Origin: Bacteroidales bacterium
Lineage (GTDB): Bacteria > Bacteroidota > Bacteroidia > Bacteroidales > GCA-2711565
Length of the DNA stretch: 64,000 bases
NCBI GenBank assembly: GCA_028280405.1
Contig: JANQLW010000025.1
Span: 5,905-69,904, forward strand
Direction: 5' to 3'
The notes under the pieces: model-generated
The model's database searches: none
The model's input: the letters and a program-made list of their open reading frames with translations, nothing else
What the model was told of the DNA's origin: nothing
Made by a program: the position numbers and the translations under genes
Shown: one piece after another, positions 1 through 64,000 of the stretch
Numbering within the stretch: the stretch's first letter is position 1
Layout of the letters: every line of letters starts with the position of its first letter

Positions 1-133
1 CTCCTTGAATTTTAAAATTAAAGTCGATTTCACCATCTAAAGGAGTGATCTTTCCTTCTATATTATAAAGTGTTTTTGCTATGGATGTTGCCTCTGCAAT
101 GCTGATTTGTATTGATTTGTATTCTTGTGACAT
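1..133 (-). CDS. 5' end of a CDS that runs off the left window edge (product unknown)
   Basis: Minus-strand ATG at ~131-133. Reading downward gives MSQEYKSIQISIAEATSIAKTLYNIEGKITPLDGEIDFNFKIQG..., open to position 1. Absent from the ORF track because it is truncated. Confidence 0.45.
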   Translation of the reverse strand, partial: MSQEYKSIQISIAEATSIAKTLYNIEGKITPLDGEIDFNFKIQG

Positions 134-153
134 CTTGGTTGTTTAATGGTAAA

Positions 154-262
154 GGTTGCTGGTTGCTAGTTACTAGTTACTAGTTACTAGTTACTGGTTG
201 CTGGTTGCTAGTTGCTAGTTGCTAGTTGTTTACATTCAGCCAACAGCCAACAAACAGCCAGC
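154..262. repeat. Heptanucleotide tandem array (GGTTGCT/AGTTACT/AGTTGCT, 12 units, then CAGCCAA-type units)
   Basis: Read directly: ggttgct x2, agttact x4, ggttgct x2, agttgct x3, agttgtt (154-237), then cagccaa cagccaa caaacagccagc. Lies between the stop of 264..1820 and the start codon at ~133. Confidence 0.9.
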
Positions 263-263
263 T

Positions 264-1820
264 TTATTTTTTTTCAGCACGAGGCTTAGGTGTTTTATAT
301 GGCTTACGAGGAAGTTTATCATCACGCATTGCAGCATGATAGACAAAGCTTGCGATAACAATGGCATTATGCTTTAAGTCTGCCATTATTAATCTTTCAT
401 AGGTATCCATATTGGTATGATAGCTTCTGCGGTATTCAATGGGGTCCTGAATGAATTGGAATGCCGGGAGCCCCAGCGGATCAAATGCCTGATGATCGGT
501 ACCGCCGGTATTTCTGATCGTAAGTGTTTTCATCCCCATTGAGTGGAATGGTTTCATCCATTCTTCAAATATGGGCCTTACTTTTTCATTTCCCTGCATA
601 TAAACACCGCGAAATTTTCCGGTTCCATTATCCATATTAAAATAGACTGAGAAATTATTAAATCCTTTTTTAAGCTTAAAATTTTTGGGGTCGCGAATGT
701 ATTTATCAACATAACCTCTTGAGCCGTGCAAACCTTGTTCTTCTCCTCCCCATAAGGCAATTTGAATTGTCCTTCTTGGTTTAACCTTCAGGGCTTTAAG
801 AATTCTCATCACTTCCATCATCACAATACATCCGGATGCATTATCTGCTGCTCCCGTTCCTCCATGCCAACAGTCCCAATGCCCTCCAATCAAAACAATT
901 TCATCTTTTAATTCGGGATCAGTTCCAGGAATCTCTCCCATGACATTTGTTATATCCGGGCTTTTTATAAACTTGTTTTTGATGTCTACTTCCAATACAA
1001 CTTTTACCTTGTGTTTTATAAGCCGTTGTATTCTTCCATGTGCCTCCAATGGCAGGTTAACTTCAGGGATTGGTTCGGGATCACCACTTTTGTACCTCAC
1101 ACTTCCTGAACCCGTAACATTGAATTTACCCCTGCTATGTAAAATAACAGCAGCACCTTCATCTTTTAAAAATTTTACTGCCTTTTGCCTGAGTGCTATT
1201 TGTTTTCTATAATCTGCATAGTTGAAATTTCCCCATCTGCCTCTACGGCCATAAACCCTTTCACCTTGAATTTCTTCCAGTTCTTTATCAGTCATTCTGG
1301 TGGCAAGAGGTTCAAAACTTGGCTCATAAGCTGAAGTGCTTGGCATGATGACAATTTTGCCATTCAGCTTTCCTTTATATTTTTCAAAGTCTTTTTCTTC
1401 TTTAATGTCAAATAAAACGGCTTCTCCTTTGATTTCACCATTAGTTGAGCCTGACCATGCAGCCGGTGTAGCAGAAAAGTTGGCATAATAAGGTTCAGCC
1501 ATGGCTACATAAGTGCGTTTATTATCCCAGCCACCCCTCTTGAATTTTCTAATTTTTTCGATCTTAACATTTTTCAGGCCCATTTCAATCATTTTATTTT
1601 TGACCCATTCGTTCGCCTTTAGTTTTCCTTGTGAGGCGGTGAGCCGCGGGCCCACAAAATCTGTCATCCAAAATGAGAGCTCTTCAATATTTGAATTGTT
1701 CTTTCCTTCCTGTTTGATCTTGTAAACCATATCCAGGTCCGGCTTCTTTGTCTGAGCCGAAAGGAACAATGGAATTAAAAATAATACCAATGAGATGAGG
1801 GGTAAACGGTATGTATTCAT
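264..1820 (-). CDS. Secreted M28-family metallopeptidase (aminopeptidase-like, PA-domain type)
   Basis: 518 aa. Signal peptide LISLVLFLIPLFLSAQ. M28 zinc-site motifs HWDCWHGGTGAADNASG and GGEEQGLHGS, late SYHTNMDT. Confidence 0.9.
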   Translation of the reverse strand: MNTYRLPLISLVLFLIPLFLSAQTKKPDLDMVYKIKQEGKNNSNIEELSFWMTDFVGPRLTASQGKLKANEWVKNKMIEMGLKNVKIEKIRKFKRGGWDNKRTYVAMAEPYYANFSATPAAWSGSTNGEIKGEAVLFDIKEEKDFEKYKGKLNGKIVIMPSTSAYEPSFEPLATRMTDKELEEIQGERVYGRRGRWGNFNYADYRKQIALRQKAVKFLKDEGAAVILHSRGKFNVTGSGSVRYKSGDPEPIPEVNLPLEAHGRIQRLIKHKVKVVLEVDIKNKFIKSPDITNVMGEIPGTDPELKDEIVLIGGHWDCWHGGTGAADNASGCIVMMEVMRILKALKVKPRRTIQIALWGGEEQGLHGSRGYVDKYIRDPKNFKLKKGFNNFSVYFNMDNGTGKFRGVYMQGNEKVRPIFEEWMKPFHSMGMKTLTIRNTGGTDHQAFDPLGLPAFQFIQDPIEYRRSYHTNMDTYERLIMADLKHNAIVIASFVYHAAMRDDKLPRKPYKTPKPRAEKK

Positions 1821-2157
1821 AGTTGTAAATATTAGGTTTATTCAAAACTACTGAATAATAATCTAGTACAAAAAAACTTAAATATCTTCTAGATGAATAC
1901 CAATAATTTAGCGACGAAAATCTGAATAAACACAAATGTATTTAAATCTATTATTATTTTTAGAAAAAGTAAATAAACTATTTTTTTATTAATGATTTTA
2001 CCAAGATATTCATTTTTAATCCTTCAATAAAATTTATTCACGATTTTAAAAAAGTGAAAAATACAAGCTTATTGTAAACATGAGTTCCTGATCGTTAAGA
2101 TGAGGCGAAGCCGGATAGAATGTAATGTTAATATCAGAATTTTTATTTTTAACTGCT

Positions 2158-3900
2158 TTAATTTTCTAGATTAGAATTGCTTTTTCTGAAAAAATATCGG
2201 TCCCCAGGATTTTGTGCAACAAACAAGGATATATCGGGGTCTAATTTTTTTATTGTTTCCGATAATTTGTTGAAATCATTTGCATGATTCAGATTAGCTC
2301 TTGGTACTACAAGCATGGGTTTTAGTTGTTGAACGATTTTTTTAAACCGTTCTTCTTGATTTTTTGTATAATGATGAATTATGAAATCACAGTGAATGTT
2401 TTTGGATTTGAGAAAGTTGATTTGGCCCTGAGAATCTATTTCATTTTGTGTAAGAAAACCTGAGTAATAAAAACTCAGTTCATCTGTTTGAATCAGATAG
2501 CCTAAGGAGCCCATTCCATATTCATCAATTGTTTCAAAGGCATAAATCTTAAGCTTTTCCTGAATAATTGAGTCCTGACCTAAAAGATAAATGGTATTTT
2601 GTCCTCCTCTCCACTGATCCCGCTTATAATGGATCAATTGAAAATTAGAAAGTTTTCCTTCCATTTTGTGAATACTTTCCTGATCTGTTCCGGTTCCATG
2701 ATAGGTTGAATATAAAGCAACCTTATTCAATCCACTCATCTCTTCCTGATTAAGAAATCCATTTGCTATCCTTGGTTGATCAGCCGGACGCCCTCTGTTC
2801 TCATTATCAAAAATGAAGAAATGATGCCGGGTTTTTATGGCCCAGCCCCTGTTTTGCAGTGCCCAAATCAATGCTTGGCCAGGCTTCAAGTCTGTATTAA
2901 TATCGTAATTATAAGTGTTAGGGATGTTACGGTTTGAATTCATTTTTGTGTAAAGTTCCAGGCCGGTTTTAATATGCCCATAATACCTGGCATAATCAAA
3001 AGCCGTTTTTGATCGACCGTCTTTAAGACATGGATCTATACCCGATCTTAAATATAGTTTTACTAAATCAGTATAACCTTTTATTGCGGCCAAATGAAGT
3101 AAGCTTTGTTTGTTTTTATTTGTCTGGCAAATAAGTGCAGGATATTGTTGAAGTATTTTACGTGCTGTTTTAAAATAGCCCTGTCGTGTTACTAATTCAA
3201 TTAGTGATTGACCATTAGGTAGTTTTAGATTTGTTTGTGCACCGGCATTGATTAATATTTCTGAAATCATTTCTTTAGAATCATTACCTGAACTTATCGC
3301 ATAATATAAAGGAAAATTTCCTTTTGGATCCTTTTGGTTTACATCGGCTCCATTTTTTATCAGCAATTTCGTACTTTCATAGAAACCTCTCAGACAAGCA
3401 ATATTTAGTGCTTGCCCGATCCGGCTTGATGCCGATATATCTGCTTTAGCATCAAGCAATAATTTGATTATCTCTGTGCGATTGAAAAAAGTGGCGCGAT
3501 GTAAAGGTGTTCCAAAAACTGGGCTTTGAATATTTATATTTGCACCATGAGTAATCAAGAGCTGTACTATTGTTGCATTCGTGTTTTCTGCTGCAAAATG
3601 TAAAGCTGATCGTCCGTATTTGTCTTGTAGATTGGGGTCTGCATTTAACTTAAGCAAATATTTTACAGCCTCTATACCCTGTTTAGTAACTGCTAACATG
3701 AGTATTGAAGTCCCGGTGGATGAAGTAACATTGATCTGAGATGGATCACTTTGTAAGACTTTAATAGCTCCTTCAATATCTTTATGGCTTAATATTTCTT
3801 TAATATCCTGTGCAGAAAGTTTTATTCCCAGAATAATGAATAAGAGACTGATAATTAATCGTAACTTTTTTCGTTTTGGTAAACTAATTGGAGTATTCAT
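2158..3900 (-). CDS. Secreted ankyrin-repeat protein with an unassigned ~250-aa C-terminal domain
   Basis: 580 aa. Signal peptide. About 8 ANK-type repeats (e.g. GRSALHFAAENTNATIVQLLITHGANIN, KQSLLHLAAIKGYTDLVKLYLRSGIDP). The C-terminal half is not recognisable by eye. Confidence 0.85.
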   Translation of the reverse strand: MNTPISLPKRKKLRLIISLLFIILGIKLSAQDIKEILSHKDIEGAIKVLQSDPSQINVTSSTGTSILMLAVTKQGIEAVKYLLKLNADPNLQDKYGRSALHFAAENTNATIVQLLITHGANINIQSPVFGTPLHRATFFNRTEIIKLLLDAKADISASSRIGQALNIACLRGFYESTKLLIKNGADVNQKDPKGNFPLYYAISSGNDSKEMISEILINAGAQTNLKLPNGQSLIELVTRQGYFKTARKILQQYPALICQTNKNKQSLLHLAAIKGYTDLVKLYLRSGIDPCLKDGRSKTAFDYARYYGHIKTGLELYTKMNSNRNIPNTYNYDINTDLKPGQALIWALQNRGWAIKTRHHFFIFDNENRGRPADQPRIANGFLNQEEMSGLNKVALYSTYHGTGTDQESIHKMEGKLSNFQLIHYKRDQWRGGQNTIYLLGQDSIIQEKLKIYAFETIDEYGMGSLGYLIQTDELSFYYSGFLTQNEIDSQGQINFLKSKNIHCDFIIHHYTKNQEERFKKIVQQLKPMLVVPRANLNHANDFNKLSETIKKLDPDISLFVAQNPGDRYFFRKSNSNLEN

Positions 3901-4108
3901 ATTTTTATAATTTTATTGTAAAACGATAAAGAAAATCGTTTGTAACAAGAAAAACAAATCAATTCAATGTGTTGATAAAAACTCTCTTCAAATTATAAAA
4001 ACTGGTTTTGTAGTATAAAAATCCTATATCATTGATGGTTTTAACCGTTTGGTTGAAATGCCAACCACAAATGACCGATAATTTAAAGCTTTTAGTTATT
4101 TTAGAAGA

Positions 4109-5119
4109 ATGACCTTTAAAAGAATAAAAATACTAGCTCCTTTTTTTTATGCATCTTTTGAGCTTTTTTTGCATATCCTCAGAATACTTCCAAGTATTGA
4201 AAGTGGGGCATTTAAGGGGGCTTTACGTACGATTGCTATTACTTATCCTTTGGATTTAACTGTTTTTTTAGTGTTCTATTTCTGTTTCTCTACAGATTAT
4301 CTTAAGAAAACTAAATTACCCAGAACGATTGTTCTCAGTATATTGGCCATTTTATTCTTTGGGTTTTCCTGGGTTATTTTGTATGATTGGACTGGGAGGA
4401 TAAAGATGGCAGAAGATATAAAATTAATTTTTGCAGGGAGTCTGGGACATGTTCTTTTAAATGCTTTTTATGGTACTATTTTCAGAATTGCCATTGAGTG
4501 GTTTGAAAAACAGCAACAAAAGCGTGAGCTGGAAGCACAAAATGTAAGAACAGAATTAAGCCTCCTTCGAGCCCGGATCAATCCGCATTTTTTATTCAAT
4601 GTATTAAATAATATAAACTCTTTTGCTCAAAAAAAATCTGATAAAACTTCCTATGCTATTATTAAGCTTTCGGAAATTATGCGTTATATGCTTTATGATG
4701 TAAAAGATGAACAAATTCTATTGGATAAAGAAATAGCATATATTCAGAATTACTTAGAATTACAAAAATTAAGATATCAAAATGTAGAATTTGTCCGATT
4801 CAATATTACAGGAGGAACTTCTCATGTGATGGTGCCTCCTTTGTTATTTATGCCTTTTATCGAGAATGCATTTAAACATGGTAGAAAACAGGTAAAGGAT
4901 AGTATACGGATCGTTTTTGAAGTTCAAAACAATTTCATCAATTTTACATGTACAAACTTTAAGAGAATCCTTAATTCAACGGAAGAAATATATTCGAGTG
5001 GTTTGGGTTTACCGAATATTAAACGCAGGCTAGATCTGCTTTTTGGAAATAATTACCAACTAAATATTCATGAAGATGAAAATGAGTATTTTGTTGCATT
5101 GAAAATACAAGCATTATGA
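4109..5119 (+). CDS. LytS/YehU-type membrane sensor histidine kinase
   Basis: 336 aa. N-terminal TM helices. His_kinase motif INPHFLFNVLNNI. C-terminal ATPase motifs (FIENAFKHG, SGLGLPNIKRRL). Overlaps the downstream response regulator by 4 nt. Confidence 0.9.
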   Translation: MTFKRIKILAPFFYASFELFLHILRILPSIESGAFKGALRTIAITYPLDLTVFLVFYFCFSTDYLKKTKLPRTIVLSILAILFFGFSWVILYDWTGRIKMAEDIKLIFAGSLGHVLLNAFYGTIFRIAIEWFEKQQQKRELEAQNVRTELSLLRARINPHFLFNVLNNINSFAQKKSDKTSYAIIKLSEIMRYMLYDVKDEQILLDKEIAYIQNYLELQKLRYQNVEFVRFNITGGTSHVMVPPLLFMPFIENAFKHGRKQVKDSIRIVFEVQNNFINFTCTNFKRILNSTEEIYSSGLGLPNIKRRLDLLFGNNYQLNIHEDENEYFVALKIQAL

Positions 5120-5838
5120 AAATTAATTGTATTGTTATTGATGATGAGTTACCGGCTATTGAGCAAATGAAGGATTATATTGCCAAGGTATCTTTTTTAA
5201 ATTTGATCGGAACGTTTAATAATGCAATAGCCCCCCTGGAATTCATCAAATCGGAAAAAGTTGATTTGATTTTTTTGGATATTGAAATGGAAGATTTTAA
5301 TGGACTACAATTCATAAAAGTTCTTTCCAATAAACCTAAAATTATTTTAACAACTGCTTACGATTCCTATGCTGTTGAGGCTTTTAATCTTAATGTTTCT
5401 GACTATCTGCTAAAACCTATTTCTTTTGAACGTTTTTTGCAATCTATTGATAAGGTATACGAGCTTTTTAGAGAGAAAATTAATAACTTGAAATATAAAA
5501 ATGTGTATAAACGAGATTACTTTTTTGTAAAAACGGAATACCGAATGCAACGTGTTGACTTCAAGGATATTTTATTTATTGAAGGGATGAAAGAATATTT
5601 ATGTATTCATACAAAAAATAAAAGAATTGTGACTCTGAGTACATTTGCCAATCTTGAACGAGAGTTTCCTGAGAATGACTTTATACGGGTTCATAAATCA
5701 TTTATTGTAGCAGTGAGTAAAATCGATAAAGTTGAGCATAATCAAGTTTTTATTGGAGACCATGTGATTCCGGTTAGTGCTACTTATAAAGCTGGTTTTA
5801 TAATGTATATCGATATATTTAATTCTTGCAAAAAATAA
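5116..5838 (+). CDS. LytR/AlgR-family response regulator (REC + LytTR)
   Basis: 240 aa. Receiver motifs (CIVIDDE, DLIFLDIEM, LLKP). LytTR C-terminus (FIRVHKSFIVAVSKI). Confidence 0.9.
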   Translation: MKINCIVIDDELPAIEQMKDYIAKVSFLNLIGTFNNAIAPLEFIKSEKVDLIFLDIEMEDFNGLQFIKVLSNKPKIILTTAYDSYAVEAFNLNVSDYLLKPISFERFLQSIDKVYELFREKINNLKYKNVYKRDYFFVKTEYRMQRVDFKDILFIEGMKEYLCIHTKNKRIVTLSTFANLEREFPENDFIRVHKSFIVAVSKIDKVEHNQVFIGDHVIPVSATYKAGFIMYIDIFNSCKK

Positions 5839-6121
5839 GCAAATCTTCTAAAGAATTAATTTGATCTGATGGCTTATCATTGAGCATTAAAAACTTAGAT
5901 GTGTTATAAGTGATAATGATTTAGCTACGTACGAATTAATTTATTGTATAAGAAAAATGATGTAGAAAACAGCACCCGATTTTTTTTATTAATTCTGGTA
6001 TAACTTTTGTAATTACTTGAGTATTGTTAGCTTAATCATTTTCTGTCATCTTAATTAAATGGTTATGCGATTTGTTGGTAAAGCTGTTGGTTATCAAATA
6101 CAAATTGTAAACATTTAATCT

Positions 6122-7297
6122 ATGAGACTTTCTTGTTGCAGTTTACTGGCTATATTAATCGTATTAGGACATTCTTGTAAAAATAAAGTTGAAGATGTTG
6201 ACATTCCGGAAATTTCTCCTGAATATTTTATTGATAAAACTTTTGTTCTATCTCAATTTACAGAGGATATCAGTTATATCCGGTTAGATTCTATTTTTCA
6301 AATTAAAAAAACTCCAGTAATACGTAGACTTGGAGATAAACTTTTAATATATACTGAGGAAGAAGGATGTATGATGTATGATATGCAGGGAAATTATATG
6401 CATCATATTGCAAAAAGGGGAGGAGGACCAGGAGAATTTAGAAATGGAAGACGGGTTAAAGTGGATGCTGTTAGAAGGCATATTTATATTAATGATTTTC
6501 ATAAAACCATCGTTAAAGATTATAAAGGAAACCTGATTAGGGAAATAAAAAAGAGAGAGGGGAAATTTAATTCTACGAATATGCAAGTAATTCATGAAAA
6601 TAATAATATAAAACTGGTATTTGGTGGCTATTTAATAGATGACCATAAGTGGATAATTACTGATTCTGTCGGAAATATTGAATATATAGAAAAGCAAGTC
6701 AGTATGTCAAAAGAAAAATTTGGCCGTTTTTTTTGTGAGGTTTCTTATAATTATGATGGAAAATTTCATTACTGGAACGAATTAAATGATACTATATATT
6801 GTTTGGAAGGTAAGGAGTATATCGCAAAGTATTTGTTCAAAAAGGATAAGTACCGGTTTACTGGAGAAAATATTAACGTATTAAAATCAGGGAAGAAAAG
6901 TAAAGCTCTAATGCGTATGCATGCTGTATATGAGACTGATCAGTATTTAATTTTAACCTATAAAATGGATTTTAAATTCAGGCTTTGTATTTATGATAAA
7001 TCAATGAGAAAATTCTATAATAATGATTATAGCAATAATAATAGGCATTATCTGTATTTACTAAATGATATTGACGGAGGTGTTCCATTCCTTCTTTCTA
7101 ATTATCATGTAAATAATGGAAATGAATATTTTGCTGCCTCTATTGATGCTTTTTCCCTTAAAGAACATGTAAATAGTAAAGAGTTTGAGAAATTTGATCC
7201 TAGATATCCTGAAAAGAAAAAAGAATTAAAAAAACTGGCAGAGTCTTTGGAAGAGACTGATAATCCGGTGATCATGCTGGTAAAACTTAAGCAATAA
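6122..7297 (+). CDS. Hypothetical lipoprotein, possibly a 6-bladed beta-propeller family protein
   Basis: 391 aa. Signal/lipobox-like N-terminus (LAILIVLGHSC). Composition and length resemble Bacteroidota 6-bladed beta-propeller proteins. The product call is from memory only. Confidence 0.6.
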   Translation: MRLSCCSLLAILIVLGHSCKNKVEDVDIPEISPEYFIDKTFVLSQFTEDISYIRLDSIFQIKKTPVIRRLGDKLLIYTEEEGCMMYDMQGNYMHHIAKRGGGPGEFRNGRRVKVDAVRRHIYINDFHKTIVKDYKGNLIREIKKREGKFNSTNMQVIHENNNIKLVFGGYLIDDHKWIITDSVGNIEYIEKQVSMSKEKFGRFFCEVSYNYDGKFHYWNELNDTIYCLEGKEYIAKYLFKKDKYRFTGENINVLKSGKKSKALMRMHAVYETDQYLILTYKMDFKFRLCIYDKSMRKFYNNDYSNNNRHYLYLLNDIDGGVPFLLSNYHVNNGNEYFAASIDAFSLKEHVNSKEFEKFDPRYPEKKKELKKLAESLEETDNPVIMLVKLKQ

Positions 7298-7306
7298 AAA
7301 AATATA

Positions 7307-7376
7307 GGATGGAGGAGAGCTTTGCTTGGCCTCGCTTAGGGGAGTGGTCAAACAAGTTAGAGCTCTCTTTCCATCC
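7307..7376. repeat. Long imperfect inverted repeat (about 15-bp arms) just after the 6122..7297 stop
   Basis: GGATGGAGGAGAGCT (7307-7321) pairs with AGCTCTCTTTCCATCC (7361-7376) with one bulge. GC-rich interior. No clear T-run follows. Confidence 0.6.
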
Positions 7377-7546
7377 ATAATCAAAATATCTATATATGAT
7401 GTTATATTAAATGTAACAAAAAAGAAAGAAGTAACCAAGAAATGAGCTGATTTTAACAGGCCATTAACATTTGTTTATTTCTCCCTTATCCTCTTATCTT
7501 ATTTCATTGAAAAACAAGGATAGAACAATATACTATATTTTTGAAT

Positions 7547-7601
7547 AACAAATTAATATTTGTTGCGACAAATAATTTTTTATATATTTGTCATGACAAA
7601 T
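7547..7601. promoter_or_regulatory. Two adjacent palindromic operator-like sites plus a third half-site sharing the ACAAAT core
   Basis: AACAAAT-TAAT-ATTTGTT (7547-7564). GACAAATA-N10-TATTTGTC (7567-7592). A further GACAAAT at 7595-7601. All lie 35-90 nt upstream of the ATG at 7635. Confidence 0.6.
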
Positions 7602-7634
7602 TAATTGTTTTCAAATTTTAAAAAGGAGGTATTT

Positions 7635-9215
7635 ATGTCTAAATCTCATGAAATAGTTGTAGTTGGCGGAGGCCATAACGGATTGACCGCCGCTGCTTAC
7701 CTGTCTAAAGCAGGGCTTGATGTTGCCGTGGTAGAAAAGAAATCTTACGTTGGTGGAGGAGCTGTAACGCTGGAAGCAAATCTAAAAGGCTTCAAACATG
7801 ATGTTGCATCAGGTGCTCATATTTTTATCCAGGCAAATCCATTGATCCGGGAGGATGAACTGGAGTTGATTTCAAAGTACGGACTTCGTTATATTGGGTT
7901 TGATGATGCTCCGTCTGTGTCGGTTGTTTTTCCTGACGATACTTATATTGCATTGTACCGGGACCTGGATCGAACTTGCGAATCTATCGCAAAATTTTCA
8001 GTTCATGATGCGGAAGCATATCGAAAATTTGCGAAGTGGGCACAGCCTCTCCTGGGAATGTTGATGCAGGGCTTTTTTGCTCCACCAGCACCTTACGGGG
8101 GGTTGTTTGCCCAGCTTGATCAGCAAGGGCAAGGGCAGGATCTTATAAGGGCCTTGCAAATGAGTTCATTGGATATTATTGACGATTGGTTTGAGGATGA
8201 TTGTGTGAAAGCAACGCTTGCACGTTTTGTTTCCGAAGTTATTGTATCACCAGATGATATTGGTACAGGTGCTTTCTTTTTTATTATGGTGCCACTTCTT
8301 CATACTTATGGGATGGCTCTTCCTGTGGGTGGGTCGGGTGCACTTTCTGAGGCATTGAAACGATGTATTGAGGCAAATGGTGGTACGGTTTATCTTGATA
8401 GTGCTGTTGTCGGATTTGAAAAATCAGGTGGCCGTGTAACCGGTGCTAAACTGGAATCGGGAGAAGTAATTGTTGCAAAACGAGGGGTTTTGGCTAATCT
8501 GAATATTAAGCAGATACCGGGATTGCTTGAAGAGGGAGATTTGGATGAAGATTTTTTACGTCGCTTAAAGGGGGTAAAAAGCAGTGTTTTTGTAGGATTG
8601 AACCAAAACCTGTCCTTGCATGAGGCTCCGTTGTACAAAGCGGGTGATGAAGTCAATCGGTCAGGTCTTGTTGAACTTGCAGGTTTCTTGCCTGATATGC
8701 GCCAAACATTTGATGGTTTTAAGTATGGGAAAATGGACGGAAGTATGCCATGTTGTATTGCTGCCACAAAACATGATCCAACACGGGCACCGGAAGGAAA
8801 GCATACGCTTTATGTATTCCAATACAATCCTTTTACTATTGATGGCGGGCCGGAGGGCTGGCAAGATGAAAGGGAAAAAGTTGCACAGACTGTGCTGGAG
8901 AGTATTCGTGCCCGTACAACCAATATGGGAGACGATAATATTTTGGACAATACCATTTGGAGTCCGCTGGATTTTCAAAATTTCAATGACGCGTGGATCA
9001 ATGGTGATCCGTTGCATATGCGTAATATGATGGCACAATTCTTTTCGCACCGTCCGTTTGCCGGTTCGGGCTACTATAAGTTACCCGTTGAGGGCTTATA
9101 TTTATGTGGGCCTTCTACCCATCCTGGTGGTGGTGTTACTGGCGGTGCGCGTGGTGCAGCCATGGTTGTGATGGAAGACTTAGGCCTGGATTTTAATGAA
9201 ATGATGGAGGGTTAA
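7635..9215 (+). CDS. FAD/NAD(P)-dependent oxidoreductase of the phytoene-desaturase (CrtI/CrtD-like) family
   Basis: The ORF track starts at TTG 7605. I prefer ATG 7635, which is preceded by AAAAGGAGG with 5-6 nt spacing. Dinucleotide-binding motif VVVGGGHNGLTAAAYLSKAGLDVAVVEKKSYVGGGA. C-terminal LCGPSTHPGGGVTG. Visibly higher G+C than flanking DNA. Confidence 0.85.
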   Translation: MSKSHEIVVVGGGHNGLTAAAYLSKAGLDVAVVEKKSYVGGGAVTLEANLKGFKHDVASGAHIFIQANPLIREDELELISKYGLRYIGFDDAPSVSVVFPDDTYIALYRDLDRTCESIAKFSVHDAEAYRKFAKWAQPLLGMLMQGFFAPPAPYGGLFAQLDQQGQGQDLIRALQMSSLDIIDDWFEDDCVKATLARFVSEVIVSPDDIGTGAFFFIMVPLLHTYGMALPVGGSGALSEALKRCIEANGGTVYLDSAVVGFEKSGGRVTGAKLESGEVIVAKRGVLANLNIKQIPGLLEEGDLDEDFLRRLKGVKSSVFVGLNQNLSLHEAPLYKAGDEVNRSGLVELAGFLPDMRQTFDGFKYGKMDGSMPCCIAATKHDPTRAPEGKHTLYVFQYNPFTIDGGPEGWQDEREKVAQTVLESIRARTTNMGDDNILDNTIWSPLDFQNFNDAWINGDPLHMRNMMAQFFSHRPFAGSGYYKLPVEGLYLCGPSTHPGGGVTGGARGAAMVVMEDLGLDFNEMMEG

Positions 9216-9216
9216 A

Positions 9217-9792
9217 ATGAAAAATTTTCTTCTCTATTTAAATATCATTCTTAGTTTATGGATTACTGTGGTATCAGGAATTGAAAGCTTTCAAACAAGT
9301 TCAACAGCAACCTTACTTGCAACCGGAACTGGTTTTTTTCTTGTTTTACTACATGGCACATTGTTGTTGTTTAATCGCAAATGGATGTGCCAGTTTGTTT
9401 TGTTTCTGGGCTGTTGCCTTGTAGTCCTCGCTTGGTTTGTTTCTGTAAGCTTGCGTTGGCAATTATTAACAGCAGGGGGATTGCTAACAATTGTAACCTT
9501 TATAGCGATCCGGCTGTTATCTGTTTCCCAAAGCTTCATACTTCATGCTCAGGATGGTTCTACTTTAATGGAAATCAAGAAGCTTGAATTTAAAGGTACT
9601 AACTTAATCATTCGCGGTAAGATGATGGGAACAATGCCAACAGTTGCACACATGAGACCAGAGGAAGTTTGGAAGGCTTTTAGCCTGATTTCGTTACATG
9701 TTTTTCTCCGTTTTCCGGTTTTACTTTTCAGGGCCTGGATGTCAGCAGGAAAGCCTGGAAAGTCATCAAACAGGAAAATACAAACCTATTAA
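9217..9792 (+). CDS. Hypothetical membrane protein
   Basis: 191 aa with about 4 predicted TM helices. Starts 1 nt after the previous stop, with GGAGGG 6 nt upstream. Shares the elevated G+C of the upstream gene. Confidence 0.6.
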   Translation: MKNFLLYLNIILSLWITVVSGIESFQTSSTATLLATGTGFFLVLLHGTLLLFNRKWMCQFVLFLGCCLVVLAWFVSVSLRWQLLTAGGLLTIVTFIAIRLLSVSQSFILHAQDGSTLMEIKKLEFKGTNLIIRGKMMGTMPTVAHMRPEEVWKAFSLISLHVFLRFPVLLFRAWMSAGKPGKSSNRKIQTY

Positions 9793-9894
9793 CATGTGAT
9801 ATGGTGTTCGATGGCAATATTCCTGAATGCTCTTCCATCAAACACTTTTGGATCAAAAAATACAACTACAATTAAATTTAAATCTTTTATAATT

Positions 9895-10419
9895 ATGACA
9901 ACTTTATCAGAAAAAAATGAAAAAATACTAAAGATAACGCATGTTTTTGCGATGAGCCTATGGACAGGTTCATTGTTTATCATGTTTGTAATTAACATCC
10001 TTATACCAAAATCACCATCCTCCGATGCTTTTTATTTTGTGCATGATATCAATTCAATAATCGATCTTCAAATTCTTACACCAGCTGCAATACTAACATT
10101 TTTAACAGGAGTTGTTTATGCTGTTTTTACAAAATGGAAAGTGAAAGAAAATCTTTGGTTAAAGATCAAACTGGCGATTACAATTTTGCTGATATTAATG
10201 GGAACATTTTGGCTTGCTCCATTATTGATGGAAATGACAGGAAATGCAAAAGAATATGGAATGGGATTACTTTCCGATGCAGGCTATTTGTTTGATTTGA
10301 GTATTATCACATGGTTTTCTTTAGTCAACTGGCTGCTAATAATCGTTGCAATCGTTATATCGACATTAAAACCAGGCAGCAAAGACAAATTATACCGAAT
10401 TAACAACAAAATACCGTAA
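9895..10419 (+). CDS. Hypothetical membrane protein
   Basis: The track ORF is 9796..10419. ATG 9895 (MTTLSEKNEKILKITHVFAMSLWTGS...) is the more plausible start. Four TM-like segments. AT-rich like the bulk genome. Confidence 0.55.
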   Translation: MTTLSEKNEKILKITHVFAMSLWTGSLFIMFVINILIPKSPSSDAFYFVHDINSIIDLQILTPAAILTFLTGVVYAVFTKWKVKENLWLKIKLAITILLILMGTFWLAPLLMEMTGNAKEYGMGLLSDAGYLFDLSIITWFSLVNWLLIIVAIVISTLKPGSKDKLYRINNKIP

Positions 10420-10622
10420 ACTTTCACTTTGTTCATTTTACTCCTTTGTTGTATACCTGCCTGCCCGACCGCAGCTACAGTATACCCATAAGTTTTGATG
10501 TAAAAAAATAAATAAGAAATACAAAAATGAAAATAACTAAAAAACAAGAATTAACGACTTAGAATCTATATGAATATCGAATAACGAAAACCGATTAACG
10601 ATTTTAGAAGTATTTAGAGCCC

Positions 10623-10669
10623 TAGGGAAGCAATTCTTTCTTCATAGAAATAATAGGATTGCTTCCCTA
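10623..10669. promoter_or_regulatory. Perfect 12-bp inverted repeat upstream of the SDR-MarR gene pair
   Basis: TAGGGAAGCAAT (10623-10634) and ATTGCTTCCCTA (10658-10669) separated by 23 nt. The right arm ends 46 nt before the ATG at 10715. Confidence 0.55.
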
Positions 10670-10714
10670 ATTCATAAATAATAGGGGCTATTTTTCGAAT
10701 TAAAAAAACAGATT

Positions 10715-11527
10715 ATGAAAACATTGAAAGAAAAATTTGGTTCATGGGCAATTGTAACAGGTGCATCGTCGGGAATTGGGGAAGAGTTTTCCAAACAACT
10801 TGCACAAAATGGTTTTAATTTAGTATTACTGGCACGTAGAGAAGAACTTCTGCGCAAACTTGCCCAGTCACTTAAAGATAAATATAATGTTGAAATCAAA
10901 TACGCATGTGTTGACCTTACAAGTAAGAACTTTCTTATACAAATAGAAGAAATGACCAAGGACATTGATGTAAGATTTTTAATTTCAAATGCCGGTGCAC
11001 TTAGAATGGGTGCTTTCCATAGAATACCCATGGCGGATTTTGAGAGAACGATAAATTTAAATGTTATGGCGCAGATGAAAATTTCTCATTGGTTTACTTC
11101 TTATCTTGTAAAAGGGGATAAAAAAGGGGGGCTTTTGTTACTTTCTTCTACCGAAGCTTATCAGGGAATTCCCTACTCTGCAGATTATGCGGCGACCAAG
11201 GCTTACATCCTGAATTTAGGTGAAGCATTAAATTTTGAATTTCGGGATAAAGGGATTCATGTGTGTGTACTGGCACCAGGCCCTGTGGATACTCCTTCCC
11301 TGACGGAAAATCCGGATGCGGATGTCGTAAAATACCTTCCAATGAAACCACAGGCAGTAGATTTGGTGGTGAAGGAAGGGCTTCTGGCTATTTTGAAAAA
11401 TAAGCCTTCTCATATTACCGGGAGGATGAATAGAATCTCAACATTCATCATGAAAACTTTTATGTCGAGAAAGAAGGCAACAGCGCTTTGGGGTAAATCG
11501 ATGTATAAAATGGTATACCTGAAATAA
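10715..11527 (+). CDS. Short-chain dehydrogenase/reductase (SDR) family oxidoreductase
   Basis: 270 aa. TGASSGIGEEF cofactor motif and catalytic YAATKAY (YxxxK). Confidence 0.9.
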   Translation: MKTLKEKFGSWAIVTGASSGIGEEFSKQLAQNGFNLVLLARREELLRKLAQSLKDKYNVEIKYACVDLTSKNFLIQIEEMTKDIDVRFLISNAGALRMGAFHRIPMADFERTINLNVMAQMKISHWFTSYLVKGDKKGGLLLLSSTEAYQGIPYSADYAATKAYILNLGEALNFEFRDKGIHVCVLAPGPVDTPSLTENPDADVVKYLPMKPQAVDLVVKEGLLAILKNKPSHITGRMNRISTFIMKTFMSRKKATALWGKSMYKMVYLK

Positions 11528-11683
11528 TACCGATGATAAAACTCATTTCAATATGTAAATGGTATTACCCCTTGCCATCTTTTTCTTCTGCTTGCAGATT
11601 TATCGGCAGTATATTGCTTATAACTCAATGCTTTTGTAATTTTAGCCTTTGTTCCACTATTTATAAATTATAATAAGTTTGTA

Positions 11684-12145
11684 ATGAAAGATTTTGATTT
11701 CGATTTAGATAAATCAATTAATAACACAATTGCTTATGCCTCTACCCTATTAAGACGTCAAATATTTTTATTGTTCAAAAAAAATAAGGTGGATATTACT
11801 CCTGATCAGTGGATGGTTTTGTATTATCTATGGCGTCAAGACGGATTGAATCTTGGGGAACTTGCCCAAAAGACAAATAAAGATAATGCGAATATCACAC
11901 GAATAGTGAACCGTATGGAAAAACAAGGGTTATTGCGAAAAGTGGGTGATGGTACAGACAAAAGGTTTTTCTATATTCATTTAACTGACAAGGCAAATAC
12001 TATTAAGGGCAAGGTTTATGAGAGCATCCTCAAATCAACTGATATTTGCGCTAAAGGCTTAAGTAAAGAAGAGCAAGAATTTCTTTTAGTATTATTGAAA
12101 AAGATTATTTCCAATATGAAAAGTTATGCTAAAGCGCATGAGTAG
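11684..12145 (+). CDS. MarR-family transcriptional regulator
   Basis: 153 aa. Winged-HTH core ITPDQWMVLYYLWRQDGLNLGELAQKTNKDNANITRIVNRMEKQGLLRK. Confidence 0.9.
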   Translation: MKDFDFDLDKSINNTIAYASTLLRRQIFLLFKKNKVDITPDQWMVLYYLWRQDGLNLGELAQKTNKDNANITRIVNRMEKQGLLRKVGDGTDKRFFYIHLTDKANTIKGKVYESILKSTDICAKGLSKEEQEFLLVLLKKIISNMKSYAKAHE

Positions 12146-12159
12146 TTAATCCTAAAAAA

Positions 12160-12300
12160 CTTGAATTGTTATTTGATAGAAGATTTACTATTGAAGAAAT
12201 AGCTGAAAAGTCAGGCTAAGTACGCATTCATTCTACTACTTTTTTTTAAACGAAAATTTGGGATAAATCCGACTGTGTTTAGGAAAAATGTTGTTGAGGG
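12160..12300 (+). pseudogene. Remnant of an AraC-family regulator C-terminus (stop plus frameshift)
   Basis: One frame reads LELLFDRRFTIEEIAEKSG*. A second frame continues ...FFKRKFGINPTVFRKN. Together these match the second HTH of AraC/XylS proteins. No N-terminal part is present. Confidence 0.55.
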
Positions 12301-12362
12301 ATTTCTGTCTGCCGACAGGCAAGAAAAGACAACCTACCAAAACTGCAAGTTGTCTTATCATG

Positions 12363-12437
12363 TCGGGGTAGTAGGATTCGAACCTACGACCTCCTGCTCC
12401 CAAAGCAGGCGCGCTAACCGGACTACGCTATACCCCG
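12363..12437 (-). tRNA. tRNA-Pro (anticodon TGG)
   Basis: Minus-strand sequence CGGGGTATAGCGTAGTCCGGTTAGCGCGCCTGCTTTGGGAGCAGGAGGTCGTAGGTTCGAATCCTACTACCCCGA. It folds as a cloverleaf with anticodon loop TTTGGGA and T-loop GGTTCGAATCC. No encoded CCA. Confidence 0.9.
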
Positions 12438-12485
12438 AAGATTTATATCTTTTCCGTTTTTTCAGAACGTTCTCATTCTTAAAGT

Positions 12486-12575
<90 letters not shown>

Positions 12576-12696
12576 TAAATGAGGACTGCAAAAGTATGAA
12601 AACAATTTATTCCTGCAAACATTTTTGACAAAAAAAATGAAGAAACTTTCAATTTTCTTGAGCTAATTTTGTTAAGCCTTTTATTTGCAATAAGCC

Positions 12697-13224
12697 ATGA
12701 AAAAATCAAAAAATATAGAAATTAAAGCATATTCAAATAATCTGGATAATATCCGGGAGATCCTGGATGAAAAGAAAGCATACTTTAAGGGGGTGGATCA
12801 TCAGATCGATACTTATTTTAATGCACCTAATGGCAGATTGAAATTAAGAGAAGGAAATATAGAGAACAATTTAATCCATTATAACAGGCTTGATCAGAGT
12901 GCCCCAAAGCAAAGTGATTTTACCTTATTTAAAACAGAAGATAAAGAAAGCCTGAAAGATATTCTGGCTAAATCTATGGGAATTAAGGTAATTATTGATA
13001 AAAAGAGAGAGATTTATTTTATTGATAATGTTAAGTTTCATTTGGATGTTGTAGAGGATTTGGGAACTTTCGTGGAAATTGAAGCTACCGATATGGAAGG
13101 AAAAAAAGCTGCTGAAGAATTATTAATTCAGTGCCAGTATTATTTAAATCTATTCGGAATAGGAGAGCAGGACCTTATTACAAATTCATATAGTGATCTT
13201 TTACTTGCTAAAAGAAATAAGTAG
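12697..13224 (+). CDS. CYTH-domain protein (class IV adenylate cyclase / triphosphate tunnel metalloenzyme family)
   Basis: 175 aa. N-terminal EIK motif (NIEIKAY), LKLRE, and late FVEIEA acidic strand pattern typical of CYTH. Confidence 0.7.
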   Translation: MKKSKNIEIKAYSNNLDNIREILDEKKAYFKGVDHQIDTYFNAPNGRLKLREGNIENNLIHYNRLDQSAPKQSDFTLFKTEDKESLKDILAKSMGIKVIIDKKREIYFIDNVKFHLDVVEDLGTFVEIEATDMEGKKAAEELLIQCQYYLNLFGIGEQDLITNSYSDLLLAKRNK

Positions 13225-13331
13225 AATCGTTAAAATTGTTAAAAATCCCTCATATATAAATAATTAATTTTATTTTTGCCGCGCCTGTGAAATTTTTGAC
13301 AGGCCTTTTTATTTGAAAAGGAATATTTTTT

Positions 13332-14681
13332 ATGTGGGAAATTATTAAGAGGTATAGATATATTTTAATTATTGTTGTAGTTGGAATTGCCTATTTAATC
13401 ATGGCTGAGGCTTTTCCCAAAAGCTTAAGCAGATTCCCTTTTTATGTAGCAATTTTCTTTCTTGATCTCTACTTGTGGAGAGCTTTTTCCAAGGAAATAC
13501 TCAAAAAGCAGGCCCTTGTTAAATATGCTGTCATCTTATTTTATTGGCTTCCTTTTATTACTGCTGCCGTATTGAGTATTTTAAATTATTTCAACCCTGT
13601 CGATTTAAAAAATAATCCACTTTATACCTATTGTTTTGGAATTATTTTCATTGTTTACTCAGCTAAAATATTTAGTGCTATTATCATTTTGATTAGTGAT
13701 ATTGTAAGATTTATAAAATATACATGGAGGTTTGCTGACTCTAAAAGAAAAAAGAAAATTCCAAAATCAAATCATATTGACCAGAATGTTATAAGCCGTA
13801 GTAAGTTTTTGAAAAACTTAAGCCTAATTACCGGAAGTGTTGTATTGAGCTCCATGTTAATCGGAAGGTTTAAATGGGTTTCTGATTTTAGAGTGAGAAT
13901 TGCGGATATTAAACTTTCAAAACTTCCACAGGCATTGGATGGTTTTAAGATTGTACAGTTATCTGATTTGCATTTGGGAAGCTGGACCACGCCAACTCCT
14001 TTATATGAATTGGTTGACAGGGTAAATGAACTTAATGCTGATATTGTTGTTTTTACAGGTGATTTAGTGAATTTCTCTACTTCAGAAGCTTTAAAATATG
14101 AAGATGTATTAAAGCAAATAAAAGCCAGATATGGAGTCTATACTATTTTAGGAAATCATGATTACGGTGATTATGTAAACTGGCCATCCAAAGAAGATAA
14201 AGAACAGAATATGATTGGCCTTTATAAATTTTATGAAAGAATAGGGTGGAAGCTTCTTAGAAATGATCATGTTGTTCTTAAACATAAAAGAGAAAAACTG
14301 GCTCTTCTTGGAGTGGAAAACTGGGGTGAAAATAAACGATTTCCAAAACTGGGTAGTATTGAGGAAGCTCAAAAGGGAATTGATCCTTCATTGGTACAGG
14401 TACTATTATCTCATGATCCAAGCCACTTTGATAAAATTGTGCTTAATAAATATTCTAATATTAATTTAACTCTTTCCGGACACACACATGGATTCCAGTT
14501 CGGTATTGAAATCCCAGGCTTCAGATGGAGCCCTGCACAATACCTGTATAAGTACTGGGCAGGCCTATATAAGGTAAATAAACAATATATTTATGTGAAT
14601 AGGGGAGCCGGCTTCTTAGGTTATCCCGGACGAATTGGAATCCTTCCTGAAATTGCTGAGATCAGATTATTGAAAGGATAG
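13332..14681 (+). CDS. Membrane-anchored metallophosphoesterase (YkuE-like)
   Basis: 449 aa. About 5 N-terminal TM helices, then calcineurin-like motifs VQLSDLHLG, FTGDLVN, LGNHDYG, SGHTHGFQ. Confidence 0.85.
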   Translation: MWEIIKRYRYILIIVVVGIAYLIMAEAFPKSLSRFPFYVAIFFLDLYLWRAFSKEILKKQALVKYAVILFYWLPFITAAVLSILNYFNPVDLKNNPLYTYCFGIIFIVYSAKIFSAIIILISDIVRFIKYTWRFADSKRKKKIPKSNHIDQNVISRSKFLKNLSLITGSVVLSSMLIGRFKWVSDFRVRIADIKLSKLPQALDGFKIVQLSDLHLGSWTTPTPLYELVDRVNELNADIVVFTGDLVNFSTSEALKYEDVLKQIKARYGVYTILGNHDYGDYVNWPSKEDKEQNMIGLYKFYERIGWKLLRNDHVVLKHKREKLALLGVENWGENKRFPKLGSIEEAQKGIDPSLVQVLLSHDPSHFDKIVLNKYSNINLTLSGHTHGFQFGIEIPGFRWSPAQYLYKYWAGLYKVNKQYIYVNRGAGFLGYPGRIGILPEIAEIRLLKG

Positions 14682-14692
14682 TGGGTTTAGTA

Positions 14693-14776
14693 TCAGGCGT
14701 CAAGCATCAAGCATCAAGTACTCTTAAGCAACCAGCAACCAGCAACTAGCAACCAGTAACTTGTAACCCGCAACAT
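14693..14776. repeat. Heptanucleotide tandem array (TCAAGCA x3, then GCAACCA/GCAACTA/GTAACTT units, 12 heptads)
   Basis: Read directly. It is the reverse-complement family of the array at 154-237 (AGCAACC = reverse complement of GGTTGCT). Begins 12 nt after the stop at 14681. Confidence 0.9.
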
Positions 14777-15054
14777 ACATAAGGCAGAATATCCTCCCAT
14801 TTGTGCCCATATACATAATTCATAATCAATAATTGTTTGCTTTGTTAAAATTTTGTTAATTCGGTAACTAAATGCCGAAAATGGAAACAACTTCTATTAT
14901 ATTTGTATAGCATGTAACTTTAGAAGTAATATTCTAACAGTTTTAAGAGATTTAGCTCTGTGAGAATTATTACGATAGATGTTGATGTTGATTATACTAC
15001 CAAAACTAAAGCTAAGCTAAATTTACTGAGTAATTTTCTAACAGAAGTAAATTG

Positions 15055-15085
15055 AAAAGTCCCGATAAAATCGGGACTTTTTTAT
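15055..15085. terminator. Bidirectional rho-independent-type hairpin
   Basis: AAAAGTCCCGA-taaaa-TCGGGACTTTTTT. A-run and T-run flank a 7-bp GC-rich stem. It abuts the stop of the minus-strand gene 15085..16542. Confidence 0.75.
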
Positions 15086-16542
15086 TATAATTTGAACCAA
15101 TCTTTAATAAGTCCTGTTTTATCTTCAGGTTCATGTTTATGCCTGAATTCATTTGTCTGATTATTATAGATATAATCTTTAGCCCATTCTTTATGATGAT
15201 TATTCACCTGCTTAATGGCCTCAATGGTAAAATGTAGTTCTTTATTTGTCATGATGGGGTGCAGCGATAAACGAATCCATCCGGGTTTCTCTGTTAAATC
15301 ACCTGAATTGATCTTCTTCGTGATCTCATGAGAGTCATCATAACTTACATCTAATAGATAATGGCCATAAGTCCCTGCACAGGCACATCCCCCTCTAACC
15401 TGAATTCCAAATCTGTCATTCAATAATTTCACAACCAAATTAAAGTGTATGCCCTCAAGATAGAATGAGAAAATTCCTAATCTGTTTTCAACATTATCAG
15501 CAAGAATGTGCAAACCTTCTATCTTTCTCAGTTCTTTAAATGCAATTTTAGTTAGTTGAGTTTCTCTTTTATGAATGTTTCTGGTACCCATTTGATTTTT
15601 AACTTCGATGGAAAGAGCTGCACGAATTGTTTGAAGGAATGGGGGGGTACCGCCATCCTCACGGGTTTCAATATCATCAATGTATTTGTATTCTCCCCAT
15701 GGGTTGGTCCAGTCTACAGTTCCTCCTCCGGGATTATCTGGAGTTGTTGTGGTATATAGAGAAGAATCAAATACCAAAATTCCGGGAGTTCCAGGCCCAC
15801 CTAAAAATTTATGTGGTGAGAAGAAGATGGCGTCTAATTTCTCCATCGGATCTTCCGGGTGCATATTGATATCAACATAAGGAGCAGAAGCAGCATAGTC
15901 AATAAAACAAACGCCGCCGTATTCATGCATAATTTTCGCCATTTCATGAACAGGTAAAATAATACCTGTAACATTGGAGCAAGCAGAAAAAGATCCGATC
16001 TTAAACTGTCTGTCTTTATAAATTTGAAGTAATCCTCTTAATTTATTCAAATCAACCAAAAGATCATCACCCGGAGGTATAATTACAACATCCACATTTG
16101 TTTCATACCAGGAAGTTTGATTTGAGTGATGCTCCATATGTGTGATAAATACGACCGGCCTTTCATTATCAGAAGGACATTTACAACTGGGAGCCTGTTG
16201 TCCTTTTAAGCCCATAAATCGTTGTAATTTAGAAATAACGGAAGTCATGCCGGATCCTGCAGAAATAATCACATCATTCTCTCCGGCATTCACATGTTGC
16301 TTAATGAGTTTTTGTGCCCAATGGTAAGATTTGGTCATGAGTGTTCCTGTTTCGGCTGTTTCAGTATGTGTGTTGGCAACCCAGGGGCCAAAAACTTTGT
16401 TCATTTGTTTTTCGATAGGAGCATACAACCTACCACTGGCAATCCAATCTGCATATAATAATTTCTTCTTGCCATAAGGGGTTTTGATTTTTAGATTGTT
16501 TCCTATAACGTTTTTTTTGAACTTCTTAAAGTGTTTTTCCAT
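15085..16542 (-). CDS. Class V aminotransferase-fold PLP-dependent enzyme (cysteine desulfurase/selenocysteine lyase-like)
   Basis: 485 aa. PLP-lysine context FFSPHKFLGGPGTPGILV. Class V fold pattern (ITHMEHHSN...). Confidence 0.8.
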   Translation of the reverse strand: MEKHFKKFKKNVIGNNLKIKTPYGKKKLLYADWIASGRLYAPIEKQMNKVFGPWVANTHTETAETGTLMTKSYHWAQKLIKQHVNAGENDVIISAGSGMTSVISKLQRFMGLKGQQAPSCKCPSDNERPVVFITHMEHHSNQTSWYETNVDVVIIPPGDDLLVDLNKLRGLLQIYKDRQFKIGSFSACSNVTGIILPVHEMAKIMHEYGGVCFIDYAASAPYVDINMHPEDPMEKLDAIFFSPHKFLGGPGTPGILVFDSSLYTTTTPDNPGGGTVDWTNPWGEYKYIDDIETREDGGTPPFLQTIRAALSIEVKNQMGTRNIHKRETQLTKIAFKELRKIEGLHILADNVENRLGIFSFYLEGIHFNLVVKLLNDRFGIQVRGGCACAGTYGHYLLDVSYDDSHEITKKINSGDLTEKPGWIRLSLHPIMTNKELHFTIEAIKQVNNHHKEWAKDYIYNNQTNEFRHKHEPEDKTGLIKDWFKL

Positions 16543-16646
16543 CTAGTAATTCAATAAATAATCTTTAATATTTTACACCCAAATTATCCGGCTGCAAAGA
16601 TACAACAAAAATAAATATGAATATCTAAATAATTAGATGCTTATAC

Positions 16647-18968
16647 TTAGTTTTTAAGATTAATTCCCCTGGAAATTTTGATCAACTCTATACGGATGTT
16701 TCCGCCTTCTGCCTGCAGGCTGAGCCAGTTATTATCTTCACTGAACCATTTATATTGAGTCCCAACTCTTACCAGATGAATACCACTATGATTTGCTTCG
16801 TTTAAACGAATAATTACCCCTCCGTTTTTGCTTGAATCTTTACCATAATTTAACAGTAGCCTTAGATTATTTTTTTCTTCAGATTTTCCAATAAGCAAAT
16901 AGAAATAATTAGATTTTCGTTCTTTAATATTAATAGGAGAAAACTCAAACTTTTTAATTTCATTTTCTTTTATGATGCAAGCTTTATTACTAATAATGGC
17001 CGTAGTGGATGCTTCAAACAGGTCAGTGATTTTTTTTGCCTGGCTTAAAGCATAAGATTCTTCAGGCAGAATCAATATTGCTTCCTGATAAGCTTTTAAA
17101 GCCTTATCGTAAGATTTGGCTTTGAAGTAACGATCCGCTTCTTGTATTTTTTTATCATAAGCTGCTTTCGCTTTTAAATAGTTTTCTTCAATGGTTTTTT
17201 CTGTTTGGGCAATCCTTTCGCTTAGCCCGTCAGCTTCCGGTTTTAGCTTTTGAGCTTCTTTTAAGGCAATTAAGGCTCCTTTAAAATCTTTGGAGTTTAC
17301 CAGACTATCGGCATTATTGATTTTATTTTCAAACGCCAATTGTTTTTGTCTGGCTATCTCATCCAATATGTTTTTGATTTCAATGAGTTTATCTTTGGGA
17401 TATTTTTCATTTTCCTTGAATTGCAGGGCTAATTTAAACTGCTCTTTAGCTTTATAATATTCTTTTTTATTAAAATAAGAATCCGCCAGCTGTATAGCGT
17501 TGTTATAATTATCTTCTTTGGATTGTATTGCGGCCAGCTCTTCCAGTTTTAAATCAATGTCCTTAATTTGTTCTTTAGGATATGCTTCATCATAAATTGC
17601 CAGTGCTTCTTCATATGAAATTTTTGCTTTTACATATATACTTTTATTGTAAAGGCTGTCTGCTTTACGAATAAGTATATTATATTTTGCCCTTCTTTCT
17701 TCTTCTTTAGCCAGTTCAATTTTAATCTCATTGATTTCATCTATTTTCGTACTGGCGTAATTATCATTACCCTGAAGCAATTCTGCTTGTTGGTATAAGT
17801 CAATTGCTTTATCATATTCTTTTGTGCTGAAATGTAAATCTGCATCGGAGATCAGGCTCTCATACTTCTTTTGCTTAGCGAGATCAGCTTCTTCCTCTTT
17901 TATAAAAACATTGATTTCTTTCAGTTTTGTTTGAGGATATTTTTCGTCAGGCTTGATCCGGCCGGCAAATTCAAACTGGCTTTTGGCTTTGAACCATTCT
18001 TTATTTTTGATGTGGAGGTTGCCTAACTTTACAGCATTGTCATAGTCCTGTAAGTCGTTAGTTGCCTTGGTTTGAATTGCAACTAATACTTTGTGGAGCA
18101 TTTCTTTTGGGTATTCATCCTGAGGCTTTAAATTAATGGCTTGCTGATAAGCAACCTTTGCATTCTGATAATCTTTTACGCTATAATATTCATCTGCTTT
18201 TAAAATGATATCATTATATTTTTTTAGTTCGGCAATTAAAGGTAAGATCTCATTAATTTTCTTTTTAGGGTATGTTTTATCAGGAAATAACCTGCTGGCA
18301 TATTCGTAGCTTTTTAGTGACTGTTCCCAGCTTCCCTCATTAAATAATAAATTCGCCTTTTTTATGGCAGCATCATATATATCTATTTTTTCCTGCATCC
18401 CTTTAAAAACCAATTCTATTTCTTTAAGGCGTTGCTTGGAATATAAAGAGTTACTGTTAAGGCCGAGTGCATATTGATATTCCAGTTTTGCTTTGGAATA
18501 TTTCTTTTCTTTAAAATACTGATCTGCCAGTTGAATTGATTGTTTATAGTCATCCTCCAGATCTTTTTTATCAAGGATAAGGTCTTCAATATATTTTATT
18601 TGCTTTTTGGGATACTCCTCATATTTGAATAAGATGGAAGCCTGTTTGTAATTCTGAAGTGCTCTGTTGTATTCTTTCTGTTTTAGCTGCTTTTCTGCGA
18701 GTTGAATATATTGAGAATATTTTAACCGGACAGGGGATTGGTCCTTTAATTTTACGATGCACTCTTCGATTTTCTTTTTTGCATATGCATCATCGGGCTT
18801 AAACCTTAAAGCATATTGAAAACTGGCTTTTGCATTGAGGTAATCACCTTTATTGAAGTAAGCTTCCGCAGATTGAATGCTTGAAGTATATTCGTCCGAT
18901 TGGGCTACCAGAACCTGAAAATTGGAAAAAGTTATTAGAATAATAAAAGAAAATATATACTTATTCAT
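16647..18968 (-). CDS. Secreted TPR-like repeat protein (about 10 copies of a ~68-aa module) with a distinct C-terminal domain
   Basis: 773 aa. Signal peptide. Recurrent module Y..A...F..K.Y..AK..Y..AL..KP.E.YPK..I.EI. Confidence 0.85.
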   Translation of the reverse strand: MNKYIFSFIILITFSNFQVLVAQSDEYTSSIQSAEAYFNKGDYLNAKASFQYALRFKPDDAYAKKKIEECIVKLKDQSPVRLKYSQYIQLAEKQLKQKEYNRALQNYKQASILFKYEEYPKKQIKYIEDLILDKKDLEDDYKQSIQLADQYFKEKKYSKAKLEYQYALGLNSNSLYSKQRLKEIELVFKGMQEKIDIYDAAIKKANLLFNEGSWEQSLKSYEYASRLFPDKTYPKKKINEILPLIAELKKYNDIILKADEYYSVKDYQNAKVAYQQAINLKPQDEYPKEMLHKVLVAIQTKATNDLQDYDNAVKLGNLHIKNKEWFKAKSQFEFAGRIKPDEKYPQTKLKEINVFIKEEEADLAKQKKYESLISDADLHFSTKEYDKAIDLYQQAELLQGNDNYASTKIDEINEIKIELAKEEERRAKYNILIRKADSLYNKSIYVKAKISYEEALAIYDEAYPKEQIKDIDLKLEELAAIQSKEDNYNNAIQLADSYFNKKEYYKAKEQFKLALQFKENEKYPKDKLIEIKNILDEIARQKQLAFENKINNADSLVNSKDFKGALIALKEAQKLKPEADGLSERIAQTEKTIEENYLKAKAAYDKKIQEADRYFKAKSYDKALKAYQEAILILPEESYALSQAKKITDLFEASTTAIISNKACIIKENEIKKFEFSPINIKERKSNYFYLLIGKSEEKNNLRLLLNYGKDSSKNGGVIIRLNEANHSGIHLVRVGTQYKWFSEDNNWLSLQAEGGNIRIELIKISRGINLKN

Positions 18969-19011
18969 GCTTAATGAGTCGATCGGATTTAAAAACGTTT
19001 AGCTGATTTCT

Positions 19012-19665
19012 TTATTGTTCAATAATGCCATCTTTAATGCTGATGATTCTGTCGGACATATTAGCCAACTCTTTATTATGCGTAACTATCACGAGTGTTT
19101 GGTTAAATTCATCTCTTAATTTGAAGAAAAGTTTATGTAATTCAATGGCAGACTGTGAATCTAAATTTCCTGTAGGTTCATCAGCAAGTAGCATAGCCGG
19201 ATCATTAATAAGGGCCCTGGCTACTGCTACCCGTTGTTGTTCTCCACCTGATAATTCCGAAGGCTTATAATCGACTCTTTCTTTTAATTTCAAAAAATCA
19301 AGTAATTTCAGGGCTTTTTGCTCTGTTTCTTTTCTGCTTTTTTTTGCAATGAAAGCAGGAATGCAAATGTTTTCCAGAGCAGTAAATTCAGGTAATAAAT
19401 GATGAAACTGAAATACAAAGCCTATTTGATTATTCCGGAATTCTGCAAGTTTCTTTTCAGAAAGATTATTTACCTCAACCTCATTCACCAAAATTTTTCC
19501 CTGATCTGCATTATCAAGGGTTCCAAGAATCTGAAGCAAAGTTGTTTTTCCTGCACCCGAAGCTCCGACAATACTTACAATTTCTCCTTTCTTAATAAAA
19601 AGGTCGACACCTTTGAGTACTTCCAAACTGCCAAAAGATTTATGAATGTTCGTTAGTTGAATCAT
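19012..19665 (-). CDS. ABC transporter ATP-binding protein (LolD/FtsE-like)
   Basis: 217 aa. Walker [10 protein letters not shown], signature LSGGEQQR, Walker [12 protein letters not shown]. Confidence 0.9.
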
Positions 19666-19938
19666 ATAGTAAGCCTTTATTGCAAACTTAATAAAACTAA
19701 AAACGAAAAGCTAATCCCGATAGCTATTGGGATGAAAAATTTGGAAGGCATTCTTTTTGATATTAAAAGGCGATTGACTCCAAGCTTCAGGCTACAGGTA
19801 CTTGGAGCCTGTAGCCATCACCATCTTATTTATAAAAACATATAAATACAGAATTTAGTTGCCTAACAGTGATTATTATCAGGAAAGAAATCTTAAATTT
19901 GTTATTTAATCGTGTTCTAAATAATAAAACTTATATAG

Positions 19939-21129
19939 ATGAATATACATGAATATCAAGGTAAATCTTTACTGAAGAAATATGGGGTTAATGTTCCATT
20001 AAGTTATGTAGCCGAATCACCGGAACAGGCAGTTGAAAAAGCTAAGCAAATTCAGGAGGAAACAGGTTCCGAATTTTTTGTAATTAAAGCACAGGTTCAT
20101 GCTGGTGGACGAGGAAAAGGAGGAGGTGTTAAACTTGCCAAATCTTTAGATGAAGTGAAAGAGCTGACTAAGAAGATTATTGGGATGCATCTGGTAACTC
20201 CACAAACCAGTGCTAAAGGTAAGCTGGTCCGTAAAGTACTTGTACAACAAGATGTATATTATCCGGGTCCATCTGAACCAAAGGAATTTTATATTTCTGT
20301 ACTTTTAAACCGGGCAACCGGCAGAAATATGATTGTATATTCTCCTCAAGGAGGAATGGATATTGAGCAGGTGGCTGAAGAAACTCCTGAATTAATTTTT
20401 CAGGAAGAAATTAACCCAACCGTTGGAATTTTACCTTTCCAGTGCCAGAAAATAGCTTATAACTTTGGATTGGAAGGAACTGCCTTTAAATCGATGGTGA
20501 AGTTTGTGGCTTCATTATACAAAGCATATGAAGAAACAGATGCTTCATTATTTGAAATCAACCCTGCATTGAAAACTTCTGATGATCAGATTTTAGCTGT
20601 TGATTGTAAAGTAGCAATTGATAATAATGCATTGTATCGCCATAAAGATATTGCAGAGATGCGTGATATTCACGAAGAAGATCCAATTGAAGTTGAAGCT
20701 TCAAAATTTGACTTAAATTATGTAAAACTTGATGGAAATGTAGGATGTATGGTTAATGGTGCAGGCCTGGCAATGGCAACCATGGATATCATTAAACAAT
20801 CCGGGGGTGACCCTGCTAATTTCCTTGATGTAGGCGGGTCTGCAGATGCGAGAAGGGTAGAAGAAGCTGTGCGTATTATTTTGAAGGACGAAAATGTAAA
20901 AGCCATTCTGATAAATATTTTTGGTGGTATTGTAAGATGTGACCGTGTAGCTGCAGGTGTTGTTGAAGCTGTTAAATCAATTGGAGGGCTTGATATACCT
21001 CTTATTGTCAGATTACAGGGTACCAACGCAGAAGAAGGAAAGAAAATCATTGATGAATCAGGAATGAAAGTTCATGCAGCGATCGCTTTAGAGGAAGCTG
21101 CTAATTTAGTGGCTGAAGTTTTAAAATAA
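19939..21129 (+). CDS. sucC: Succinate--CoA ligase (ADP-forming) beta subunit
   Basis: 396 aa. MNIHEYQGKSLLKKYGV N-terminus, ATP-grasp region, GCMVNGAGLAMATMD, and IFGGIVRCD are all characteristic of SucC. Confidence 0.95.
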   Translation: MNIHEYQGKSLLKKYGVNVPLSYVAESPEQAVEKAKQIQEETGSEFFVIKAQVHAGGRGKGGGVKLAKSLDEVKELTKKIIGMHLVTPQTSAKGKLVRKVLVQQDVYYPGPSEPKEFYISVLLNRATGRNMIVYSPQGGMDIEQVAEETPELIFQEEINPTVGILPFQCQKIAYNFGLEGTAFKSMVKFVASLYKAYEETDASLFEINPALKTSDDQILAVDCKVAIDNNALYRHKDIAEMRDIHEEDPIEVEASKFDLNYVKLDGNVGCMVNGAGLAMATMDIIKQSGGDPANFLDVGGSADARRVEEAVRIILKDENVKAILINIFGGIVRCDRVAAGVVEAVKSIGGLDIPLIVRLQGTNAEEGKKIIDESGMKVHAAIALEEAANLVAEVLK

Positions 21130-21150
21130 AAACTAAATTTTTTATATACT

Positions 21151-21199
21151 GAAGAGCCCGTTTCAAAAGTAAAGTTTTGAGACGACCTCTTCTTTTTTT
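21151..21199 (+). terminator. Hairpin plus T-run after sucC
   Basis: GAAGAG...CTCTTC long imperfect stem (21151-21192) followed by TTTTTTT. Confidence 0.6.
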
Positions 21200-21382
21200 G
21201 AAAAAACAAAAAAACTGTAGAGACGCGATAAATCGTATCTCTATCAATAATCATAATGATTATAATATTCATAAAATGTTTTCCGCCTTTTATACTTACA
21301 TCAACAATCCATAAAAGGCTTGATCGGATAAAAATTATTTACAAGTTTACTTACAGAATAAAAGGCATTTGGTAAGAGGTAA

Positions 21383-21580
21383 ATTATATCAGAATTTACG
21401 AGGAGTTTATGTTCTGAAAAATTTTTACAGTTACATCGGTCTTATGTTGTAAATACAGAAGTTGTAGAACGGTTTGGTGCCGGTTTCTTATTGATAAATA
21501 ATGTTGAAACTCCGATAGGGCTAAACTATAGAGACGATTTAAAAAAATATTTTAATATTTTTTTAAATATTGGAAATTAA
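21383..21580 (+). pseudogene. C-terminal remnant of a LytTR-domain response regulator
   Basis: An open frame with no start codon reads IISEFTRSLCSEKFLQLHRSYVVNTEVVERFGAGFLLINNVETPIGLNYRDDLKKYFN. It matches the LytTR core (F.r.HRSy.VN). No receiver domain lies upstream. Confidence 0.55.
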
Positions 21581-21726
21581 TATATTGATTAGATAATGTG
21601 ACTTTTTAGGTGGCGTTTTTACTCAAAAAAATAGCTTAACAGTTCTTCTTCTCTAATTAAGATATATTAAATTAAATGTAACAAAACCAACTCTGAATTC
21701 GTCTTCCAATCATTAACCTAATAGCT

Positions 21727-22974
21727 ATGAAAAAAGAGAAAATATTTTTTTTGTTACTTCTTTTTATGTTGAGTTATATGAATGCTCAAACTCAGCAAAA
21801 AGAAAAATTAAAACCTTATGTAAATACCTTGAAAGAAAAAGGTGATGTCCCCATGCATTTTGTTCTTGATAAATTGGATCATTATGATCTTATTCTTTTT
21901 GACGACGCCTTACATACGGCTGTTGAACCTTTTGAGTTTTATCAGGATTTGATCAGCAATGCGGATTTCCCCAAAAAGGTCAAATATATTTTTCTGGAGG
22001 TTGTTCCCATTAATCAACAACCTGCCCTGGATGCTTACTTTAATTCGGAAATCAATGATTTAAAGCTTCTGTATCCTGCTTTTCAAAATGATTTTAGCGG
22101 GACCGGTTGGCCCTATAAAACCTATTTTGATTTATTGGAAACCATTTGGAAAATAAATTCAGCGCTACCGGTTCAAGATCGCTTAAAGGTGCTTGCGGTG
22201 AATGCACCTACCTATTGGAAAGAAATAAATACCCCTGAAGACCTGGAATTATTCCGGCTTTCACTTGCAGGAAATGATTATACCATGTACAAAACTATTC
22301 TATCATACCTGAAGAATTTTAGATCAGGAAAAAAAGGCATATTTTTGACCAATACACGTCATGCCTACAAAGGGATTAAAAACCGGAAAAATAAATATTA
22401 CTGGAATTGCGGTACATTTTTTTACCTACATAATCCCGGGAAAACGTATTCCGTTCGTTTTCATAATATTAATTTATATTTTGAAGGAAGAAAAAAAGTG
22501 GACCCCAAAACCGCCAAAACAACAGAAGGGCTTGAAGGCGTAGTTACGAAATGGGTGCGTATGGAAAACGGCTTGTGGGACCATGCATTTGAAATATTCG
22601 GAAATACCCCGCTTGCTTTTGATATAAAGGATACCCCCTTTGGAAAAGCTGAATATATTGGTAACCATATGCTAAATGCGGCACCGGGCCAGGCTATGCA
22701 AGATGCTTACGATGCCCTGATCTTTTTGGCACCGATTGACAAACTCCGGCAGACTGCCATGGTAGATTTTATATACACCGACGCATATAAACAGGAGTTG
22801 GAAAGACGGACAAAATTCCTTTACACTGAAGAACAAATCAAAGAAATTTTAACTGCTTATGGTTTTAAATCCTTAAGAAAATTTTTGGACAGTTATTTTA
22901 TATACAAGCCTGAAATACTACAACCTCTGGCAAAAGATATTGGCCCTGTTGATGCATGGAAGACCAAAAAATAA
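21727..22974 (+). CDS. Hypothetical secreted protein
   Basis: 415 aa. Signal peptide FFLLLLFMLSYMNAQ. No motif recognised. Confidence 0.7.
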   Translation: MKKEKIFFLLLLFMLSYMNAQTQQKEKLKPYVNTLKEKGDVPMHFVLDKLDHYDLILFDDALHTAVEPFEFYQDLISNADFPKKVKYIFLEVVPINQQPALDAYFNSEINDLKLLYPAFQNDFSGTGWPYKTYFDLLETIWKINSALPVQDRLKVLAVNAPTYWKEINTPEDLELFRLSLAGNDYTMYKTILSYLKNFRSGKKGIFLTNTRHAYKGIKNRKNKYYWNCGTFFYLHNPGKTYSVRFHNINLYFEGRKKVDPKTAKTTEGLEGVVTKWVRMENGLWDHAFEIFGNTPLAFDIKDTPFGKAEYIGNHMLNAAPGQAMQDAYDALIFLAPIDKLRQTAMVDFIYTDAYKQELERRTKFLYTEEQIKEILTAYGFKSLRKFLDSYFIYKPEILQPLAKDIGPVDAWKTKK

Positions 22975-23016
22975 TTTGTGTGCAGATCGTATAACTTAGG
23001 TATTGTTTTACATACA

Positions 23017-23223
23017 TCAGCGATTTAATTTTTGTTTTCTACCAATTAACAGGTAAAGCAATGAACCAAAAAAAGGAAGAAATATAACAACAATTATCCA
23101 TATAAGTTTATCATTATTTCTAAATTCATTTCTCAGAATACTAATTAAGCAGATAACAGGCAGAATTATTATAATCAGAGAAACGACAGGCCAGGTTATT
23201 AACCCTAAACTAGGTGTTATCAT
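23017..23223 (-). CDS. Small membrane protein with a PLD-nuclease N-terminal-type (PLDc_N) domain
   Basis: 68 aa with two TM helices. KLIWIIVVIFLPFFGSLLYLLIGRK matches the cardiolipin-synthase N-terminal-type motif. Confidence 0.65.
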   Translation of the reverse strand: MITPSLGLITWPVVSLIIIILPVICLISILRNEFRNNDKLIWIIVVIFLPFFGSLLYLLIGRKQKLNR

Positions 23224-23331
23224 ATTTATAATTTTTAAAAGTTTTTAATTAATAATTTCTTCTATAGTATCCTTTGCAGATTTTGCGGTAGCATGGATTT
23301 GAAATATTTAACCCGAAAATTCCGCAGATTT

Positions 23332-23661
23332 TTATGAAGTCTTTTCTTTCATCTTTTCTATAAATTTTTTCTTTCCGTATTCTTTTATGAATTCTTGATT
23401 TTCCAATAAATTTTGTCCGTACTTCAACCATCTTTCTGCAAATTTCTTAAGTTTACTACAAGGATACGATTTACATTGATGACAAAAATCCAATCCTTTT
23501 TTCTCAATGCAACAAACATAAATACCTTTACATTTTCTTTTTTTACAACCGATTTCTGCCCCTTCACACCTGTTTTTATCTCGGACAAAAACGGGACATC
23601 CTCCGCAGAAAATTCCGCAAGGTGGAACAAATCCATTATAGTATATTAACCTAGTACCCAT
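23332..23661 (-). CDS. Cys-rich protein (DUF3795-like)
   Basis: 109 aa. CGIFCGGCP...C..C...C..C.SYPC cysteine pattern. Confidence 0.55.
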   Translation of the reverse strand: MGTRLIYYNGFVPPCGIFCGGCPVFVRDKNRCEGAEIGCKKRKCKGIYVCCIEKKGLDFCHQCKSYPCSKLKKFAERWLKYGQNLLENQEFIKEYGKKKFIEKMKEKTS

Positions 23662-23724
23662 TTAAACCTAACTAAATTATATAATAATTTTTTATTTATA
23701 TTCCAACAATTTTATATTACACAT

Positions 23725-24201
23725 TTACTTTAAATATTTTTCAAGAAAACCTTTGTGAGACGAGCCTATTATCACAATTATTTTTTTGTCTGGGTGAAGT
23801 GATACTACATTCAAAATATTGGCAGCTATTTGAAGATTACGCATTTCCCATAGTGAGTAGCTGGCACGGTCGGAACCGGAAGCAAAATTTGTTTTCAGCC
23901 ATATTTTCCACTGTCCATTGTAATCCTGTTTCATGTATTCTTTACTGTTTATAAAGGAATAAAGCGCGGAAAAATCATGAGTTTCAATACCTTGTCCGGG
24001 CATTTTCTCAACACAAACCACATCAAAATTCATACTGTTTAATTTGGCTATAACATTGTTGAGCATTGATGGTTCAAAACCTTTTATTTGGTGTAGATGT
24101 GATGTCCCCAGTATTAAAATCTCTGTTTTGGGGTTTTGTGCTATTGTTAAATGCGGCAACAAACAAATCAGAATTACCAAATGAATTATCTTTTTTATCA
24201 T
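23725..24201 (-). CDS. Hypothetical secreted protein (DUF5694-like, apparently short)
   Basis: 158 aa. Signal peptide. ILILGTSHLHQ near the N-terminus and IIVIIGSSHKGFL near the C-terminus resemble that family. The family call is from memory. Confidence 0.5.
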   Translation of the reverse strand: MIKKIIHLVILICLLPHLTIAQNPKTEILILGTSHLHQIKGFEPSMLNNVIAKLNSMNFDVVCVEKMPGQGIETHDFSALYSFINSKEYMKQDYNGQWKIWLKTNFASGSDRASYSLWEMRNLQIAANILNVVSLHPDKKIIVIIGSSHKGFLEKYLK

Positions 24202-24216
24202 ATCATTGCATTTTTA

Positions 24217-24536
24217 CTATAGCTTAATATTATTTGTATCAATTTCGGAAAAAGTATTTATTAATTCAGGAAAAAAGTCAGCAAATGAAGGATACTTATC
24301 CCTGTTATTCTCATATTCAACTATTTTATCTTCCAGATATGGTAAATAAATAAATTTGTTTTGTTCGATATTCTCTGTCCTGATTTGATTAGCCGTTAAG
24401 GTATCATTCATTGCTAATGCAATCCTGATTTCACCTAAACGCACAATATGTTCTGTAACACAAGTTAACCAACTACGATACCACAACCAACTGAAAATAC
24501 TATTAAAATCAATAAAAAAACTTTAAAATTTTTCAT
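24217..24536 (-). pseudogene. Possible frameshifted small lipoprotein gene
   Basis: ATG at ~24534-24536 gives MKNFKVFLLILIVFSVGCGIVVG* (signal peptide plus lipobox Cys). The 89-aa track ORF 24217..24486 continues in another frame from the same point. Confidence 0.35.
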
Positions 24537-24711
24537 ATGTTTAGATTGGTAGTATTTTGCTTTTTGCATGACTGTTTCAGTTCTGCACATAGCTAATTAA
24601 TTTTGACCACAATATAGGAAATATAATTTCTCTGTGAGAAATTAATTTTCGGAATTTATTTTTTGTATACACTTTAATGTAACTAACAGGCAGCATTATG
24701 TTTATGCATTG

Positions 24712-25314
24712 TTAGCGATTGTTGTTTCTCGTTATTTGTTTGATTTTTGAGTGTGTTAAGAACCTATAACTTAAAAACACAGACCATATAGTCCAACCTG
24801 AATATAAGAATCGCTGTTTCAATCCGAAATATTCATTCAGTACGTTTGGAACAAAAACCAGAAAGCTAAACATCATAATTACAAAACTAATTATTGCCAC
24901 TGTCCTGATTTTTAAAAAATGCTCTTCTTTTCTCCAAAAGATAAGAGCTAAAACAGGAGATAGCATTAGAAATGGAAAAGGCAATCCGGTAATACCATGC
25001 AATTTTAGTGGCATTGGATATATTGCTGGTCCGGCTATGAAAAAATATAGGGATAAAAATAGTATTGGAATAATATTTAACTGTAACTTTTTGCAAGATT
25101 TCCATAAACCTATTATAAAAAAAACATTGAGAAAAGCACTTAAAACTAATCCTGCAGTAAAAAGATATTGTGGTTTTGAACCCAATGCCCCTAATTCACT
25201 AACCAGATTTGAAAAATGATTATAATCTTCAATGATTATTCCACATATAATAGTAGTAGCCCAAAATATTATTGGGACAAAAAATCCTAAATAAAGGAAT
25301 GAGTTAGTTTTCAT
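24712..25314 (-). CDS. Multi-pass membrane protein (DUF998-like)
   Basis: 200 aa with about 6 TM helices. The family call is from memory. Confidence 0.6.
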   Translation of the reverse strand: MKTNSFLYLGFFVPIIFWATTIICGIIIEDYNHFSNLVSELGALGSKPQYLFTAGLVLSAFLNVFFIIGLWKSCKKLQLNIIPILFLSLYFFIAGPAIYPMPLKLHGITGLPFPFLMLSPVLALIFWRKEEHFLKIRTVAIISFVIMMFSFLVFVPNVLNEYFGLKQRFLYSGWTIWSVFLSYRFLTHSKIKQITRNNNR

Positions 25315-25326
25315 TTATAGTTGCTT

Positions 25327-25806
25327 TTATAGTGAGGATATTGGATATGTACAATATATCTTTGTAACTATCTTCCATGTTTTGTCAAACTTATATAAGC
25401 ACATATAATCCGTATATAAATGTGTACCATTCGAATATATTTCAATAATGGCCATAGCTGCATAAGCTGTAATTTTAACATCAGTGAATTTATACGTTAC
25501 TGACGGATCTAATGGCTTTGGATTTTTTTCCAACCTATCCACCCAATACTGAGCTGGTAATTTCTTTAAACTGCCTTTTTCGAGTATTACAATGTCACAA
25601 TCAGGGTGCCAACCTTTCTTAAGTAGTTTGTAGTCGCCTTTTAAAAATATACCATTTACATAAGATTCTACAATTACTTTTTTCACATTTTCAATTTCGG
25701 TGGAATCAATAGAACTATTCATGCCTATATCCGAAGGATTAATTGAAAAAACAGCGGTGGTTAATGCTAATAATAGTATTGATGTAATAAAAAAATTTAC
25801 TTTCAT
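25327..25806 (-). CDS. Secreted NTF2-like (SnoaL/lumazine-binding-like) protein
   Basis: 159 aa. Signal peptide. Size and pattern are typical of NTF2-fold proteins. Weak call. Confidence 0.5.
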   Translation of the reverse strand: MKVNFFITSILLLALTTAVFSINPSDIGMNSSIDSTEIENVKKVIVESYVNGIFLKGDYKLLKKGWHPDCDIVILEKGSLKKLPAQYWVDRLEKNPKPLDPSVTYKFTDVKITAYAAMAIIEIYSNGTHLYTDYMCLYKFDKTWKIVTKIYCTYPISSL

Positions 25807-25940
25807 AATTTATTTTTTTGATTAATGTGAACTTTAAGGGAATTTTCAGATTTAAATAAAAATTTCCTTGCCTTAATTATGAAGTAAACTTAAATAATAA
25901 AAAACCAGTAGGGGTTCGAGAATCGTAAAGTCGAACCAAT

Positions 25941-27062
25941 TTATAAGTACTTTTTTTTGAATTCTGTTGGAGTCAAATTTGTATGTTTTTTAAAAGCGGT
26001 ATTAAATGAAGATTTTGAATTAAAGCCAACATCATAAAAAACTTGTTGGATTGTGAATTTGTTATTTGGAAAATCTTTTAAGATTTTCATAGCTTTCTCA
26101 ATACGGTACTCATTTACAAAATCGAAGAAATGTTGCCCAATATGACTATTTATTAAAACGGACAATTCGCGCGATGGAATATTAAGCTGAGAGGATAATT
26201 CTTGTAAAGTAATAGATGGGTCAAGATAGGGCTCCTGCTCAATCATATGATTTTTTAATTGTTCTATTAATAAGGTTTGATTGTTGCTTTGTTCTGTTTC
26301 CGGCTTAATATGTTTAATAATACTATTTGTCGACTGTATTTTAAAATCAACATTTCTAAATAATTTAGGATGATATAAAGCTTTTAGTATAAACCAACAA
26401 AACATAAACAATGCACTTGTGATCAAAATAATATTAACCCACTTTAAGATATCATTGAAGTTTGTAAAAGGTAATATATCTTTCGCTATAGTAACAGGGA
26501 GGGTTATTAAAAAAATATTAATGGTTTGAGATAACAATTTGTAAATTGATATATTTCCACTGGAGTAATTTTCAAGGTATATTTTCTTATGTTTTCTTAA
26601 AACGGAGATTGTTGCAATAACATAGAATAAAGCTTGCAGTTTTAGCAGTATCGAGTTTGTTATCCATTCCAGCTGTTGAATGGGTTCACTTATTAAATCA
26701 TTTTTTGTAAAATATAAATCTGAAAAAAAATAAAATAACAAAACTGCATTATATAAGATAAATGGAATAGTATGCAATAAGTCCCTGAATCTTAGTCTGA
26801 AACCTATACTGCATATGGATAGTACGTATAGAAAGAATGAAGGAAATATTAAGAAAGTGAAGGTTTTTGTAAATAAAAACAATTTTAAATATTGACTTAT
26901 AAAAAGGCCAATTACATCAATAGCACAAAAAGTTATAAAGCTTACAAGTAACCCATTTGATAATTTATTTCTTGTTTTTACTGTTAACAAAAAGAGTGAC
27001 AGAAGTAAAGAAACAAAGATGGTAATTAAAGCAATTATTTTTACGATGCTGAGGTTGTCCAT
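25941..27062 (-). CDS. Membrane-anchored AraC-family transcriptional regulator
   Basis: 373 aa. About 7 N-terminal TM helices plus a C-terminal AraC double HTH (ITLQELSSQLNIPSRELS..., GFNSKSSFNTAFKKHTNLTPTEFKK). Confidence 0.85.
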   Translation of the reverse strand: MDNLSIVKIIALITIFVSLLLSLFLLTVKTRNKLSNGLLVSFITFCAIDVIGLFISQYLKLFLFTKTFTFLIFPSFFLYVLSICSIGFRLRFRDLLHTIPFILYNAVLLFYFFSDLYFTKNDLISEPIQQLEWITNSILLKLQALFYVIATISVLRKHKKIYLENYSSGNISIYKLLSQTINIFLITLPVTIAKDILPFTNFNDILKWVNIILITSALFMFCWFILKALYHPKLFRNVDFKIQSTNSIIKHIKPETEQSNNQTLLIEQLKNHMIEQEPYLDPSITLQELSSQLNIPSRELSVLINSHIGQHFFDFVNEYRIEKAMKILKDFPNNKFTIQQVFYDVGFNSKSSFNTAFKKHTNLTPTEFKKKYL

Positions 27063-27206
27063 ATTATTTTCTAGCTAAAAAATTACCCGTTTTTTATGTT
27101 GGTTTTTATCTCAATCCATTGCTTTGTTCCAATATCACTATTCTTTCCTTTCTTTGCGACATCAAATTTTTGCCATGCCCAATGTAGATTTTCTGGAATT
27201 AATATA

Positions 27207-28664
27207 TCATTGTTGAAAATCAATAGAAAACAATTTCCACCCATCTTTTCTAAGGATAAAAATAAATGTGGGCTGGTTTAATATTTTGGAATAATTCAGA
27301 CCATCAATATATGTCAATGATCCGTTCTTAATACCTTTAATCTGAACATCTAAATTTGTACTCGTTTCTACTAAAGGGTTGCTGTTAAGATCTTTAAGCA
27401 GGGAGTCTTTGTTTTTCCAAGTCCCAGACTGAAAGCTGTTATCTACTAAATCCGTGTTTTTGGATAATGCTCCTTCAACTAAGGCGTTTCTTAATTGAGC
27501 AATTGATTTTCGCAAGGAAGCCAAAATTTTCCGGATTTGTTTTTGTCTTTGGGCTTCTTTTATGGCTACCCTTTTGTTTTCTAAGGGGATTATGATATCT
27601 GCAATTTCCAATCCTTCTGTAATGCTAAAATTACCTCCTCGATTTATTGCTATGGCTATAGATATCATTTGCTCCGGTAAAACAAGTAAATGACAATGTC
27701 CTCCTTCGATTTCTCCATCATGGTATATGGCAAATCCACCTGTGCTAAGAAAATCTATCTTCCATCCAAATCCACAGTCGATTTTTTCACCTGTTTCCAG
27801 TTCTGTAGGACGATATACTTCTTCTAATAATTCATCAGGAAAAAACTTACTATTTGTAAAGAATAAAGAGCCGAATTTTACCAGATCACTAGTGGAAGAC
27901 CTAAATCCTGCTCCCGGCCATTTGTACGAAATGTCTTTAGGGGATTCAATTCTTTGATCAATATCATACAGCTCAGTATATAAGGGAGAAAAAGTGTGAT
28001 GCTCTTCCACATGTGTATCGCTTAGTTGAAGGGTTCTGAAAAAATGGTTTACAATATCTGGAAATGGTTTGCTATAAATTCGCTCTGCGATAGCACCTAG
28101 TAGATTTGTCCCGTATGAAGTGTATTGATAGTCAGTATTTGGTTGGAATAATAAACTATCGTTAAGAAATAATTCAAGGGCATCATAAGCATTGTCATAG
28201 TTTTTTTTACGCTGAGCTTCTTCCTGATAAAGATAGTGCCTTATTCCGGATGTATGGCTTCCAAGTGATTTAAGTGTTAAATCATCCGGATAGTTGGTTG
28301 AAATATATTGGTTAACTGAGTTTTGAAGGCCCAGTAAACCGTTTTTTGCCATATTTAGTATAATACCGGCTGTAAGTACTTTAGAAACACTTCCTATTCG
28401 AAAAATATTTTTGTCTGTTTCAACAAAACCAGCCCCTTCATTAACAATTGTTGAATCATAAACTACTCTATCTTTATGGTATATTGAAATAGAGATGCTA
28501 TTGCAATTAGATTTAATTCCTAATTGATTCAAATAATAATCTATTTCTGAAATACTATTCTTTGATAAACCGACTTTGTCATTGGTATTTAATTGGCATT
28601 GTACTAGTGAAAACTTCAGTAAAGCTAAACAGGTCAAGAGTATTGTCTTTATGGTGGTTTTCAT
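27207..28664 (-). CDS. Secreted serine hydrolase of the beta-lactamase/PBP (class C-like) family with an extra C-terminal domain
   Basis: 485 aa. Signal peptide. SxxK motif (GSVSKVLTA). YxN-like YTSYGTN. Confidence 0.8.
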   Translation of the reverse strand: MKTTIKTILLTCLALLKFSLVQCQLNTNDKVGLSKNSISEIDYYLNQLGIKSNCNSISISIYHKDRVVYDSTIVNEGAGFVETDKNIFRIGSVSKVLTAGIILNMAKNGLLGLQNSVNQYISTNYPDDLTLKSLGSHTSGIRHYLYQEEAQRKKNYDNAYDALELFLNDSLLFQPNTDYQYTSYGTNLLGAIAERIYSKPFPDIVNHFFRTLQLSDTHVEEHHTFSPLYTELYDIDQRIESPKDISYKWPGAGFRSSTSDLVKFGSLFFTNSKFFPDELLEEVYRPTELETGEKIDCGFGWKIDFLSTGGFAIYHDGEIEGGHCHLLVLPEQMISIAIAINRGGNFSITEGLEIADIIIPLENKRVAIKEAQRQKQIRKILASLRKSIAQLRNALVEGALSKNTDLVDNSFQSGTWKNKDSLLKDLNSNPLVETSTNLDVQIKGIKNGSLTYIDGLNYSKILNQPTFIFILRKDGWKLFSIDFQQ

Positions 28665-28839
28665 ATTTCAATTTTTTCTGTTATGGAATTGTTTGTAACG
28701 TTTAAGAATATGAGTAGGCCGGGATACTGAGCCTCCGACCAATCAAACCGTTACAAATTTTAGTAAATGTAATAAATTTCGCATACCAAATCACCCCGGC
28801 TTACTTATTTAGTGTTGGGCGCTGGCATTTTATCATAAT

Positions 28840-29370
28840 CTAAAACCATATATATGAAGTATGCTCTAATGGATTTCTTGTTATCCAGTCATTATCCTTA
28901 AAATCAGACCACCAATTATTATAAATGTCTCTAACTATCAATATGTCTGTCCCTTTGAGTCCATTGTATCTTTCACTTTCAATCAATGAAGTATCAATTA
29001 GGTATGGGTCAAGAGAACCATATCCATAACCATTTCTTATACCCTCAACAGTCCAAAGCAAACATTCCCCTAAAATACAATAATTCCTACCATGAGGAAA
29101 AGGTGTTCGTGATGAAATAGGATTAAAAGGGTAAGCTGCAATATGAGATGTATCTTTTGAAAAATCAATAAGAGCTTGAATGTGTCTTTCAGTAAAATTC
29201 GGCATTAAAAGCCATAAATTTTCGCCATTCTCTCCTTTTTCATATTGAGAATAGGTTTCTGTTTTAATTTGATTTACAAATTTTTCAACATCGGGATTAT
29301 CAATGTCGAAGTCGTCTTTTTCACAGCTAATTAAAAAAAGAATCAAGATAATAAAGAATAAGTTTTTCAT
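28840..29370 (-). CDS. Hypothetical lipoprotein
   Basis: 176 aa. Lipobox LILFLISC. Confidence 0.65.
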   Translation of the reverse strand: MKNLFFIILILFLISCEKDDFDIDNPDVEKFVNQIKTETYSQYEKGENGENLWLLMPNFTERHIQALIDFSKDTSHIAAYPFNPISSRTPFPHGRNYCILGECLLWTVEGIRNGYGYGSLDPYLIDTSLIESERYNGLKGTDILIVRDIYNNWWSDFKDNDWITRNPLEHTSYIWF

Positions 29371-29426
29371 AATTGACAGTTTTTTATTAGATGTAATTAT
29401 CTATGTCATGGTTGCGTTTTTTTGTT

Positions 29427-29464
29427 TGTGCGATGGAATGTGCGAATTGCAAATGTGCTTGGCT
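29427..29464. repeat. Left copy of the ~37-bp direct repeat bracketing the five-gene cassette
   Basis: TGTGCGATGGAATGTGCGAATTGCAAATGTGCTTGGCT. It shares TGTGCGAT, ATGTGCG, TTGCAAATGTG and TTGGCT blocks with 37008-37043. An 18-nt core (29440-29457 vs 37009-37026) differs at 1 position. Confidence 0.7.
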
Positions 29465-29549
29465 GTGTGGGCTAGGTATTCATCCATTTTCCTTTCTCAA
29501 ATGAATCATTTGAATCTTTTATGATGTTTGTTTGAGCCAATTGAGCCAT

Positions 29550-30878
29550 TTATGAGCCAATTAGTTTATATGCAGTTCCTTTTCCAACATCACCGATTCT
29601 CTCTAATAGTTTTTTATCCTCCAACAACTCCTTTAAATCACGAGTTGCAGTAGCTTTTGAAACATCGCAAATTTCTTGATATATTGAGTTTGTTATTTTA
29701 CCATTTTTCTTAGTGTATAAAACAGCTTTGATTTGACGCTCATTTATACCAAGTTGCTTCAAAGAAGTTTCATTATAAATATCCTTTCTAAAAACTACCC
29801 CAAAATCCTTTCCATTATTTTCAAATTCAGGCTTTTGTAAACCGTGCTCTTTACATTGTTCAATAATTTTAATTGTTCCTCGCCCCTAAGATTCAACATG
29901 CCCTGCTCTAAAAAAAGCATTAGCAATATCAGGATTAAAAGGAATCGATGAATGTTTTTGCATTAAATTTTCGACTGTCCAATCTTCCGGTAACTGTCCA
30001 TAATTCCAAATCATAAGTTTATCATCATAAACGCTTATTTGAATTGGAACACCCATTGAATAATCTTTATGAGTAAGGGCGTTTAAAATTGCTTCCCGAA
30101 CAGCATCTTTTGGGTATTCGTAAGTTTCAACTCTGTGTATACCTTCATACGAGATAATTGCCTTGATGTACTTAGTGAAAAGTAAGTCAATTTTCTTTTC
30201 TACTTGTTCAAAAAGATTTCCCTTTACTTCGTCTTGAAATATCAATTCTGTATCTGACTGAAAATAACCGATTTTTATATATGCTCCTGTAAAATATTTT
30301 TCAGGGTCGGGATGAAAAAGCAATACAGATGCGCGTTTTAGATATGGTTTCTCAGTTAATTTTAAATTTTCAAGAATACTGATGTTTTGCTCAGTTAAAA
30401 CACTTTCGTCAATTCTCTTACTGATTATTGCCCTTTTCTTGAAAAACTCAAATGTTTCATTTTTTAAATCATCAACAGAAACATTAGGAACAGGAACGCC
30501 GTCCCATTTCTTTCCTTTCTTTTCAAGCATAAATTTATCTAAAGCAGCACCTTTTAGTTCTTGCTTAGTACTTCCGCTTCTATAATGATATTGTCCTTTG
30601 TAATTAACTGAAAAGGGTTGTGGCTCAACAACAATTTCAAGAAAGTTTCCTTTTTCTGTTTCAAGCAGATTAACATCTACCAAAATACCAAGAACATCTC
30701 TTACTTTATTTGGAATATCTTCAAGTAGCTTTTTTGCGTTATTAATACTGACAACTTCTCCTTTGTCGTTTTTGCCAATGTATATTTTACCTCCCTGTGC
30801 ATTTGCAAAACCGCAAATCCATTTTAGGTATTCATCACGCCAACTTTCTTTCCATTCTATGTTTTGGTTTTCTGCCAT
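29550..30878 (-). pseudogene. AlbA_2 (Schlafen-like) + HATPase_c_4 + wHTH putative DNA-binding/ATP-binding protein, interrupted by one in-frame TAG
   Basis: Track ORFs 29886..30878 and 29550..29762 are in the same frame. The gap reads through as ...AFFRAGHVES*GRGTIKIIEQCKEHGLQKPEFENNGKDFGVVFRKDIYNETS-LKQLGINERQ... The N-terminus MAENQNIEWKESW...GFANAQGGKIYIG is typical of AlbA_2 proteins. Starts 3 nt after the upstream gene's stop. Confidence 0.75.
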
Positions 30879-30881
30879 ATG

Positions 30882-32456
30882 TTATTTACTTTCCATTGTT
30901 TTCCAGAATTGTCTAATCTTAATGGTTTTAGGTTCATCAAGGTTTATTAATCCAAGCCCTGAGTCAAGCCTGTTAATTTCATTGATGAGTTTATGTTCAC
31001 TCCTCGGTGTTCCAACAAACGCTTTAATCATTTTTGGGTCTTTGTTTTGAATGTTTAAGCAAATCGGTAGTTTTACTTGAGAAGCAAAGTCAAAATCTTT
31101 TGTTTTATAATCTTCTACACCTTGTGATAGCATTACAACAATAACTCCTTTTGAGCGAAGAAGTCTTAATAAATCTTCAAGAGCTTTACGAGCATTTTTA
31201 TTCTTTAAATAGATATGTGCTTCATCAATGACAATCACATATCTCAGAGGCATAATATTTTCTTTCGGTTCGGAATCATTCGCTGAACTAAAAAAGAAAT
31301 TAAAATATCTCAGAAGTAGAAAAACACATAATTGTCTTAAAGTGTCAGATAATGTTGGCGGTAGATTCAAATAAATACTTTTCTCAATGATGTTTTCTGA
31401 AATATCATCTGAAAACAAACCACTTGACAAGTCCTTAATAGCAGCAAGTAAAGTATCAGGTTTTGTTTTAGTTGCTTCGTAATATTCTTCAAGAGCTTCT
31501 GAAAGTTCTGTCATATTTGGATAAGTGTCGCCCTTTTCTTCAATCAAGTTTGTAATTACTGATTGCAAGATGTGTTTCTGTGAAGTTCCCATTTGCGGAA
31601 CAAATGTTCCAATCGTGTCAACAAAAGCTTTGATACTAAAGGTTTTTTGTCTTTCTCCCTCACTAATATTAATTGAGCTAAGAGGATTAAAATTAAATCC
31701 ATCATTTAGAATGTCAATAAACTCACAGTTAGTTTTATCTAAGAATAGTTTTAATTGTGAAGCATTACCTTCTCCTTTATAATCAAAGAAAATGTATTTA
31801 AGTTGATTTTCAGTATTAGCAGAGATTTGATATAAAACATCTTTAATCAGCTGAGTTTTACCAGATCCTGCCATGCCCGCAATAGCAATATTCCTGTTGT
31901 CAAATTCCGTTAAATCATTTATTTTTATTTCAACTTCTTTGTTTTCTTCCGTTGTACCAAGAATAAAAGATAATGGTTCTAAATATTCTTTAACTGCTGT
32001 TTGCTGCTGAACACCACTTGCAATTGAAACAGTATTAGATTGTAAATCAAGCCCATTTTTTACAAGTTTCATTAACAAAGCAATATGACCACCGCTTGTA
32101 AAGTCTGTTTTAGAAAGCTTTTTATCAATTTCTGACAAACCATGGTCTAAATGAAGCTTAAACAGCTTTGAAAAATCCTCCTCGTAAAGTGATTGATTGT
32201 AATGTTTATCAAGTATTGCTTTATAAATTGGATAGTTAGTACGGTTTTCTACAATCGTTCCAAACAAGCCTCGGTCATCTCTGAAATCTCTACCATCTGA
32301 ACTTGGTACTACATCCACATTAACATCAAAATGCTTATTTGTTTGAACACTGTAAGCAAATGCCAATCTTGGCACAACTCCCTCCGAATTGAATTCATAA
32401 ATCGACTTTATTCTTTCGATTACTTCATCGTTTTGTTTACTAATTCTTATTCTCAT
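30882..32456 (-). CDS. DndE-like N-terminal domain fused to an FtsK/HerA (DUF87-type) P-loop ATPase
   Basis: 524 aa. N-terminus MRIRISKQNDEVIERIKSIYEFNSEGVVPRLAFAYSVQ resembles the DndE pattern (r.s....e.l..lk......pN...R.A...S). Walker A IAIAGMAGSGKTQL. Walker B RYVIVIDEAHIYL. Later VIVVMLSQ. Overlaps the upstream gene by 17 nt. Confidence 0.75.
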   Translation of the reverse strand: MRIRISKQNDEVIERIKSIYEFNSEGVVPRLAFAYSVQTNKHFDVNVDVVPSSDGRDFRDDRGLFGTIVENRTNYPIYKAILDKHYNQSLYEEDFSKLFKLHLDHGLSEIDKKLSKTDFTSGGHIALLMKLVKNGLDLQSNTVSIASGVQQQTAVKEYLEPLSFILGTTEENKEVEIKINDLTEFDNRNIAIAGMAGSGKTQLIKDVLYQISANTENQLKYIFFDYKGEGNASQLKLFLDKTNCEFIDILNDGFNFNPLSSINISEGERQKTFSIKAFVDTIGTFVPQMGTSQKHILQSVITNLIEEKGDTYPNMTELSEALEEYYEATKTKPDTLLAAIKDLSSGLFSDDISENIIEKSIYLNLPPTLSDTLRQLCVFLLLRYFNFFFSSANDSEPKENIMPLRYVIVIDEAHIYLKNKNARKALEDLLRLLRSKGVIVVMLSQGVEDYKTKDFDFASQVKLPICLNIQNKDPKMIKAFVGTPRSEHKLINEINRLDSGLGLINLDEPKTIKIRQFWKTMESK

Positions 32457-34533
32457 AGCTTTGGAAATAACCAGGTTTAAAAATAGATTTCTTGTTTTCG
32501 TTAACTATCAAATATGATTTAGAAACCTTATCCGAAATTGATTTATATCGGCGTGGTGTAATCTCATTATTAGTAGCTAATAATACAACCTGACTTGATA
32601 AATCAGGGTAATAGTTATTTAAAATATTCTCAATATGTTCATGGTCTAATCTACCTAAAGGTGTATCGATGAATATTGGGAAATTCTGAATTGATTCGCT
32701 GAGAATAGCTTTAATTAAGCAAGAAATAAAAATCTGCTTTTCGCCTGTAGAGAAACTTTCTTTTGGTATCTCATTACCTTCTGAATCTAAAATTGAAACT
32801 TTAAGCCCCTTCCCGTCAGGAAGAATGTCAATTCTGGAATCTTCAATAAAACTTGAACCTTCATGTTGCATTTTATGCATCAACTTTTGAAGTTCAGCCA
32901 ATAGATTATTCGCTAATGCTTCTTTTTTAGAACGTTTCTGATTGTCTATAAAAGTTTGTAAAGATTCAATATACTTTTTCGCTTTAGCAATCTTGTTTTT
33001 TATCAATTGATTACCACTACTTTTTTGAAGCAGAATGTTATATTTTTGGTTTAAACGAACATTGTCTTTCAAAAGCTTGTCCTTCTCGTTTTCAAGTGCA
33101 CCATTCTCCCCAATTATTTTTTCCAGTTTTCTCTCCGCTTCATCTTTCAAAGTAACTGTTTCTAAAATAGTTTCATCTTCCAAATCAGAATCAATCATTT
33201 TTATTTGTTTATCCTTTTCAGTTATTGCGAGTTGAACAGCATTAAACTCTGAAATTGTAGATTCAAAAACCTCTTTTGATTGTTGTTTTAATAGCTGAGA
33301 AGTTTTTAATACTAGTTCTTTATCTGCATTACTTAAATCAAGCTCAAATTCAAATATGTTTTCAGATTCTTTGACCTCAAAAAGTTCATTTAGTAAACTC
33401 TGAGCTTTATCTGAATAAAATATTTTGTTTTTGAATGACATTGAACCATCTTCAGGTTCGGGCGGTTGATTAAATAATTTCTCAATAAAATTATCAAGCT
33501 TTTTCTTAACTACCTCATTATTTTCAATATCTGATACAGATTGTACTTGCAAATCCAGTTGTTCAAGAACTTCTTCAATTTTACCACTAAGCATTGCCAA
33601 AGGTGCAAGTTCACTCAACTCATTGAAACGTTTTTCCAGTTCTTCTTTTTTAGATTGAAGTGCTGTAAGTTCGCTAAACAAGTCCTCTCTATTTAGAGAT
33701 GTTGTTTCCTTTCGGCTATTCTTATTCAAAAAGGTTTGGTATTCTTTGATTTTATCTTTTAACTCTTTAATACTGGTTTCATTAAGAGCTGATTTTAAAT
33801 CAATATCTTCAACTTTTCCTTTATTTAACTCAACGGCCTTTTCTGTATTTATAATTTGCTCCTTAATATTCGTGTTCGCACCCTCTTTTTTCAGGTTGTT
33901 ACTGTAAACTGAAATATCATCTTTAAGATTTTCGTATAAATCAAGACCAAGAAGTTTACCCAAAGCGTCATTTAGTACGTTTCCTTCATCTTTGGTCGAA
34001 AGTTCTGCCCACGAAGCAATTTTTTCAGCATCGAAGAATACGAATTTCGCAGCTTCTAAAGGAATCAGGTAATCATTTATAAAACTTATTTTGTCTTCAA
34101 TTTCAGTAAACAACTCTTCCCTCTGAGAATTCAACACCGATAAGCTTTCCTCTATTTTACTTATATTAAATACACGCTTAATTACAATCTTATTATCAGA
34201 AACTTTAAGGTTAGCAGGGTAATCAATTTCCTCAAACTGTATTTCAATCGAAAAATCAGTATTGTTTTCGTTTTTTGAAGTCCAGTTTAAGGATTGCTTT
34301 ATAAACTTCTGGTAATTAGTTTCTTTTTGAACCTCTCGCTTGAAGTTTTCATCAATTTGGGTAATTTTCTCACCGTAAAGACACCAAACAATCGAAATTA
34401 GAAAATTTGTTTTTCCGAAACCATTTTTACCTCCAATCAAGACAATGTTTTGATTTTCTTGAGTCTGCAAATCAATTTCAATAGTACCGTAGTACTGACG
34501 AAAATTGTCTAATATTATTTTACTTATTCTCAT
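32440..34533 (-). CDS. DndD-like SMC/ABC-type ATPase with a long coiled-coil insert
   Basis: 697 aa. MRISKIILDNFRQYYG N-terminus. Walker A GGKNGFGKT (residues 34-42). About 350 aa of heptad-rich coiled coil. C-terminal FSTGEKQ signature and IFIDTPLGRLD...QVVLLATNNEI, the DTPLGRLD-type Walker B/D-loop block I associate with DndD. Confidence 0.85.
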   Translation of the reverse strand: MRISKIILDNFRQYYGTIEIDLQTQENQNIVLIGGKNGFGKTNFLISIVWCLYGEKITQIDENFKREVQKETNYQKFIKQSLNWTSKNENNTDFSIEIQFEEIDYPANLKVSDNKIVIKRVFNISKIEESLSVLNSQREELFTEIEDKISFINDYLIPLEAAKFVFFDAEKIASWAELSTKDEGNVLNDALGKLLGLDLYENLKDDISVYSNNLKKEGANTNIKEQIINTEKAVELNKGKVEDIDLKSALNETSIKELKDKIKEYQTFLNKNSRKETTSLNREDLFSELTALQSKKEELEKRFNELSELAPLAMLSGKIEEVLEQLDLQVQSVSDIENNEVVKKKLDNFIEKLFNQPPEPEDGSMSFKNKIFYSDKAQSLLNELFEVKESENIFEFELDLSNADKELVLKTSQLLKQQSKEVFESTISEFNAVQLAITEKDKQIKMIDSDLEDETILETVTLKDEAERKLEKIIGENGALENEKDKLLKDNVRLNQKYNILLQKSSGNQLIKNKIAKAKKYIESLQTFIDNQKRSKKEALANNLLAELQKLMHKMQHEGSSFIEDSRIDILPDGKGLKVSILDSEGNEIPKESFSTGEKQIFISCLIKAILSESIQNFPIFIDTPLGRLDHEHIENILNNYYPDLSSQVVLLATNNEITPRRYKSISDKVSKSYLIVNENKKSIFKPGYFQSYENKN

Positions 34534-34714
34534 TTTCTAACGCCTTTTCAATTTCTGAATCAATTGTTTGATGAATATAATGATTTCGCTTTTGCAGTTT
34601 TTTCAAACGCTCGGATTGTAGTAGTTTATCCATTGATTTAAGATCAACTCCGTTTTCTTTACAGATTGAGTTTAGTTCCTCAATATGTTTTTTCTTTATC
34701 TTATCAATTTCCAT
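34520..34714 (-). CDS. Small charged helical protein, translationally coupled on both sides
   Basis: 64 aa (MEIDKIKKKHIEELNSICKENGVDLKSMDKLLQSERLKKLQKRNHYIHQTIDSEIEKALENENK). Overlaps the upstream gene by 11 nt and the downstream gene by 14 nt. Confidence 0.6.
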   Translation of the reverse strand: MEIDKIKKKHIEELNSICKENGVDLKSMDKLLQSERLKKLQKRNHYIHQTIDSEIEKALENENK

Positions 34715-36986
34715 ATATGTCTTGTATTAATTCTTTTGTTTCGATATACATACTTTCATGTTTTGGAGTTAATTCTCCATTTTCATACTGTTTAGTTTGG
34801 CGATAGTAAAAATGATAAAGATTGGACTCATCTTCATTTTTTGCGCTTGGCAACCTTTTATTCAACTTAATGAATTGATTCAATTCAACATATGAAGAAT
34901 CCATATTTTTCGGGTTTCGCCTAACAAGTTTTACATAGCCGTATTTTTCAACTAATTCATTTATTTTATCACTCTTACTTTTTTCAATTCTATTTTTGTT
35001 TGCATTATTAAGTTGAACATTCATAAAACGATACAATTTTTGCTCTTCTTCACTCCCCGAAGAAAAAGGCAGTCTATTATTATCATTAGTAAACTTCGAT
35101 AGCAATTCAAAATTTTCCTTCCATGTTCTGCGAACTATCTTTGTATTATTGTTTCTAATGAACTCATCATTGTATTCCTTGGCAATTAATCCAATATGGT
35201 AATTTTTAAAGAAAAGAAAGCGTCTGTTTTCAGCAGACTTTAGGTTGTAAAGTAAATTTTTAGATGTTACGGAAGGTCTATATTGAGAGACATATTCTCT
35301 TATATCATCAATATGTTTTGGTGTTTCGAATTGAATTAGAAATTCCTCTGCAATATCATGCATTGTACCTCCTTTAACGGTTTTATCTTTTTCCCATTCA
35401 CGTAACCCGTAAGTACTGCTTCTTCCAAAATAAATTATTTCCGGGTCTCTTTGGCAACTACCTCTCAATGCTTCTGCACTTTTCGTAACATTTGGGTGCT
35501 TGGAAATAAGAATATCATATATCTGATAAATATCTAATGGCTCATTCTTTTCCTTTAAAATATCATAAACATATTCAATTACCTGCTTTTTAGTATTTCT
35601 TCTAAAGGTTATTTGGTCTAATGTATCAATGGTTATTTCAAATTCATTGAAAATAATATGCTCAGCTATTTGTGTAACTTTGATAAAGTCTGATTCAAAT
35701 CTTTCTTTCAGAAAAGAAGTTAAATAAGCTTCAAAATGGAAAGAATAATCTTCTTCTATCCTGTTTGATAGCCTATTATTTATATCAATTGCAAGGGATT
35801 CAAAATTGAATATGCTTTCTATTTCTTTGTTTACTATATAAATTGATCTCCACTTATATGCTCCACTTTTCGGTTTTGGACCATAAAAAGCACAGGTTTC
35901 AAAATTACCAATTAAGGTATGAGTTTTACTTAAAATTATGGAAAGTATCTTTGTAACAAAGATATTGTTGTATTGAACAGATTCTTTTTGTTGGATTTCC
36001 TCTATTAGATTTTCATCAATTACTATAAATTCTGAATTAACATCAATTCCATAAAGGTTTAATGCATCAAATTCAAGTCCTTTTAAAAAACTGAATTCGA
36101 TATCAATTTTCTCAAGTATCTTATTTCTAATCTGACGAGTTCTTTCTCTCGTGATTCCAACTTGAGAACCAATATTCTCTAGTGTTTCAGTTTTGTAATC
36201 TAACCAAAAGTTAAAGCCTTTCTTGAATATCTCTAGCTCCTTTTCTTTAAACCTAAATATTTTTGAAATTAACGTATCTATTGTTTTAAAGATAGGTAAC
36301 CCATTCTTGGAATCATAATTTTCCCAAATTTGAATAATATCATTTGGGTTAAGGCAAAACTTTCTGCGTAAGTAAGTGTTAAATAACTCAATCGTTAATT
36401 CGTCATCATTTTCAAAAAGCTGAACAATCTCTATCTGCTCACGGATTTCTTTAAAGAATTGGAATAGCTCATCAACTGATTTTTTGCCAATATTTTTAAT
36501 TTTTCCTAAATCGTATCTTGAGTCAATCAAGATTTCTTTGAATCCACGAATCGTCAAGTTTGAATCCGATATTTTTTCAATTGCGTTTAGACTTCTAACT
36601 GATAGATTGCTTGCTTGGGATTCAATAAGGTTATTTAGAATCTTCTTTTGTCTTACTGTTAAAGAATCAATTTGCTTTTCAATTGGATTTTCGGGCTTTT
36701 CCTTGATTGGTCTTGAAATGAAATCATCATATTTTTGGCATAATTTAATAAGTTCTGTATTCGATTTTTGTCCGCAATTCCTTAATCCTAAAAAATCATT
36801 GTTCTCCCAAAAGTAGTTTAGTATTGCGAGTAAATCATTAAGACCATTCCATTCGCAAACATTTGACGAGCGAACACTCAGGTTCTCTTTATGAGTTAAT
36901 TCTCTTAAACTAATATTTTCTTTATCAACGTCCATTCTCAAATATACAAAATCCTTTGTGGGTTGGGAAATTGCACTCTTTTGCAA
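34704..36986 (-). CDS. Large multi-HTH DNA-binding protein: 2x RpoA-alphaCTD-like HhH, sigma-70 region-4-like HTH, 2x HARE-HTH-like, 2x helicase-associated (HA) repeats
   Basis: 760 aa. LSVRSSNVCEWNGLNDLL...LRNCGQKSNTELIKL and LSVRSLNAIEK...IKNIGKKSVDELFQF (alpha-CTD-like). ENIGSQVGITRERTRQIRNKILEKI (sigma r4-like). VIEYVYDILKEKNEPLDIYQIYDIL...YFGRSSTYGLREW (HARE-HTH-like). C-terminal W..NF..L..F...N.RLP...EE.KLY.F repeats (HA-like). No catalytic motif seen. An alternative start is MDVDKEN at ~36935. Confidence 0.75.
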   Translation of the reverse strand: MQKSAISQPTKDFVYLRMDVDKENISLRELTHKENLSVRSSNVCEWNGLNDLLAILNYFWENNDFLGLRNCGQKSNTELIKLCQKYDDFISRPIKEKPENPIEKQIDSLTVRQKKILNNLIESQASNLSVRSLNAIEKISDSNLTIRGFKEILIDSRYDLGKIKNIGKKSVDELFQFFKEIREQIEIVQLFENDDELTIELFNTYLRRKFCLNPNDIIQIWENYDSKNGLPIFKTIDTLISKIFRFKEKELEIFKKGFNFWLDYKTETLENIGSQVGITRERTRQIRNKILEKIDIEFSFLKGLEFDALNLYGIDVNSEFIVIDENLIEEIQQKESVQYNNIFVTKILSIILSKTHTLIGNFETCAFYGPKPKSGAYKWRSIYIVNKEIESIFNFESLAIDINNRLSNRIEEDYSFHFEAYLTSFLKERFESDFIKVTQIAEHIIFNEFEITIDTLDQITFRRNTKKQVIEYVYDILKEKNEPLDIYQIYDILISKHPNVTKSAEALRGSCQRDPEIIYFGRSSTYGLREWEKDKTVKGGTMHDIAEEFLIQFETPKHIDDIREYVSQYRPSVTSKNLLYNLKSAENRRFLFFKNYHIGLIAKEYNDEFIRNNNTKIVRRTWKENFELLSKFTNDNNRLPFSSGSEEEQKLYRFMNVQLNNANKNRIEKSKSDKINELVEKYGYVKLVRRNPKNMDSSYVELNQFIKLNKRLPSAKNEDESNLYHFYYRQTKQYENGELTPKHESMYIETKELIQDIYGN

Positions 36987-37007
36987 ATTTCGGTCTGTCG
37001 ATTAGCC

Positions 37008-37043
37008 TGTGCGATTTGCAAATGTGTGCAATGTGCGTTGGCT
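37008..37043. repeat. Right copy of the ~37-bp direct repeat bracketing the five-gene cassette
   Basis: TGTGCGATTTGCAAATGTGTGCAATGTGCGTTGGCT. See 29427-29464. Lies 22-57 nt upstream of the ATG at 36986 (minus strand). Confidence 0.7.
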
Positions 37044-37492
37044 TCTCCAACTGCCCCGAAGGGTAGAAGCGGGTAGGCAAAAACTAATTTTTTTTGCACC
37101 AACCTTTCAATCAATGAGTCAGTATTTTCTATCCGTTTTTTCAAATTTTATAATCAGTTTCATTGTTTGCTGTTTCATTCTTTTGCTTGCAGTTAACGGT
37201 TGTGCCTATTTAAATTACACATAAACTTCTAAAATCAAGATATAAACACAATTTAAACAATGCTTAAGTAAACTGTATATAGTAAAATAAGTTATTCGAG
37301 TAAATTAGTTATTGTTTCTTGCAAGTTCCTTACAATATAAGAAAATTATTGGATTTTTAAATCTTTTATTATGCCTTCCAGCTTTTGATCTCAAATAGCT
37401 TCTGTTTGAGCAACATCTTCTTTTTGTTGCTAATTTAATTTTTCTTATTTTAGTTATTGATACCATGTTTTTTTTAGTTAAAAATAAAAAAT

Positions 37493-38542
37493 ATGAATAG
37501 TGAGATAAGTATTCTTATAATCTCTGGTGTAGGTATCCTGAATGGTCTGGCTTTTGGTGTATATCTTATTTTTACTAAAATTGGCAACAGGAAAGCCAAT
37601 ATCTTTTTAGGTTTGTTTGTAATATTGATTTCGATACGGTTTATAAGATCAGTAAATTTTTATCTTACACCTGTCTATAATCATACAGAGTTTTTTATAA
37701 GCTCAACGTGTTTTTTACTTTTAGGGCCGGTACTATATTTATATGTAAAAGCCAATCTGGGAGATAAGTTGCAGTTAAAAGCTTATGATTTTCTACAGAT
37801 ATTTATTTTGCTTCCTTTACTACTTATTTCTTTAGACTTACCTGATTATTTGCCAATATTTAAATTACTTACCTATTCTTCTTTAGCTATTCTGTTAACT
37901 TATACGATTCTAGCTTTAAATAAACTTTTAAAAGTTATCAGGCGTAAAAAGAAAAATAGAAAGTTCATTACCATATCACAGATAAATTGGATTAGAAACC
38001 TGTTGTTCCTTATTATTATCAATACTTTTCTATATGGAATAAATCTTGAATATAGAATTGTACCAAATATTTTTGGAGCCACCTCTTATGCTATAATATT
38101 ATATGCGATCTTTATTTATTGGAGTAAGCTACAATTTTTACGGAAGCAACGATCAACTCTCGAAAAATATAAAAATGCTGTTTTTGATAAAAGAAAAGCT
38201 CAGGAACATATTGATGTTCTGCTCTTAAAAATAGAAAAGGAAGAATTATATAAAGATTATACCATTACCTTGCCAGAACTCGCACGCATTCTTTCAGTAC
38301 CCCAACATTACCTGAGTATGATTATCAATCTGAATTTAGGCAAAAACTTCTCTGAATTTATGAATGATTATCGTATTGATGAAGCTTGTAGAATGTTAAG
38401 AGATGAGAAATATGCAAGCGAATCTGTACAATCAATTGCCTATACTTCCGGATTTAATTCAATTTCTGTTTTTTATACTTGTTTTAAGGAGCATACAGGA
38501 GTAACACCAACAGAGTATAGGAAAAAAAATCCTGATTTATAA
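37493..38542 (+). CDS. Membrane-anchored AraC-family transcriptional regulator
   Basis: 349 aa. Multiple N-terminal TM helices plus an AraC double HTH (ITLPELARILSVPQHYLS..., GFNSISVFYTCFKEHTGVTPTEYRKK). Same architecture as 25941..27062. Confidence 0.85.
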   Translation: MNSEISILIISGVGILNGLAFGVYLIFTKIGNRKANIFLGLFVILISIRFIRSVNFYLTPVYNHTEFFISSTCFLLLGPVLYLYVKANLGDKLQLKAYDFLQIFILLPLLLISLDLPDYLPIFKLLTYSSLAILLTYTILALNKLLKVIRRKKKNRKFITISQINWIRNLLFLIIINTFLYGINLEYRIVPNIFGATSYAIILYAIFIYWSKLQFLRKQRSTLEKYKNAVFDKRKAQEHIDVLLLKIEKEELYKDYTITLPELARILSVPQHYLSMIINLNLGKNFSEFMNDYRIDEACRMLRDEKYASESVQSIAYTSGFNSISVFYTCFKEHTGVTPTEYRKKNPDL

Positions 38543-38605
38543 ATCAGGAAGGCTTCTATTATCATATTGCTTTATTTTGAATTAAAATCAAAACACAGAT
38601 TCAAT

Positions 38606-39652
38606 ATGAAAAAAAATTCAAAGCCTTATTTCGTTATTCTAACATTCTTCGTCCTTATTTTTTCCTGTTGTCAGAATAAGAAATTCTCTAGCAATTCCAA
38701 TTCTATTTTTGAACCTGATTTTTCAAAACTAAGCGGGCCTTATTTAGGCCAAAAACCGCCTGGCCTGAAACCTGAAATTTTTGCTCCGGGAATAATTTCC
38801 AATGCTTATAATGAAGTATGTATCTCCTTTTCAAAAGATGCAAAGGAAATGTTTTATTCTATTGCAGGTAAACCTCATGGTGTCATTTTTTATTTAAAGG
38901 AAAAAAACGGGATATGGACATTTCCTGAAGTAGCTCCTTTTTCCGGGAATTATAGTTCGGAATTCCTGATCACTCCTGATGGAAATCGTATTTTGCTTAG
39001 TACAGGAGCTCCACTTGATGAAAAGGGGCCTCCGAAATCAGCATGGGGTTTATGGGTAGCGCATTATGAGAATGGAGTTTGGTGTAAAGCCAGCCCATTA
39101 ACTTCTCCCTTAAATTCAAGCGAATATTCAGTTGTCTCACCATCACTTTCAACAAATGGGGATCTGTATTTTTGCTCGGCAGATTATCCGGGAATAATCG
39201 GTGGTGCTGACATTCTGATGTCTAAACAAACTAATGGAGTTTTTGAAGATATTGAGGTTATGAATGATTCTATTAATACTGAATATTGGGAAATTGATCC
39301 TTTTATAGCTTCCGATGGAAGTTTTCTTATATTTTCTTCGAACAGGCCTGATGGATATGGAAAATTTGACTTATATATCAGCTTTAGAAAAAAAGACGGA
39401 ACCTGGACTTTAGCAAAAAATATGGGAAACATAATAAACTCCAAAAATCAGGAAGTGCATCCGTCAATTTCCTTAGATGGAAAATATCTTTTCTTCTGTA
39501 GTAATAGATATCAGCTACCTAAGTATTCGGAAGCACAATTATCATATAAGGAAAAAATAGAAATACTAAATGACCCTCATAATGGCAATGAGAATATTTA
39601 TTGGATGGATGCTGAAATTATAGATAAACTTAAACCTAAAGGCATAAAATAA
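38606..39652 (+). CDS. Secreted/lipoprotein TolB-like (PD40 beta-propeller repeat) protein
   Basis: The track ORF starts at TTG 38567. ATG ~38606 (MKKNSKPYFVILTFFVLIFSCC) gives a lipoprotein signal. Repeated S.DG..L.FSS.R motifs resemble PD40 repeats. Confidence 0.65.
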   Translation: MKKNSKPYFVILTFFVLIFSCCQNKKFSSNSNSIFEPDFSKLSGPYLGQKPPGLKPEIFAPGIISNAYNEVCISFSKDAKEMFYSIAGKPHGVIFYLKEKNGIWTFPEVAPFSGNYSSEFLITPDGNRILLSTGAPLDEKGPPKSAWGLWVAHYENGVWCKASPLTSPLNSSEYSVVSPSLSTNGDLYFCSADYPGIIGGADILMSKQTNGVFEDIEVMNDSINTEYWEIDPFIASDGSFLIFSSNRPDGYGKFDLYISFRKKDGTWTLAKNMGNIINSKNQEVHPSISLDGKYLFFCSNRYQLPKYSEAQLSYKEKIEILNDPHNGNENIYWMDAEIIDKLKPKGIK

Positions 39653-39728
39653 ACAGTGAATTATGGATGGTGTAAATATATCCCATCGATCCCGTAAGTA
39701 TTAAAGCCCGACTCATGTGTCAGCCGAT

Positions 39729-40556
39729 TTAATATCTATTTTGTTTAAAAATATATTTTAGGCCTTCATATACACTACCGAATGGAACATGCCCCTGGGA
39801 TTCTATATAATCTAGTCTGATTGGATAATCAGAAGATAATTTTTCTTTAAAATAAGCAAAAAACTGAGGTAGATAATCTTTTGTGTATGCATTGTCTGCT
39901 TTTCCATAATTGAAGTAAATAACTTTGTTTTTATGGTATTTGCTATTTAAAAATAGTTGAATATTAGTTTTTAATAAATCAGGGCAATGACCTATTGAAG
40001 GACTACTGGAAATAATTGCATCAAAGCAGTCTGGTTTATTAAATAAAGTATAAATTGCAAAAAGCCCTCCATTTGAAGCACCGAATAGAATGTTGTAATT
40101 GGAAGTTCTGTATTCTTTTTCTATGAAAGGTTTTAATTCTCCGGTAAGAAATTTCATAAAATTTTTGACATTACGATTTTCTGTATCCGTATCTTGATTT
40201 GAAGGTACAAGATCCCTGTCCCGGTTGACATTAGTATGAATACCTACAATAATAAACTCTTGGGTATTCTCAAATAAATGTAAATAACCGGTGGCGGCTA
40301 TAGCTTCTAAAAATAATGGTAAAAAATCTCCGTCAAGAAGAAACAGAACAGGATAATTCTCATTGTTATTCTCATAGTTTTTAGGTAAATGGATGAATAA
40401 ACTGCGATTTTCCTTAAGATGTTCTGAATATATATTTCTTTTCAAACCAACTGAAATAATACTCTCTTTGTTTTGAGCATATGCGATATTTAGAGATAAG
40501 GCAAATAAAATGCCTAGAGTAAGGATAAATTTATTTTTTTTCCTATTCATTATCAT
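39729..40556 (-). CDS. Secreted alpha/beta-hydrolase, putative esterase family
   Basis: 275 aa. Signal peptide. Nucleophile elbow GASNGG. PVLFLLDGD pattern typical of esterase-D/enterochelin-esterase-like proteins. Confidence 0.7.
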   Translation of the reverse strand: MIMNRKKNKFILTLGILFALSLNIAYAQNKESIISVGLKRNIYSEHLKENRSLFIHLPKNYENNNENYPVLFLLDGDFLPLFLEAIAATGYLHLFENTQEFIIVGIHTNVNRDRDLVPSNQDTDTENRNVKNFMKFLTGELKPFIEKEYRTSNYNILFGASNGGLFAIYTLFNKPDCFDAIISSSPSIGHCPDLLKTNIQLFLNSKYHKNKVIYFNYGKADNAYTKDYLPQFFAYFKEKLSSDYPIRLDYIESQGHVPFGSVYEGLKYIFKQNRY

Positions 40557-40582
40557 CTTGTTTTACTTTTTAGTGATGTTAT

Positions 40583-41830
40583 TTAATTCCTTTTTAATTT
40601 TTTTAGCATTTGAACAGCATTAATATTATCTGGGTTAAGAACTAAAGATATCTTGTAGTTTTTAATTGCTCTTTTTTTATCTCCATATTTCATATACGCT
40701 TCACCCAAACTATCATAAACATTAAATGCCTTCGGGTATTCTTCAACATTAAGTTTGAGAATTTTAATAGCTTCTTCAACTCTATTTTTACCAAGCAAAT
40801 AATAACCCAGGACGTTTAATGCATTTTCATTGAAATTGTAGTTGTTAAATTTGTTTTTCTTAAATTCCCTGTATTGGTTGATTGCAGCACTTGCATTTCT
40901 CTTTATCAGAGTATTTAATAAAGGTTCTGCTATGGAAGGATTCGTATTTTTATTAGTAAGGCTTGCAACAACCGCTCCAATCCAGTAGTCTGCTGTAGGG
41001 CCGTTTGTAACTTTTACATTCCATTTTCTTAAAATATTTTCTTTTATCATAATACTTGCATCTTTCCCTTCTTTTAAGCCTTGTCTTATAGTATTTGTAG
41101 TATTAATTATCATATTGTAATATTGTTTCATCTCATCCAGGGTATAATCCCTTCCATGTCCTGCAATAAATCTGGTATCTTCTGGAAAAAAAGTTAAGAT
41201 CTTCCTAACTGATCGGATATATTGTTCGATATTTCCTCCAGCATTTGATTCAACTGACGGGAATCCATTTGTAAGGAGTAAATCACCCAGAAAGGCAATT
41301 TTTGATGCTGTAAAATAAACGATAATGTCTCCATCTGTATGCCCCGGAAAGTATAAAAGTTTAATTTCTTCATTGTTGAAGTAGACGGAATACGAATCTT
41401 CAAAAGTGATATCAGGCAAAGCTTCCGGTGATACATTTCGAATTTGTCCGTAAAATCCTTGCAAATGTTTTTTTACATTTTCGTGTGCAATTATAATTAC
41501 ACTGTCATTTGCTAAAAGCTTATTGCCACCTGTATGATCTAGATGCAAATGCGTATTGATGAGTATTTTTAATTTCCCATTTCCCAGAGTTTCTATTTTA
41601 GAAAGTAATTCTTCGGCTGTTTCTAAATAACCGGCATCAATAAGTAAAATTCCTTCTTCCCCGACATATGCTAGTGTGTTTGCCGTATAGTTTCTTGTAT
41701 TTTTACAAACTATTTTATAAAATTTATTTGAAATTTTGATGACTTCAGCAGTAATTGTATTCTGGGCTTTAATAACTATAGAGCTGCTAATGAACAGAAC
41801 AATAAAAATGCATTTTACTATTATTTTCAT
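40583..41830 (-). CDS. Secreted MBL-fold metallo-hydrolase with C-terminal TPR region
   Basis: 415 aa. HLHLDHTGG metal motif. C-terminal TPR-like YYLLGKNRVEEAIKILKLNVEEYPKAFNVYDSLGEAY. Confidence 0.85.
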   Translation of the reverse strand: MKIIVKCIFIVLFISSSIVIKAQNTITAEVIKISNKFYKIVCKNTRNYTANTLAYVGEEGILLIDAGYLETAEELLSKIETLGNGKLKILINTHLHLDHTGGNKLLANDSVIIIAHENVKKHLQGFYGQIRNVSPEALPDITFEDSYSVYFNNEEIKLLYFPGHTDGDIIVYFTASKIAFLGDLLLTNGFPSVESNAGGNIEQYIRSVRKILTFFPEDTRFIAGHGRDYTLDEMKQYYNMIINTTNTIRQGLKEGKDASIMIKENILRKWNVKVTNGPTADYWIGAVVASLTNKNTNPSIAEPLLNTLIKRNASAAINQYREFKKNKFNNYNFNENALNVLGYYLLGKNRVEEAIKILKLNVEEYPKAFNVYDSLGEAYMKYGDKKRAIKNYKISLVLNPDNINAVQMLKKLKRN

Positions 41831-42157
41831 AAAAATGAATTTTAAGTGTTAAATAAAGGATTTAATAAATAATAAATTTTAAAGCCTTTACTATTCGTCT
41901 TTGATCAATATGTTAAAATTACATATCATTATCTTTTAAACCTTCCGATATTATCATTTCGGAATATATCGAAAGTTTGTGATGAGCATTTTTATTATCA
42001 AGTTAAAGGTTAGAACCCTTTATTTTTTTGAATAATGAAGTATAACACAGACGCAAGCTGACCTGCCTTGCAAGCAAGAAGGTCAGCATTATATTCAGAA
42101 ATTTCGTAAGTAAATTAATATAAGGGAGGTATAAAATAGATTCAAATAACCTGTAAA

Positions 42158-43321
42158 CTAAAGCTCAATTTTTTCTCCTTGCAATGTACCTTTATAGAAC
42201 TTGCCATTTTCATAAATTAAAACTTCTCCTGTTTTTCCCTTCTTGATACCGGTATCAACACAAAGAATCTTTCCGTCATATAAGGAAACAATGGAATCCT
42301 GGGTTGTATGTCCAACAATAATACGTTTCTTGTCAAAATGTTTAAGAATGATATCCAGCTTTTCTTTATTAAAACTATTACCCCTGAAATAACCTCTGTA
42401 CCAAACAGGGCCTTTACTGCCTTCCAAAAGATCTAAAAGAGGATCACTTTTTATCATAGACCTCTCTTCGTCAATAATAGCTTTTTGAAATATTATATTT
42501 GAACTATGCTGAATAATCCCCTTAGTAACAAACTCCGGAGATATTCCTGCATGGACAAAAAGAATGTCGTTGATGCTGATGATTACTGGTTTGGTTCTTA
42601 ACCACTTTCCAATGATGGAGTTCTCAGCATATAGTTGGTCATAAGTAGTTCCCATTCTTTTAGCATTCATCATATATTTTTTGTTTACATAGCGCAGGTC
42701 GTTGTTTAATACCATCAATTCATGATTGCCAATTAAAAAATGAACTTTTCCTCCATTCTTTTTAGCTTGTTGTTCCAGTTTGACTACAAGCCAAAAAATT
42801 TCGGTTACTGTCTCACCCCTGTTAAAGATGTCTCCATTTACAACTAAATGCCCGGATCCATAGCTCCAGTCGTTGTTATTGTTTATAATTCCATGCTTTT
42901 TTAGTAGTTCTGCGAAGAGGGCATATTGTCCATGTGGATCACTAATGATAGTCATTTTTTCAACTCCGTGAAATGTTTGCTCATAATCAATAGTATCCAT
43001 ACTTGATAACAGACTTATAAAATCCAATGAAAAACCAAAGTTTTCCTGAATTTTACTAAAATCATTATTAGCAATGCTATGTTCAATAACACTATCTTTT
43101 TCAATCCATTTGACCGTAATCTTGTTGTCTTTTAATAGAAAATAGGGGCCATCCGTTATGTATTTATTCGAGTAAGGGCCTGTTTTAAACTCTTTAATAA
43201 TTTCCTGTTGCCCTTCATTTTTGTTGTCAATACTTGAGTTATCATTACAAGAACATCCATTTAAAACGGAAAGAATTATTAATACTAAATATAGTTGATA
43301 CCATTTGAAAAATTTACTCAT
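42158..43321 (-). CDS. Lipoprotein metallophosphoesterase (PPP/calcineurin-like)
   Basis: 387 aa. Lipobox LNGCS. Motifs ISDPHGQ, NGDIFNRG, IGNHE, VHAG, VGHT. Confidence 0.8.
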   Translation of the reverse strand: MSKFFKWYQLYLVLIILSVLNGCSCNDNSSIDNKNEGQQEIIKEFKTGPYSNKYITDGPYFLLKDNKITVKWIEKDSVIEHSIANNDFSKIQENFGFSLDFISLLSSMDTIDYEQTFHGVEKMTIISDPHGQYALFAELLKKHGIINNNNDWSYGSGHLVVNGDIFNRGETVTEIFWLVVKLEQQAKKNGGKVHFLIGNHELMVLNNDLRYVNKKYMMNAKRMGTTYDQLYAENSIIGKWLRTKPVIISINDILFVHAGISPEFVTKGIIQHSSNIIFQKAIIDEERSMIKSDPLLDLLEGSKGPVWYRGYFRGNSFNKEKLDIILKHFDKKRIIVGHTTQDSIVSLYDGKILCVDTGIKKGKTGEVLIYENGKFYKGTLQGEKIEL

Positions 43322-43447
43322 AATACTAAAGGTTTAAGATGTTTTTGAAATAAGTTCTTTTCCTGCTTATTATCACTCAATAACAGATCAATATATCAGT
43401 GTCAGGAATTTCTATTTTTATCTTATGTAAAAATAGCTTATAAATAA

Positions 43448-45184
43448 TTACTGAAGTTTTAAATCGGTAATGATATCCTTAAGCTTTTGATCCAGTTTTT
43501 GTTCGGTTGCAATAAAATCTTCTTTAGCATTTAATGCTTCTTTTACACTAAAATAGAATTTTATTTTAGGTTCGGTACCGGAAGGCCTGACACTAATTTT
43601 GCTCCCGTCTTCTGTAAAGAATTGTAAAACATTTGATTTAGGTATGTCAATAGTAGTTTCTTTGCCTGTATTCAGATCAAATCCTTTTTGCAGGTCATAA
43701 TCTTTAATCATGATTACTTTTGAGTCATTAATGGATTTTGGAGGATTGCTTCTAAAGTTAACCATCATTTCCTGAATTTCTTCAGCTCCGGTTTTTCCTT
43801 TTCTTACAATAGAAATCAAGCTTTCTTTATAAAAACCGTATTCCAGATAAATATCAATCAGAATATCGTAAATGGTTTTCTTTTGTTCTGCGGCCCAGGC
43901 TGCAATTTCTGCAATAAATGCACAAGCACTTACTGCATCTTTATCGCGGACAAAATCACCTACCATAAATCCATAACTTTCTTCACCACCGCCAATAAAG
44001 GTTTTTATGCCTTCATTTTTTCGGATAACATCCGCAATCCATTTAAATCCGGTTAAGCAATCATAATATGCTACATTGTTTTTTACAGCAATGTCTTTCA
44101 TGAGTTCACTGGTAACAATGGTCTTTACAATATATTCTTTACCGGTAAGCTTATTATTTTCTTTCCACTTAGTAATCAAATAATAGGTTAATAAACATGC
44201 TGTTTGATTTCCATTAACCAAAACGAACTGATCTTTATGGTCTTTTACAGCTATTCCTACACGGTCTGAATCAGGGTCGGTTGCCATGACTAAAGTAGCC
44301 CCGATATTTTTGGCCTTTTCAATCGCCATTTCAAGAGCTGCAGATTCTTCAGGATTTGGAGATATTACTGTTGGGAAATTCCCATCAGGTATGCTTTGTT
44401 CTTCTACCGGATATATATTGCTAAATCCAAATTCTTTCAGGCATCTGGGAACCATCATTGCTCCGGTGCCATGCAAAGGGGTATATACAATTTTTATATC
44501 TTTATGTCTTTTTATAGCTTCGGGAGAAAGTGATTGTTTTACTATTTCAGCAAGATATAATTGATCCGTTTCCTCTCCGATGATTTCAATTAAATCTCTT
44601 TGGCCTTCAAATTTAACCTGGGAAACATCCGTGATCTTTTGAGCTTCTGCAATTACGTTTTTATCATGAGGAGGAATTAATTGTGCCCCATCATTCCAAT
44701 AGGCCTTATATCCATTATACTCTTTCGGATTATGAGAAGCCGTGATTATAATTCCACTATGGCAATTTAAATGGCGAATTGCAAATGATATTTCCGGAGT
44801 AGGGCGGAGGTCTTCAAATAAATAGACTTTTATTCCATTTGCAGAAAGAACATCGGCTGCAATTTCTGAGAAATACCTGCTGTTGTTTCGAGAGTCATAT
44901 CCAATAACCATTTTCAGTTGTTCCCCCGGGAATGATTTTAATAAATAATTTGCCAGCCCTTGAGTTGCCATGCCAACTGTATATTTGTTCATACGGTTGG
45001 TCCCAACTCCCATAATGCCTCTTAATCCCCCGGTTCCGAACTCAAGATCCCTGTAAAATGATTCCGTTAATTCCTGAGGATTATGATCGATGAGTTCCTG
45101 TACTTTATTTCTTGTCTCTTTATCAAAAGATTTGCTAAGCCATTTTTTGGCATTATCTAAAACGTAGTTTTCTATTATGGCCAT
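43448..45184 (-). CDS. Phospho-sugar mutase (phosphoglucomutase/phosphomannomutase family)
   Basis: 578 aa. Active-site loop TASHNPKEYNGYK. Mg site TDPDSDR. GEESYG sugar-binding loop. Confidence 0.9.
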   Translation of the reverse strand: MAIIENYVLDNAKKWLSKSFDKETRNKVQELIDHNPQELTESFYRDLEFGTGGLRGIMGVGTNRMNKYTVGMATQGLANYLLKSFPGEQLKMVIGYDSRNNSRYFSEIAADVLSANGIKVYLFEDLRPTPEISFAIRHLNCHSGIIITASHNPKEYNGYKAYWNDGAQLIPPHDKNVIAEAQKITDVSQVKFEGQRDLIEIIGEETDQLYLAEIVKQSLSPEAIKRHKDIKIVYTPLHGTGAMMVPRCLKEFGFSNIYPVEEQSIPDGNFPTVISPNPEESAALEMAIEKAKNIGATLVMATDPDSDRVGIAVKDHKDQFVLVNGNQTACLLTYYLITKWKENNKLTGKEYIVKTIVTSELMKDIAVKNNVAYYDCLTGFKWIADVIRKNEGIKTFIGGGEESYGFMVGDFVRDKDAVSACAFIAEIAAWAAEQKKTIYDILIDIYLEYGFYKESLISIVRKGKTGAEEIQEMMVNFRSNPPKSINDSKVIMIKDYDLQKGFDLNTGKETTIDIPKSNVLQFFTEDGSKISVRPSGTEPKIKFYFSVKEALNAKEDFIATEQKLDQKLKDIITDLKLQ

Positions 45185-45186
45185 AT

Positions 45187-46050
45187 TTATTTCTTATTAA
45201 TTATACTTAAACATACCTTTAAACTGTCTTTCCAGTAAGGAATTTCTATGTTTAAGCATCTTTTTATTTTTTCTTTATTAAATACACTGTAAAAAGGCCG
45301 GTTAGCTGGGGCCGGATAGCCTTTACCTTCAATCGGATTAATTTTACATTCAATTTTTTGGAATGCTACAATCTCTTGTGCAAAATCATACCAGCTGCAT
45401 ACCCCTTCGTTTGAATAATGATAAATTTCGATGCCTTTAATTTTATCCTGAACGATGAACTGAATGATGGCTTTAGCCAGATCAGCTGCATATGTAGGTG
45501 TTCCAATCTGATCAAAAACAACATTTAATTCTGATTTGGCATTTGCATGCTTACTTATCGTTTTTACAAAATTATTTCCGAATGCAGAATAAAGCCAGGA
45601 AGTTCTGATAATAACAGCATTGATTGAACCATTAATAATTCTTTTTTCTCCTTCTTCTTTAGTATATCCATAAAAAGAATTTGATTTCGTTAAATCTGTT
45701 TCAACGTAAGGTTTGTAATTGAATCCATCAAATACATAATCAGTAGAAATATGTATTAAGGATATATTATATTGCTCAGAGATGCTGACGAGATTATTTA
45801 CTCCATCAATATTTATTTTTTTTGCTGTTGCCTGTTCGGTTTCAGCTTTATCAACGGCAGTATAAGCAGCACAGTTTATGATATAATCAAATTGGTTAGA
45901 AGAAAAAAAGCTAATTAGTTGCTCCATTGAGCAGATATTTAATTCATCCATATCAGTGAAACTGAAATTCAAATCGGGGTAATTGCTTTCAATTGCATTT
46001 ATTTCACTTCCAAGTTGGCCCTGGCTTCCTGTTACTAATATGTTTTTCAT
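45187..46050 (-). CDS. rfbD: dTDP-4-dehydrorhamnose reductase-like SDR
   Basis: 287 aa. [22 protein letters not shown] and YGYTKEEGE patterns of RmlD-type reductases. 4-nt overlap with the upstream gene. Confidence 0.75.
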
Positions 46051-46988
46051 ATTATTGCTTTGAAATAATCAATTGTTTTTATTAGCCCTTCTTCCAGTTT
46101 TATTTTGGGTTCCCAATTAAGTTTTTCTTTAGCTAAAGAGATATCCGGTTTTCGCTGCATCGGATCATCCGAAGGAAGAGGTTCAAATACTAATTTAGAT
46201 GTTGAGTTTGTCAACTTAATAATCATTTCAGCGAGCTCAAGCATCGTAAATTCGCCCGGGTTCCCAACATTGACCGGCCCCAGAAAATCGTCTCCGGTTT
46301 CCATAAGTTTTACCATTCCATCTAATAAATCATCTACATACTGGAAACTTCTGGTTTGTTTCCCATCACCATAAATAGTGATGTCTTTTCTTTGAAGTGC
46401 CTGTACGATAAAGTTTGAAACAACACGTCCGTCATTTGGATGCATACGGGGGCCATAAGTATTGAAAATTCTTAAAATTTTAATCCGGACATTATTCTGT
46501 TTATGATAATTTACAAATAAAGATTCAGCACATCTTTTGCCTTCATCATAACAGGCCCTGTTTCCAATTGGATTTACATGTCCCCAATAAGATTCCGGCT
46601 GGGGATGTATTTGGGGATCTCCATAAACTTCACTGGTTGAAGCCTGAAGGATTTTAGCATTGATCCGTTTTGCCAAACCAAGCATATTGATTGCTCCTGC
46701 AACTGAAGTTTTAATCGTTTTAATAGGATTGTATTGGTAATGAATAGGAGAGGCCGGGCAAGCTAAATTGTATATTTCATCAACTTCTACAAAATAGGGC
46801 ATTGTTACATCATGCCTTACCAGTTCAAAATATGGATTATCAAGTAAGTGTACAATGTTTTTCTTTTCGCCGGTAAAGTAATTATCCAAACAAATCACTT
46901 CATTGCCTTCATTCAATAATTTTTCGCATAAATGTGAACCTAGAAAACCAGCACCACCGGTAACTAAAACTTTTTTCATAAGCAGCAT
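46047..46988 (-). CDS. UDP-glucuronate decarboxylase (UDP-xylose synthase)
   Basis: 313 aa. [25 protein letters not shown]...YDEGKR catalytic YxxxK. Strong resemblance to UXS enzymes. The true start is probably MKK, 3 codons in. Confidence 0.85.
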
Positions 46989-47048
46989 GTATTAAAAAAG
47001 TAAAAATAAGAAACTAAAAGCTAAGAATTAATTGTATCAGATTTTAAA

Positions 47049-47117
47049 ATGAACAATTAAAAGTGAATAATTAAAAATGAACATAAAACAATCGAACAAT
47101 GAAACAATCGAACAATT
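47049..47117. repeat. AACAAT-rich short tandem repeats (14-mer x2, 16-mer x2)
   Basis: TGAACAATTAAAAG/TGAATAATTAAAAA, then AACAATCGAACAATGA/AACAATCGAACAATTA, read directly. Confidence 0.8.
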
Positions 47118-47119
47118 AT

Positions 47120-47152
47120 ATAAAAATAAAAGCCCCGAATTATTCGAGGCTT
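47120..47152 (-). terminator. Rho-independent-type terminator of ugd
   Basis: The minus strand reads AAGCCTCGAA-TAA-TTCGGGGCTT followed by TTATTTTTAT, 6 nt after the stop. Confidence 0.75.
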
Positions 47153-47157
47153 GTAAT

Positions 47158-48480
47158 TTATTTAGTATTTAATCCTATACAAGAATATTTAAAACCTCTT
47201 TCGTTCATTTCTTCAGCATCATATATATTCCTTCCATCGAAAATTACAGGGTCTTTTAAAAGTTTTTTTATTACATTAAAGTTAGGGAATTTAAATTCTG
47301 ACCATTCAGTAATAATAACCAAACAATCAGCATCAATAAGCGCATCAAATTGATCTGTGGCGTATTCAATTTTAGCATTTAATCTGCGCTTAGCTTCTTC
47401 CATTGCAACAGGATCGTAAGCTTTTACTTTTGCTCCTTCTTCAATTAATTTGTCAATTACAACAAGTGATGGTGCTTCACGCATATCATCTGTTTTTGGT
47501 TTGAATGATAATCCCCATAATGCAATTGTTTTTCCCTTAAGATCTCCATTAAAGAATTCTTTAACTTTTCGGAACATAATGGACTTTTGGTCCTCATTTA
47601 CATCTTCAACAGCTCTTAAAACTCTTAAATTATATTGATTTTCTTCTGCAGTTTTAATTAAAGCTTTTACATCTTTTGGGAAACAAGAACCACCATAACC
47701 AGCACCAGGGTAAATAAATTTAGTTCCTATACGAGAATCCGAACCAATTCCTCTTCTTACTGCATTTACATCAGCACCAACGATTTCACAAAGATTTGCA
47801 ATATCATTCATAAAACTGATTTTGGTAGCAAGCATTGAGTTTGCAGCATATTTTGTCATCTCACATGAAATGATATCCATAATAATAATCGGATGCCCAT
47901 TCATTGTAAATGGTTTGTATAATTGTTTCATAAGTTTTTCTGCACGAGTAGAATCAACACCGACAGCAATACGGTCAGGGCGCATAAAGTCATCAATTGC
48001 AGCCCCTTCTTTTAAAAATTCTGGATTTGAAGCAATATCAAATGTTAAATCTGATTTACGAATGTCTAATTCACTTTGAATAGCGTTTCTGACTTTTTCT
48101 GCAGTACCCACAGGGACTGTACTTTTAGTGACCATTAGTACATAGTCGTTCATGTTTCGGCCTACTTCGCGTGCTACATCCAAAACATATTTTAAGTCTG
48201 CACTGCCATCTTCATCGGGAGGTGTCCCCACAGCACTGAAAACTACTTCACAACCATCTAAAGTAGAGGCTAAATCCGTAGTAAAATGTAATCTGCCTTT
48301 TTCAACATTTCTATGAACCATTTCTTCCAGTCCTGGTTCCCAAATAGGAATGACTCTTTTGTTAAGATTGTCAATTTTTTCTTTGTCAATATCTACACAT
48401 GTGACATCAATACCAACTTCAGCAAAACAAGTTCCCGTAACCAAGCCTACGTAACCTGTGCCAACAATAGTAATTTTCAT
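47158..48480 (-). CDS. ugd: UDP-glucose 6-dehydrogenase
   Basis: 440 aa. ITIVGTGYVGLVTG Rossmann motif. Catalytic GGSCFPKD. Confidence 0.9.
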   Translation of the reverse strand: MKITIVGTGYVGLVTGTCFAEVGIDVTCVDIDKEKIDNLNKRVIPIWEPGLEEMVHRNVEKGRLHFTTDLASTLDGCEVVFSAVGTPPDEDGSADLKYVLDVAREVGRNMNDYVLMVTKSTVPVGTAEKVRNAIQSELDIRKSDLTFDIASNPEFLKEGAAIDDFMRPDRIAVGVDSTRAEKLMKQLYKPFTMNGHPIIIMDIISCEMTKYAANSMLATKISFMNDIANLCEIVGADVNAVRRGIGSDSRIGTKFIYPGAGYGGSCFPKDVKALIKTAEENQYNLRVLRAVEDVNEDQKSIMFRKVKEFFNGDLKGKTIALWGLSFKPKTDDMREAPSLVVIDKLIEEGAKVKAYDPVAMEEAKRRLNAKIEYATDQFDALIDADCLVIITEWSEFKFPNFNVIKKLLKDPVIFDGRNIYDAEEMNERGFKYSCIGLNTK

Positions 48481-48741
48481 AACCTTATGTTCGTTTAAAA
48501 ATTTGTTCCCAGTTTAAAAGAATAACAAATATAGAGTTTATTGGTTAGGTTGCAATTTTAAGTAATAAAAAAAGATTAAGAAATTATTGTTAATAAGTTC
48601 TTAACCTTTTATAATCCTTCTATGATTTTGTTGTAGAAGTTGTTTAATTTAGAATTCGCTTTGTTTGATAAAGTTTTTAATCTTTAAATTTCCTAAAGCG
48701 AAAAAATAGATAGCTATACCAATAGATATGTTTAAAGTGGA

Positions 48742-48772
48742 CAAAAAAAGAGACTTCTGAAAAGGAGTCTCT
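48742..48772 (-). terminator. Hairpin plus T-run immediately after tRNA-Lys
   Basis: The minus strand reads AGAGACT-ccttttcaga-AGTCTCT followed by TTTTTTT. Confidence 0.7.
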
Positions 48773-48775
48773 TTT

Positions 48776-48851
48776 TGGTGATCCGCCCGAGGCTCGAACT
48801 CGGGACCCTATGCTTAAAAGGCATATGCTCTACCAACTGAGCTAGCGAATC
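48776..48851 (-). tRNA. tRNA-Lys (anticodon TTT), CCA encoded
   Basis: Minus-strand sequence GATTCGCTAGCTCAGTTGGTAGAGCATATGCCTTTTAAGCATAGGGTCCCGAGTTCGAGCCTCGGGCGGATCACCA. Anticodon loop CTTTTAA. Confidence 0.9.
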
Positions 48852-48932
48852 ATGTTTGCTTCGTTTGCGGTTGCAAAAGTAGATAAAATATTTATTCCTG
48901 CAAGAAAAAAAGGAAAAAAGTTTAAGTTTTTT

Positions 48933-49547
48933 TTAAAAAATTAATTCGCCTTTTCCATCTCTGAGAATAATGGTTTCATCCTGAGTACAATCCACAATTG
49001 TGGATGCTTCGTTGCCTCCATAACCTCCATCAATAACTATGTTTACAACCTTTCTGTATTTCTCATAAATTAGTTCAGGATCGGTTGTGTATTCTATAAT
49101 TTCATCTTCATCTTTTACTGAAGTTGACATAATAGGATTTCCAAATTCTTCAATAATTGTTCTTAAAATATTATTGTCGGGAACACGAATACCTACTGTT
49201 TTCTTTTTACTTTGAAAAATCTTGGGGACATTATTGTTTGCTTCTAAAATAAACGTAAACGGACCAGGTAAATTTTTACGCATTAGTTTATAAATATCAT
49301 TATGAATAGGACGGGTAAAGTCTGAAAGGTGGCTTAGATCAGAACATATAAATGAAAAATGTGCTTTTTCTTTTTTTATTCCTTTGATTTGGGCAATTCG
49401 CTCAACAGCTTTTTTATTGTTTATATCACAACCTAAACCATACACTGTATCGGTTGGGTATACTATAATGCCTCCTCTTTGCAGGCAATCAACCACTGCT
49501 TTGACCTGTCTTGGACTGGGATTATCCGGATGAATTCGTAATAACAT
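48933..49547 (-). CDS. tsaC: L-threonylcarbamoyladenylate synthase (YrdC/TsaC/Sua5 family)
   Basis: 204 aa. YrdC-domain motifs IIVYPTDTVYGLGCD and PGPFTFIL...VGIRVPD. Confidence 0.9.
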   Translation of the reverse strand: MLLRIHPDNPSPRQVKAVVDCLQRGGIIVYPTDTVYGLGCDINNKKAVERIAQIKGIKKEKAHFSFICSDLSHLSDFTRPIHNDIYKLMRKNLPGPFTFILEANNNVPKIFQSKKKTVGIRVPDNNILRTIIEEFGNPIMSTSVKDEDEIIEYTTDPELIYEKYRKVVNIVIDGGYGGNEASTIVDCTQDETIILRDGKGELIF

Positions 49548-49583
49548 AGTAATAAATTTTAGGAAAGCAAATATATAAAAAAA

Positions 49584-49686
49584 GGGTAAGCTACTTATAT
49601 CGCACCGCTACAACCGTTTACCCTTGCTTCCTTCCGGATCTGGGGGAGTTCAACAGGAGCTGGTCGTATAAGACTTACCCGGCGGC
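49584..49686 (-). ncRNA. ffs: Small (4.5S-type) signal recognition particle RNA
   Basis: The minus strand contains the conserved domain IV core CAGATCCGGAAGGAAGCAAGGGTAAACGG (GGAA tetraloop). It is closed by terminal pairing GGGTAAGTCTTATA / TATAAGTAGCTTACCC, followed by a T-run. Confidence 0.8.
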
Positions 49687-49796
49687 AAAAGTACAAATTG
49701 ATTTAAATCCCACAAAGTTTTTTTTAATTTTTTTCCAGATGTTTTTTGATTGCTATTTTATTATTATGTTTGTATAACATCAAAAAAATCTAACAC

Positions 49797-50315
49797 ATGG
49801 AAAATCAAACCTCATCATTCAAATTTTCATTAAACCTTGGCCTGATAACAGGTATAATTGTCGTTGTTTACAGCTTGATAATGTACGTTCTGGAAGTTCC
49901 AATTGATTCATTCCTTAACAGATGGGCCGGACTTGTATTCTATATTGTTGCCATGTTCTGGGGAGTAAGTACCTGGAAGAAAAAGCATAGTAACGGATTT
50001 GTTTCGTTTGGAAAAGCTTATGGTATTGCTTTTAGAGTTGCATTCTTTGCTCTGATTATAGGTACGCTTTATCTGATATTAATGGTTACTGTTATTGACC
50101 CGTCTTTGATAGACCTTATTAAAGATACTCAGGAACAAAGTTTAATTGATCAGGGATATAGCGGAGAGCAACTTGATCAGGCATTAAAGTATGCTCAAAT
50201 GTTTGTAACACCTGCAGGCATGGCAATTATGTCATTAGTTTCAATGACTATTATATTTGCTTTAGTAGCTTTAATCCCTGCAGCTATTATGAAAAAAGAA
50301 GAACCTTTAGCTTAA
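49797..50315 (+). CDS. Membrane protein (DUF4199-like)
   Basis: 172 aa with four TM helices. The family call is from memory. Confidence 0.6.
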   Translation: MENQTSSFKFSLNLGLITGIIVVVYSLIMYVLEVPIDSFLNRWAGLVFYIVAMFWGVSTWKKKHSNGFVSFGKAYGIAFRVAFFALIIGTLYLILMVTVIDPSLIDLIKDTQEQSLIDQGYSGEQLDQALKYAQMFVTPAGMAIMSLVSMTIIFALVALIPAAIMKKEEPLA

Positions 50316-50322
50316 AAGATAG

Positions 50323-51267
50323 ATGGATATCTCAATAGTTATTCCCTTCCTGAATGAGGAAGAATCATTGAAAGAATTAAATGATTGGATTGTAAATGTC
50401 ATGCAATCCAATCGTTTTTTATATGAAATTATTTATGTGGATGATGGGAGTTCGGATAATTCCTGGAATATCATTGAAGATATTGTAAAAGATAATAAGA
50501 ATGTAAAAGGGATTCAGTTTCGTAGAAACTATGGAAAATCAGCAGCTTTGAATACAGCTTTTGAACAAGCCGAAGGAAATGTTGTGATTACCATGGATGC
50601 CGATTTGCAGGATAGCCCGGATGAAATCCCGGCTCTTTATAAAATGATCATTGAAGATGGTCATGACCTTGTTTCCGGATGGAAAAAGAAAAGGCATGAT
50701 CCTATCAACAAACGCTGGCCATCTAAAGTATATAATAGCATGAACAGGTTGATAACAGGCATTAAACTTCATGATATGAATTGTGGGTTGAAAGCTTATC
50801 GTAAAGATGTTATCAAAACAATAGAAGTGTATGGTGAAATGCATCGTTTTGTTCCTGTTATTGCAAAATGGGCAGGGTTTAGAAAGATAGGAGAGAAGGT
50901 TGTTCAGCATTCGAAAAGAAAGTTTGGTAAATCCAAGTTCGGAATGGACAGATATCGTAAAGGAATCTTGGACCTTATTTCTATCATTTTTGTTTCCCGT
51001 TTTGGCAAACGGCCTATGCATTTATTCGGTACCTTAGGATTTTTCTTATTCTTCATTGGATTTGGAATTGCCGGTTACCTTGCCTATGCTAAATTTTTCT
51101 TGATGGAGTATAAAATGACAGAACGGCCATTATTTTATTTTGGATTGTTATGCATGATAGTGGGATCTCAATTATTTCTTACCGGCTTTATTGCCGAAAT
51201 GATTTCACGTAGCTCTTACGACAGAAATGTTTATCACATATCAAAAAAAATAGGAATAACCAATTAA
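50323..51267 (+). CDS. Family 2 glycosyltransferase (polyprenyl-phosphate sugar transferase-like, C-terminal TM helices)
   Basis: 314 aa. SIVIPFLNEEESL, YVDDGSSD, DADLQDSPDEI (DxD). Two C-terminal TM helices. Confidence 0.9.
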   Translation: MDISIVIPFLNEEESLKELNDWIVNVMQSNRFLYEIIYVDDGSSDNSWNIIEDIVKDNKNVKGIQFRRNYGKSAALNTAFEQAEGNVVITMDADLQDSPDEIPALYKMIIEDGHDLVSGWKKKRHDPINKRWPSKVYNSMNRLITGIKLHDMNCGLKAYRKDVIKTIEVYGEMHRFVPVIAKWAGFRKIGEKVVQHSKRKFGKSKFGMDRYRKGILDLISIIFVSRFGKRPMHLFGTLGFFLFFIGFGIAGYLAYAKFFLMEYKMTERPLFYFGLLCMIVGSQLFLTGFIAEMISRSSYDRNVYHISKKIGITN

Positions 51268-51277
51268 TGCTTTAAGG

Positions 51278-52420
51278 ATGGCTGAAAAAAGGATTGTGAT
51301 CATTGGGCAAGCTTATCCATTAAGAGGTGGATTAGCTGCGTATAATGAGAGATTAGCCAAAGCATTTATTGAGCAAGGTCATGAAGTAATTATAGAATCC
51401 TTTAAATTACAATATCCCAGTTTCCTATTTCCCGGAAAAACACAATATTCCACCGACCCGGCTCCTGAAGGATTGAATATTAATACTTCTATAAATTCTA
51501 TTAATCCCTTTAATTGGATTAAAATTGGTAGAAAAGTCAGGAGAATGAATCCGGATCTGGTAATTATCAAATTCTGGCTTCCTTTTATGGCGCCTTGTTT
51601 TGGAACAATAGCCCGAATTATAAAATGGAGAAGAAAAACTCCATTAATATCTATTATTGATAATATCATACCTCACGAAAAAAGGGCGTTCGACAGAATA
51701 TTAGCCAATTATTTTGTAAAAGGGATGAAGGGCTTTATTGCCATGTCAAGATCTGTATTAAATGATTTGAATACTTTTGATAAGAATAAGCCTAAATTGT
51801 TTTCTCCGCATCCTTTATATGATCACTATGGAGAAAGACAAGCTAGAAATGATGCTATCAAGAAATTAGGTTTGGATACAGGATTCAGATATTTACTGTT
51901 TTTTGGTTTTATCAGGGATTATAAAGGACTCGACTTGCTTTTAAAAGCTTTTGCTGATACAAGATTTAATGAAAAAAAATTAAAACTTATTGTTGCCGGA
52001 GAGTTTTATACAGATCCTGCTCCTTATCAGAAAATTATTGATGATAATCATATGCAGGGGCAGGTGATCATGGATAATGATTTTATTCCGGATAGTAAGG
52101 TCGCTGACTATTTCAATGCTGCTGATGTTGTGGTGCAGCCTTATAAATCTGCTACCCAGAGTGGCGTTACCCAGATTGCATATCATTTTGAGAAACCAAT
52201 GATTGTAACGAATGTAGGTGGCCTCTCTGAAATTATTCCTGATGGAAAAGTTGGCTATGTTGTAGATCCAGATATTGAAGGTGTGAAAAGTGCAATTAAA
52301 AAGTTTCTTGAACTTCCTGAAAATTATTTTCTGGAAGGAATAAAAACAGAAAAAGAAAAATACTCCTGGAATAAAATGTTAACCACAATTGATAACTTAG
52401 TAGATCAAATTGAAAATTGA
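51278..52420 (+). CDS. Family 4 (GT-B) glycosyltransferase
   Basis: 380 aa. GGLAAYNERLA N-terminus. C-terminal donor-binding region YKSATQSGVTQIAYHFEKPMIVTNVGGLSEII. Confidence 0.8.
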   Translation: MAEKRIVIIGQAYPLRGGLAAYNERLAKAFIEQGHEVIIESFKLQYPSFLFPGKTQYSTDPAPEGLNINTSINSINPFNWIKIGRKVRRMNPDLVIIKFWLPFMAPCFGTIARIIKWRRKTPLISIIDNIIPHEKRAFDRILANYFVKGMKGFIAMSRSVLNDLNTFDKNKPKLFSPHPLYDHYGERQARNDAIKKLGLDTGFRYLLFFGFIRDYKGLDLLLKAFADTRFNEKKLKLIVAGEFYTDPAPYQKIIDDNHMQGQVIMDNDFIPDSKVADYFNAADVVVQPYKSATQSGVTQIAYHFEKPMIVTNVGGLSEIIPDGKVGYVVDPDIEGVKSAIKKFLELPENYFLEGIKTEKEKYSWNKMLTTIDNLVDQIEN

Positions 52421-52435
52421 CAATTTTATATTATA

Positions 52436-53458
52436 ATGATATATAGAAGTAAAGCTCCTTTACGTATTGGTTTAGCCGGTGGAGGTACTGATGTTTCTCC
52501 TTATTCAGATATTTATGGTGGTGCTATCCTGAATGCAACTATAAATATGTATGCTTATGCAACCATTATTCCCCGCAATGATGGAAAAATTGTTTTCAAT
52601 GCAACAGATAGGGTTGAGCAATATGAACTGGATGCTGTGGAACAGATTCCCATTAATGGTGAATTAAATTTATTGAGAGGAATCTATAATCGTATTGTAA
52701 GAGATTTTACAAAGAAAGCTTTGTCTTTTGAATTAACAACCTATGTTGATGCTCCTCCGGGTTCAGGATTAGGAACTTCTTCAACTTTAGTCGTGGCCAT
52801 ATTGGGAGCCTTTGCCGAGTGGCTAAAGTTGCCCCTTGGAGAATACGATATCGCTCGCCTGGCCTATGAAATTGAACGTATTGACCTGGGAATGGCAGGC
52901 GGTAAGCAAGATCAATATGCCGCAACTTTTGGAGGTGTTAATTTTATGGAATTCTCTAGCGATGATAAAGTAATTGTAAACCCTTTGAGGATTAATCAAT
53001 CCTATTTAAATGAATTATCTTATAATCTCATATTGTATTATACTGAAACAAGCCGGGTCTCTTCAGAAATAATTGAAGAGCAAACTAAAAACGTCGAAGC
53101 TTCCAGAAAACCTTCCATTGAAGCTACACATAAATTAAAGGAGCAGTCAGTGTTGATGAAAGAAGCCTTATTAAAGGGTGAACTTGATAAAATAGGTGAG
53201 CTATTAGATTTTGGCTGGGAAAATAAAAAGCTATTGGCAAAACGTATATCTAATCATGAAATTGAAAAAATATACAAAATTGCTAAAAAAAATGGAGCAA
53301 GTGGTGGAAAAATTTCCGGTGCCGGAGGAGGAGGGTTTATGATTTTTTATTGCCCTGATAATATGCGTACTAAAGTCGTGGAAGCTTTGGAAAAGCTTGG
53401 AGGGCAAGTAAAACGTTATGAGTTTACAAACATGGGATTATCTTCCTGGAGTTTTTAA
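52436..53458 (+). CDS. hddA: GHMP-family sugar kinase, D-glycero-alpha-D-manno-heptose 7-phosphate kinase-like
   Basis: 340 aa. APLRIGLAGGGTD N-terminus. GHMP motif PPGSGLGTSSTLVVA. ISGAGGGGF. The genomic context (gmhA, hddC, gmhB immediately downstream) supports the specific call. Confidence 0.75.
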   Translation: MIYRSKAPLRIGLAGGGTDVSPYSDIYGGAILNATINMYAYATIIPRNDGKIVFNATDRVEQYELDAVEQIPINGELNLLRGIYNRIVRDFTKKALSFELTTYVDAPPGSGLGTSSTLVVAILGAFAEWLKLPLGEYDIARLAYEIERIDLGMAGGKQDQYAATFGGVNFMEFSSDDKVIVNPLRINQSYLNELSYNLILYYTETSRVSSEIIEEQTKNVEASRKPSIEATHKLKEQSVLMKEALLKGELDKIGELLDFGWENKKLLAKRISNHEIEKIYKIAKKNGASGGKISGAGGGGFMIFYCPDNMRTKVVEALEKLGGQVKRYEFTNMGLSSWSF

Positions 53459-53549
53459 CAATGGCAGTGAATAAAATTGTAATCTTCTTATCAAGACTGT
53501 AAGAATATTCCATTATCTTTGCAGCTAACCTTTTCCTATTCAAATAAAT

Positions 53550-54125
53550 ATGAGTGTAAAAAATGCTATTCTTAATTCAATTGCCGTTAAACAAAGGCTT
53601 TTGGGCGACTCCGCTATTTTGGAGCAGATAGAGAATATCATTCATGCTTGTATTGGTTGTTTGCAAAATGATGGTAAAATATTGTTTTGCGGAAATGGAG
53701 GAAGTGCTTCGGATGCCCAACATCTTGCTGCCGAACTTACAGGTAAATATTATTTCGACAGAGCACCTTTGAATGCCGAGGCTCTTAATGTGAATAGTTC
53801 ATATTTAACTGCTGTTTCAAATGATTATTCCTTTGAAAAAGTGTATGCAAGAATACTTGAAGCAAAAGGAAGGAAAGGAGATGTATTGATTGCCTTGTCA
53901 ACATCGGGTAAATCCGGAAATGTAATAGAAGCATTAAAAAAGGCCAGAGAACTTGGAATAATAACCGTTGGATTAACCGGAGAAAGCGGAGGAAGTATTA
54001 CAGATCTATGTGATTACCTTATAAAAGTACCTTCTGCTGATACTCCCAGAATTCAGGAAACTCATATATTAATCGGACATTTAATTTGTGAACATATAGA
54101 AGATAAGATATTTAAGAATGATTAA
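53550..54125 (+). CDS. gmhA: Phosphoheptose (sedoheptulose-7-phosphate) isomerase
   Basis: 191 aa. SIS domain motifs GNGGSASDAQHLAAEL, ALSTSGKSGNV, QETHILIGH. Confidence 0.85.
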   Translation: MSVKNAILNSIAVKQRLLGDSAILEQIENIIHACIGCLQNDGKILFCGNGGSASDAQHLAAELTGKYYFDRAPLNAEALNVNSSYLTAVSNDYSFEKVYARILEAKGRKGDVLIALSTSGKSGNVIEALKKARELGIITVGLTGESGGSITDLCDYLIKVPSADTPRIQETHILIGHLICEHIEDKIFKND

Positions 54126-54825
54126 GGAAGCAATTATACTTGCAGGCGGATTCGGAACAAGATTGAAAAGTGTCGTGGAGGACCTTCCCAAACCCATGGC
54201 CCTGATAAATGAGCGCCCCTTCCTGGATTATCAACTTAGTTTCTTAGATAGCTGGGGAATTAATTATGTCATACTATCACTTGGCTATAAAGCCAAAATC
54301 ATACAAAACCATTTTGGAGACCAATTTAAAGGCATCAAGATTACATATTGCATTGAAGAAGAGCCTTTGGGTACAGGTGGTGCTTTGAAAAAAGCAATGC
54401 AATATGTTGATGGCCCCAGGGTATGGGCATTAAATGGAGATACTTTATTTGATGTAAACCTAAAACGTTTTTTTGATTCTATGAGAATACGAGAATCTGA
54501 TTTTTGCCTGGCACTTAGGTTTTCCCTGGATTCAAATCGTTATGGGAGCGTTGAAGTTGACAGGAATTCCAGAATTATTAATTTTCTTGAAAAAGCAAAA
54601 GATGAAAATGACAATTTTATTAATGGGGGATTATACGGGATTAATAAAAAGTATTTTGAGTCACTGGATTTACCTGATAAGTTTTCTTTAGAAAAAGATT
54701 TTCTTGAAAAATATATAAAAATTGATAAAATACACGGGTTTAAATGCCATTCCTTTTTTATGGATATAGGCGTGCCTGAAGATTATGAGTTAGCACAACA
54801 TGAGTTTAAATCTTTGCCATATTAA
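54118..54825 (+). CDS. hddC: Sugar-1-phosphate nucleotidyltransferase, D-glycero-alpha-D-manno-heptose 1-phosphate guanylyltransferase-like
   Basis: 235 aa. AIILAGGFGTRLKSV motif. 8-nt overlap with gmhA. Confidence 0.75.
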   Translation: MIKEAIILAGGFGTRLKSVVEDLPKPMALINERPFLDYQLSFLDSWGINYVILSLGYKAKIIQNHFGDQFKGIKITYCIEEEPLGTGGALKKAMQYVDGPRVWALNGDTLFDVNLKRFFDSMRIRESDFCLALRFSLDSNRYGSVEVDRNSRIINFLEKAKDENDNFINGGLYGINKKYFESLDLPDKFSLEKDFLEKYIKIDKIHGFKCHSFFMDIGVPEDYELAQHEFKSLPY

Positions 54826-55360
54826 TCAAAGCTGGACTTTGTTCCTGGATCGCGATGGAGTCATAAACAGGCGTCTTGTGAATGATTATGTAAAGACAAC
54901 TCATGAACTGGAATTGCTGGATGGTGTTCCGGAAGCTATTTCTGAATTCAATAAAATTTTTGGTAAAATTTTTATCGTAACCAATCAGCAGGGAATTTCC
55001 AAAGGATTAATGACAGAAGATGAGCTTGATCTTGTTCATGATTTTTTTCAGGTACTACTGATGAGTAAGAGTGCTTATATTGATAAAATATATTATTGTA
55101 AGGATTTGGAGAATACCGGAAGTAAATTCAGAAAACCAGAAATAGGTATGGCTTTACAAGCTAAAAAAGATTTTCCGGAAATTGATTTTTCAAAATCCAT
55201 TATGGTAGGAGATTCTATGTCGGATATGGAGTTTGGAAGAAAAGCCGGAATGTTCACCTGTTTTATAAATGAAAGCTATGTAGAAGATAAAAATATAGAC
55301 TTGTGTTGCACTTCTTTATTGGAGTTTGCAAAAATGTTAATAAAAAATATTCAATCATAA
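54800..55360 (+). CDS. gmhB: HAD-IIIA phosphatase, D,D-heptose 1,7-bisphosphate phosphatase-like
   Basis: 186 aa. LFLDRDGVIN (DxDG), VTNQQGI, RKPEIGM, VGDSMSDMEFG. Confidence 0.8.
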   Translation: MSLNLCHINQSWTLFLDRDGVINRRLVNDYVKTTHELELLDGVPEAISEFNKIFGKIFIVTNQQGISKGLMTEDELDLVHDFFQVLLMSKSAYIDKIYYCKDLENTGSKFRKPEIGMALQAKKDFPEIDFSKSIMVGDSMSDMEFGRKAGMFTCFINESYVEDKNIDLCCTSLLEFAKMLIKNIQS

Positions 55361-55372
55361 ATAATCAATAAT

Positions 55373-56824
55373 TTGTCGTCACAACTAATTTTATATAGTT
55401 TTTTAGGGTATACGGCCTTATTGTTTCTAATATCCTGGTTCACTTCCCGCAAATCGGGAAATGAGGCTTTTTTCCTTGGAAATAGAAAATCACCCTGGTT
55501 TGTTGTTGCCTACGGAATGATTGGTGCATCGCTTAGCGGTGTTACATTTATTTCCGTACCGGGATGGGTAGGGGATGCCCAGTTTACATATATGATGGTT
55601 GTATTTGGCTATGTGTTGGGATATTTTGTAATTGCCAATGTATTACTTCCGGTTTACTACAAACTTAAATTAACCTCAATATACACTTACCTGGAACAAA
55701 GATTTGGATTATACTCTTATAAAACCGGTTCCGCTTATTTCTTACTATCCAGAATTGTAGGTGCTTCTTTCAGAATGTTTCTGGTGGTTAATGTGCTTCA
55801 GATTTTTGTGTTTGATGAACTGAATATTCCTTTCTTTGTAACAGTATGCATCTTCATGATTCTTATCATACTCTATACTTTTAAGGGAGGAATCAAAACG
55901 ATTGTGTGGACAGATACATTGCAAACAACCTTTATGCTGTTATCTGTAATTATCTGCATAAAATTGATTATCGATTCAATGGACTTAAGCCTGGGAGGAA
56001 TGATAGATCAAATTGTCAGTTCGGATTATTCTAATATATTGAATACAGACTTTAATCATAAAAATTTTTACCTGAAACAGTTTTTAAGCGGAGCATTTAT
56101 AGCCATTGTTATGACCGGCCTTGATCAGGATATGATGCAAAAGAATTTGAGCTGTAGAAACTTAGGTGATGCCAAAAAGAATATGATCTCATTAAGCTGG
56201 ATACTGGTTGTTGTGAATCTTTTATTCTTGAGCCTTGGAGCTATATTATTCATCTATGCTCATAATGCCGGAATCGAAGTCCCGGCTTTAACTGATAATT
56301 TATTTCCTACCATAGCTTTAAAACACCTTGGAGCTTTTGCCGGAATCGTATTTATTATAGGATTGATCTCTGCAGCCTATTCAAGTGCTGATAGTGCACT
56401 AACTTCATTAACGACTTCATTCAGCGTTGATATTTTAGGACTCGATAAAAAAGATATATCAGAAAGAAATAAGATTAAGACCAGAAAAATTGTCCACTTC
56501 GGATTGGCTTTCGTCTTAATATTGGTAATCATTGGTTTTAGTGCCATTAATGATCAGGCTATTATTGCAAAATTATTTACTATTGCCGGCTATACTTATG
56601 GGCCATTATTAGGACTATTTGCTTTTGGCTTGTTTACCAAATTAAACTTAAAAGATAAATATGTCCCATTGGTAGCGGTCATTTCGCCAATATTGTGTTA
56701 TGTGCTGAGTGATAATTCGGTAAGCTGGTTTAATGGCTATAAATTCGGTTTCGAATTATTAATTATTAATGGTATATTTACGTTTATCGGTTTATTAATT
56801 ATTTCTAGAAAACTTCAAAACTAA
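55373..56824 (+). CDS. Sodium:solute symporter (SSF) family transporter
   Basis: 483 aa with about 12-13 TM helices. GGIKTIVWTDTLQ motif. TTG start per the ORF track. Confidence 0.85.
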   Translation: MSSQLILYSFLGYTALLFLISWFTSRKSGNEAFFLGNRKSPWFVVAYGMIGASLSGVTFISVPGWVGDAQFTYMMVVFGYVLGYFVIANVLLPVYYKLKLTSIYTYLEQRFGLYSYKTGSAYFLLSRIVGASFRMFLVVNVLQIFVFDELNIPFFVTVCIFMILIILYTFKGGIKTIVWTDTLQTTFMLLSVIICIKLIIDSMDLSLGGMIDQIVSSDYSNILNTDFNHKNFYLKQFLSGAFIAIVMTGLDQDMMQKNLSCRNLGDAKKNMISLSWILVVVNLLFLSLGAILFIYAHNAGIEVPALTDNLFPTIALKHLGAFAGIVFIIGLISAAYSSADSALTSLTTSFSVDILGLDKKDISERNKIKTRKIVHFGLAFVLILVIIGFSAINDQAIIAKLFTIAGYTYGPLLGLFAFGLFTKLNLKDKYVPLVAVISPILCYVLSDNSVSWFNGYKFGFELLIINGIFTFIGLLIISRKLQN

Positions 56825-56831
56825 ATTCATT

Positions 56832-59012
56832 ATGGAAAATCTTCGATTAAGAGCAGTTGAAACTACATTTTGCAGGAAACCTGTAAAAATTACTCCACCT
56901 TCCGGAAAGGTATCTGAATACTATGGAAGTCTAACATTTAATAAAAGCGCAATGCGTGAGTTTCTTCCGGTAGATGCTTATGACAATATTATTAATGTTA
57001 TTGAAAGTAATGAAAAGATTAACCGTGGAATGGCTGATCAGATCGCTGCTTCTATGAAAGCATGGGCTTTGTCTAAAGGAGCCACTCACTATACTCACTG
57101 GTTCCATCCATTAACCGGAGCTACCGCTGAAAAACATGATTCCTTTATTCATCCGATTGAAGATGGAAGAGCTATTGAACGTTTTAACGGAAGTGAATTA
57201 ATACAACAGGAACCGGATGCTTCTTCTTTGCCAAGTGGAGGAATCAGAAATACTTTCGAAGCTCGTGGATATACAGCTTGGGACCCTTCTTCTCCGGCAT
57301 TTATCATTGATGATACACTATGTATTCCTACTGTGTTTGTTAGTTATACAGGAGAAGCATTGGATTATAAAACCCCTATGTTGAAAACTGTAGATGCTTT
57401 AAATAAAGCCTGTGTTGATTTTTGCCACTTTTTTGATAGAAACGTAAAAAATACCACAGTAACTCTGGGTGTTGAACAAGAATTCTTCCTTGTTGATGCA
57501 GCTCTTTATGCAGCTCGTCCGGATATTATGCTTACAGGCCGTTCTGTATTTGGACATGCATCTGCAAAAGACCAACAGCTTTCTGATCATTATTTCGGAA
57601 CAATTCCTGAAAGAGTGCGTGAATACATGAAAGATTTGGAAATTGAATCTTATAAATTAGGTATTCCAATCAAGACCCGTCATAATGAGGTGGCACCAAA
57701 TCAGTTTGAGTGTGCACCTGTATTCGAAGAGGTTAACGTGGCTGTTGACCATAACCAATTACTCATGCACTTAATGCAAAAAATTGGTGACAGGCATAAT
57801 TTAAAAGTAATATTACATGAAAAACCATTTAAAGGTGTAAATGGATCCGGTAAACATAATAACTGGTCTGTTATGACTGACAGGGGAGATAATCTTTTAT
57901 CTCCGGGTAAAAATGCAAAATCTAATTTGAGATTTACAGCATTTTTGTCTGTTGTTTTAAATGCCATTAATAAAAACGCTGACTTATTAAGAGCAAGTAT
58001 TGCTTCTGCAGGTAATGAACATCGTTTAGGAGCCCATGAGGCACCTCCCGCTATTATTTCTGCTTTTATCGGTGAACAGTTAACAGCTACTTTAGATATC
58101 ATTGAAAAAACAGGAACACTTAAAAAAGCCAGTAAAAGCGATAATAATATTTTAGTTCCGAAAATTCCGGAAATACTCTTAGATAATACAGATAGAAACA
58201 GAACTTCTCCATTTGCTTTTACAGGAAATAAGTTTGAATTTAGAGCTGTAGGTTCTTCTGCAACATGTGCAAAGCCGATGATTGTGCTTAACCTGATGGT
58301 TGCTGATGAGTTGGCTCGTTTTAACAAAGAAGTAAAAGCTTTAATAAAAAAAGGAGAAAAGAAAGATAAAGCGATCTTTAAAATGGTTCAAAAGTATGTA
58401 AAGGAATCTAAACGAATTCGCTTTGAAGGTAATAACTATGGCGATGACTGGCTGGCCGAAGCTGAAAAAAGAGGCTTGAGCAATGTGGCATGTGTTCCGA
58501 GATCTTTCCAGGCTATGGTTAGTAAAGAGTCTAAAGATCTGTTTGTAAGAAATGGTATTCTTTCTGAAAAAGAAATGGATGCACGCTATTCAATTAATCT
58601 TGAAAACTATACGAAGAAGATTCAAATAGAATCGAGGGTGATGGGTGACCTTTCAACCAATCATATTATTCCTATCGCTATTCGTTATCAAAATACCTTG
58701 ATAGAAAATGCCATTGGTTTGAAACAGGTACTGGATGAAAAAACCTATAATAGTATTTCCAGAAATCAGGTTAGAACCATCAAGGATATCTCTGAGCATA
58801 TTTCTGAAATAAAGAAAAATGTTGAACTAATGTTAAGTGAAAGAAAAATTGCTAACAGATTGGAAGGAGATGAAGAAAAAGCACTTGCATACAGTGATAA
58901 AGTAATGCCTTATTTCCCTATTATACGTCGTCATGTTGATAAACTGGAATTATTGGTAGATGATAAATTATGGCCATTGCCAAAATATAGAGAATTGCTA
59001 TTTATGAAATAA
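56832..59012 (+). CDS. glnA: Glutamine synthetase, type III
   Basis: 726 aa (type III length). HEVAPNQFE and NGSGKHNNWS catalytic-region motifs. Confidence 0.93.
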   Translation: MENLRLRAVETTFCRKPVKITPPSGKVSEYYGSLTFNKSAMREFLPVDAYDNIINVIESNEKINRGMADQIAASMKAWALSKGATHYTHWFHPLTGATAEKHDSFIHPIEDGRAIERFNGSELIQQEPDASSLPSGGIRNTFEARGYTAWDPSSPAFIIDDTLCIPTVFVSYTGEALDYKTPMLKTVDALNKACVDFCHFFDRNVKNTTVTLGVEQEFFLVDAALYAARPDIMLTGRSVFGHASAKDQQLSDHYFGTIPERVREYMKDLEIESYKLGIPIKTRHNEVAPNQFECAPVFEEVNVAVDHNQLLMHLMQKIGDRHNLKVILHEKPFKGVNGSGKHNNWSVMTDRGDNLLSPGKNAKSNLRFTAFLSVVLNAINKNADLLRASIASAGNEHRLGAHEAPPAIISAFIGEQLTATLDIIEKTGTLKKASKSDNNILVPKIPEILLDNTDRNRTSPFAFTGNKFEFRAVGSSATCAKPMIVLNLMVADELARFNKEVKALIKKGEKKDKAIFKMVQKYVKESKRIRFEGNNYGDDWLAEAEKRGLSNVACVPRSFQAMVSKESKDLFVRNGILSEKEMDARYSINLENYTKKIQIESRVMGDLSTNHIIPIAIRYQNTLIENAIGLKQVLDEKTYNSISRNQVRTIKDISEHISEIKKNVELMLSERKIANRLEGDEEKALAYSDKVMPYFPIIRRHVDKLELLVDDKLWPLPKYRELLFMK

Positions 59013-59095
59013 TATCGATTTAAATTCAAGTGATTTATTCGCAATTGAAAAATTGAACTGCAATTACTATATAAAAAAATCAGTATTTTTGATAT

Positions 59096-59413
59096 GTGAA
59101 TAAAACGAATGAAATATTATTGATGATTAAAAAATCAGTGATTGCTTCTGAACCAAATGCAACAATAATTGTTTATGGTTCATATGCAAGAGGGGAGAAT
59201 CGTAAAGATTCAGATGTTGACTTATTAATTCTTTTGGAAAGAGACAAAATTACCAGGGAAGAAGAGAAAAAGGTTAAATATCCTCTTTACGAAATTGAAT
59301 TCGAGACTGGACAAATTATAAGCCCTCTTGTTTTATCCAGAAGTGATTGGGAAACAAGACATCGAATTACTCCTTTTTATAAAAATGTTAAAAAGGAAGG
59401 AATTGTTTTATGA
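59096..59413 (+). CDS. Minimal nucleotidyltransferase (MNT) domain protein
   Basis: 105 aa. GSYARGENRKDSDVDLLIL (GS...DxD) motif. The stop overlaps the next ATG (ATGA). Confidence 0.8.
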   Translation: MNKTNEILLMIKKSVIASEPNATIIVYGSYARGENRKDSDVDLLILLERDKITREEEKKVKYPLYEIEFETGQIISPLVLSRSDWETRHRITPFYKNVKKEGIVL

Positions 59414-59666
59414 ATGAAATTGAGAGAAAAGAACTCGTATTTTATTTTCACAAACACATGCTGGTGTTAGACAAATGTTCGGGTTACATTTTATTAAATC
59501 AGAATTGATTTCTAAAGAACTTGGTAAATTTTATTCAGACATATTTGACAAAAGACAAATAGGTGATTATGATGATTTTCTTGATTATACAGAAGATGAT
59601 TTAGATGGACTTATAGAACCTGCGAAGGAACTTATTTTAAAAATTGAAGAATTATTGGATACGTAG
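59410..59666 (+). pseudogene. Decayed HEPN-domain partner of the MNT gene (internal deletion plus frameshift)
   Basis: ATG at 59410 gives MNEIERKELVFYFHKHMLVLDKCSGYILLNQN*. A second frame reads FSQTHAGVRQMFGLHFIKSELISKELGKFYSDIFDKRQIGDYDDF...ELILKIEELL (HEPN C-terminal two thirds, contains track ORF 59475..59666). The N-terminal helices are missing. Confidence 0.6.
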
Positions 59667-59706
59667 GCAAATACTAAATCGAATTCACTAATTAAAATAA
59701 AATGAT

Positions 59707-60897
59707 ATGAAATTCAGCTTTCTTAAATACATTCAGAATATTGGTTCGATAATGATTCTAATTATCGGAATTTTATGTATCCCTGATATGGTTAATGCAC
59801 AAATTAGGGTTACCCATGTAGATGGGCGTAATGGTGCGATTGACCGCGAAGGCTTATTTTATTCATTGCCCCAAACTCATTTAAAAGTAGAAGTGGTTAT
59901 TGAAAGAACTGAAAAGATTGCCGGGCCATTAGCTGCTTATGCTGAGAAATATCTCGGGGTTAGTGGAATATTACAAAATAATCAGGTGAGTTATGCCATT
60001 AAGGATGTACGCTTAAGTTCTTATATTCAACCCGATCCTGCACATTTATATTATGTGCAGATTGATAAAAAATCAAAAGAAAACAAAGAAATCGGAATTT
60101 CGTTGAATGAAGCTGGAATTTTATTAGGTGTAAATACTCCCGTTACTGATGATAGAGAAATTTTGGAAGATGTTGAGATGAAAGTGAAATCCGGAAAGAA
60201 AAAAGACTATTTCAGCTATTTTTCAGATTATAACTTCTACGAAAAAGTTGATACTGTGGTACGTCGCATCAGTGTAGATACTTTCTCCATTGAAAAGTAT
60301 AAATTCAATACCCGCCTGATCGAGATGAGCCCGGAAATGAAAGCCAAAGAAATCGCTGAAAAACTTGACAAAATAAGAGACGACAGATATTTACTGCTTA
60401 CAGGTTATCAGGAAATCAATTATGGTGAAGGAATGAAATATATGGGTGAAGAATTGAAGAAAATGGAAGCTGCTTATCTCAGTCTGTTTACAGGATATAC
60501 CAAAACAGAATATATTTATAGAAGTTATACCATATTGCCGACGGTAGATAAAATAGGAAAAAGCATTCCGGTATTTAAATTTTCTGCCAGTCAGGGTATA
60601 GGAAGCAGTGGTTCTAATGTTTCTTTAATGATAAGAGCAAATGAATTAACAAAGAATATTACCAGATTTTTAACTACTGCACCTATTGAACAAACAACCC
60701 GGACAGGCTTTTTCTACAGGGTTCCTGAACATGCAGATGTGCAATTAGTGTATAACGGAAGAGAGTTGAAGAAAGATGCTTTTGTTTTTGGACAGTTTGG
60801 GCATGTAGCCAGAACTACTTCTTTAGATGCAATCATTGAATTCCACCCAACAACCGGAGGAGTTAAGCAGATGAAGATTCTTCCAGAGGAAAAATAG
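59707..60897 (+). CDS. Hypothetical secreted protein (DUF4831-like)
   Basis: 396 aa. Signal peptide. The family call is from memory. Confidence 0.6.
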   Translation: MKFSFLKYIQNIGSIMILIIGILCIPDMVNAQIRVTHVDGRNGAIDREGLFYSLPQTHLKVEVVIERTEKIAGPLAAYAEKYLGVSGILQNNQVSYAIKDVRLSSYIQPDPAHLYYVQIDKKSKENKEIGISLNEAGILLGVNTPVTDDREILEDVEMKVKSGKKKDYFSYFSDYNFYEKVDTVVRRISVDTFSIEKYKFNTRLIEMSPEMKAKEIAEKLDKIRDDRYLLLTGYQEINYGEGMKYMGEELKKMEAAYLSLFTGYTKTEYIYRSYTILPTVDKIGKSIPVFKFSASQGIGSSGSNVSLMIRANELTKNITRFLTTAPIEQTTRTGFFYRVPEHADVQLVYNGRELKKDAFVFGQFGHVARTTSLDAIIEFHPTTGGVKQMKILPEEK

Positions 60898-60906
60898 TAA
60901 ACGATA

Positions 60907-61050
60907 CATTTCGACTTCGCTACGCTTTGCTGCACTCAATGGCCCTTCCGGTCACTGAGCCTGTCAAAGTGCGGTCACCGAGCTTGTCGAGGGGCATTTC
61001 GAGTCCACTGCGTTCCGCTCAATGACCGGGTCGCTGAGCCTGTCGAAGCG
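60907..61050. repeat. GC-rich composite repeat: two ~60-bp units, each ending in a ~22-nt GGTC(A/G)CTGAGCCTGTC(A/G)AAG(T/C)G hairpin module, plus a third module between them
   Basis: Unit 1 is 60907-60972 and unit 2 is 60995-61050, both starting CATTTCGA. Modules lie at 60950-60971, 60973-60994 and 61029-61050. The G+C is far above the surrounding DNA. The element sits between convergent gene ends. Confidence 0.85.
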
Positions 61051-61108
61051 TGAACCTGCCTTCCGCACGTTTTTCGGGCATAACTCATAGCACTTTCAAT
61101 TTAAGCGC

Positions 61109-61504
61109 TTATTCTTTCTCATATTTTTCGCCACATCCCTCTATACAGGGAAAGTTTATGATTAAATAATTGTCGACAATATCAAATCTAATACCAAGTG
61201 GGTTAGGTTGACAATCATTTCCACTTATTTTTTTTGTGACAATTGAATAAGTACCTGTAAAACCTTCATTTGTTTCTATTGATAAATTACAAAGAGGGCC
61301 GTTGGATTTTACGGTACCATTGGCTAAAAATTCTACATATTTCTCACTGGTAACAGGATTATACGTTCCGCTGCCATCTCCCGGATCTGCATATACTTCA
61401 ATTAAATTCCATTTCCCAATAAGTTGGTTCTGAAATGTATTTGGTTCTTCTTTACTGCAAGAAACAAATAAAATAGTAATAATGATGTAAATAACTTTTC
61501 TCAT
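61109..61504 (-). CDS. Small lipoprotein (lipocalin-like?)
   Basis: 131 aa. Lipobox ILFVSC. GKWNLIEVY pattern common in lipocalin-like lipoproteins. Weak product call. Confidence 0.55.
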   Translation of the reverse strand: MRKVIYIIITILFVSCSKEEPNTFQNQLIGKWNLIEVYADPGDGSGTYNPVTSEKYVEFLANGTVKSNGPLCNLSIETNEGFTGTYSIVTKKISGNDCQPNPLGIRFDIVDNYLIINFPCIEGCGEKYEKE

Positions 61505-61640
61505 AGTTTGATAGACTGGTTTATTGGTAAGATGAGAAAGTAACTTAATAGGTTGCTGGCATTTACAAAAAAATACAATTTATTTAGAAAAAAACATTGT
61601 CTCATTCTTAAAATAACGTAAGTTTGATGAAAAAGATTTA

Positions 61641-61678
61641 CTGTTTCATTGTTTCACTGTTCTATTGTTATATTGTTT
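61641..61678. repeat. ATTGTT/CTGTTTC short tandem repeats (reverse complement of the AACAAT family at 47049-47117)
   Basis: ctgtttc attgtttc actgttc tattgtt atattgtt, read directly. Confidence 0.7.
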
Positions 61679-61860
61679 TTGCCACCACTTATGCACTTTC
61701 AAACAATTGAGTAGCTCAACAATGTAACAATTGATCAATAAAATCTGCCTGGCGGCAGGAACTTGGGCCAATTTTAATAAACCCGGTTTAGACCGAACTC
61801 ATGTTAAAATAAATTGAGCAGGCAGCAATTAGATCATTTTTAAATTCCCTAATTTTCAAA

Positions 61861-62673
61861 TTAAACAATAGCTTTACGTATACGGGTAAGCATTTGCAGT
61901 AAATCTTCCACTCTTTCAAGCAACAACATATTTGCTCCATCCGATTTTGCTACAGAAGGATCAGGATGTGTTTCCATAAAGATACCATCTGCACCTGCAG
62001 CAATACCTGCCTGGGCAATAATATTGATGAGCTCAGGTTGCCCTCCGGTAATTCCGGTTTCCTGATTAGGTTGTTGAATCGAATGTGTAATATCTACTAA
62101 AACAGGATATTCATTTCTTTGCATAATGGGAATACTTCGAAAATCTACTATTAGATCTTGATAGCCAAATGAAGACCCCCTTTCAGTTAATATAATTTTA
62201 TCATTTTTTGATTTGGTTATCTTTTCAATCACATATTTCATGGACTCAGGAGATAAAAACTGGCCTTTTTTTACATTGATGTATTTTCCCGTTAAAGCTG
62301 CAGCTACCAGCAAGTCTGTTTGCCGACAAAGAAAAGCAGGAATTTGTAGTGCATCTACATATTCTGCTGCTACTACAGCTTCAGATTCTGTGTGAATATC
62401 AGTAATGGTTGGAACATGATATTCCTTTCCTATTCTTTCCAGTATCTTTAAGCCTTCAAAGTCGCCAACCCCCGTAAAGGAGTCCAAACGGGAACGATTG
62501 GCTTTTTTATAAGAAGCTTTATAAATTAAAGGGATTTCATATTTATCACATACCCGTGTTAGTTTATCGGCTATAATGAATGGTATTTCATCATCTTCAA
62601 TGATAGATGGACCGGCAATTAGAAAGAAATTGTTCGAGTCCTGGTATTTCAGTTTTTCAATTTTTGGTATCAT
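61861..62673 (-). CDS. kdsA: 3-deoxy-8-phosphooctulonate (KDO-8-P) synthase
   Basis: 270 aa. YKASYKKANRS, QIPAFLCRQTDL, VKKGQFL, DITHSIQ and ETHPDP are characteristic KdsA motifs. Confidence 0.93.
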   Translation of the reverse strand: MIPKIEKLKYQDSNNFFLIAGPSIIEDDEIPFIIADKLTRVCDKYEIPLIYKASYKKANRSRLDSFTGVGDFEGLKILERIGKEYHVPTITDIHTESEAVVAAEYVDALQIPAFLCRQTDLLVAAALTGKYINVKKGQFLSPESMKYVIEKITKSKNDKIILTERGSSFGYQDLIVDFRSIPIMQRNEYPVLVDITHSIQQPNQETGITGGQPELINIIAQAGIAAGADGIFMETHPDPSVAKSDGANMLLLERVEDLLQMLTRIRKAIV

Positions 62674-62716
62674 GTTTTTGGGATAGGTGCTAAATCAAAG
62701 ATAGCATATTTTTAAC

Positions 62717-63997
62717 CTATTTCTTAGGATTATGAGGGAAAAATAATTTAACATTTGTTTCCTTGCCTTCATCAGATTCTATGGTGATTTTTCCGTGATG
62801 CAGCTTCATGATTTGTTTACATAAACTTAAGCCTATCCCGTTTCCTTCATCCTTATTTGTAAAAAAGGGAATGAATACTTTATCAAGTTGTTCTTTGGGA
62901 ATACCGATGCCATTGTCCTTTATTTGTAGACAAACACTGTTTGCGGGTTTGTCTAATGAAACGGAAATGCTAATAATACCTTTTTCATCTTCAATAGCTT
63001 CTATGGCATTTTTTATAATGTTTATTAATGTCTGTTCCAACATCCCTTTGTCGGCATATATAGATTTAATTTTCTTAGTATGCTGTAAATCGAATTCTAT
63101 ATTCTTTTGGAATAGTTCATTTTTATAAAATACTTTCAGATTATTAAAGATATCCTGGAGGATCACATGTACAAATATAGGCTGGGGGAGTTTACTTAAT
63201 TTTTTGTATTCGTTTGTAAAGTGCAGCAATCCCTTACTTCTGTCATGGATGGCATGAATTCCATCTTTTAAGTTTTGAATATCAATTTTTTTGCCCGATC
63301 TTAATCCTTCGTCCAAAGTAGAACTTAAAGAAACAATAGGGCTTACGGAATTCATGATTTCATGGGTCAGTACCCGAATTAGCTTTTGGTAGGATTCCAA
63401 TTCCTTGGTATCTAACTCGTTTTGAATATTCTTTACCGTTATAAGTTTGTATTCCTGTTCTTTTAATTTATAAATACCGGCATTTACAGATAAATCGATA
63501 TAATGATTTCCAATAAGCAAACTGAATAACTTATTCTCCATATGTTGCATTTCAGTGATTAGCTTAACGAACTTTCTATCCAGTTTATTTATAGAATGTG
63601 ATTTTGTTAGATAAGGTTTGTCAAATAGATCTTTGAATGCTTTATTTACCAAATGGATCTCATTATCAGAATTAACAGAAATAATTCCAATATCCATATG
63701 CTCTATAAGGGTTTGTAAATGTTGATAATGCATTTCCCTTTCAAAATTGATGGACTTGAATTTTTTGTTTAATTGTTCAAAGCTTTTGTATAAATCCTGG
63801 AAACTTTGCCCTTTGAAAGAGGAAGTATAATTTGAACTAAAATCATTATGTGCTATGGAGTTCAGAAAACTTGTAAAATCAACATTGGTTTTATTTACAT
63901 AGGAAATGAATTCAATAAGCTGAAGAACAAGTATAATAAATCCAAAAGCCGATTTAATATATTCTGTATTCAAGAATAAATATATGGATAGCGCCAT
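62717..63997 (-). CDS. Sensor histidine kinase (TM/PAS-like + HisKA + HATPase_c), probably continuing beyond the right window edge
   Basis: At least 426 aa. H-box LTHEIMNSVSPI. N-box IIKNAIEA. G-boxes IKDNGIGIP and GNGIGLSL. The ORF start lies 3 nt from the window end, so the N-terminus is uncertain. Confidence 0.85.
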   Translation of the reverse strand: MALSIYLFLNTEYIKSAFGFIILVLQLIEFISYVNKTNVDFTSFLNSIAHNDFSSNYTSSFKGQSFQDLYKSFEQLNKKFKSINFEREMHYQHLQTLIEHMDIGIISVNSDNEIHLVNKAFKDLFDKPYLTKSHSINKLDRKFVKLITEMQHMENKLFSLLIGNHYIDLSVNAGIYKLKEQEYKLITVKNIQNELDTKELESYQKLIRVLTHEIMNSVSPIVSLSSTLDEGLRSGKKIDIQNLKDGIHAIHDRSKGLLHFTNEYKKLSKLPQPIFVHVILQDIFNNLKVFYKNELFQKNIEFDLQHTKKIKSIYADKGMLEQTLINIIKNAIEAIEDEKGIISISVSLDKPANSVCLQIKDNGIGIPKEQLDKVFIPFFTNKDEGNGIGLSLCKQIMKLHHGKITIESDEGKETNVKLFFPHNPKK

Positions 63998-64000
63998 TAA

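What the first reader, a model, noticed from the sequence alone, without database searches (positions are those of the whole stretch)
30882..36986. Dnd-derived four-gene core (multi-HTH protein, 64-aa protein, DndD-like SMC ATPase, DndE-like::HerA/FtsK ATPase) with no sulfur-transfer or restriction partners: candidate uncharacterised defence/DNA-surveillance system
What the sequence shows: four minus-strand genes overlap by 11, 14 and 17 nt, the arrangement expected for translational coupling, and a fifth gene starts 3 nt after the last stop.

What family knowledge adds: the 697-aa protein has the DndD hallmarks. These are the N-terminal MRISKI.LDNFR, Walker A GGKNGFGKT, a long coiled coil, FSTGEKQ, and IFIDTPLGRLD…VVLLATNNEI. 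The 524-aa protein begins with a segment matching my recollection of the DndE consensus. It continues into an FtsK/HerA-type P-loop (GMAGSGKT; VIVIDEAH). In canonical dndABCDE clusters, DndD and DndE work with the cysteine desulfurase DndA/IscS and the PAPS-reductase-like DndC to make phosphorothioate DNA. DndB regulates, and DptFGH or SspE restricts.

None of those genes is in this window. The only class V PLP enzyme is 14 kb away behind housekeeping genes. Instead the operon leads with a 760-aa protein made solely of DNA/RNAP-interaction modules (alpha-CTD-like HhH x2, sigma r4-like HTH, HARE-HTH-like x2, HA x2).

Inference: the DNA-handling half of the Dnd machinery (SMC-like ATPase plus a DndE-type domain, reported to bind nicked DNA) has been recombined with a hexameric-translocase-type ATPase and a large DNA reader. 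The result would be a modification-independent module. It would resemble SMC-based defence systems such as Lamassu and Wadjet, and HerA-partnered systems. I do not recognise this gene combination as any named system. I cannot verify that from the sequence alone.
Basis: partly seen in the sequence, partly recalled or inferred. Interest (0 to 1): 0.9.

Follow-up and report, generated by a model that had tools for sequence, protein, structure and literature searches.

The report
Dnd-derived ATPase operon lacking sulfur enzyme
This is a conserved four-gene Bacteroidota operon built from the DNA-handling half of the phosphorothioate (Dnd) machinery, with the sulfur-inserting enzyme replaced by a fast-evolving DNA-reading protein; its core was already noted computationally, but this variant has never been tested and its function is unknown.

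Summary
Four minus-strand genes overlap by 11, 14 and 17 nt. HMMs confirm a DndD-clade ABC ATPase, a DndE::HerA/FtsK fusion and a multi-HTH protein. The 64-aa protein is Pfam Sp-DndD. The window has no DndC catalytic domain and no DndB; DptF/G, SspB-E and PbeA/B/D did not appear in a PADLOC summary scan.

The core of Sp-DndD, DndD and DndE::HerA/FtsK is not unrecognised. It has a Pfam family, and Rakesh et al. (NAR 2024) describe the fusion beside a DndD-related ATPase.

What I add:
- Sp-DndD is the detached C-terminal tail of DndC, the region reported to dock on DndD.
- The nearest relatives outside this class (about 30% identity) are DndC-DndD-DndE::HerA operons. Other classes carry an N6-methyltransferase instead.
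- In the Bacteroidota class, 40 of 41 metagenomic loci with enough upstream sequence, plus the genome and assembly loci with enough sequence, keep all four genes in order. None of about 92 loci has the DndC catalytic domain.
- The multi-HTH protein evolves fastest and shows no recognisable catalytic fold.
- The fifth gene is accessory and carries a TAG nonsense codon here.

Most likely this is a modification-independent DNA-surveillance module, probably against mobile elements. That function is inferred, not shown. Novelty: a new variant of a known kind.

The parts
34704..36986 (-). Multi-HTH 'reader' gene. The ORF runs from TTG at 36986; the likely real start is ATG at 36935, giving 743 aa. 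Approximate modules in window coordinates: alpha-CTD-like HhH 36735-36932 and 36444-36662; sigma region-4-like HTH 36105-36254; central about 160-aa domain with no recognised structural match 35586-36074; two HARE-HTH-like winged helices about 35388-35588 and 35166-35372; two HA-like helical modules about 34953-35129 and 34713-34919.
   Evidence: Pfam and NCBIfam hits. A family profile against PDB sequences hits sigma70 region 4 (3.5e-5), alpha-CTD (3e-4) and the HA domain 2KTA (2.6e-4). The alpha-CTD motifs LSVRSxN and GKKS are aligned. The AF2 model has pLDDT 86. Neither the whole chain nor the central domain matches an enzyme fold. HARE-HTH rests on weak hits (PF05066 in two homologues).
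34520..34714 (-). Sp-DndD, a 64-aa helical protein homologous to the C-terminal tail of DndC. Its start overlaps the upstream gene by 11 nt.
   Evidence: PF20306 at 34.6 bits, above the 27.2 threshold. It matches the last about 55 positions of the DndC models (TIGR03183 395-445 of 447; PADLOC 403-460 of 481). tblastn with DndC proteins hits only 34529-34711 in the window, at 36-37% identity. DndC proteins in loci L016 and L017 carry PF20306 at their C-terminus.
32440..34533 (-). DndD-clade coiled-coil ABC ATPase, 697 aa. It overlaps Sp-DndD by 14 nt.
   Evidence: TIGR03185 at 274.5 bits, above the 245.85 cutoff. PADLOC DndD 1.4e-92, with PbeC scoring almost the same at 2.4e-92. Walker A (GxxNGxGKT), FFDAEK, signature (SxGEKQ), Walker B/D-loop (FIDTPLGRLD) and TNxE residues are invariant or nearly so in 54 orthologues. 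No CxC motif is present.
30882..32456 (-). DndE::HerA/FtsK fusion, 524 aa. The DndE domain (two ribbon-helix-helix repeats by family knowledge) covers about 32112-32453. The P-loop translocase-type ATPase covers about 30897-31979. It overlaps dndD by 17 nt.
   Evidence: Pfam DndE E 5.4e-12, AAA_10 and DUF87. PADLOC DndH C-terminal ATPase 6.9e-26 and mad8 5e-21. The only solved relative is DptH, 7ES4, at 2.6e-14. Walker A G194-T201, Walker B D411-H414, and R431 and R434 are invariant in 41 orthologues.
29550..30878 (-). Accessory fifth gene (SLFN_AlbA_2, HATPase_c_4 and a C-terminal HTH), inactivated by a TGG to TAG nonsense codon at 29886-29888. It is not part of the conserved core.
   Evidence: Pfam hits. 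It aligns in one frame over 442 codons with the intact 441-aa Maribellus orthologue, with a stop in place of W331. The same truncation appears in a Logan assembly contig, possibly from the same source organism. Only about 7 of 47 loci have any closely apposed co-directional downstream ORF, and these belong to unrelated families.

Best explanation
This operon is a Bacteroidota-specific derivative of the DndC-DndD-DndE::HerA/FtsK type of phosphorothioation cluster, with no modification enzyme.

**Shown.**
- The DndD-clade ABC ATPase and the DndE::HerA/FtsK fusion are intact and under strong purifying selection.
- The catalytic (PAPS-reductase-like) part of DndC is gone.
- The C-terminal tail of DndC survives as the separate, translationally coupled 64-aa Sp-DndD.
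- A 640-990-aa protein now occupies the DndC position. It is made of DNA- and RNA-polymerase-type binding modules (alpha-CTD-like, sigma region 4-like, HARE-HTH-like, HA) and has no recognisable enzyme fold.

**Inferred mechanism.**
1. Sp-DndD clamps onto the DndD head and coiled-coil neck, as the DndC tail is reported to do.
2. A DndD dimer together with the DndE domain scans or loops DNA in an ATP-dependent way.
3. The fast-evolving multi-HTH protein supplies target choice. Candidate targets are AT-rich or promoter-like DNA, modified DNA, or an invader factor.
4. The HerA/FtsK ring fused to DndE translocates the engaged DNA. This could interfere with replication, transfer, packaging or transcription of a mobile element, or hand the DNA to host or accessory factors.

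The most likely biological role is surveillance or exclusion of foreign DNA that does not depend on DNA modification.
For: **Identity of the parts.**

**Sp-DndD is the DndC tail.**
- Evidence is the HMM matches, tblastn and alignment.
- DndC proteins in L016 and L017 carry PF20306.
- PMC12193691 reports that the DndD head binds DndC residues 433-482 and that coiled-coil-1 binds the last DndC helix, based on AF3 models and pull-downs.

**Descent from a phosphorothioate-type operon.**
- The nearest relatives of both the fusion and DndD outside the class are those of the DndC-DndD-DndE::HerA operon L018 (31% and 30% identity).
- Next come the other DndC-linked loci, then the methyltransferase class.

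**Conservation as a unit.**
- The genome and assembly loci that extend far enough keep the order of the genes they cover.
- 40 of 41 metagenomic loci with at least 4.7 kb upstream have all four genes in order.
- 0 of 80 metagenomic loci have a DndC catalytic domain.

**The reader protein behaves like a specificity or sensor subunit.**
- Mean pairwise identity is 38.5% for the multi-HTH protein, 51% for Sp-DndD, 60% for DndD and 69% for the fusion.
- The multi-HTH protein is the least conserved large protein in 99% of pairs.
- Its length varies from 639 to 993 aa.

**Mobile or defence context, partial.**
- Flanks differ even between close relatives.
- Neighbours in some loci include GmrSD_N, WYL, SspE/Orf5-like, HEC-06, type I and III methyltransferases, BrxHI, integrases and IS elements.

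**Published proposals.** Rakesh et al. propose DndD-DndE as a DNA-scanning core and suggest that HerA/FtsK domains in such systems intercept invader DNA.
Against: - No experiment exists for any member of this class.
- No nuclease or other effector is conserved, so how an invader would be harmed is unknown.
- In this window, and in several relatives (for example L009 and L096), the flanks are housekeeping genes, not a defence island.
- The neighbour survey had no control set.
- An unlinked DndC elsewhere in the genome cannot be excluded from a 64-kb window.
- The central about 160-aa domain of the reader protein has no structural match and could hide an activity.
- I could not read Krishnan et al. 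2020, which may already describe this exact variant.
Confidence: 0.55

Rival explanations
1. The operon still serves DNA modification. The DndD/DndE::HerA core recruits an unlinked enzyme: a DndC encoded elsewhere together with housekeeping IscS, or a methyltransferase. The multi-HTH protein would then only set site specificity or regulate.
For: Relatives of the core are coupled to DndC or to N6-adenine methyltransferases. Rakesh et al. note many DndDE pairs without phosphorothioate genes and suggest other modifications. A class V aminotransferase lies 14 kb away.
Against: None of about 92 loci of this class has a DndC catalytic domain within up to 9-10 kb. A methyltransferase appears only sporadically as an apparent neighbouring R-M system. 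The DndD-docking tail of DndC is present as a free peptide, which would occupy the site an unlinked DndC would need. Rakesh et al. state that no housekeeping PP-loop ATPase can substitute for DndC.
Confidence: 0.12
2. The operon is not immunity. It is a transcription- or chromosome-associated module, or a maintenance or transfer function of a mobile element. The alpha-CTD, sigma-4 and delta-like modules would bind promoters or RNA polymerase, and the two ATPases would remodel or move DNA. One analogy is a TraY-like ribbon-helix-helix protein combined with a coupling-protein-like ATPase.
For: All recognised modules of the reader protein have RNA-polymerase paralogues. The fusion ATPase also hits VirB4, TraC and VirD4-like models. 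The DndE fold resembles TraY according to Rakesh et al.. Flanks are housekeeping in this window.
Against: The operon sits at different loci in close relatives. The reader protein diverges rapidly. Some neighbours are defence or R-M genes. No relaxase, T4SS, replication or partition genes were seen next to the loci whose gene tables were listed.
Confidence: 0.15
3. The multi-HTH protein carries an unrecognised catalytic activity, such as a nuclease or a base or backbone modifier, in its central about 160-aa domain. The operon would then be a conventional restriction or modification system with a novel enzyme.
For: The central domain is the best conserved part of the protein. It has invariant or nearly invariant acidic, basic and aromatic residues (E431, D437, N447, K450, the EEDYSFHFETYL motif). 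It has no structural match.
Against: There is no Pfam, PADLOC, NCBIfam, PDB or BFVD similarity to any enzyme. The predicted secondary structure looks like repeated helix-helix-strand units similar to winged helices. The best weak hits are tandem winged-helix proteins.
Confidence: 0.1
4. The operon is a decaying remnant of a phosphorothioate cluster with no function.
For: The DndC catalytic domain has been lost. The fifth gene carries a nonsense codon. IS insertions occur in two related loci.
Against: All four ORFs are intact with translational-coupling overlaps. The ATPase motifs are invariant across 41-54 orthologues down to about 55% identity. The gene order is kept in 40 of 41 loci.
Confidence: 0.03

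Closest known systems
DndD-related ABC ATPase with DndE::HerA/FtsK fusion and Sp-DndD ('clade-3' HerA/FtsK of Rakesh, Aravind and Krishnan, NAR 2024; Krishnan et al., NAR 2020; Pfam PF20306)
   Same: It has the same three-gene core and the same fusion architecture. The ATPase domain belongs to the same HerA/FtsK radiation as DptH.
   Different: [quoted passage not shown] This class has no DndC and no methyltransferase, and instead has a large multi-HTH partner. That partner is not mentioned in the 2024 main text. I could not read the 2020 paper.
Canonical DndABCDE phosphorothioation system
   Same: The DndD clade ATPase scores above the TIGR03185 cutoff. A DndE domain is present. The DndD-binding tail of DndC is present.
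   Different: There is no DndC catalytic domain, no DndB and no linked DndA. DndE is fused to a HerA/FtsK ATPase. The system cannot insert sulfur by itself.
DndFGH / DptFGH restriction module
   Same: The fusion's ATPase is homologous to the C-terminal HerA/FtsK motor of DptH (PADLOC DndH 6.9e-26; PDB 7ES4 2.6e-14). A published abstract ascribes DNA nicking and DNA translocation to the DndFGH complex. The idea that this ATPase domain is the motor follows Rakesh et al..
   Different: DptF and DptG were not found, and the N-terminal domains and nuclease of DptH are absent.
PbeABCD (CxC ABC ATPase, DndE, HKD-helicase and small protein)
   Same: It pairs a coiled-coil ABC ATPase with a DndE-type protein and a small protein. 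The PbeC HMMs score as high as the DndD HMMs.
   Different: There is no CxC zinc hook, no PbeA HKD nuclease-helicase, and the small protein is a different one.
Methyltransferase-linked sister class (Castellaniella L014; L019-L022)
   Same: It contains Sp-DndD, DndD and DndE::HerA in the same order.
   Different: The front genes are a HSDR_N_2, N6_Mtase and Eco57I-type enzyme plus an S-like protein, with an extra protein of about 215 aa. Identity to the window proteins is only about 23-27%.
SMC/ABC-based and HerA-partnered defence systems (Wadjet, Lamassu, Sir2-HerA, HerA-DUF4297)
   Same: The general logic of a coiled-coil ABC ATPase or a hexameric HerA-type ATPase acting on DNA is similar.
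   Different: No kleisin or KITE subunits, no JetD or LmuA-type nuclease, and no Sir2 or DUF4297 effector are present. HerA defence HMMs match only the P-loop region, at E 1e-5 to 1e-9.
MzaA of the MZA system
   Same: The sigma region-4-like HTH matches the C-terminus of MzaA (E 9.3e-5). A distant homologue of the reader protein lies beside a Z1, HATPase_c_3 and C5-methyltransferase cluster.
   Different: Only about 45 residues match. MzaB-E are absent from the window.

Membership tests
DndD (TIGR03185; DndD clade of coiled-coil ABC ATPases) | Full-length match above the curated cutoff | tested here: met
   274.5 bits against a 245.85 cutoff, covering residues 1-690 and model positions 1-650 of 650.
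DndD (TIGR03185; DndD clade of coiled-coil ABC ATPases) | Intact Walker A, signature motif, Walker B and D-loop; no CxC zinc hook, which would place it in the CxC/PbeC clade | tested here: met
   The motifs are invariant in 54 orthologues. 0 of 54 have CxC in the coiled-coil apex.
DndE (PF08870 / TIGR03184) | DndE domain detected | tested here: met
   PF08870 scores 46.4 bits against a threshold of 25, over residues 2-115. The equivalog model TIGR03184 scores only 23.9 against a cutoff of 71.85, so this is a divergent, fused DndE, not the canonical stand-alone protein.
Sp-DndD / DndD / DndE::HerA-FtsK core (Aravind-lab description; Pfam PF20306) | DndE fused to a HerA/FtsK ATPase in one polypeptide, adjacent to a DndD-related ABC ATPase | tested here: met
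   The description is in PMC10853773, section 22.
Sp-DndD / DndD / DndE::HerA-FtsK core (Aravind-lab description; Pfam PF20306) | Small Sp-DndD protein encoded upstream of DndD | tested here: met
   PF20306 scores 34.6 bits against a threshold of 27.2. It is present in 40 of 41 related loci.
Canonical DndABCDE phosphorothioate modification system | DndC (PAPS-reductase-like sulfurtransferase) in the cluster | tested here: not met
   tblastn with three DndC proteins finds only the tail, which is Sp-DndD. 0 of 80 related loci have the catalytic domain.
Canonical DndABCDE phosphorothioate modification system | Linked DndA or IscS cysteine desulfurase, and DndB | tested here: not met
   No DndB was found. 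The only Aminotran_5 gene is 14 kb away among housekeeping genes.
Canonical DndABCDE phosphorothioate modification system | Phosphorothioate present in genomic DNA | not testable with these tools
   This needs LC-MS or iodine cleavage.
DndFGH / DptFGH | DptF and DptG genes, and the full-length multi-domain DptH of about 1,700 aa | tested here: not met
   Only the C-terminal ATPase of DndH matches (model positions 1317-1713 of 1715). No DndF or DndG family appears among the window ORFs.
PbeABCD | CxC-type ABC ATPase, PbeA HKD nuclease-SF2 helicase, and the PbeB small protein | tested here: not met
   No CxC motif is present. There is no PbeA or PbeB hit. The PbeC HMM scores reflect DndD/CxC homology.
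Wadjet / Lamassu (SMC-family defence) | Kleisin or KITE partners, or a LmuA or JetD effector | tested here: not met
   No such hits for proteins 1, 2, 4 or 5. Of the 57 PADLOC families hit by the ATPase, the top 25 are all DndD or PbeC; the rest were not displayed.
MZA system | Full-length MzaA together with MzaB-E | tested here: not met
   MzaA matches only the sigma-4 region (21.4 bits against a cutoff of 800). There is no MzaB-E in the window.
MADS | The mad1-8 operon, including its methyltransferase | tested here: not met
   Within the operon only mad8 matches, and only the ATPase domain (5e-21). A mad3 hit and a second mad8 hit elsewhere in the window were not located, and nothing shows them to be linked to this operon.

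The most novel reading that the evidence does not exclude
The operon is an immune or exclusion system with no nuclease and no DNA modification. Its sensor would display copies of the RNA-polymerase modules that phages most often hijack (alpha-CTD, sigma region 4, delta-like HARE-HTH).

The sensor could act in two ways. It could be a decoy or guard for phage transcription-takeover factors. Or it could read foreign promoter-like DNA.

The output would be purely mechanical. The DndD/Sp-DndD/DndE::HerA machine would loop and pump the invader DNA, blocking its replication, packaging or transcription.
Probability: 0.12. Interest if true: 0.85.

Novelty: new variant of a known kind. Interest (0 to 1): 0.52.

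Why it matters
What DndD and DndE do mechanically, apart from sulfur chemistry, is still argued. The open points include sparse and partial modification of consensus sites, ATP use, and claims of nicking.

This operon is a natural separation-of-function case. It keeps the DNA-handling half of the machinery, together with DndC's docking peptide, and has no modification enzyme. That makes the scanning or translocation activity testable on its own.

It also suggests a simple modular rule. The Sp-DndD or DndC-tail region would be the socket that keeps DndD competent, while different front-end genes are swapped in: a sulfurtransferase, an N6-methyltransferase or a multi-HTH reader.

If the operon proves to be a defence system, it would be a widespread Bacteroidota system with no obvious effector enzyme. 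Bacteroidota defence is comparatively little studied.

Tried and rejected
1. **Genome scan.** An alignment query would have reached further.
2. **Metagenome scan.** A scan with the very diverse alignment A2 failed because it had no conserved stretch. I repeated it successfully with the closer alignment A6.
3. **Literature.** Krishnan et al. 2020 (gkaa726, PMC7544218) is not held. The supplements of the 2024 paper contain none of the search terms. No paper contains 'Sp-DndD'. Searches for DndD-like or DndDE systems and for DndD with HerA found no experimental work on this class.
4. **MADS preprint.** It gave no information on the domain content of mad8.
5. **Enzyme fold in the reader protein.** Fold searches of the whole chain (PDB) and of the central domain (PDB and BFVD) gave nothing significant.
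6. **Promoter and terminator scan.** It found fewer promoter-like sites than shuffled sequence, and the sigma-70 consensus is not appropriate for Bacteroidota. I did not use it.
7. **Cassette boundaries.** Repeats flanking the cassette are short and could be chance. No tRNA or integrase flanks it in the window.
8. **Conserved extra genes.** An upstream gene of about 812 aa seen in both L002 and L008 turned out not to be homologous between them. The fifth-gene position holds unrelated families: SLFN_AlbA_2, RecQ-like, DUF2130, HsdM, UDG and biotin carboxylase. I therefore rejected the idea of a conserved effector gene.

Full report
**1. Observation**

The ORF map confirms four minus-strand genes: 34704..36986, 34520..34714, 32440..34533 and 30882..32456. 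They overlap by 11, 14 and 17 nt. A fifth ORF, 29886..30878, begins 3 nt after the last stop. Gene callers on public assemblies start the first gene at Met18, giving 743 aa and an end at 36935. Base composition across the operon (GC 0.30-0.32) is not distinct from the flanks.

**2. Identity of the parts**

- **The 697-aa protein** is a DndD-clade ABC ATPase.
  - It matches TIGR03185 at 274.5 bits, above the 245.85 cutoff. PADLOC gives DndD 1.4e-92, with PbeC scoring almost the same.
  - Its Walker A, FFDAEK, signature, Walker B/D-loop and TNxE motifs are invariant or nearly so in 54 orthologues.
  - There is no CxC zinc hook, so it belongs to the DndD clade and not the PbeC/CxC clade.
- **The 524-aa protein** has a DndE domain at residues 2-115 (PF08870, E 5e-12), fused to a HerA/FtsK-type P-loop ATPase (AAA_10, DUF87).
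  - Its best defence-library match is the C-terminal ATPase of DndH/DptH (6.9e-26), followed by mad8 (5e-21).
  - The only solved relative is DptH, 7ES4 (2.6e-14).
  - Walker A, Walker B and two arginines are invariant in 41 orthologues.
- **The 64-aa protein** is Pfam PF20306 'Sp-DndD, small protein found in certain Dnd DNA modification systems' (above threshold).
- **The first protein** matches RNA_pol_A_CTD and Sigma70_r4 above threshold, and HA just below it.
  - A profile of 86 homologues hits sigma70 region 4, alpha-CTD and an HA-domain structure in the PDB sequence set.
  - The alpha-CTD motifs LSVRSxN and GKKS align with real alpha subunits.
  - HARE-HTH is supported only weakly. The evidence is TIGR04567 at E 0.008, PF05066 in two homologues, and the predicted winged-helix pattern.
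  - The AF2 model is confident (pLDDT 86). Neither the whole chain nor the separately modelled central domain (pLDDT 88) resembles any enzyme in the PDB or BFVD.
- **The fifth gene** (SLFN_AlbA_2, HATPase_c_4 and an HTH) carries one TGG to TAG nonsense codon.
  - Otherwise it is in frame with the intact 441-aa Maribellus orthologue.
  - The same truncation is seen in a Logan assembly contig, which may come from the same organism or data.

**3. Absences**

DndC and DndB proteins taken from related loci were searched against all six frames of the window. They hit only the Sp-DndD gene. A PADLOC summary scan of the other 47 window ORFs listed 10 matched families. None was DndB, DndC, DndF, DndG, DndH, SspB-E or PbeA/B/D. 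It did show weak DndA and SspA-type hits; the window's one class V aminotransferase, at 15085..16542, is the likely source, but the summary scan does not map hits to ORFs. That gene sits among housekeeping genes.

**4. What is already known**

[quoted passage not shown] They cite Krishnan et al. 2020.
- They also argue that DndD-DndE is a DNA-scanning core that can be coupled to other modifications.
- They add that many DndDE pairs lack phosphorothioate genes.

The core is therefore not new. I could not access the 2020 paper. The 2024 main text mentions HARE-HTH only as a fusion to restriction endonucleases. I found no experimental work on this class.

**5. Comparative genomics**

The fusion architecture is widespread.
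- 478 representatives at 50% clustering score E <= 1e-3.
- 945 clusters at 90% identity match a profile of distant members.
- DndE together with a HerA/FtsK-type P-loop domain is confirmed by Pfam in 9 of 10 divergent representatives.

Context falls into classes.
- **(a) Phosphorothioate type.** These loci carry DndC next to the fusion, with DndD in two of three. Examples are L018 from a Bacteroidia MAG, L017, and L016, where no DndD gene was called.
- **(b) Methyltransferase type.** The order is an N6_Mtase/Eco57I enzyme, an S-like protein, Sp-DndD, a protein of about 215 aa, DndD and the fusion. Examples are Castellaniella L014 and L019-L022.
- **(c) A Solibacillus form.** Here a DEAD/PRTase helicase and a DprA-like gene lie downstream.
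- **(d) The window's class.** The order is multi-HTH, Sp-DndD, DndD and the fusion.

Class (d) appears in Labilibaculum, Maribellus, Belliella, Maribacter, Flavobacterium and many metagenomic Bacteroidota. In a metagenome scan of 80 loci at 53-91% identity:
- 40 of 41 loci with at least 4.7 kb upstream carry all three partners in the same order.
- The one exception lacks only a detectable small ORF.
- Two loci have an IS110-like insertion between genes 1 and 2.
- None has a DndC catalytic domain.

Only about 7 of 47 loci have a closely apposed co-directional downstream ORF. Those ORFs belong to unrelated families, so the core is four genes.

**6. The new inference: Sp-DndD is the DndC tail**

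- Sp-DndD matches the last about 55 positions of the DndC models.
- It aligns end to end with the C-termini of three DndC proteins.
- Two DndC proteins next to fusion genes carry PF20306 at their C-terminus.
- An independent study reports that the DndD head binds DndC residues 433-482, and that coiled-coil-1 binds the terminal DndC helix. This is based on AF3 models with pull-downs (PMC12193691).

The window's DndD and fusion are closest, outside their own class, to those of the phosphorothioate-type Bacteroidia operon L018 (30-31% identity).

The simplest history is as follows. The catalytic part of dndC was replaced by the multi-HTH gene, or by methyltransferase genes in class (b). The docking tail was kept as a translationally coupled micro-ORF.

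**7. Mechanism (inferred)**

- Sp-DndD clamps the DndD head and neck.
- DndD and the DndE domain scan or loop DNA.
- The multi-HTH protein sets the target. It is the fastest-evolving component, with mean pairwise identity 38.5% against 51%, 60% and 69% for the others. It is the least conserved large protein in 99% of pairs, and its length varies from 639 to 993 aa.
- The HerA/FtsK ring translocates the engaged DNA.

Several observations fit an anti-mobile-element role. Close relatives carry the operon between different flanking genes. Some loci have neighbouring GmrSD, WYL, SspE-like, HEC-06, R-M and BREX genes, integrases and IS elements. The sensor-like subunit diverges quickly.

Other observations weaken that role. 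No effector enzyme is conserved. In this window the neighbours are housekeeping genes. The neighbour survey had no control set.

**8. Verdict**

The operon is a member of the computationally described Sp-DndD/DndD/DndE::HerA-FtsK family. It is not a member of the DndABCDE, DptFGH, PbeABCD, MZA, MADS, Wadjet or Lamassu systems. Within that family it represents a well-conserved Bacteroidota variant that has no modification enzyme and carries a multi-HTH reader. I rate it as a new variant of a known kind, of moderate interest. Its main value is as a natural tool to study what the Dnd DNA-handling core does without sulfur chemistry.

Noticed in passing
window 29886-29888 (within 29550-30878, minus strand): The fifth gene (SLFN_AlbA_2, HATPase_c_4 and an HTH) is interrupted by a single TAG where orthologues have Trp (TGG). 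The rest of the gene is in frame. The same truncated product is called on a Logan assembly contig (SRR20820735), which may derive from the same organism or data.
   Followed up: yes
window 29509-29526 and 37356-37373: An 18-nt imperfect direct repeat (16 of 18) brackets the five-gene cassette almost exactly, lying just beyond both ends. It could be an insertion scar or chance in AT-rich DNA. No empty site was available for comparison.
   Followed up: partly
window, ORFs outside 29550-36986 (not located individually): The PADLOC summary scan of the other window ORFs reported single members matching PDC-M72A (9e-39), mad3 (4.5e-27), Ankyrin (4e-25), a second mad8-like ATPase (2.5e-10) and CARF/Csa3-like models. 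I did not determine which ORFs these are.
   Followed up: no
L023 199-2862 and neighbours to 10862: A distant homologue of the multi-HTH protein (P0212, 28% identity) is not next to DndD. It lies beside a cluster of C5 DNA methylase, HATPase_c_3, Z1 (MzaC-like), DUF4420 (MzaD-like) and a PDC-S41 helicase. This suggests the reader module is shared with MZA-like defence islands.
   Followed up: partly
L041 3957-6743 and L042 2-1339: An IS110-like transposase gene is inserted between the multi-HTH gene and Sp-DndD in two metagenomic loci. This would uncouple gene 1 from the rest of the operon.
   Followed up: partly
L014 7293-7934; L019 7326-7985: In the methyltransferase-linked sister class, an extra protein of about 215 aa sits between Sp-DndD and DndD. 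The Castellaniella copy has a weak, sub-threshold Mrr_N winged-helix hit (E 4e-4). This hints that a small reader domain may recur in that class too.
   Followed up: partly
L018 581-7871: A Bacteroidia MAG carries DndC, DndD and DndE::HerA followed by overlapping HATPase_c_3 and Methyltransf_35 genes and an integrase. This is the closest phosphorothioate-type relative of the window operon and a possible ancestor-like arrangement.
   Followed up: partly
L002 11571-12944; L012 11572-13551: In two close relatives the gene overlapping the 3' end of the fusion gene is different. It is a DUF2130 protein (E 1.6e-86) in L002 and a RecQ-like helicase in L012. These may be alternative accessory partners.
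   Followed up: partly
window 25941-27062 and 37493-38542: Two paralogous-looking membrane-anchored AraC-type regulators (373 and 349 aa, with multi-pass N-termini and a C-terminal HTH) lie on either side of the cassette region, on opposite strands.
   Followed up: no

Follow-up and report, generated by a model that had tools for sequence, protein, structure and literature searches.

The locus analysed here raises the question of what a HerA/FtsK-type ATPase with a DndE-like N-terminus does in a gene set that contains DndD and none of the chemistry needed for DNA phosphorothioate (PT) modification. A preliminary description had read the first ~100 residues of the ORF as DndE-like, had seen them as covalently linked to an FtsK/HerA-type ATPase, and had proposed that this linkage would explain how the local genes could act without phosphorothioation. 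The ORF listing of the window, that is, the whole 64-kb stretch of DNA that was analysed, confirms a reading frame of 524 aa that begins as quoted in that description, and this frame is organized as follows.

30882..32456, minus strand: DndE-HerA/FtsK-class ATPase fusion ORF, 524 aa, complete, with an ATG start; it starts MRIRISKQNDEVIERIK
32040..32456, minus strand: DndE domain, residues 1-139 (PF08870, profile matches to solved DndE structures, AF2 secondary structure)
31980..32039, minus strand: flexible linker, approximately residues 140-159 (pLDDT <50 at residues 142-149; poorly conserved, with indels in alignment A1)
30885..31979, minus strand: HerA/FtsK/VirB4-class P-loop ATPase, residues ~160-524, whose nearest relative is the DndH/DptH C-terminal ATPase
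31854..31877, minus strand: Walker A GMAGSGKT, residues 194-201 (G194, G199, K200 and T201 nearly invariant)
31215..31238, minus strand: Walker B VIVIDEAH, residues 407-414 (D411 and E412 nearly invariant in alignment A2)
31122..31157, minus strand: candidate arginine finger R434 and sensor-1 Q445 (RSKGVIVVMLSQ; R431, R434 and Q445 nearly invariant)

The Pfam family DndE (PF08870) covers residues 2-115 of the fusion (E=5.4e-12; 46.4 bits, gathering cutoff 25). In a diverse set of 70 family members, whose identity falls to ~20%, 58 match this model, at E-values as low as 3e-20. When a profile of the N-terminal domain is compared with the PDB, DndE is the sole significant match, in three solved chains (7x4e_A, 7.7e-18; 5wtu_A, 2.9e-8; 4lrv_A, 1.2e-7). 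The likeness of residues 1-120 to DndE, on which the preliminary description had made its reading depend, is therefore present both in PF08870 and in the profile search against the PDB. It is a profile-level resemblance, as a single-sequence phmmer search of the PDB with residues 1-158 found no DndE and returned spurious ankyrin/DARPin matches alone. Since PF08870 scores above its cutoff and TIGR03184, the equivalog model for stand-alone DndE, scores below (23.9 bits against 71.85), the N-terminus is a DndE-family domain and no equivalog. The AF2 model of the 524-aa fusion (pLDDT 92.2) places in this domain a strand at residues 3-4 and helices at 7-20 and 27-38, followed by a strand at 57-58 and helices at 75-85, 92-115 and 123-139, giving the pattern S1a-H1a-H2a / S1b-H1b-H2b-C-terminal helix at a pLDDT of ~90. 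As modelled, the domain is predicted to be built of two tandem ribbon-helix-helix (RHH) units with a long H2b and a C-terminal helix, matching the topology given in PMC10853773, where DndE is described as two tandem RHH domains that serve as a sequence reader. The preliminary description had taken the domain for a reader of nicks or lesions; nick reading does exist as an alternative published view, but the AF2 model fits the sequence reader.

Several lines of evidence place the remainder of the protein close to the ATPase of DndH. On the fusion C-terminus Pfam finds AAA_10 (5e-9) and DUF87, the latter exceeding its cutoff, and among the 70 family members DUF87 is found in 53, TrwB_AAD_bind in 41 and FtsK_SpoIIIE in 30. 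The PADLOC DndH model is matched at 6.9e-26 over its ATPase positions (1317-1713) alone, phmmer aligns the ATPase domain to the DptH structure 7es4 at 5.4e-9, and Foldseek returns 7es4 as the best match of the AF2 fusion model (E=8.5e-20, TMt 0.83), with VirB4 (4ag5, 1.2e-12), HerA (4d2i, 1.6e-11) and TrwB (4e-8) at lower ranks. The HerA/FtsK clade is distinguished by a sensor-1 glutamine with which core strand 4 ends and, just upstream of it, an arginine finger (PMC10853773); the fusion carries these hallmarks, namely GSGKT (197-201), DE (411-412), R434 and Q445, in addition to the likeness in fold, and R434 and Q445 align with the arginine and glutamine of 7es4. Motif residues are numbered according to alignment A1, where AGMAGSGKT corresponds to residues 193-201 and the VVMLSQ block to 440-445, and their invariance was assessed over 70 sequences with identity down to ~20%. 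The motifs named in the preliminary description were all located, and Pfam, PADLOC, 7es4 and Foldseek agree with it on the covalent link to an FtsK/HerA-type ATPase. Membership in MADS was considered and rejected, because the match to PADLOC mad8 (5e-21) is confined to the ATPase domain and the MADS operon has a different, unrelated architecture.

The DndE-HerA fusion is old and widespread, being spread over 478 clusters at 50% identity, and both domains are present, at equal length, in the best 120 of 544 homologs. It is also already known: PMC10853773 (Rakesh, Aravind, Krishnan, NAR 2024) describes clade-3 HerA/FtsK ATPases "fused to DndE" beside a DndD-type ABC ATPase, citing Krishnan et al., NAR 2020 for them. 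In public annotation, homologs of ~525 aa are called 'DndE family protein' (NCBI) or 'DNA sulfur modification protein DndE'. Published, made of Pfam domains and named by NCBI, the fusion by itself adds no novelty.

The genes around it are more informative. The fusion gene is the last of a cassette of four, in the order protein A, Sp-DndD, DndD and DndE-HerA, which is a translationally coupled operon with overlaps of 11, 14 and 17 nt between its genes.

34704..36986, minus strand: protein A, first cassette gene, an ORF of 760 aa, with the product (743 aa) called from the ATG at 36935
34520..34714, minus strand: Sp-DndD, 64 aa (PF20306, 2.1e-8), overlapping both neighbour genes
32440..34533, minus strand: DndD ABC ATPase (TIGR03185, PADLOC), its end overlapping the start of DndE-HerA by 17 nt

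DndD matches TIGR03185 over its full length (274.5 bits; cutoff 245.85) and the PADLOC DndD model at 1.4e-92. Among the related loci, which were retrieved with the alignment of closer relatives (A1), DndD lies directly upstream of DndE-HerA in nearly all, and among the 66 genome loci with enough flank nearly all keep the complete order A-Sp-DndD-DndE/HerA. When the flanking ORFs of 67 loci were clustered, no fifth conserved gene emerged; integrase, excisionase-like HTH and Toprim genes alone recur. The relatives of the cassette are found mostly in Bacteroidota.

Protein A is assembled from two RNA polymerase (RNAP) alpha-CTD-like HhH modules, a sigma-70 region 4, tandem winged-helix/HARE-HTH modules and an HA module (Pfam, NCBIfam). 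Within its family, a Pfam scan of 33 members finds RNA_pol_A_CTD in 26, Sigma70_r4 in 25, HA in 12 and HARE-HTH in four, and in the PDB the family profile matches RNAP alpha-CTD and sigma region 4. Its AF2 model (pLDDT 85.8) gives in Foldseek weak matches to sigma region 4 and tandem wHTH only. The family Pfam scan, the PDB profile search and AF2 with Foldseek detected neither a nuclease nor any other enzyme fold in it.

All four cassette genes are under strong purifying selection, with dN/dS values of 0.027-0.12 at a dS of ~1-1.6, the value for the small Sp-DndD gene being 0.036. Intact ORFs and invariant ATPase motifs are seen in ~50 species-level genomes from several phyla.

With regard to sulfur chemistry, the preliminary description held true: the 64 kb contain no DndC, DndA or DndB, and the four-gene cassette has none of these and no nuclease, nor any DndB-like (ParB/DGQHR) protein according to Pfam, NCBIfam and PADLOC. 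The nearest class-V aminotransferase, 15 kb off at 15085-16542, scores 27.9 bits against a DndA cutoff of 480 and is far under the SufS cutoff too; as a housekeeping IscS could substitute for it, however, a missing DndA is a weak criterion. As for DndC, tblastn of the 64-kb window with two DndC queries returned only the 64-aa Sp-DndD gene.

Sp-DndD matches the DndC C-terminus weakly in three model libraries, and a direct comparison of profiles by hhalign aligns its residues 3-60 with residues 366-423 of the 425 of DndC (probability 97.1%, E=6.1e-11). Conversely, the Sp HMM matches DndC tails, as well as the small proteins of loci L073, L074 and L075. Synteny leads to the same place: in L052, L054, L057, L058, L061 and L062, plus L070, the slot of Sp-DndD is occupied by a full-length DndC (TIGR03183, 448 bits; cutoff 290). 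These DndC-carrying relatives have 32-43% identity. Experiments support the C-terminal region of DndC as the element that binds DndD, and DndD coiled-coil-2 binds DndE (PMC12193691). From profiles and synteny, Sp-DndD is a predicted free-standing homolog of the C-terminal, DndD-docking tail of DndC, and by way of HMM coordinates, with no direct alignment, it would correspond approximately to residues 433-482 of E. coli B7A DndC. In the literature searched, which left aside the 2020 paper that reportedly defined Sp-DndD (Krishnan et al., NAR 2020), no statement of a relationship between Sp and the DndC tail was found.

In a neighbour-joining (NJ) tree, midpoint-rooted and without support values, the DndC-less clade of the window is nested among loci of the DndC type. 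In this lineage, the catalytic domain of DndC has been deleted and the DndD-docking tail kept as a mini-gene. In the deeper branches of the NJ tree DndC-type and Sp-type loci alternate, so there it is uncertain how often, and in which direction, DndC and Sp replaced one another. As the DndC-carrying relatives share the fusion and the DndC-less clade is nested among them, the fusion was there before DndC was lost and is not the explanation of that loss. This is where the preliminary description fails, since the fusion to which it had attributed an action free of PT lies, in relatives, directly downstream of full DndC-DndD pairs; judging by gene content, the fusion would also work inside apparently PT-writing systems.

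The borders of the cassette indicate that it travels as a whole. It lies between two copies of a direct repeat, next to a gene that is not part of the conserved core.

36976..37030, minus strand: direct repeat (~55 nt), upstream copy, in the conserved 5' leader/promoter region, with core CACATTTGCAAATCGCACA at 37008-37026
29405..29461, minus strand: direct repeat, downstream copy, with core CACATTTGCAATTCGCACA at 29439-29457
29550..30878, minus strand: accessory AlbA_2/Schlafen + HATPase_c_4 + wHTH gene (Pfam), outside the conserved core

The repeat, which a generic repeat finder missed, was found by blastn against relatives and confirmed by a pattern search; it has exactly two copies in 64 kb, where 0.11 are expected by chance, and the window repeats align with copies from other loci. 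The downstream element also occurs 3' of the cassette in L005, L007, L022, L026, L027, L030 and L064, and the 160 nt upstream of the cassette are ~80% identical to Maribellus loci. Neither the conserved 5' leader nor the rest of 29000-38000 matches an Rfam family. Homology with the closest genome ends at the edges of the cassette (window 30890-37191). The cassette is a horizontally mobile, self-contained unit, and the direct repeats bound the island. Plasmid and phage collections contained no copy of the fusion, only ATPase domains at ~23% identity. As for the accessory gene, a single in-frame stop, codon 331 (29886-29888), divides it into ORFs of 330 and 70 aa; in Maribellus L006 and L007 it is intact (441 aa), with W at the position of the stop, and it does not adjoin the cassette in any other locus.

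All these features are, in our opinion, probably best explained by a mobile, PT-independent complex that scans or translocates along DNA at the expense of ATP and is built on the DndE-HerA fusion. A mechanism can be drawn from the biochemistry of DndCDE (PMC12193691) together with what is known of these families. A DndD dimer would serve as a Rad50-like scaffold, whose coiled-coil-2 would bind the DndE domain and in this way tether the ATPase, which, as other HerA/FtsK/VirB4 proteins, is probably a ring-forming translocase of double-stranded DNA. The double-RHH DndE domain would read a DNA site or, according to the other published view, a nick, whereas Sp-DndD may sit on the surface formed by the DndD head and coiled-coil-1, the usual dock of the DndC tail. 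Protein A might contribute further targeting, towards DNA or transcription complexes. Such a cassette alone would be unable to write phosphorothioate, yet it appears to be kept by selection, and the DNA that it scans is probably invading DNA. It has no dedicated nuclease, and candidate outputs are DndD-dependent nicking, interference of the motor with invader DNA, and host nucleases that the complex would recruit. For want of a recognisable effector in the cassette, a defence role would have to be argued from context. This context comprises mobility, the DndH-like ATPase and the relatives that lie beside restriction-modification or helicase genes; the neighbours of the cassette in the window include no defence genes.

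The serious competitor to a free-standing complex is a partnership with PT systems elsewhere in the genome, in which Sp-DndD-DndE/HerA would sense or police the PT marks of a separate dndCDE (or ssp), in the way that PbeABCD/CxC occurs beside DndCDEA. Locus L073 has such an arrangement, a canonical DndC-DndD-DndE (135 aa) being followed by small protein-DndD-DndE/HerA, with the small protein paralogous to the DndC tail; tandem modules anchored by DndD and CxC are frequent (PMC10853773), and the ATPase is nearest to DndH, the motor of DndFGH restriction. However, none of the ~50 Sp-type loci has a DndC within 10 kb of the cassette, and the 64-kb window has none either; the cassette moves alone as a four-gene unit, and it contains neither a nuclease nor a PT-binding domain of the wHTH/SBD type, which makes us regard this partnership as rather unlikely. 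Much less probable still is that the system continues to write PT, with DndC supplied in trans and a housekeeping IscS feeding the DndD-DndE/HerA core. Housekeeping cysteine desulfurases can indeed stand in for DndA (PMC10853773), relatives with the same fusion do have DndC, and the generic class-V aminotransferase mentioned above might be recruited, although its scores are far under the DndA and SufS cutoffs. DndC, which is missing from the window, cannot be replaced by any housekeeping PP-loop ATPase (PMC10853773), and Sp-DndD, as a separate and selected docking tail, would compete with a DndC in trans for DndD.

The remaining two alternatives dispense with a working Dnd-type complex altogether, and we give them hardly any weight. 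According to one, the fusion is a part of a conjugation apparatus carried by a non-Dnd integrative element, in which a TraY-like double-RHH relaxosome domain is joined to a VirB4/TraG/TrwB-type coupling ATPase. The double-RHH architecture is common to DndE and TraY (PMC10853773), NCBIfam VirB4 is matched at 5e-12 with TraC and TraD more weakly, TrwB_AAD_bind is found in 41/70 members, and integrase and Toprim genes recur nearby. Yet the VirB4 and TraC scores lie at least tenfold under their cutoffs, the top match in both sequence and structure is the DndH C-terminal domain and no type IV secretion (T4SS) ATPase, and the N-terminal profile matches DndE alone in the PDB; moreover, the fusion has DndD, which scores above its cutoff, and DndC or a DndC tail as its obligate partners, the cassette has no relaxase or T4SS genes, and the fusion was not found in plasmid collections. 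The other holds that the cassette is the decaying, non-functional remnant of a dnd cluster from which dndC was deleted, as the loss of the DndC catalytic domain and the nonsense codon in the window copy of the adjoining AlbA_2 gene might suggest. It is strongly disfavoured, and to us scarcely credible, in view of dN/dS values of 0.03-0.12 in four genes, the 64-aa Sp included (dS ~1-1.6), of the intact ORFs and invariant ATPase motifs in ~50 species-level genomes of several phyla, and of the compact overlapping gene layout that has been kept.

Returning to the PT-independent complex, comparison with described systems shows what the cassette shares with them and what it lacks. The closest are the clade-3 proteins: judged by their description in PMC10853773, the window fusion would belong to this group, with the same polypeptide architecture, an adjoining DndD and a DndH-related ATPase, but its cassette differs from that description in the absence of DndC, of which it has the tail only, as Sp-DndD, and in the addition of the multi-HTH protein A. 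With canonical DndCDE (E. coli B7A, S. lividans) it has in common a DndD above the TIGR03185 cutoff, the double-RHH DndE fold and, presumably, the interfaces between the DndC tail and DndD and between DndD coiled-coil-2 and DndE, whereas the catalytic PP-loop/4Fe-4S domain of DndC, DndA and DndB are missing; in contrast to stand-alone DndE (~110-135 aa), its DndE carries a motor ATPase of ~365 aa. In the case of DndFGH, the C-terminal ATPase of DndH/DptH (7ES4) is nearest to residues 160-524 in both sequence and structure, and both have the HerA/FtsK hallmarks. Of the eight domains of DndH (~1700 aa), among them an SF2 C-domain and a methylase that are both inactive, TRDs and an REase (PMC10853773), the window fusion has the ATPase part only; neither DndF, DndG nor an REase was found in the cassette or its flanks by Pfam, NCBIfam, PADLOC and flank clustering.

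A like logic is seen in PbeABCD/CxC-ABC, where a small protein, a DndD-like ABC ATPase, a DndE cognate and an ATP-driven motor occur beside or without PT writers, and PADLOC PbeC models match the window DndD at 2.4e-92. Nevertheless, PbeA, the Pbe motor, joins an SF2 helicase to an HKD nuclease, while the motor of the window is a nuclease-free HerA/FtsK fused to DndE; no PbeA-type HKD or SF2 protein was detected in the cassette by Pfam and PADLOC, and Sp-DndD does not match the PADLOC PbeB models. Unlike the CxC Zn-hook ABC ATPase, that of the window belongs to the DndD clade and has two cysteines in total, neither of them in the coiled-coil. The combination of a HerA ATPase with a Rad50-like ABC ATPase or effector acting on DNA is also known from HerA-NurA with Mre11-Rad50 and from HerA defence systems (SIR2-HerA/Nezha, DUF4297-HerA, TdpAB), to which the Foldseek likeness reaches E=1e-11 to 1e-8. 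In these systems HerA is paired with an effector, either a nuclease or an NADase (NurA, SIR2, DUF4297), of which the window cassette has none, and the HerA domain of the window lacks the large N-terminal HAS barrel.

Going beyond a scanning complex as such, we propose, tentatively and with more doubt than conviction, that A-Sp-DndD-DndE/HerA is a stand-alone, PT-independent and nuclease-free machine for DNA surveillance or defence, in which Sp is the detached DndC tail acting as a structural or regulatory plug. If this were true, every DndD would need a peptide of the DndC-tail type, attached in writer modules and free in non-writer modules. The relationship of Sp-DndD to the DndC tail offers a concrete, testable handle on the loading or regulation of DndD, and possibly an account of the 'small proteins' in Dnd-related defence modules. 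The cassette keeps the DNA-handling half of Dnd (DndD, DndE and a motor), drops the sulfur chemistry and is nuclease-free, which makes it a natural experiment on the role of the DndD-DndE 'scanning core' alone and on the cooperation of a Rad50-like ATPase with a HerA-type translocase. In the tandem locus L073, the attached and the free forms of the DndC tail are found side by side.

The open reading frame at 30882..32456 on the minus strand encodes a 524-aa product with the N-terminus quoted in the preliminary description, and the two resemblances proposed there, to DndE at the N-terminus and to HerA/FtsK-type P-loop ATPases beyond it, are both borne out. Residues 2-115 match Pfam DndE (PF08870, E=5.4e-12, 46.4 bits against a gathering cutoff of 25). 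Residues 1-158 gave no match among PDB sequences by single-sequence phmmer; the comparison with DndE structures that had been proposed, made with a profile of 38 N-terminal domains from the DndE-HerA family, was significant, matching the solved DndE proteins 7x4e_A (7.7e-18), 5wtu_A (2.9e-8) and 4lrv_A (1.2e-7) and nothing else significant in the PDB. In the AlphaFold2 model (70 diverse homologs as input; mean pLDDT 92.2), residues 1-139 form strand-helix-helix, a linker, strand-helix-long helix and then a C-terminal helix, a predicted fold with the double ribbon-helix-helix layout described for all DndE proteins (Rakesh et al., PMC10853773), and residues 142-149 are a disordered linker. The C-terminal part matches Pfam AAA_10 and DUF87, the PADLOC DndH models over the C-terminal ~400 positions (6.9e-26) and the crystallised DptH/DndH C-domain 7ES4 (phmmer, 5.4e-9), which is also the top Foldseek match of the model (E=8.5e-20, TM 0.83 on target), followed in order by VirB4, HerA, TrwK and TrwB. 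The expected motifs are conserved, R434 and Q445 being the counterparts of the two residues diagnostic for the HerA/FtsK clade, an Arg finger and a Gln as sensor-1 (PMC10853773).

Nearly invariant residues of DndE-HerA in 70 sequences down to ~20% identity
G194, G199, K200, T201: Walker A
D411, E412: Walker B
R431/R434 and Q445

A word-indexed search returned 544 homologs, the best 120 of which are all ~524 aa long with both domains present and, where they bear a name, are annotated either as 'DndE family protein' or as 'DNA sulfur modification protein DndE'. Among 1.84 billion cluster representatives, searched exhaustively, 478 clusters match at E<=1e-3, of which 184 reach E<=1e-10; many measure 500-540 aa and align over residues ~2 to ~520 with 22-32% identity, and 58 of 70 such diverse members have a Pfam DndE match. 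An architecture shared this widely rules out an accident of this genome. The close family comprises 66 loci in one-genome-per-species data, mostly from Bacteroidota (Labilibaculum, Maribellus, Flavobacterium, Tenacibaculum, Chryseobacterium, Saprospiraceae, Chitinophagaceae), with others in Desulfococcaceae, Gammaproteobacteria, Ignavibacteria and elsewhere; the nearest relative, at 93% identity, comes from a Bacteroidales MAG. The fusion is already described, Rakesh et al. (PMC10853773) citing Krishnan et al. 2020 for it, and our literature search found no experimental work on it.

Genes of the cassette
34704-36986, minus strand: A, called product 743 aa from the ATG at 36935
34520-34714, minus strand: Sp-DndD, 64 aa, Pfam PF20306 at 2.1e-8
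32440-34533, minus strand: DndD, NCBIfam TIGR03185, 274.5 bits against a cutoff of 245.85
30882..32456, minus strand: DndE-HerA, last of the four tightly packed genes

Successive genes overlap by 11, 14 and 17 nt, their order is kept in essentially every related locus having enough flanking sequence, and clustering of all flanking ORFs from 67 loci revealed no fifth conserved gene. Recurrent neighbours in these 67 loci are tyrosine integrases (10 loci), excisionase-like HTH proteins and Toprim proteins. Annotation of the cassette found no nuclease, methylase, DndA, DndB or DndC, the search for DndA and DndC extending across the 64-kb window, and domain and structure searches found no recognisable effector in it.

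Sp-DndD matches the last ~55 positions of the NCBIfam and PADLOC models of DndC, the sulfur-inserting enzyme of Dnd systems, weakly (E about 1e-3). When a profile of 45 Sp-DndD sequences is compared with one of 7 DndC sequences, Sp residues 3-60 align with DndC 366-423 of 425 (probability 97.1%, E=6.1e-11), and the Sp-DndD HMM also detects the DndC tails of the related loci L070 and L073, together with small proteins ahead of DndD in L073, L074 and L075. For the E. coli B7A DndCDE complex, a 2025 study combining AF3 modelling with pull-down assays and point mutations reports that the head of DndD binds residues 433-482 of DndC, that the last C-terminal helix of DndC binds to coiled-coil-1 of DndD and DndE to coiled-coil-2, and that L458D/E462A/R471A abolish the binding of DndC to DndD (PMC12193691). 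By HMM coordinates, the Sp-DndD region would correspond to this DndD-binding C-terminal part, and we infer that Sp-DndD is the DndD-docking element of DndC in free-standing form, a remnant left after loss of the catalytic domain. Full-length DndC lies between A and DndD in L052, L054, L057, L058, L061 and L062 (fusions at 35-43% identity), where it scores 448 bits with TIGR03183 against a cutoff of 290, and a metagenomic relative at 32% identity has the order PAPS_reduct(DndC)-DndD-DndE/HerA. An NJ tree of the fusion proteins, rooted at its midpoint and no more than suggestive as it has no support values, nests the window's clade with Sp-DndD within loci with full DndC; on deeper branches the two types alternate.

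As the fusion also exists with DndC, the HerA/FtsK motor is not a substitute for phosphorothioate (PT) chemistry, and its ancestral job is most simply that of moving or loading a DndD-DndE scanning core on DNA. Hence the earlier interpretation stands as regards the fusion and a cassette devoid of PT chemistry, and fails in making the fusion the explanation for action without it. A DndD dimer could act as a Rad50-like clamp with Sp-DndD occupying the DndC site; the DndE domain would dock on coiled-coil-2 and read DNA, the HerA/FtsK domain would oligomerise and pump dsDNA, and protein A would add targeting. For the DndC-less form we favour a PT-independent role in DNA surveillance or against invaders, with nicking by DndD, motor interference or recruitment of host nucleases as candidate outputs. 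What remains of interest is this nuclease-free, DndC-less cassette and the relationship of Sp-DndD to the DndC tail.

Alternatively, the cassette might be a PT-reader module partnered with a writer encoded elsewhere. This idea draws on the tandem locus L073 (187-7939), in which a canonical DndC-DndD-DndE module, its DndE a stand-alone protein of 135 aa, directly precedes a small protein of 60 aa, another DndD and DndE-HerA; the small protein is visibly a paralog of the adjacent DndC tail, and the arrangement suggests that a writer and a non-writer module act next to each other. Against it, no DndC lies near the ~50 loci of the Sp-DndD type. PT writing with DndC supplied in trans is a further alternative, as is a function of DndE-HerA as a TraY-like or coupling protein in conjugation. 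As to a decaying remnant, dN/dS between the window and L005 (82% nucleotide identity) is 0.12 for A, 0.036 for Sp-DndD, 0.027 for DndD and 0.036 for DndE-HerA, with similar values against L004, L006 and L008; dS is near saturation and the ratios are approximate, yet their direction is unambiguous: the DndC-less cassette is under selection in all four genes and alive.

Nucleotide homology with the closest genome is limited to 30890-37191, and a ~55-nt imperfect direct repeat (29405-29461 and 36976-37030, minus strand) brackets the island. Its core, CACATTTGCAAWTCGCACA, lies at 29439-29457 and 37008-37026, it contains palindromic TTTGCAAA boxes, and exactly two copies occur in 64 kb against 0.11 expected. 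The repeat recurs at cassette borders elsewhere (L005 at 5431 and 13025; L007 at 245 and 7803; L022/L026/L027/L030/L064 at ~11598). The cassette thus forms a discrete module that is mobile, and the repeat might serve as an att-like recombination site or as an operator. Conservation is higher over the 160 nt ahead of A (~80% identity to Maribellus) than at the start of its coding sequence; the region including this stretch has no Rfam match.

Protein A combines several DNA-binding modules in an array. Its family carries RNAP alpha-CTD-like HhH units (26/33), sigma-70 region 4 (25/33), HA (12/33) and HARE-HTH (4/33), and its PDB profile matches are to alpha-CTD and sigma region 4 only. The AF2 model (pLDDT 85.8) gave no Foldseek match at E<=1e-3, the weak ones being to sigma region 4 and tandem winged-helix arrays. 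The C-terminus is highly variable in length, with homologs of about 560-975 aa overall (e.g., L004 4820-7747, L048 4326-7184, L049 5095-7719), and carries, depending on the member, HA repeats, homing-endonuclease-associated HNH_repeat units or, once, a Death domain; conflict systems have variable ends of this kind. Since distant cassettes with Sp-DndD (L074 3045-6823 and L075 431-4256; 25-31% identity) have no upstream A, A is specific to the lineage containing the window, and the minimal conserved unit is small protein-DndD-DndE/HerA.

Directly downstream of the cassette, an AlbA_2/Schlafen + HATPase_c_4 + wHTH gene (29550-30878, minus strand) has a single in-frame stop at codon 331 (29886-29888, ...GHVES*GRGT...), where intact 441-aa Maribellus orthologs have Trp (...ESWGRGT...); the stop reflects a nonsense mutation, pseudogene formation or an error in sequencing. 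Besides the window, only Maribellus L006 and L007 have this gene next to the cassette. A cysteine-desulfurase-like class-V aminotransferase 15 kb away (15085-16542, minus strand) was rejected as DndA (27.9 bits against a cutoff of 480; SufS, 138 against 475) and is probably unrelated to the cassette. In a 580-aa ankyrin-repeat protein (2158-3900, minus strand), the repeats match Ank effectors of Legionella as well as the ankyrin region at the N-terminus of MzaA, the MZA defence sigma factor (3e-18), whose sigma-r4 part protein A matches weakly; all this is probably coincidental repeat similarity. In L062 (2458-16711), a gammaproteobacterial MAG, a cassette with full DndC interrupts the NADH dehydrogenase operon: a MAD2-like protein of 382 aa, A, DndC, DndD and DndE-HerA are inserted between nuoD and nuoE-F-G-H.
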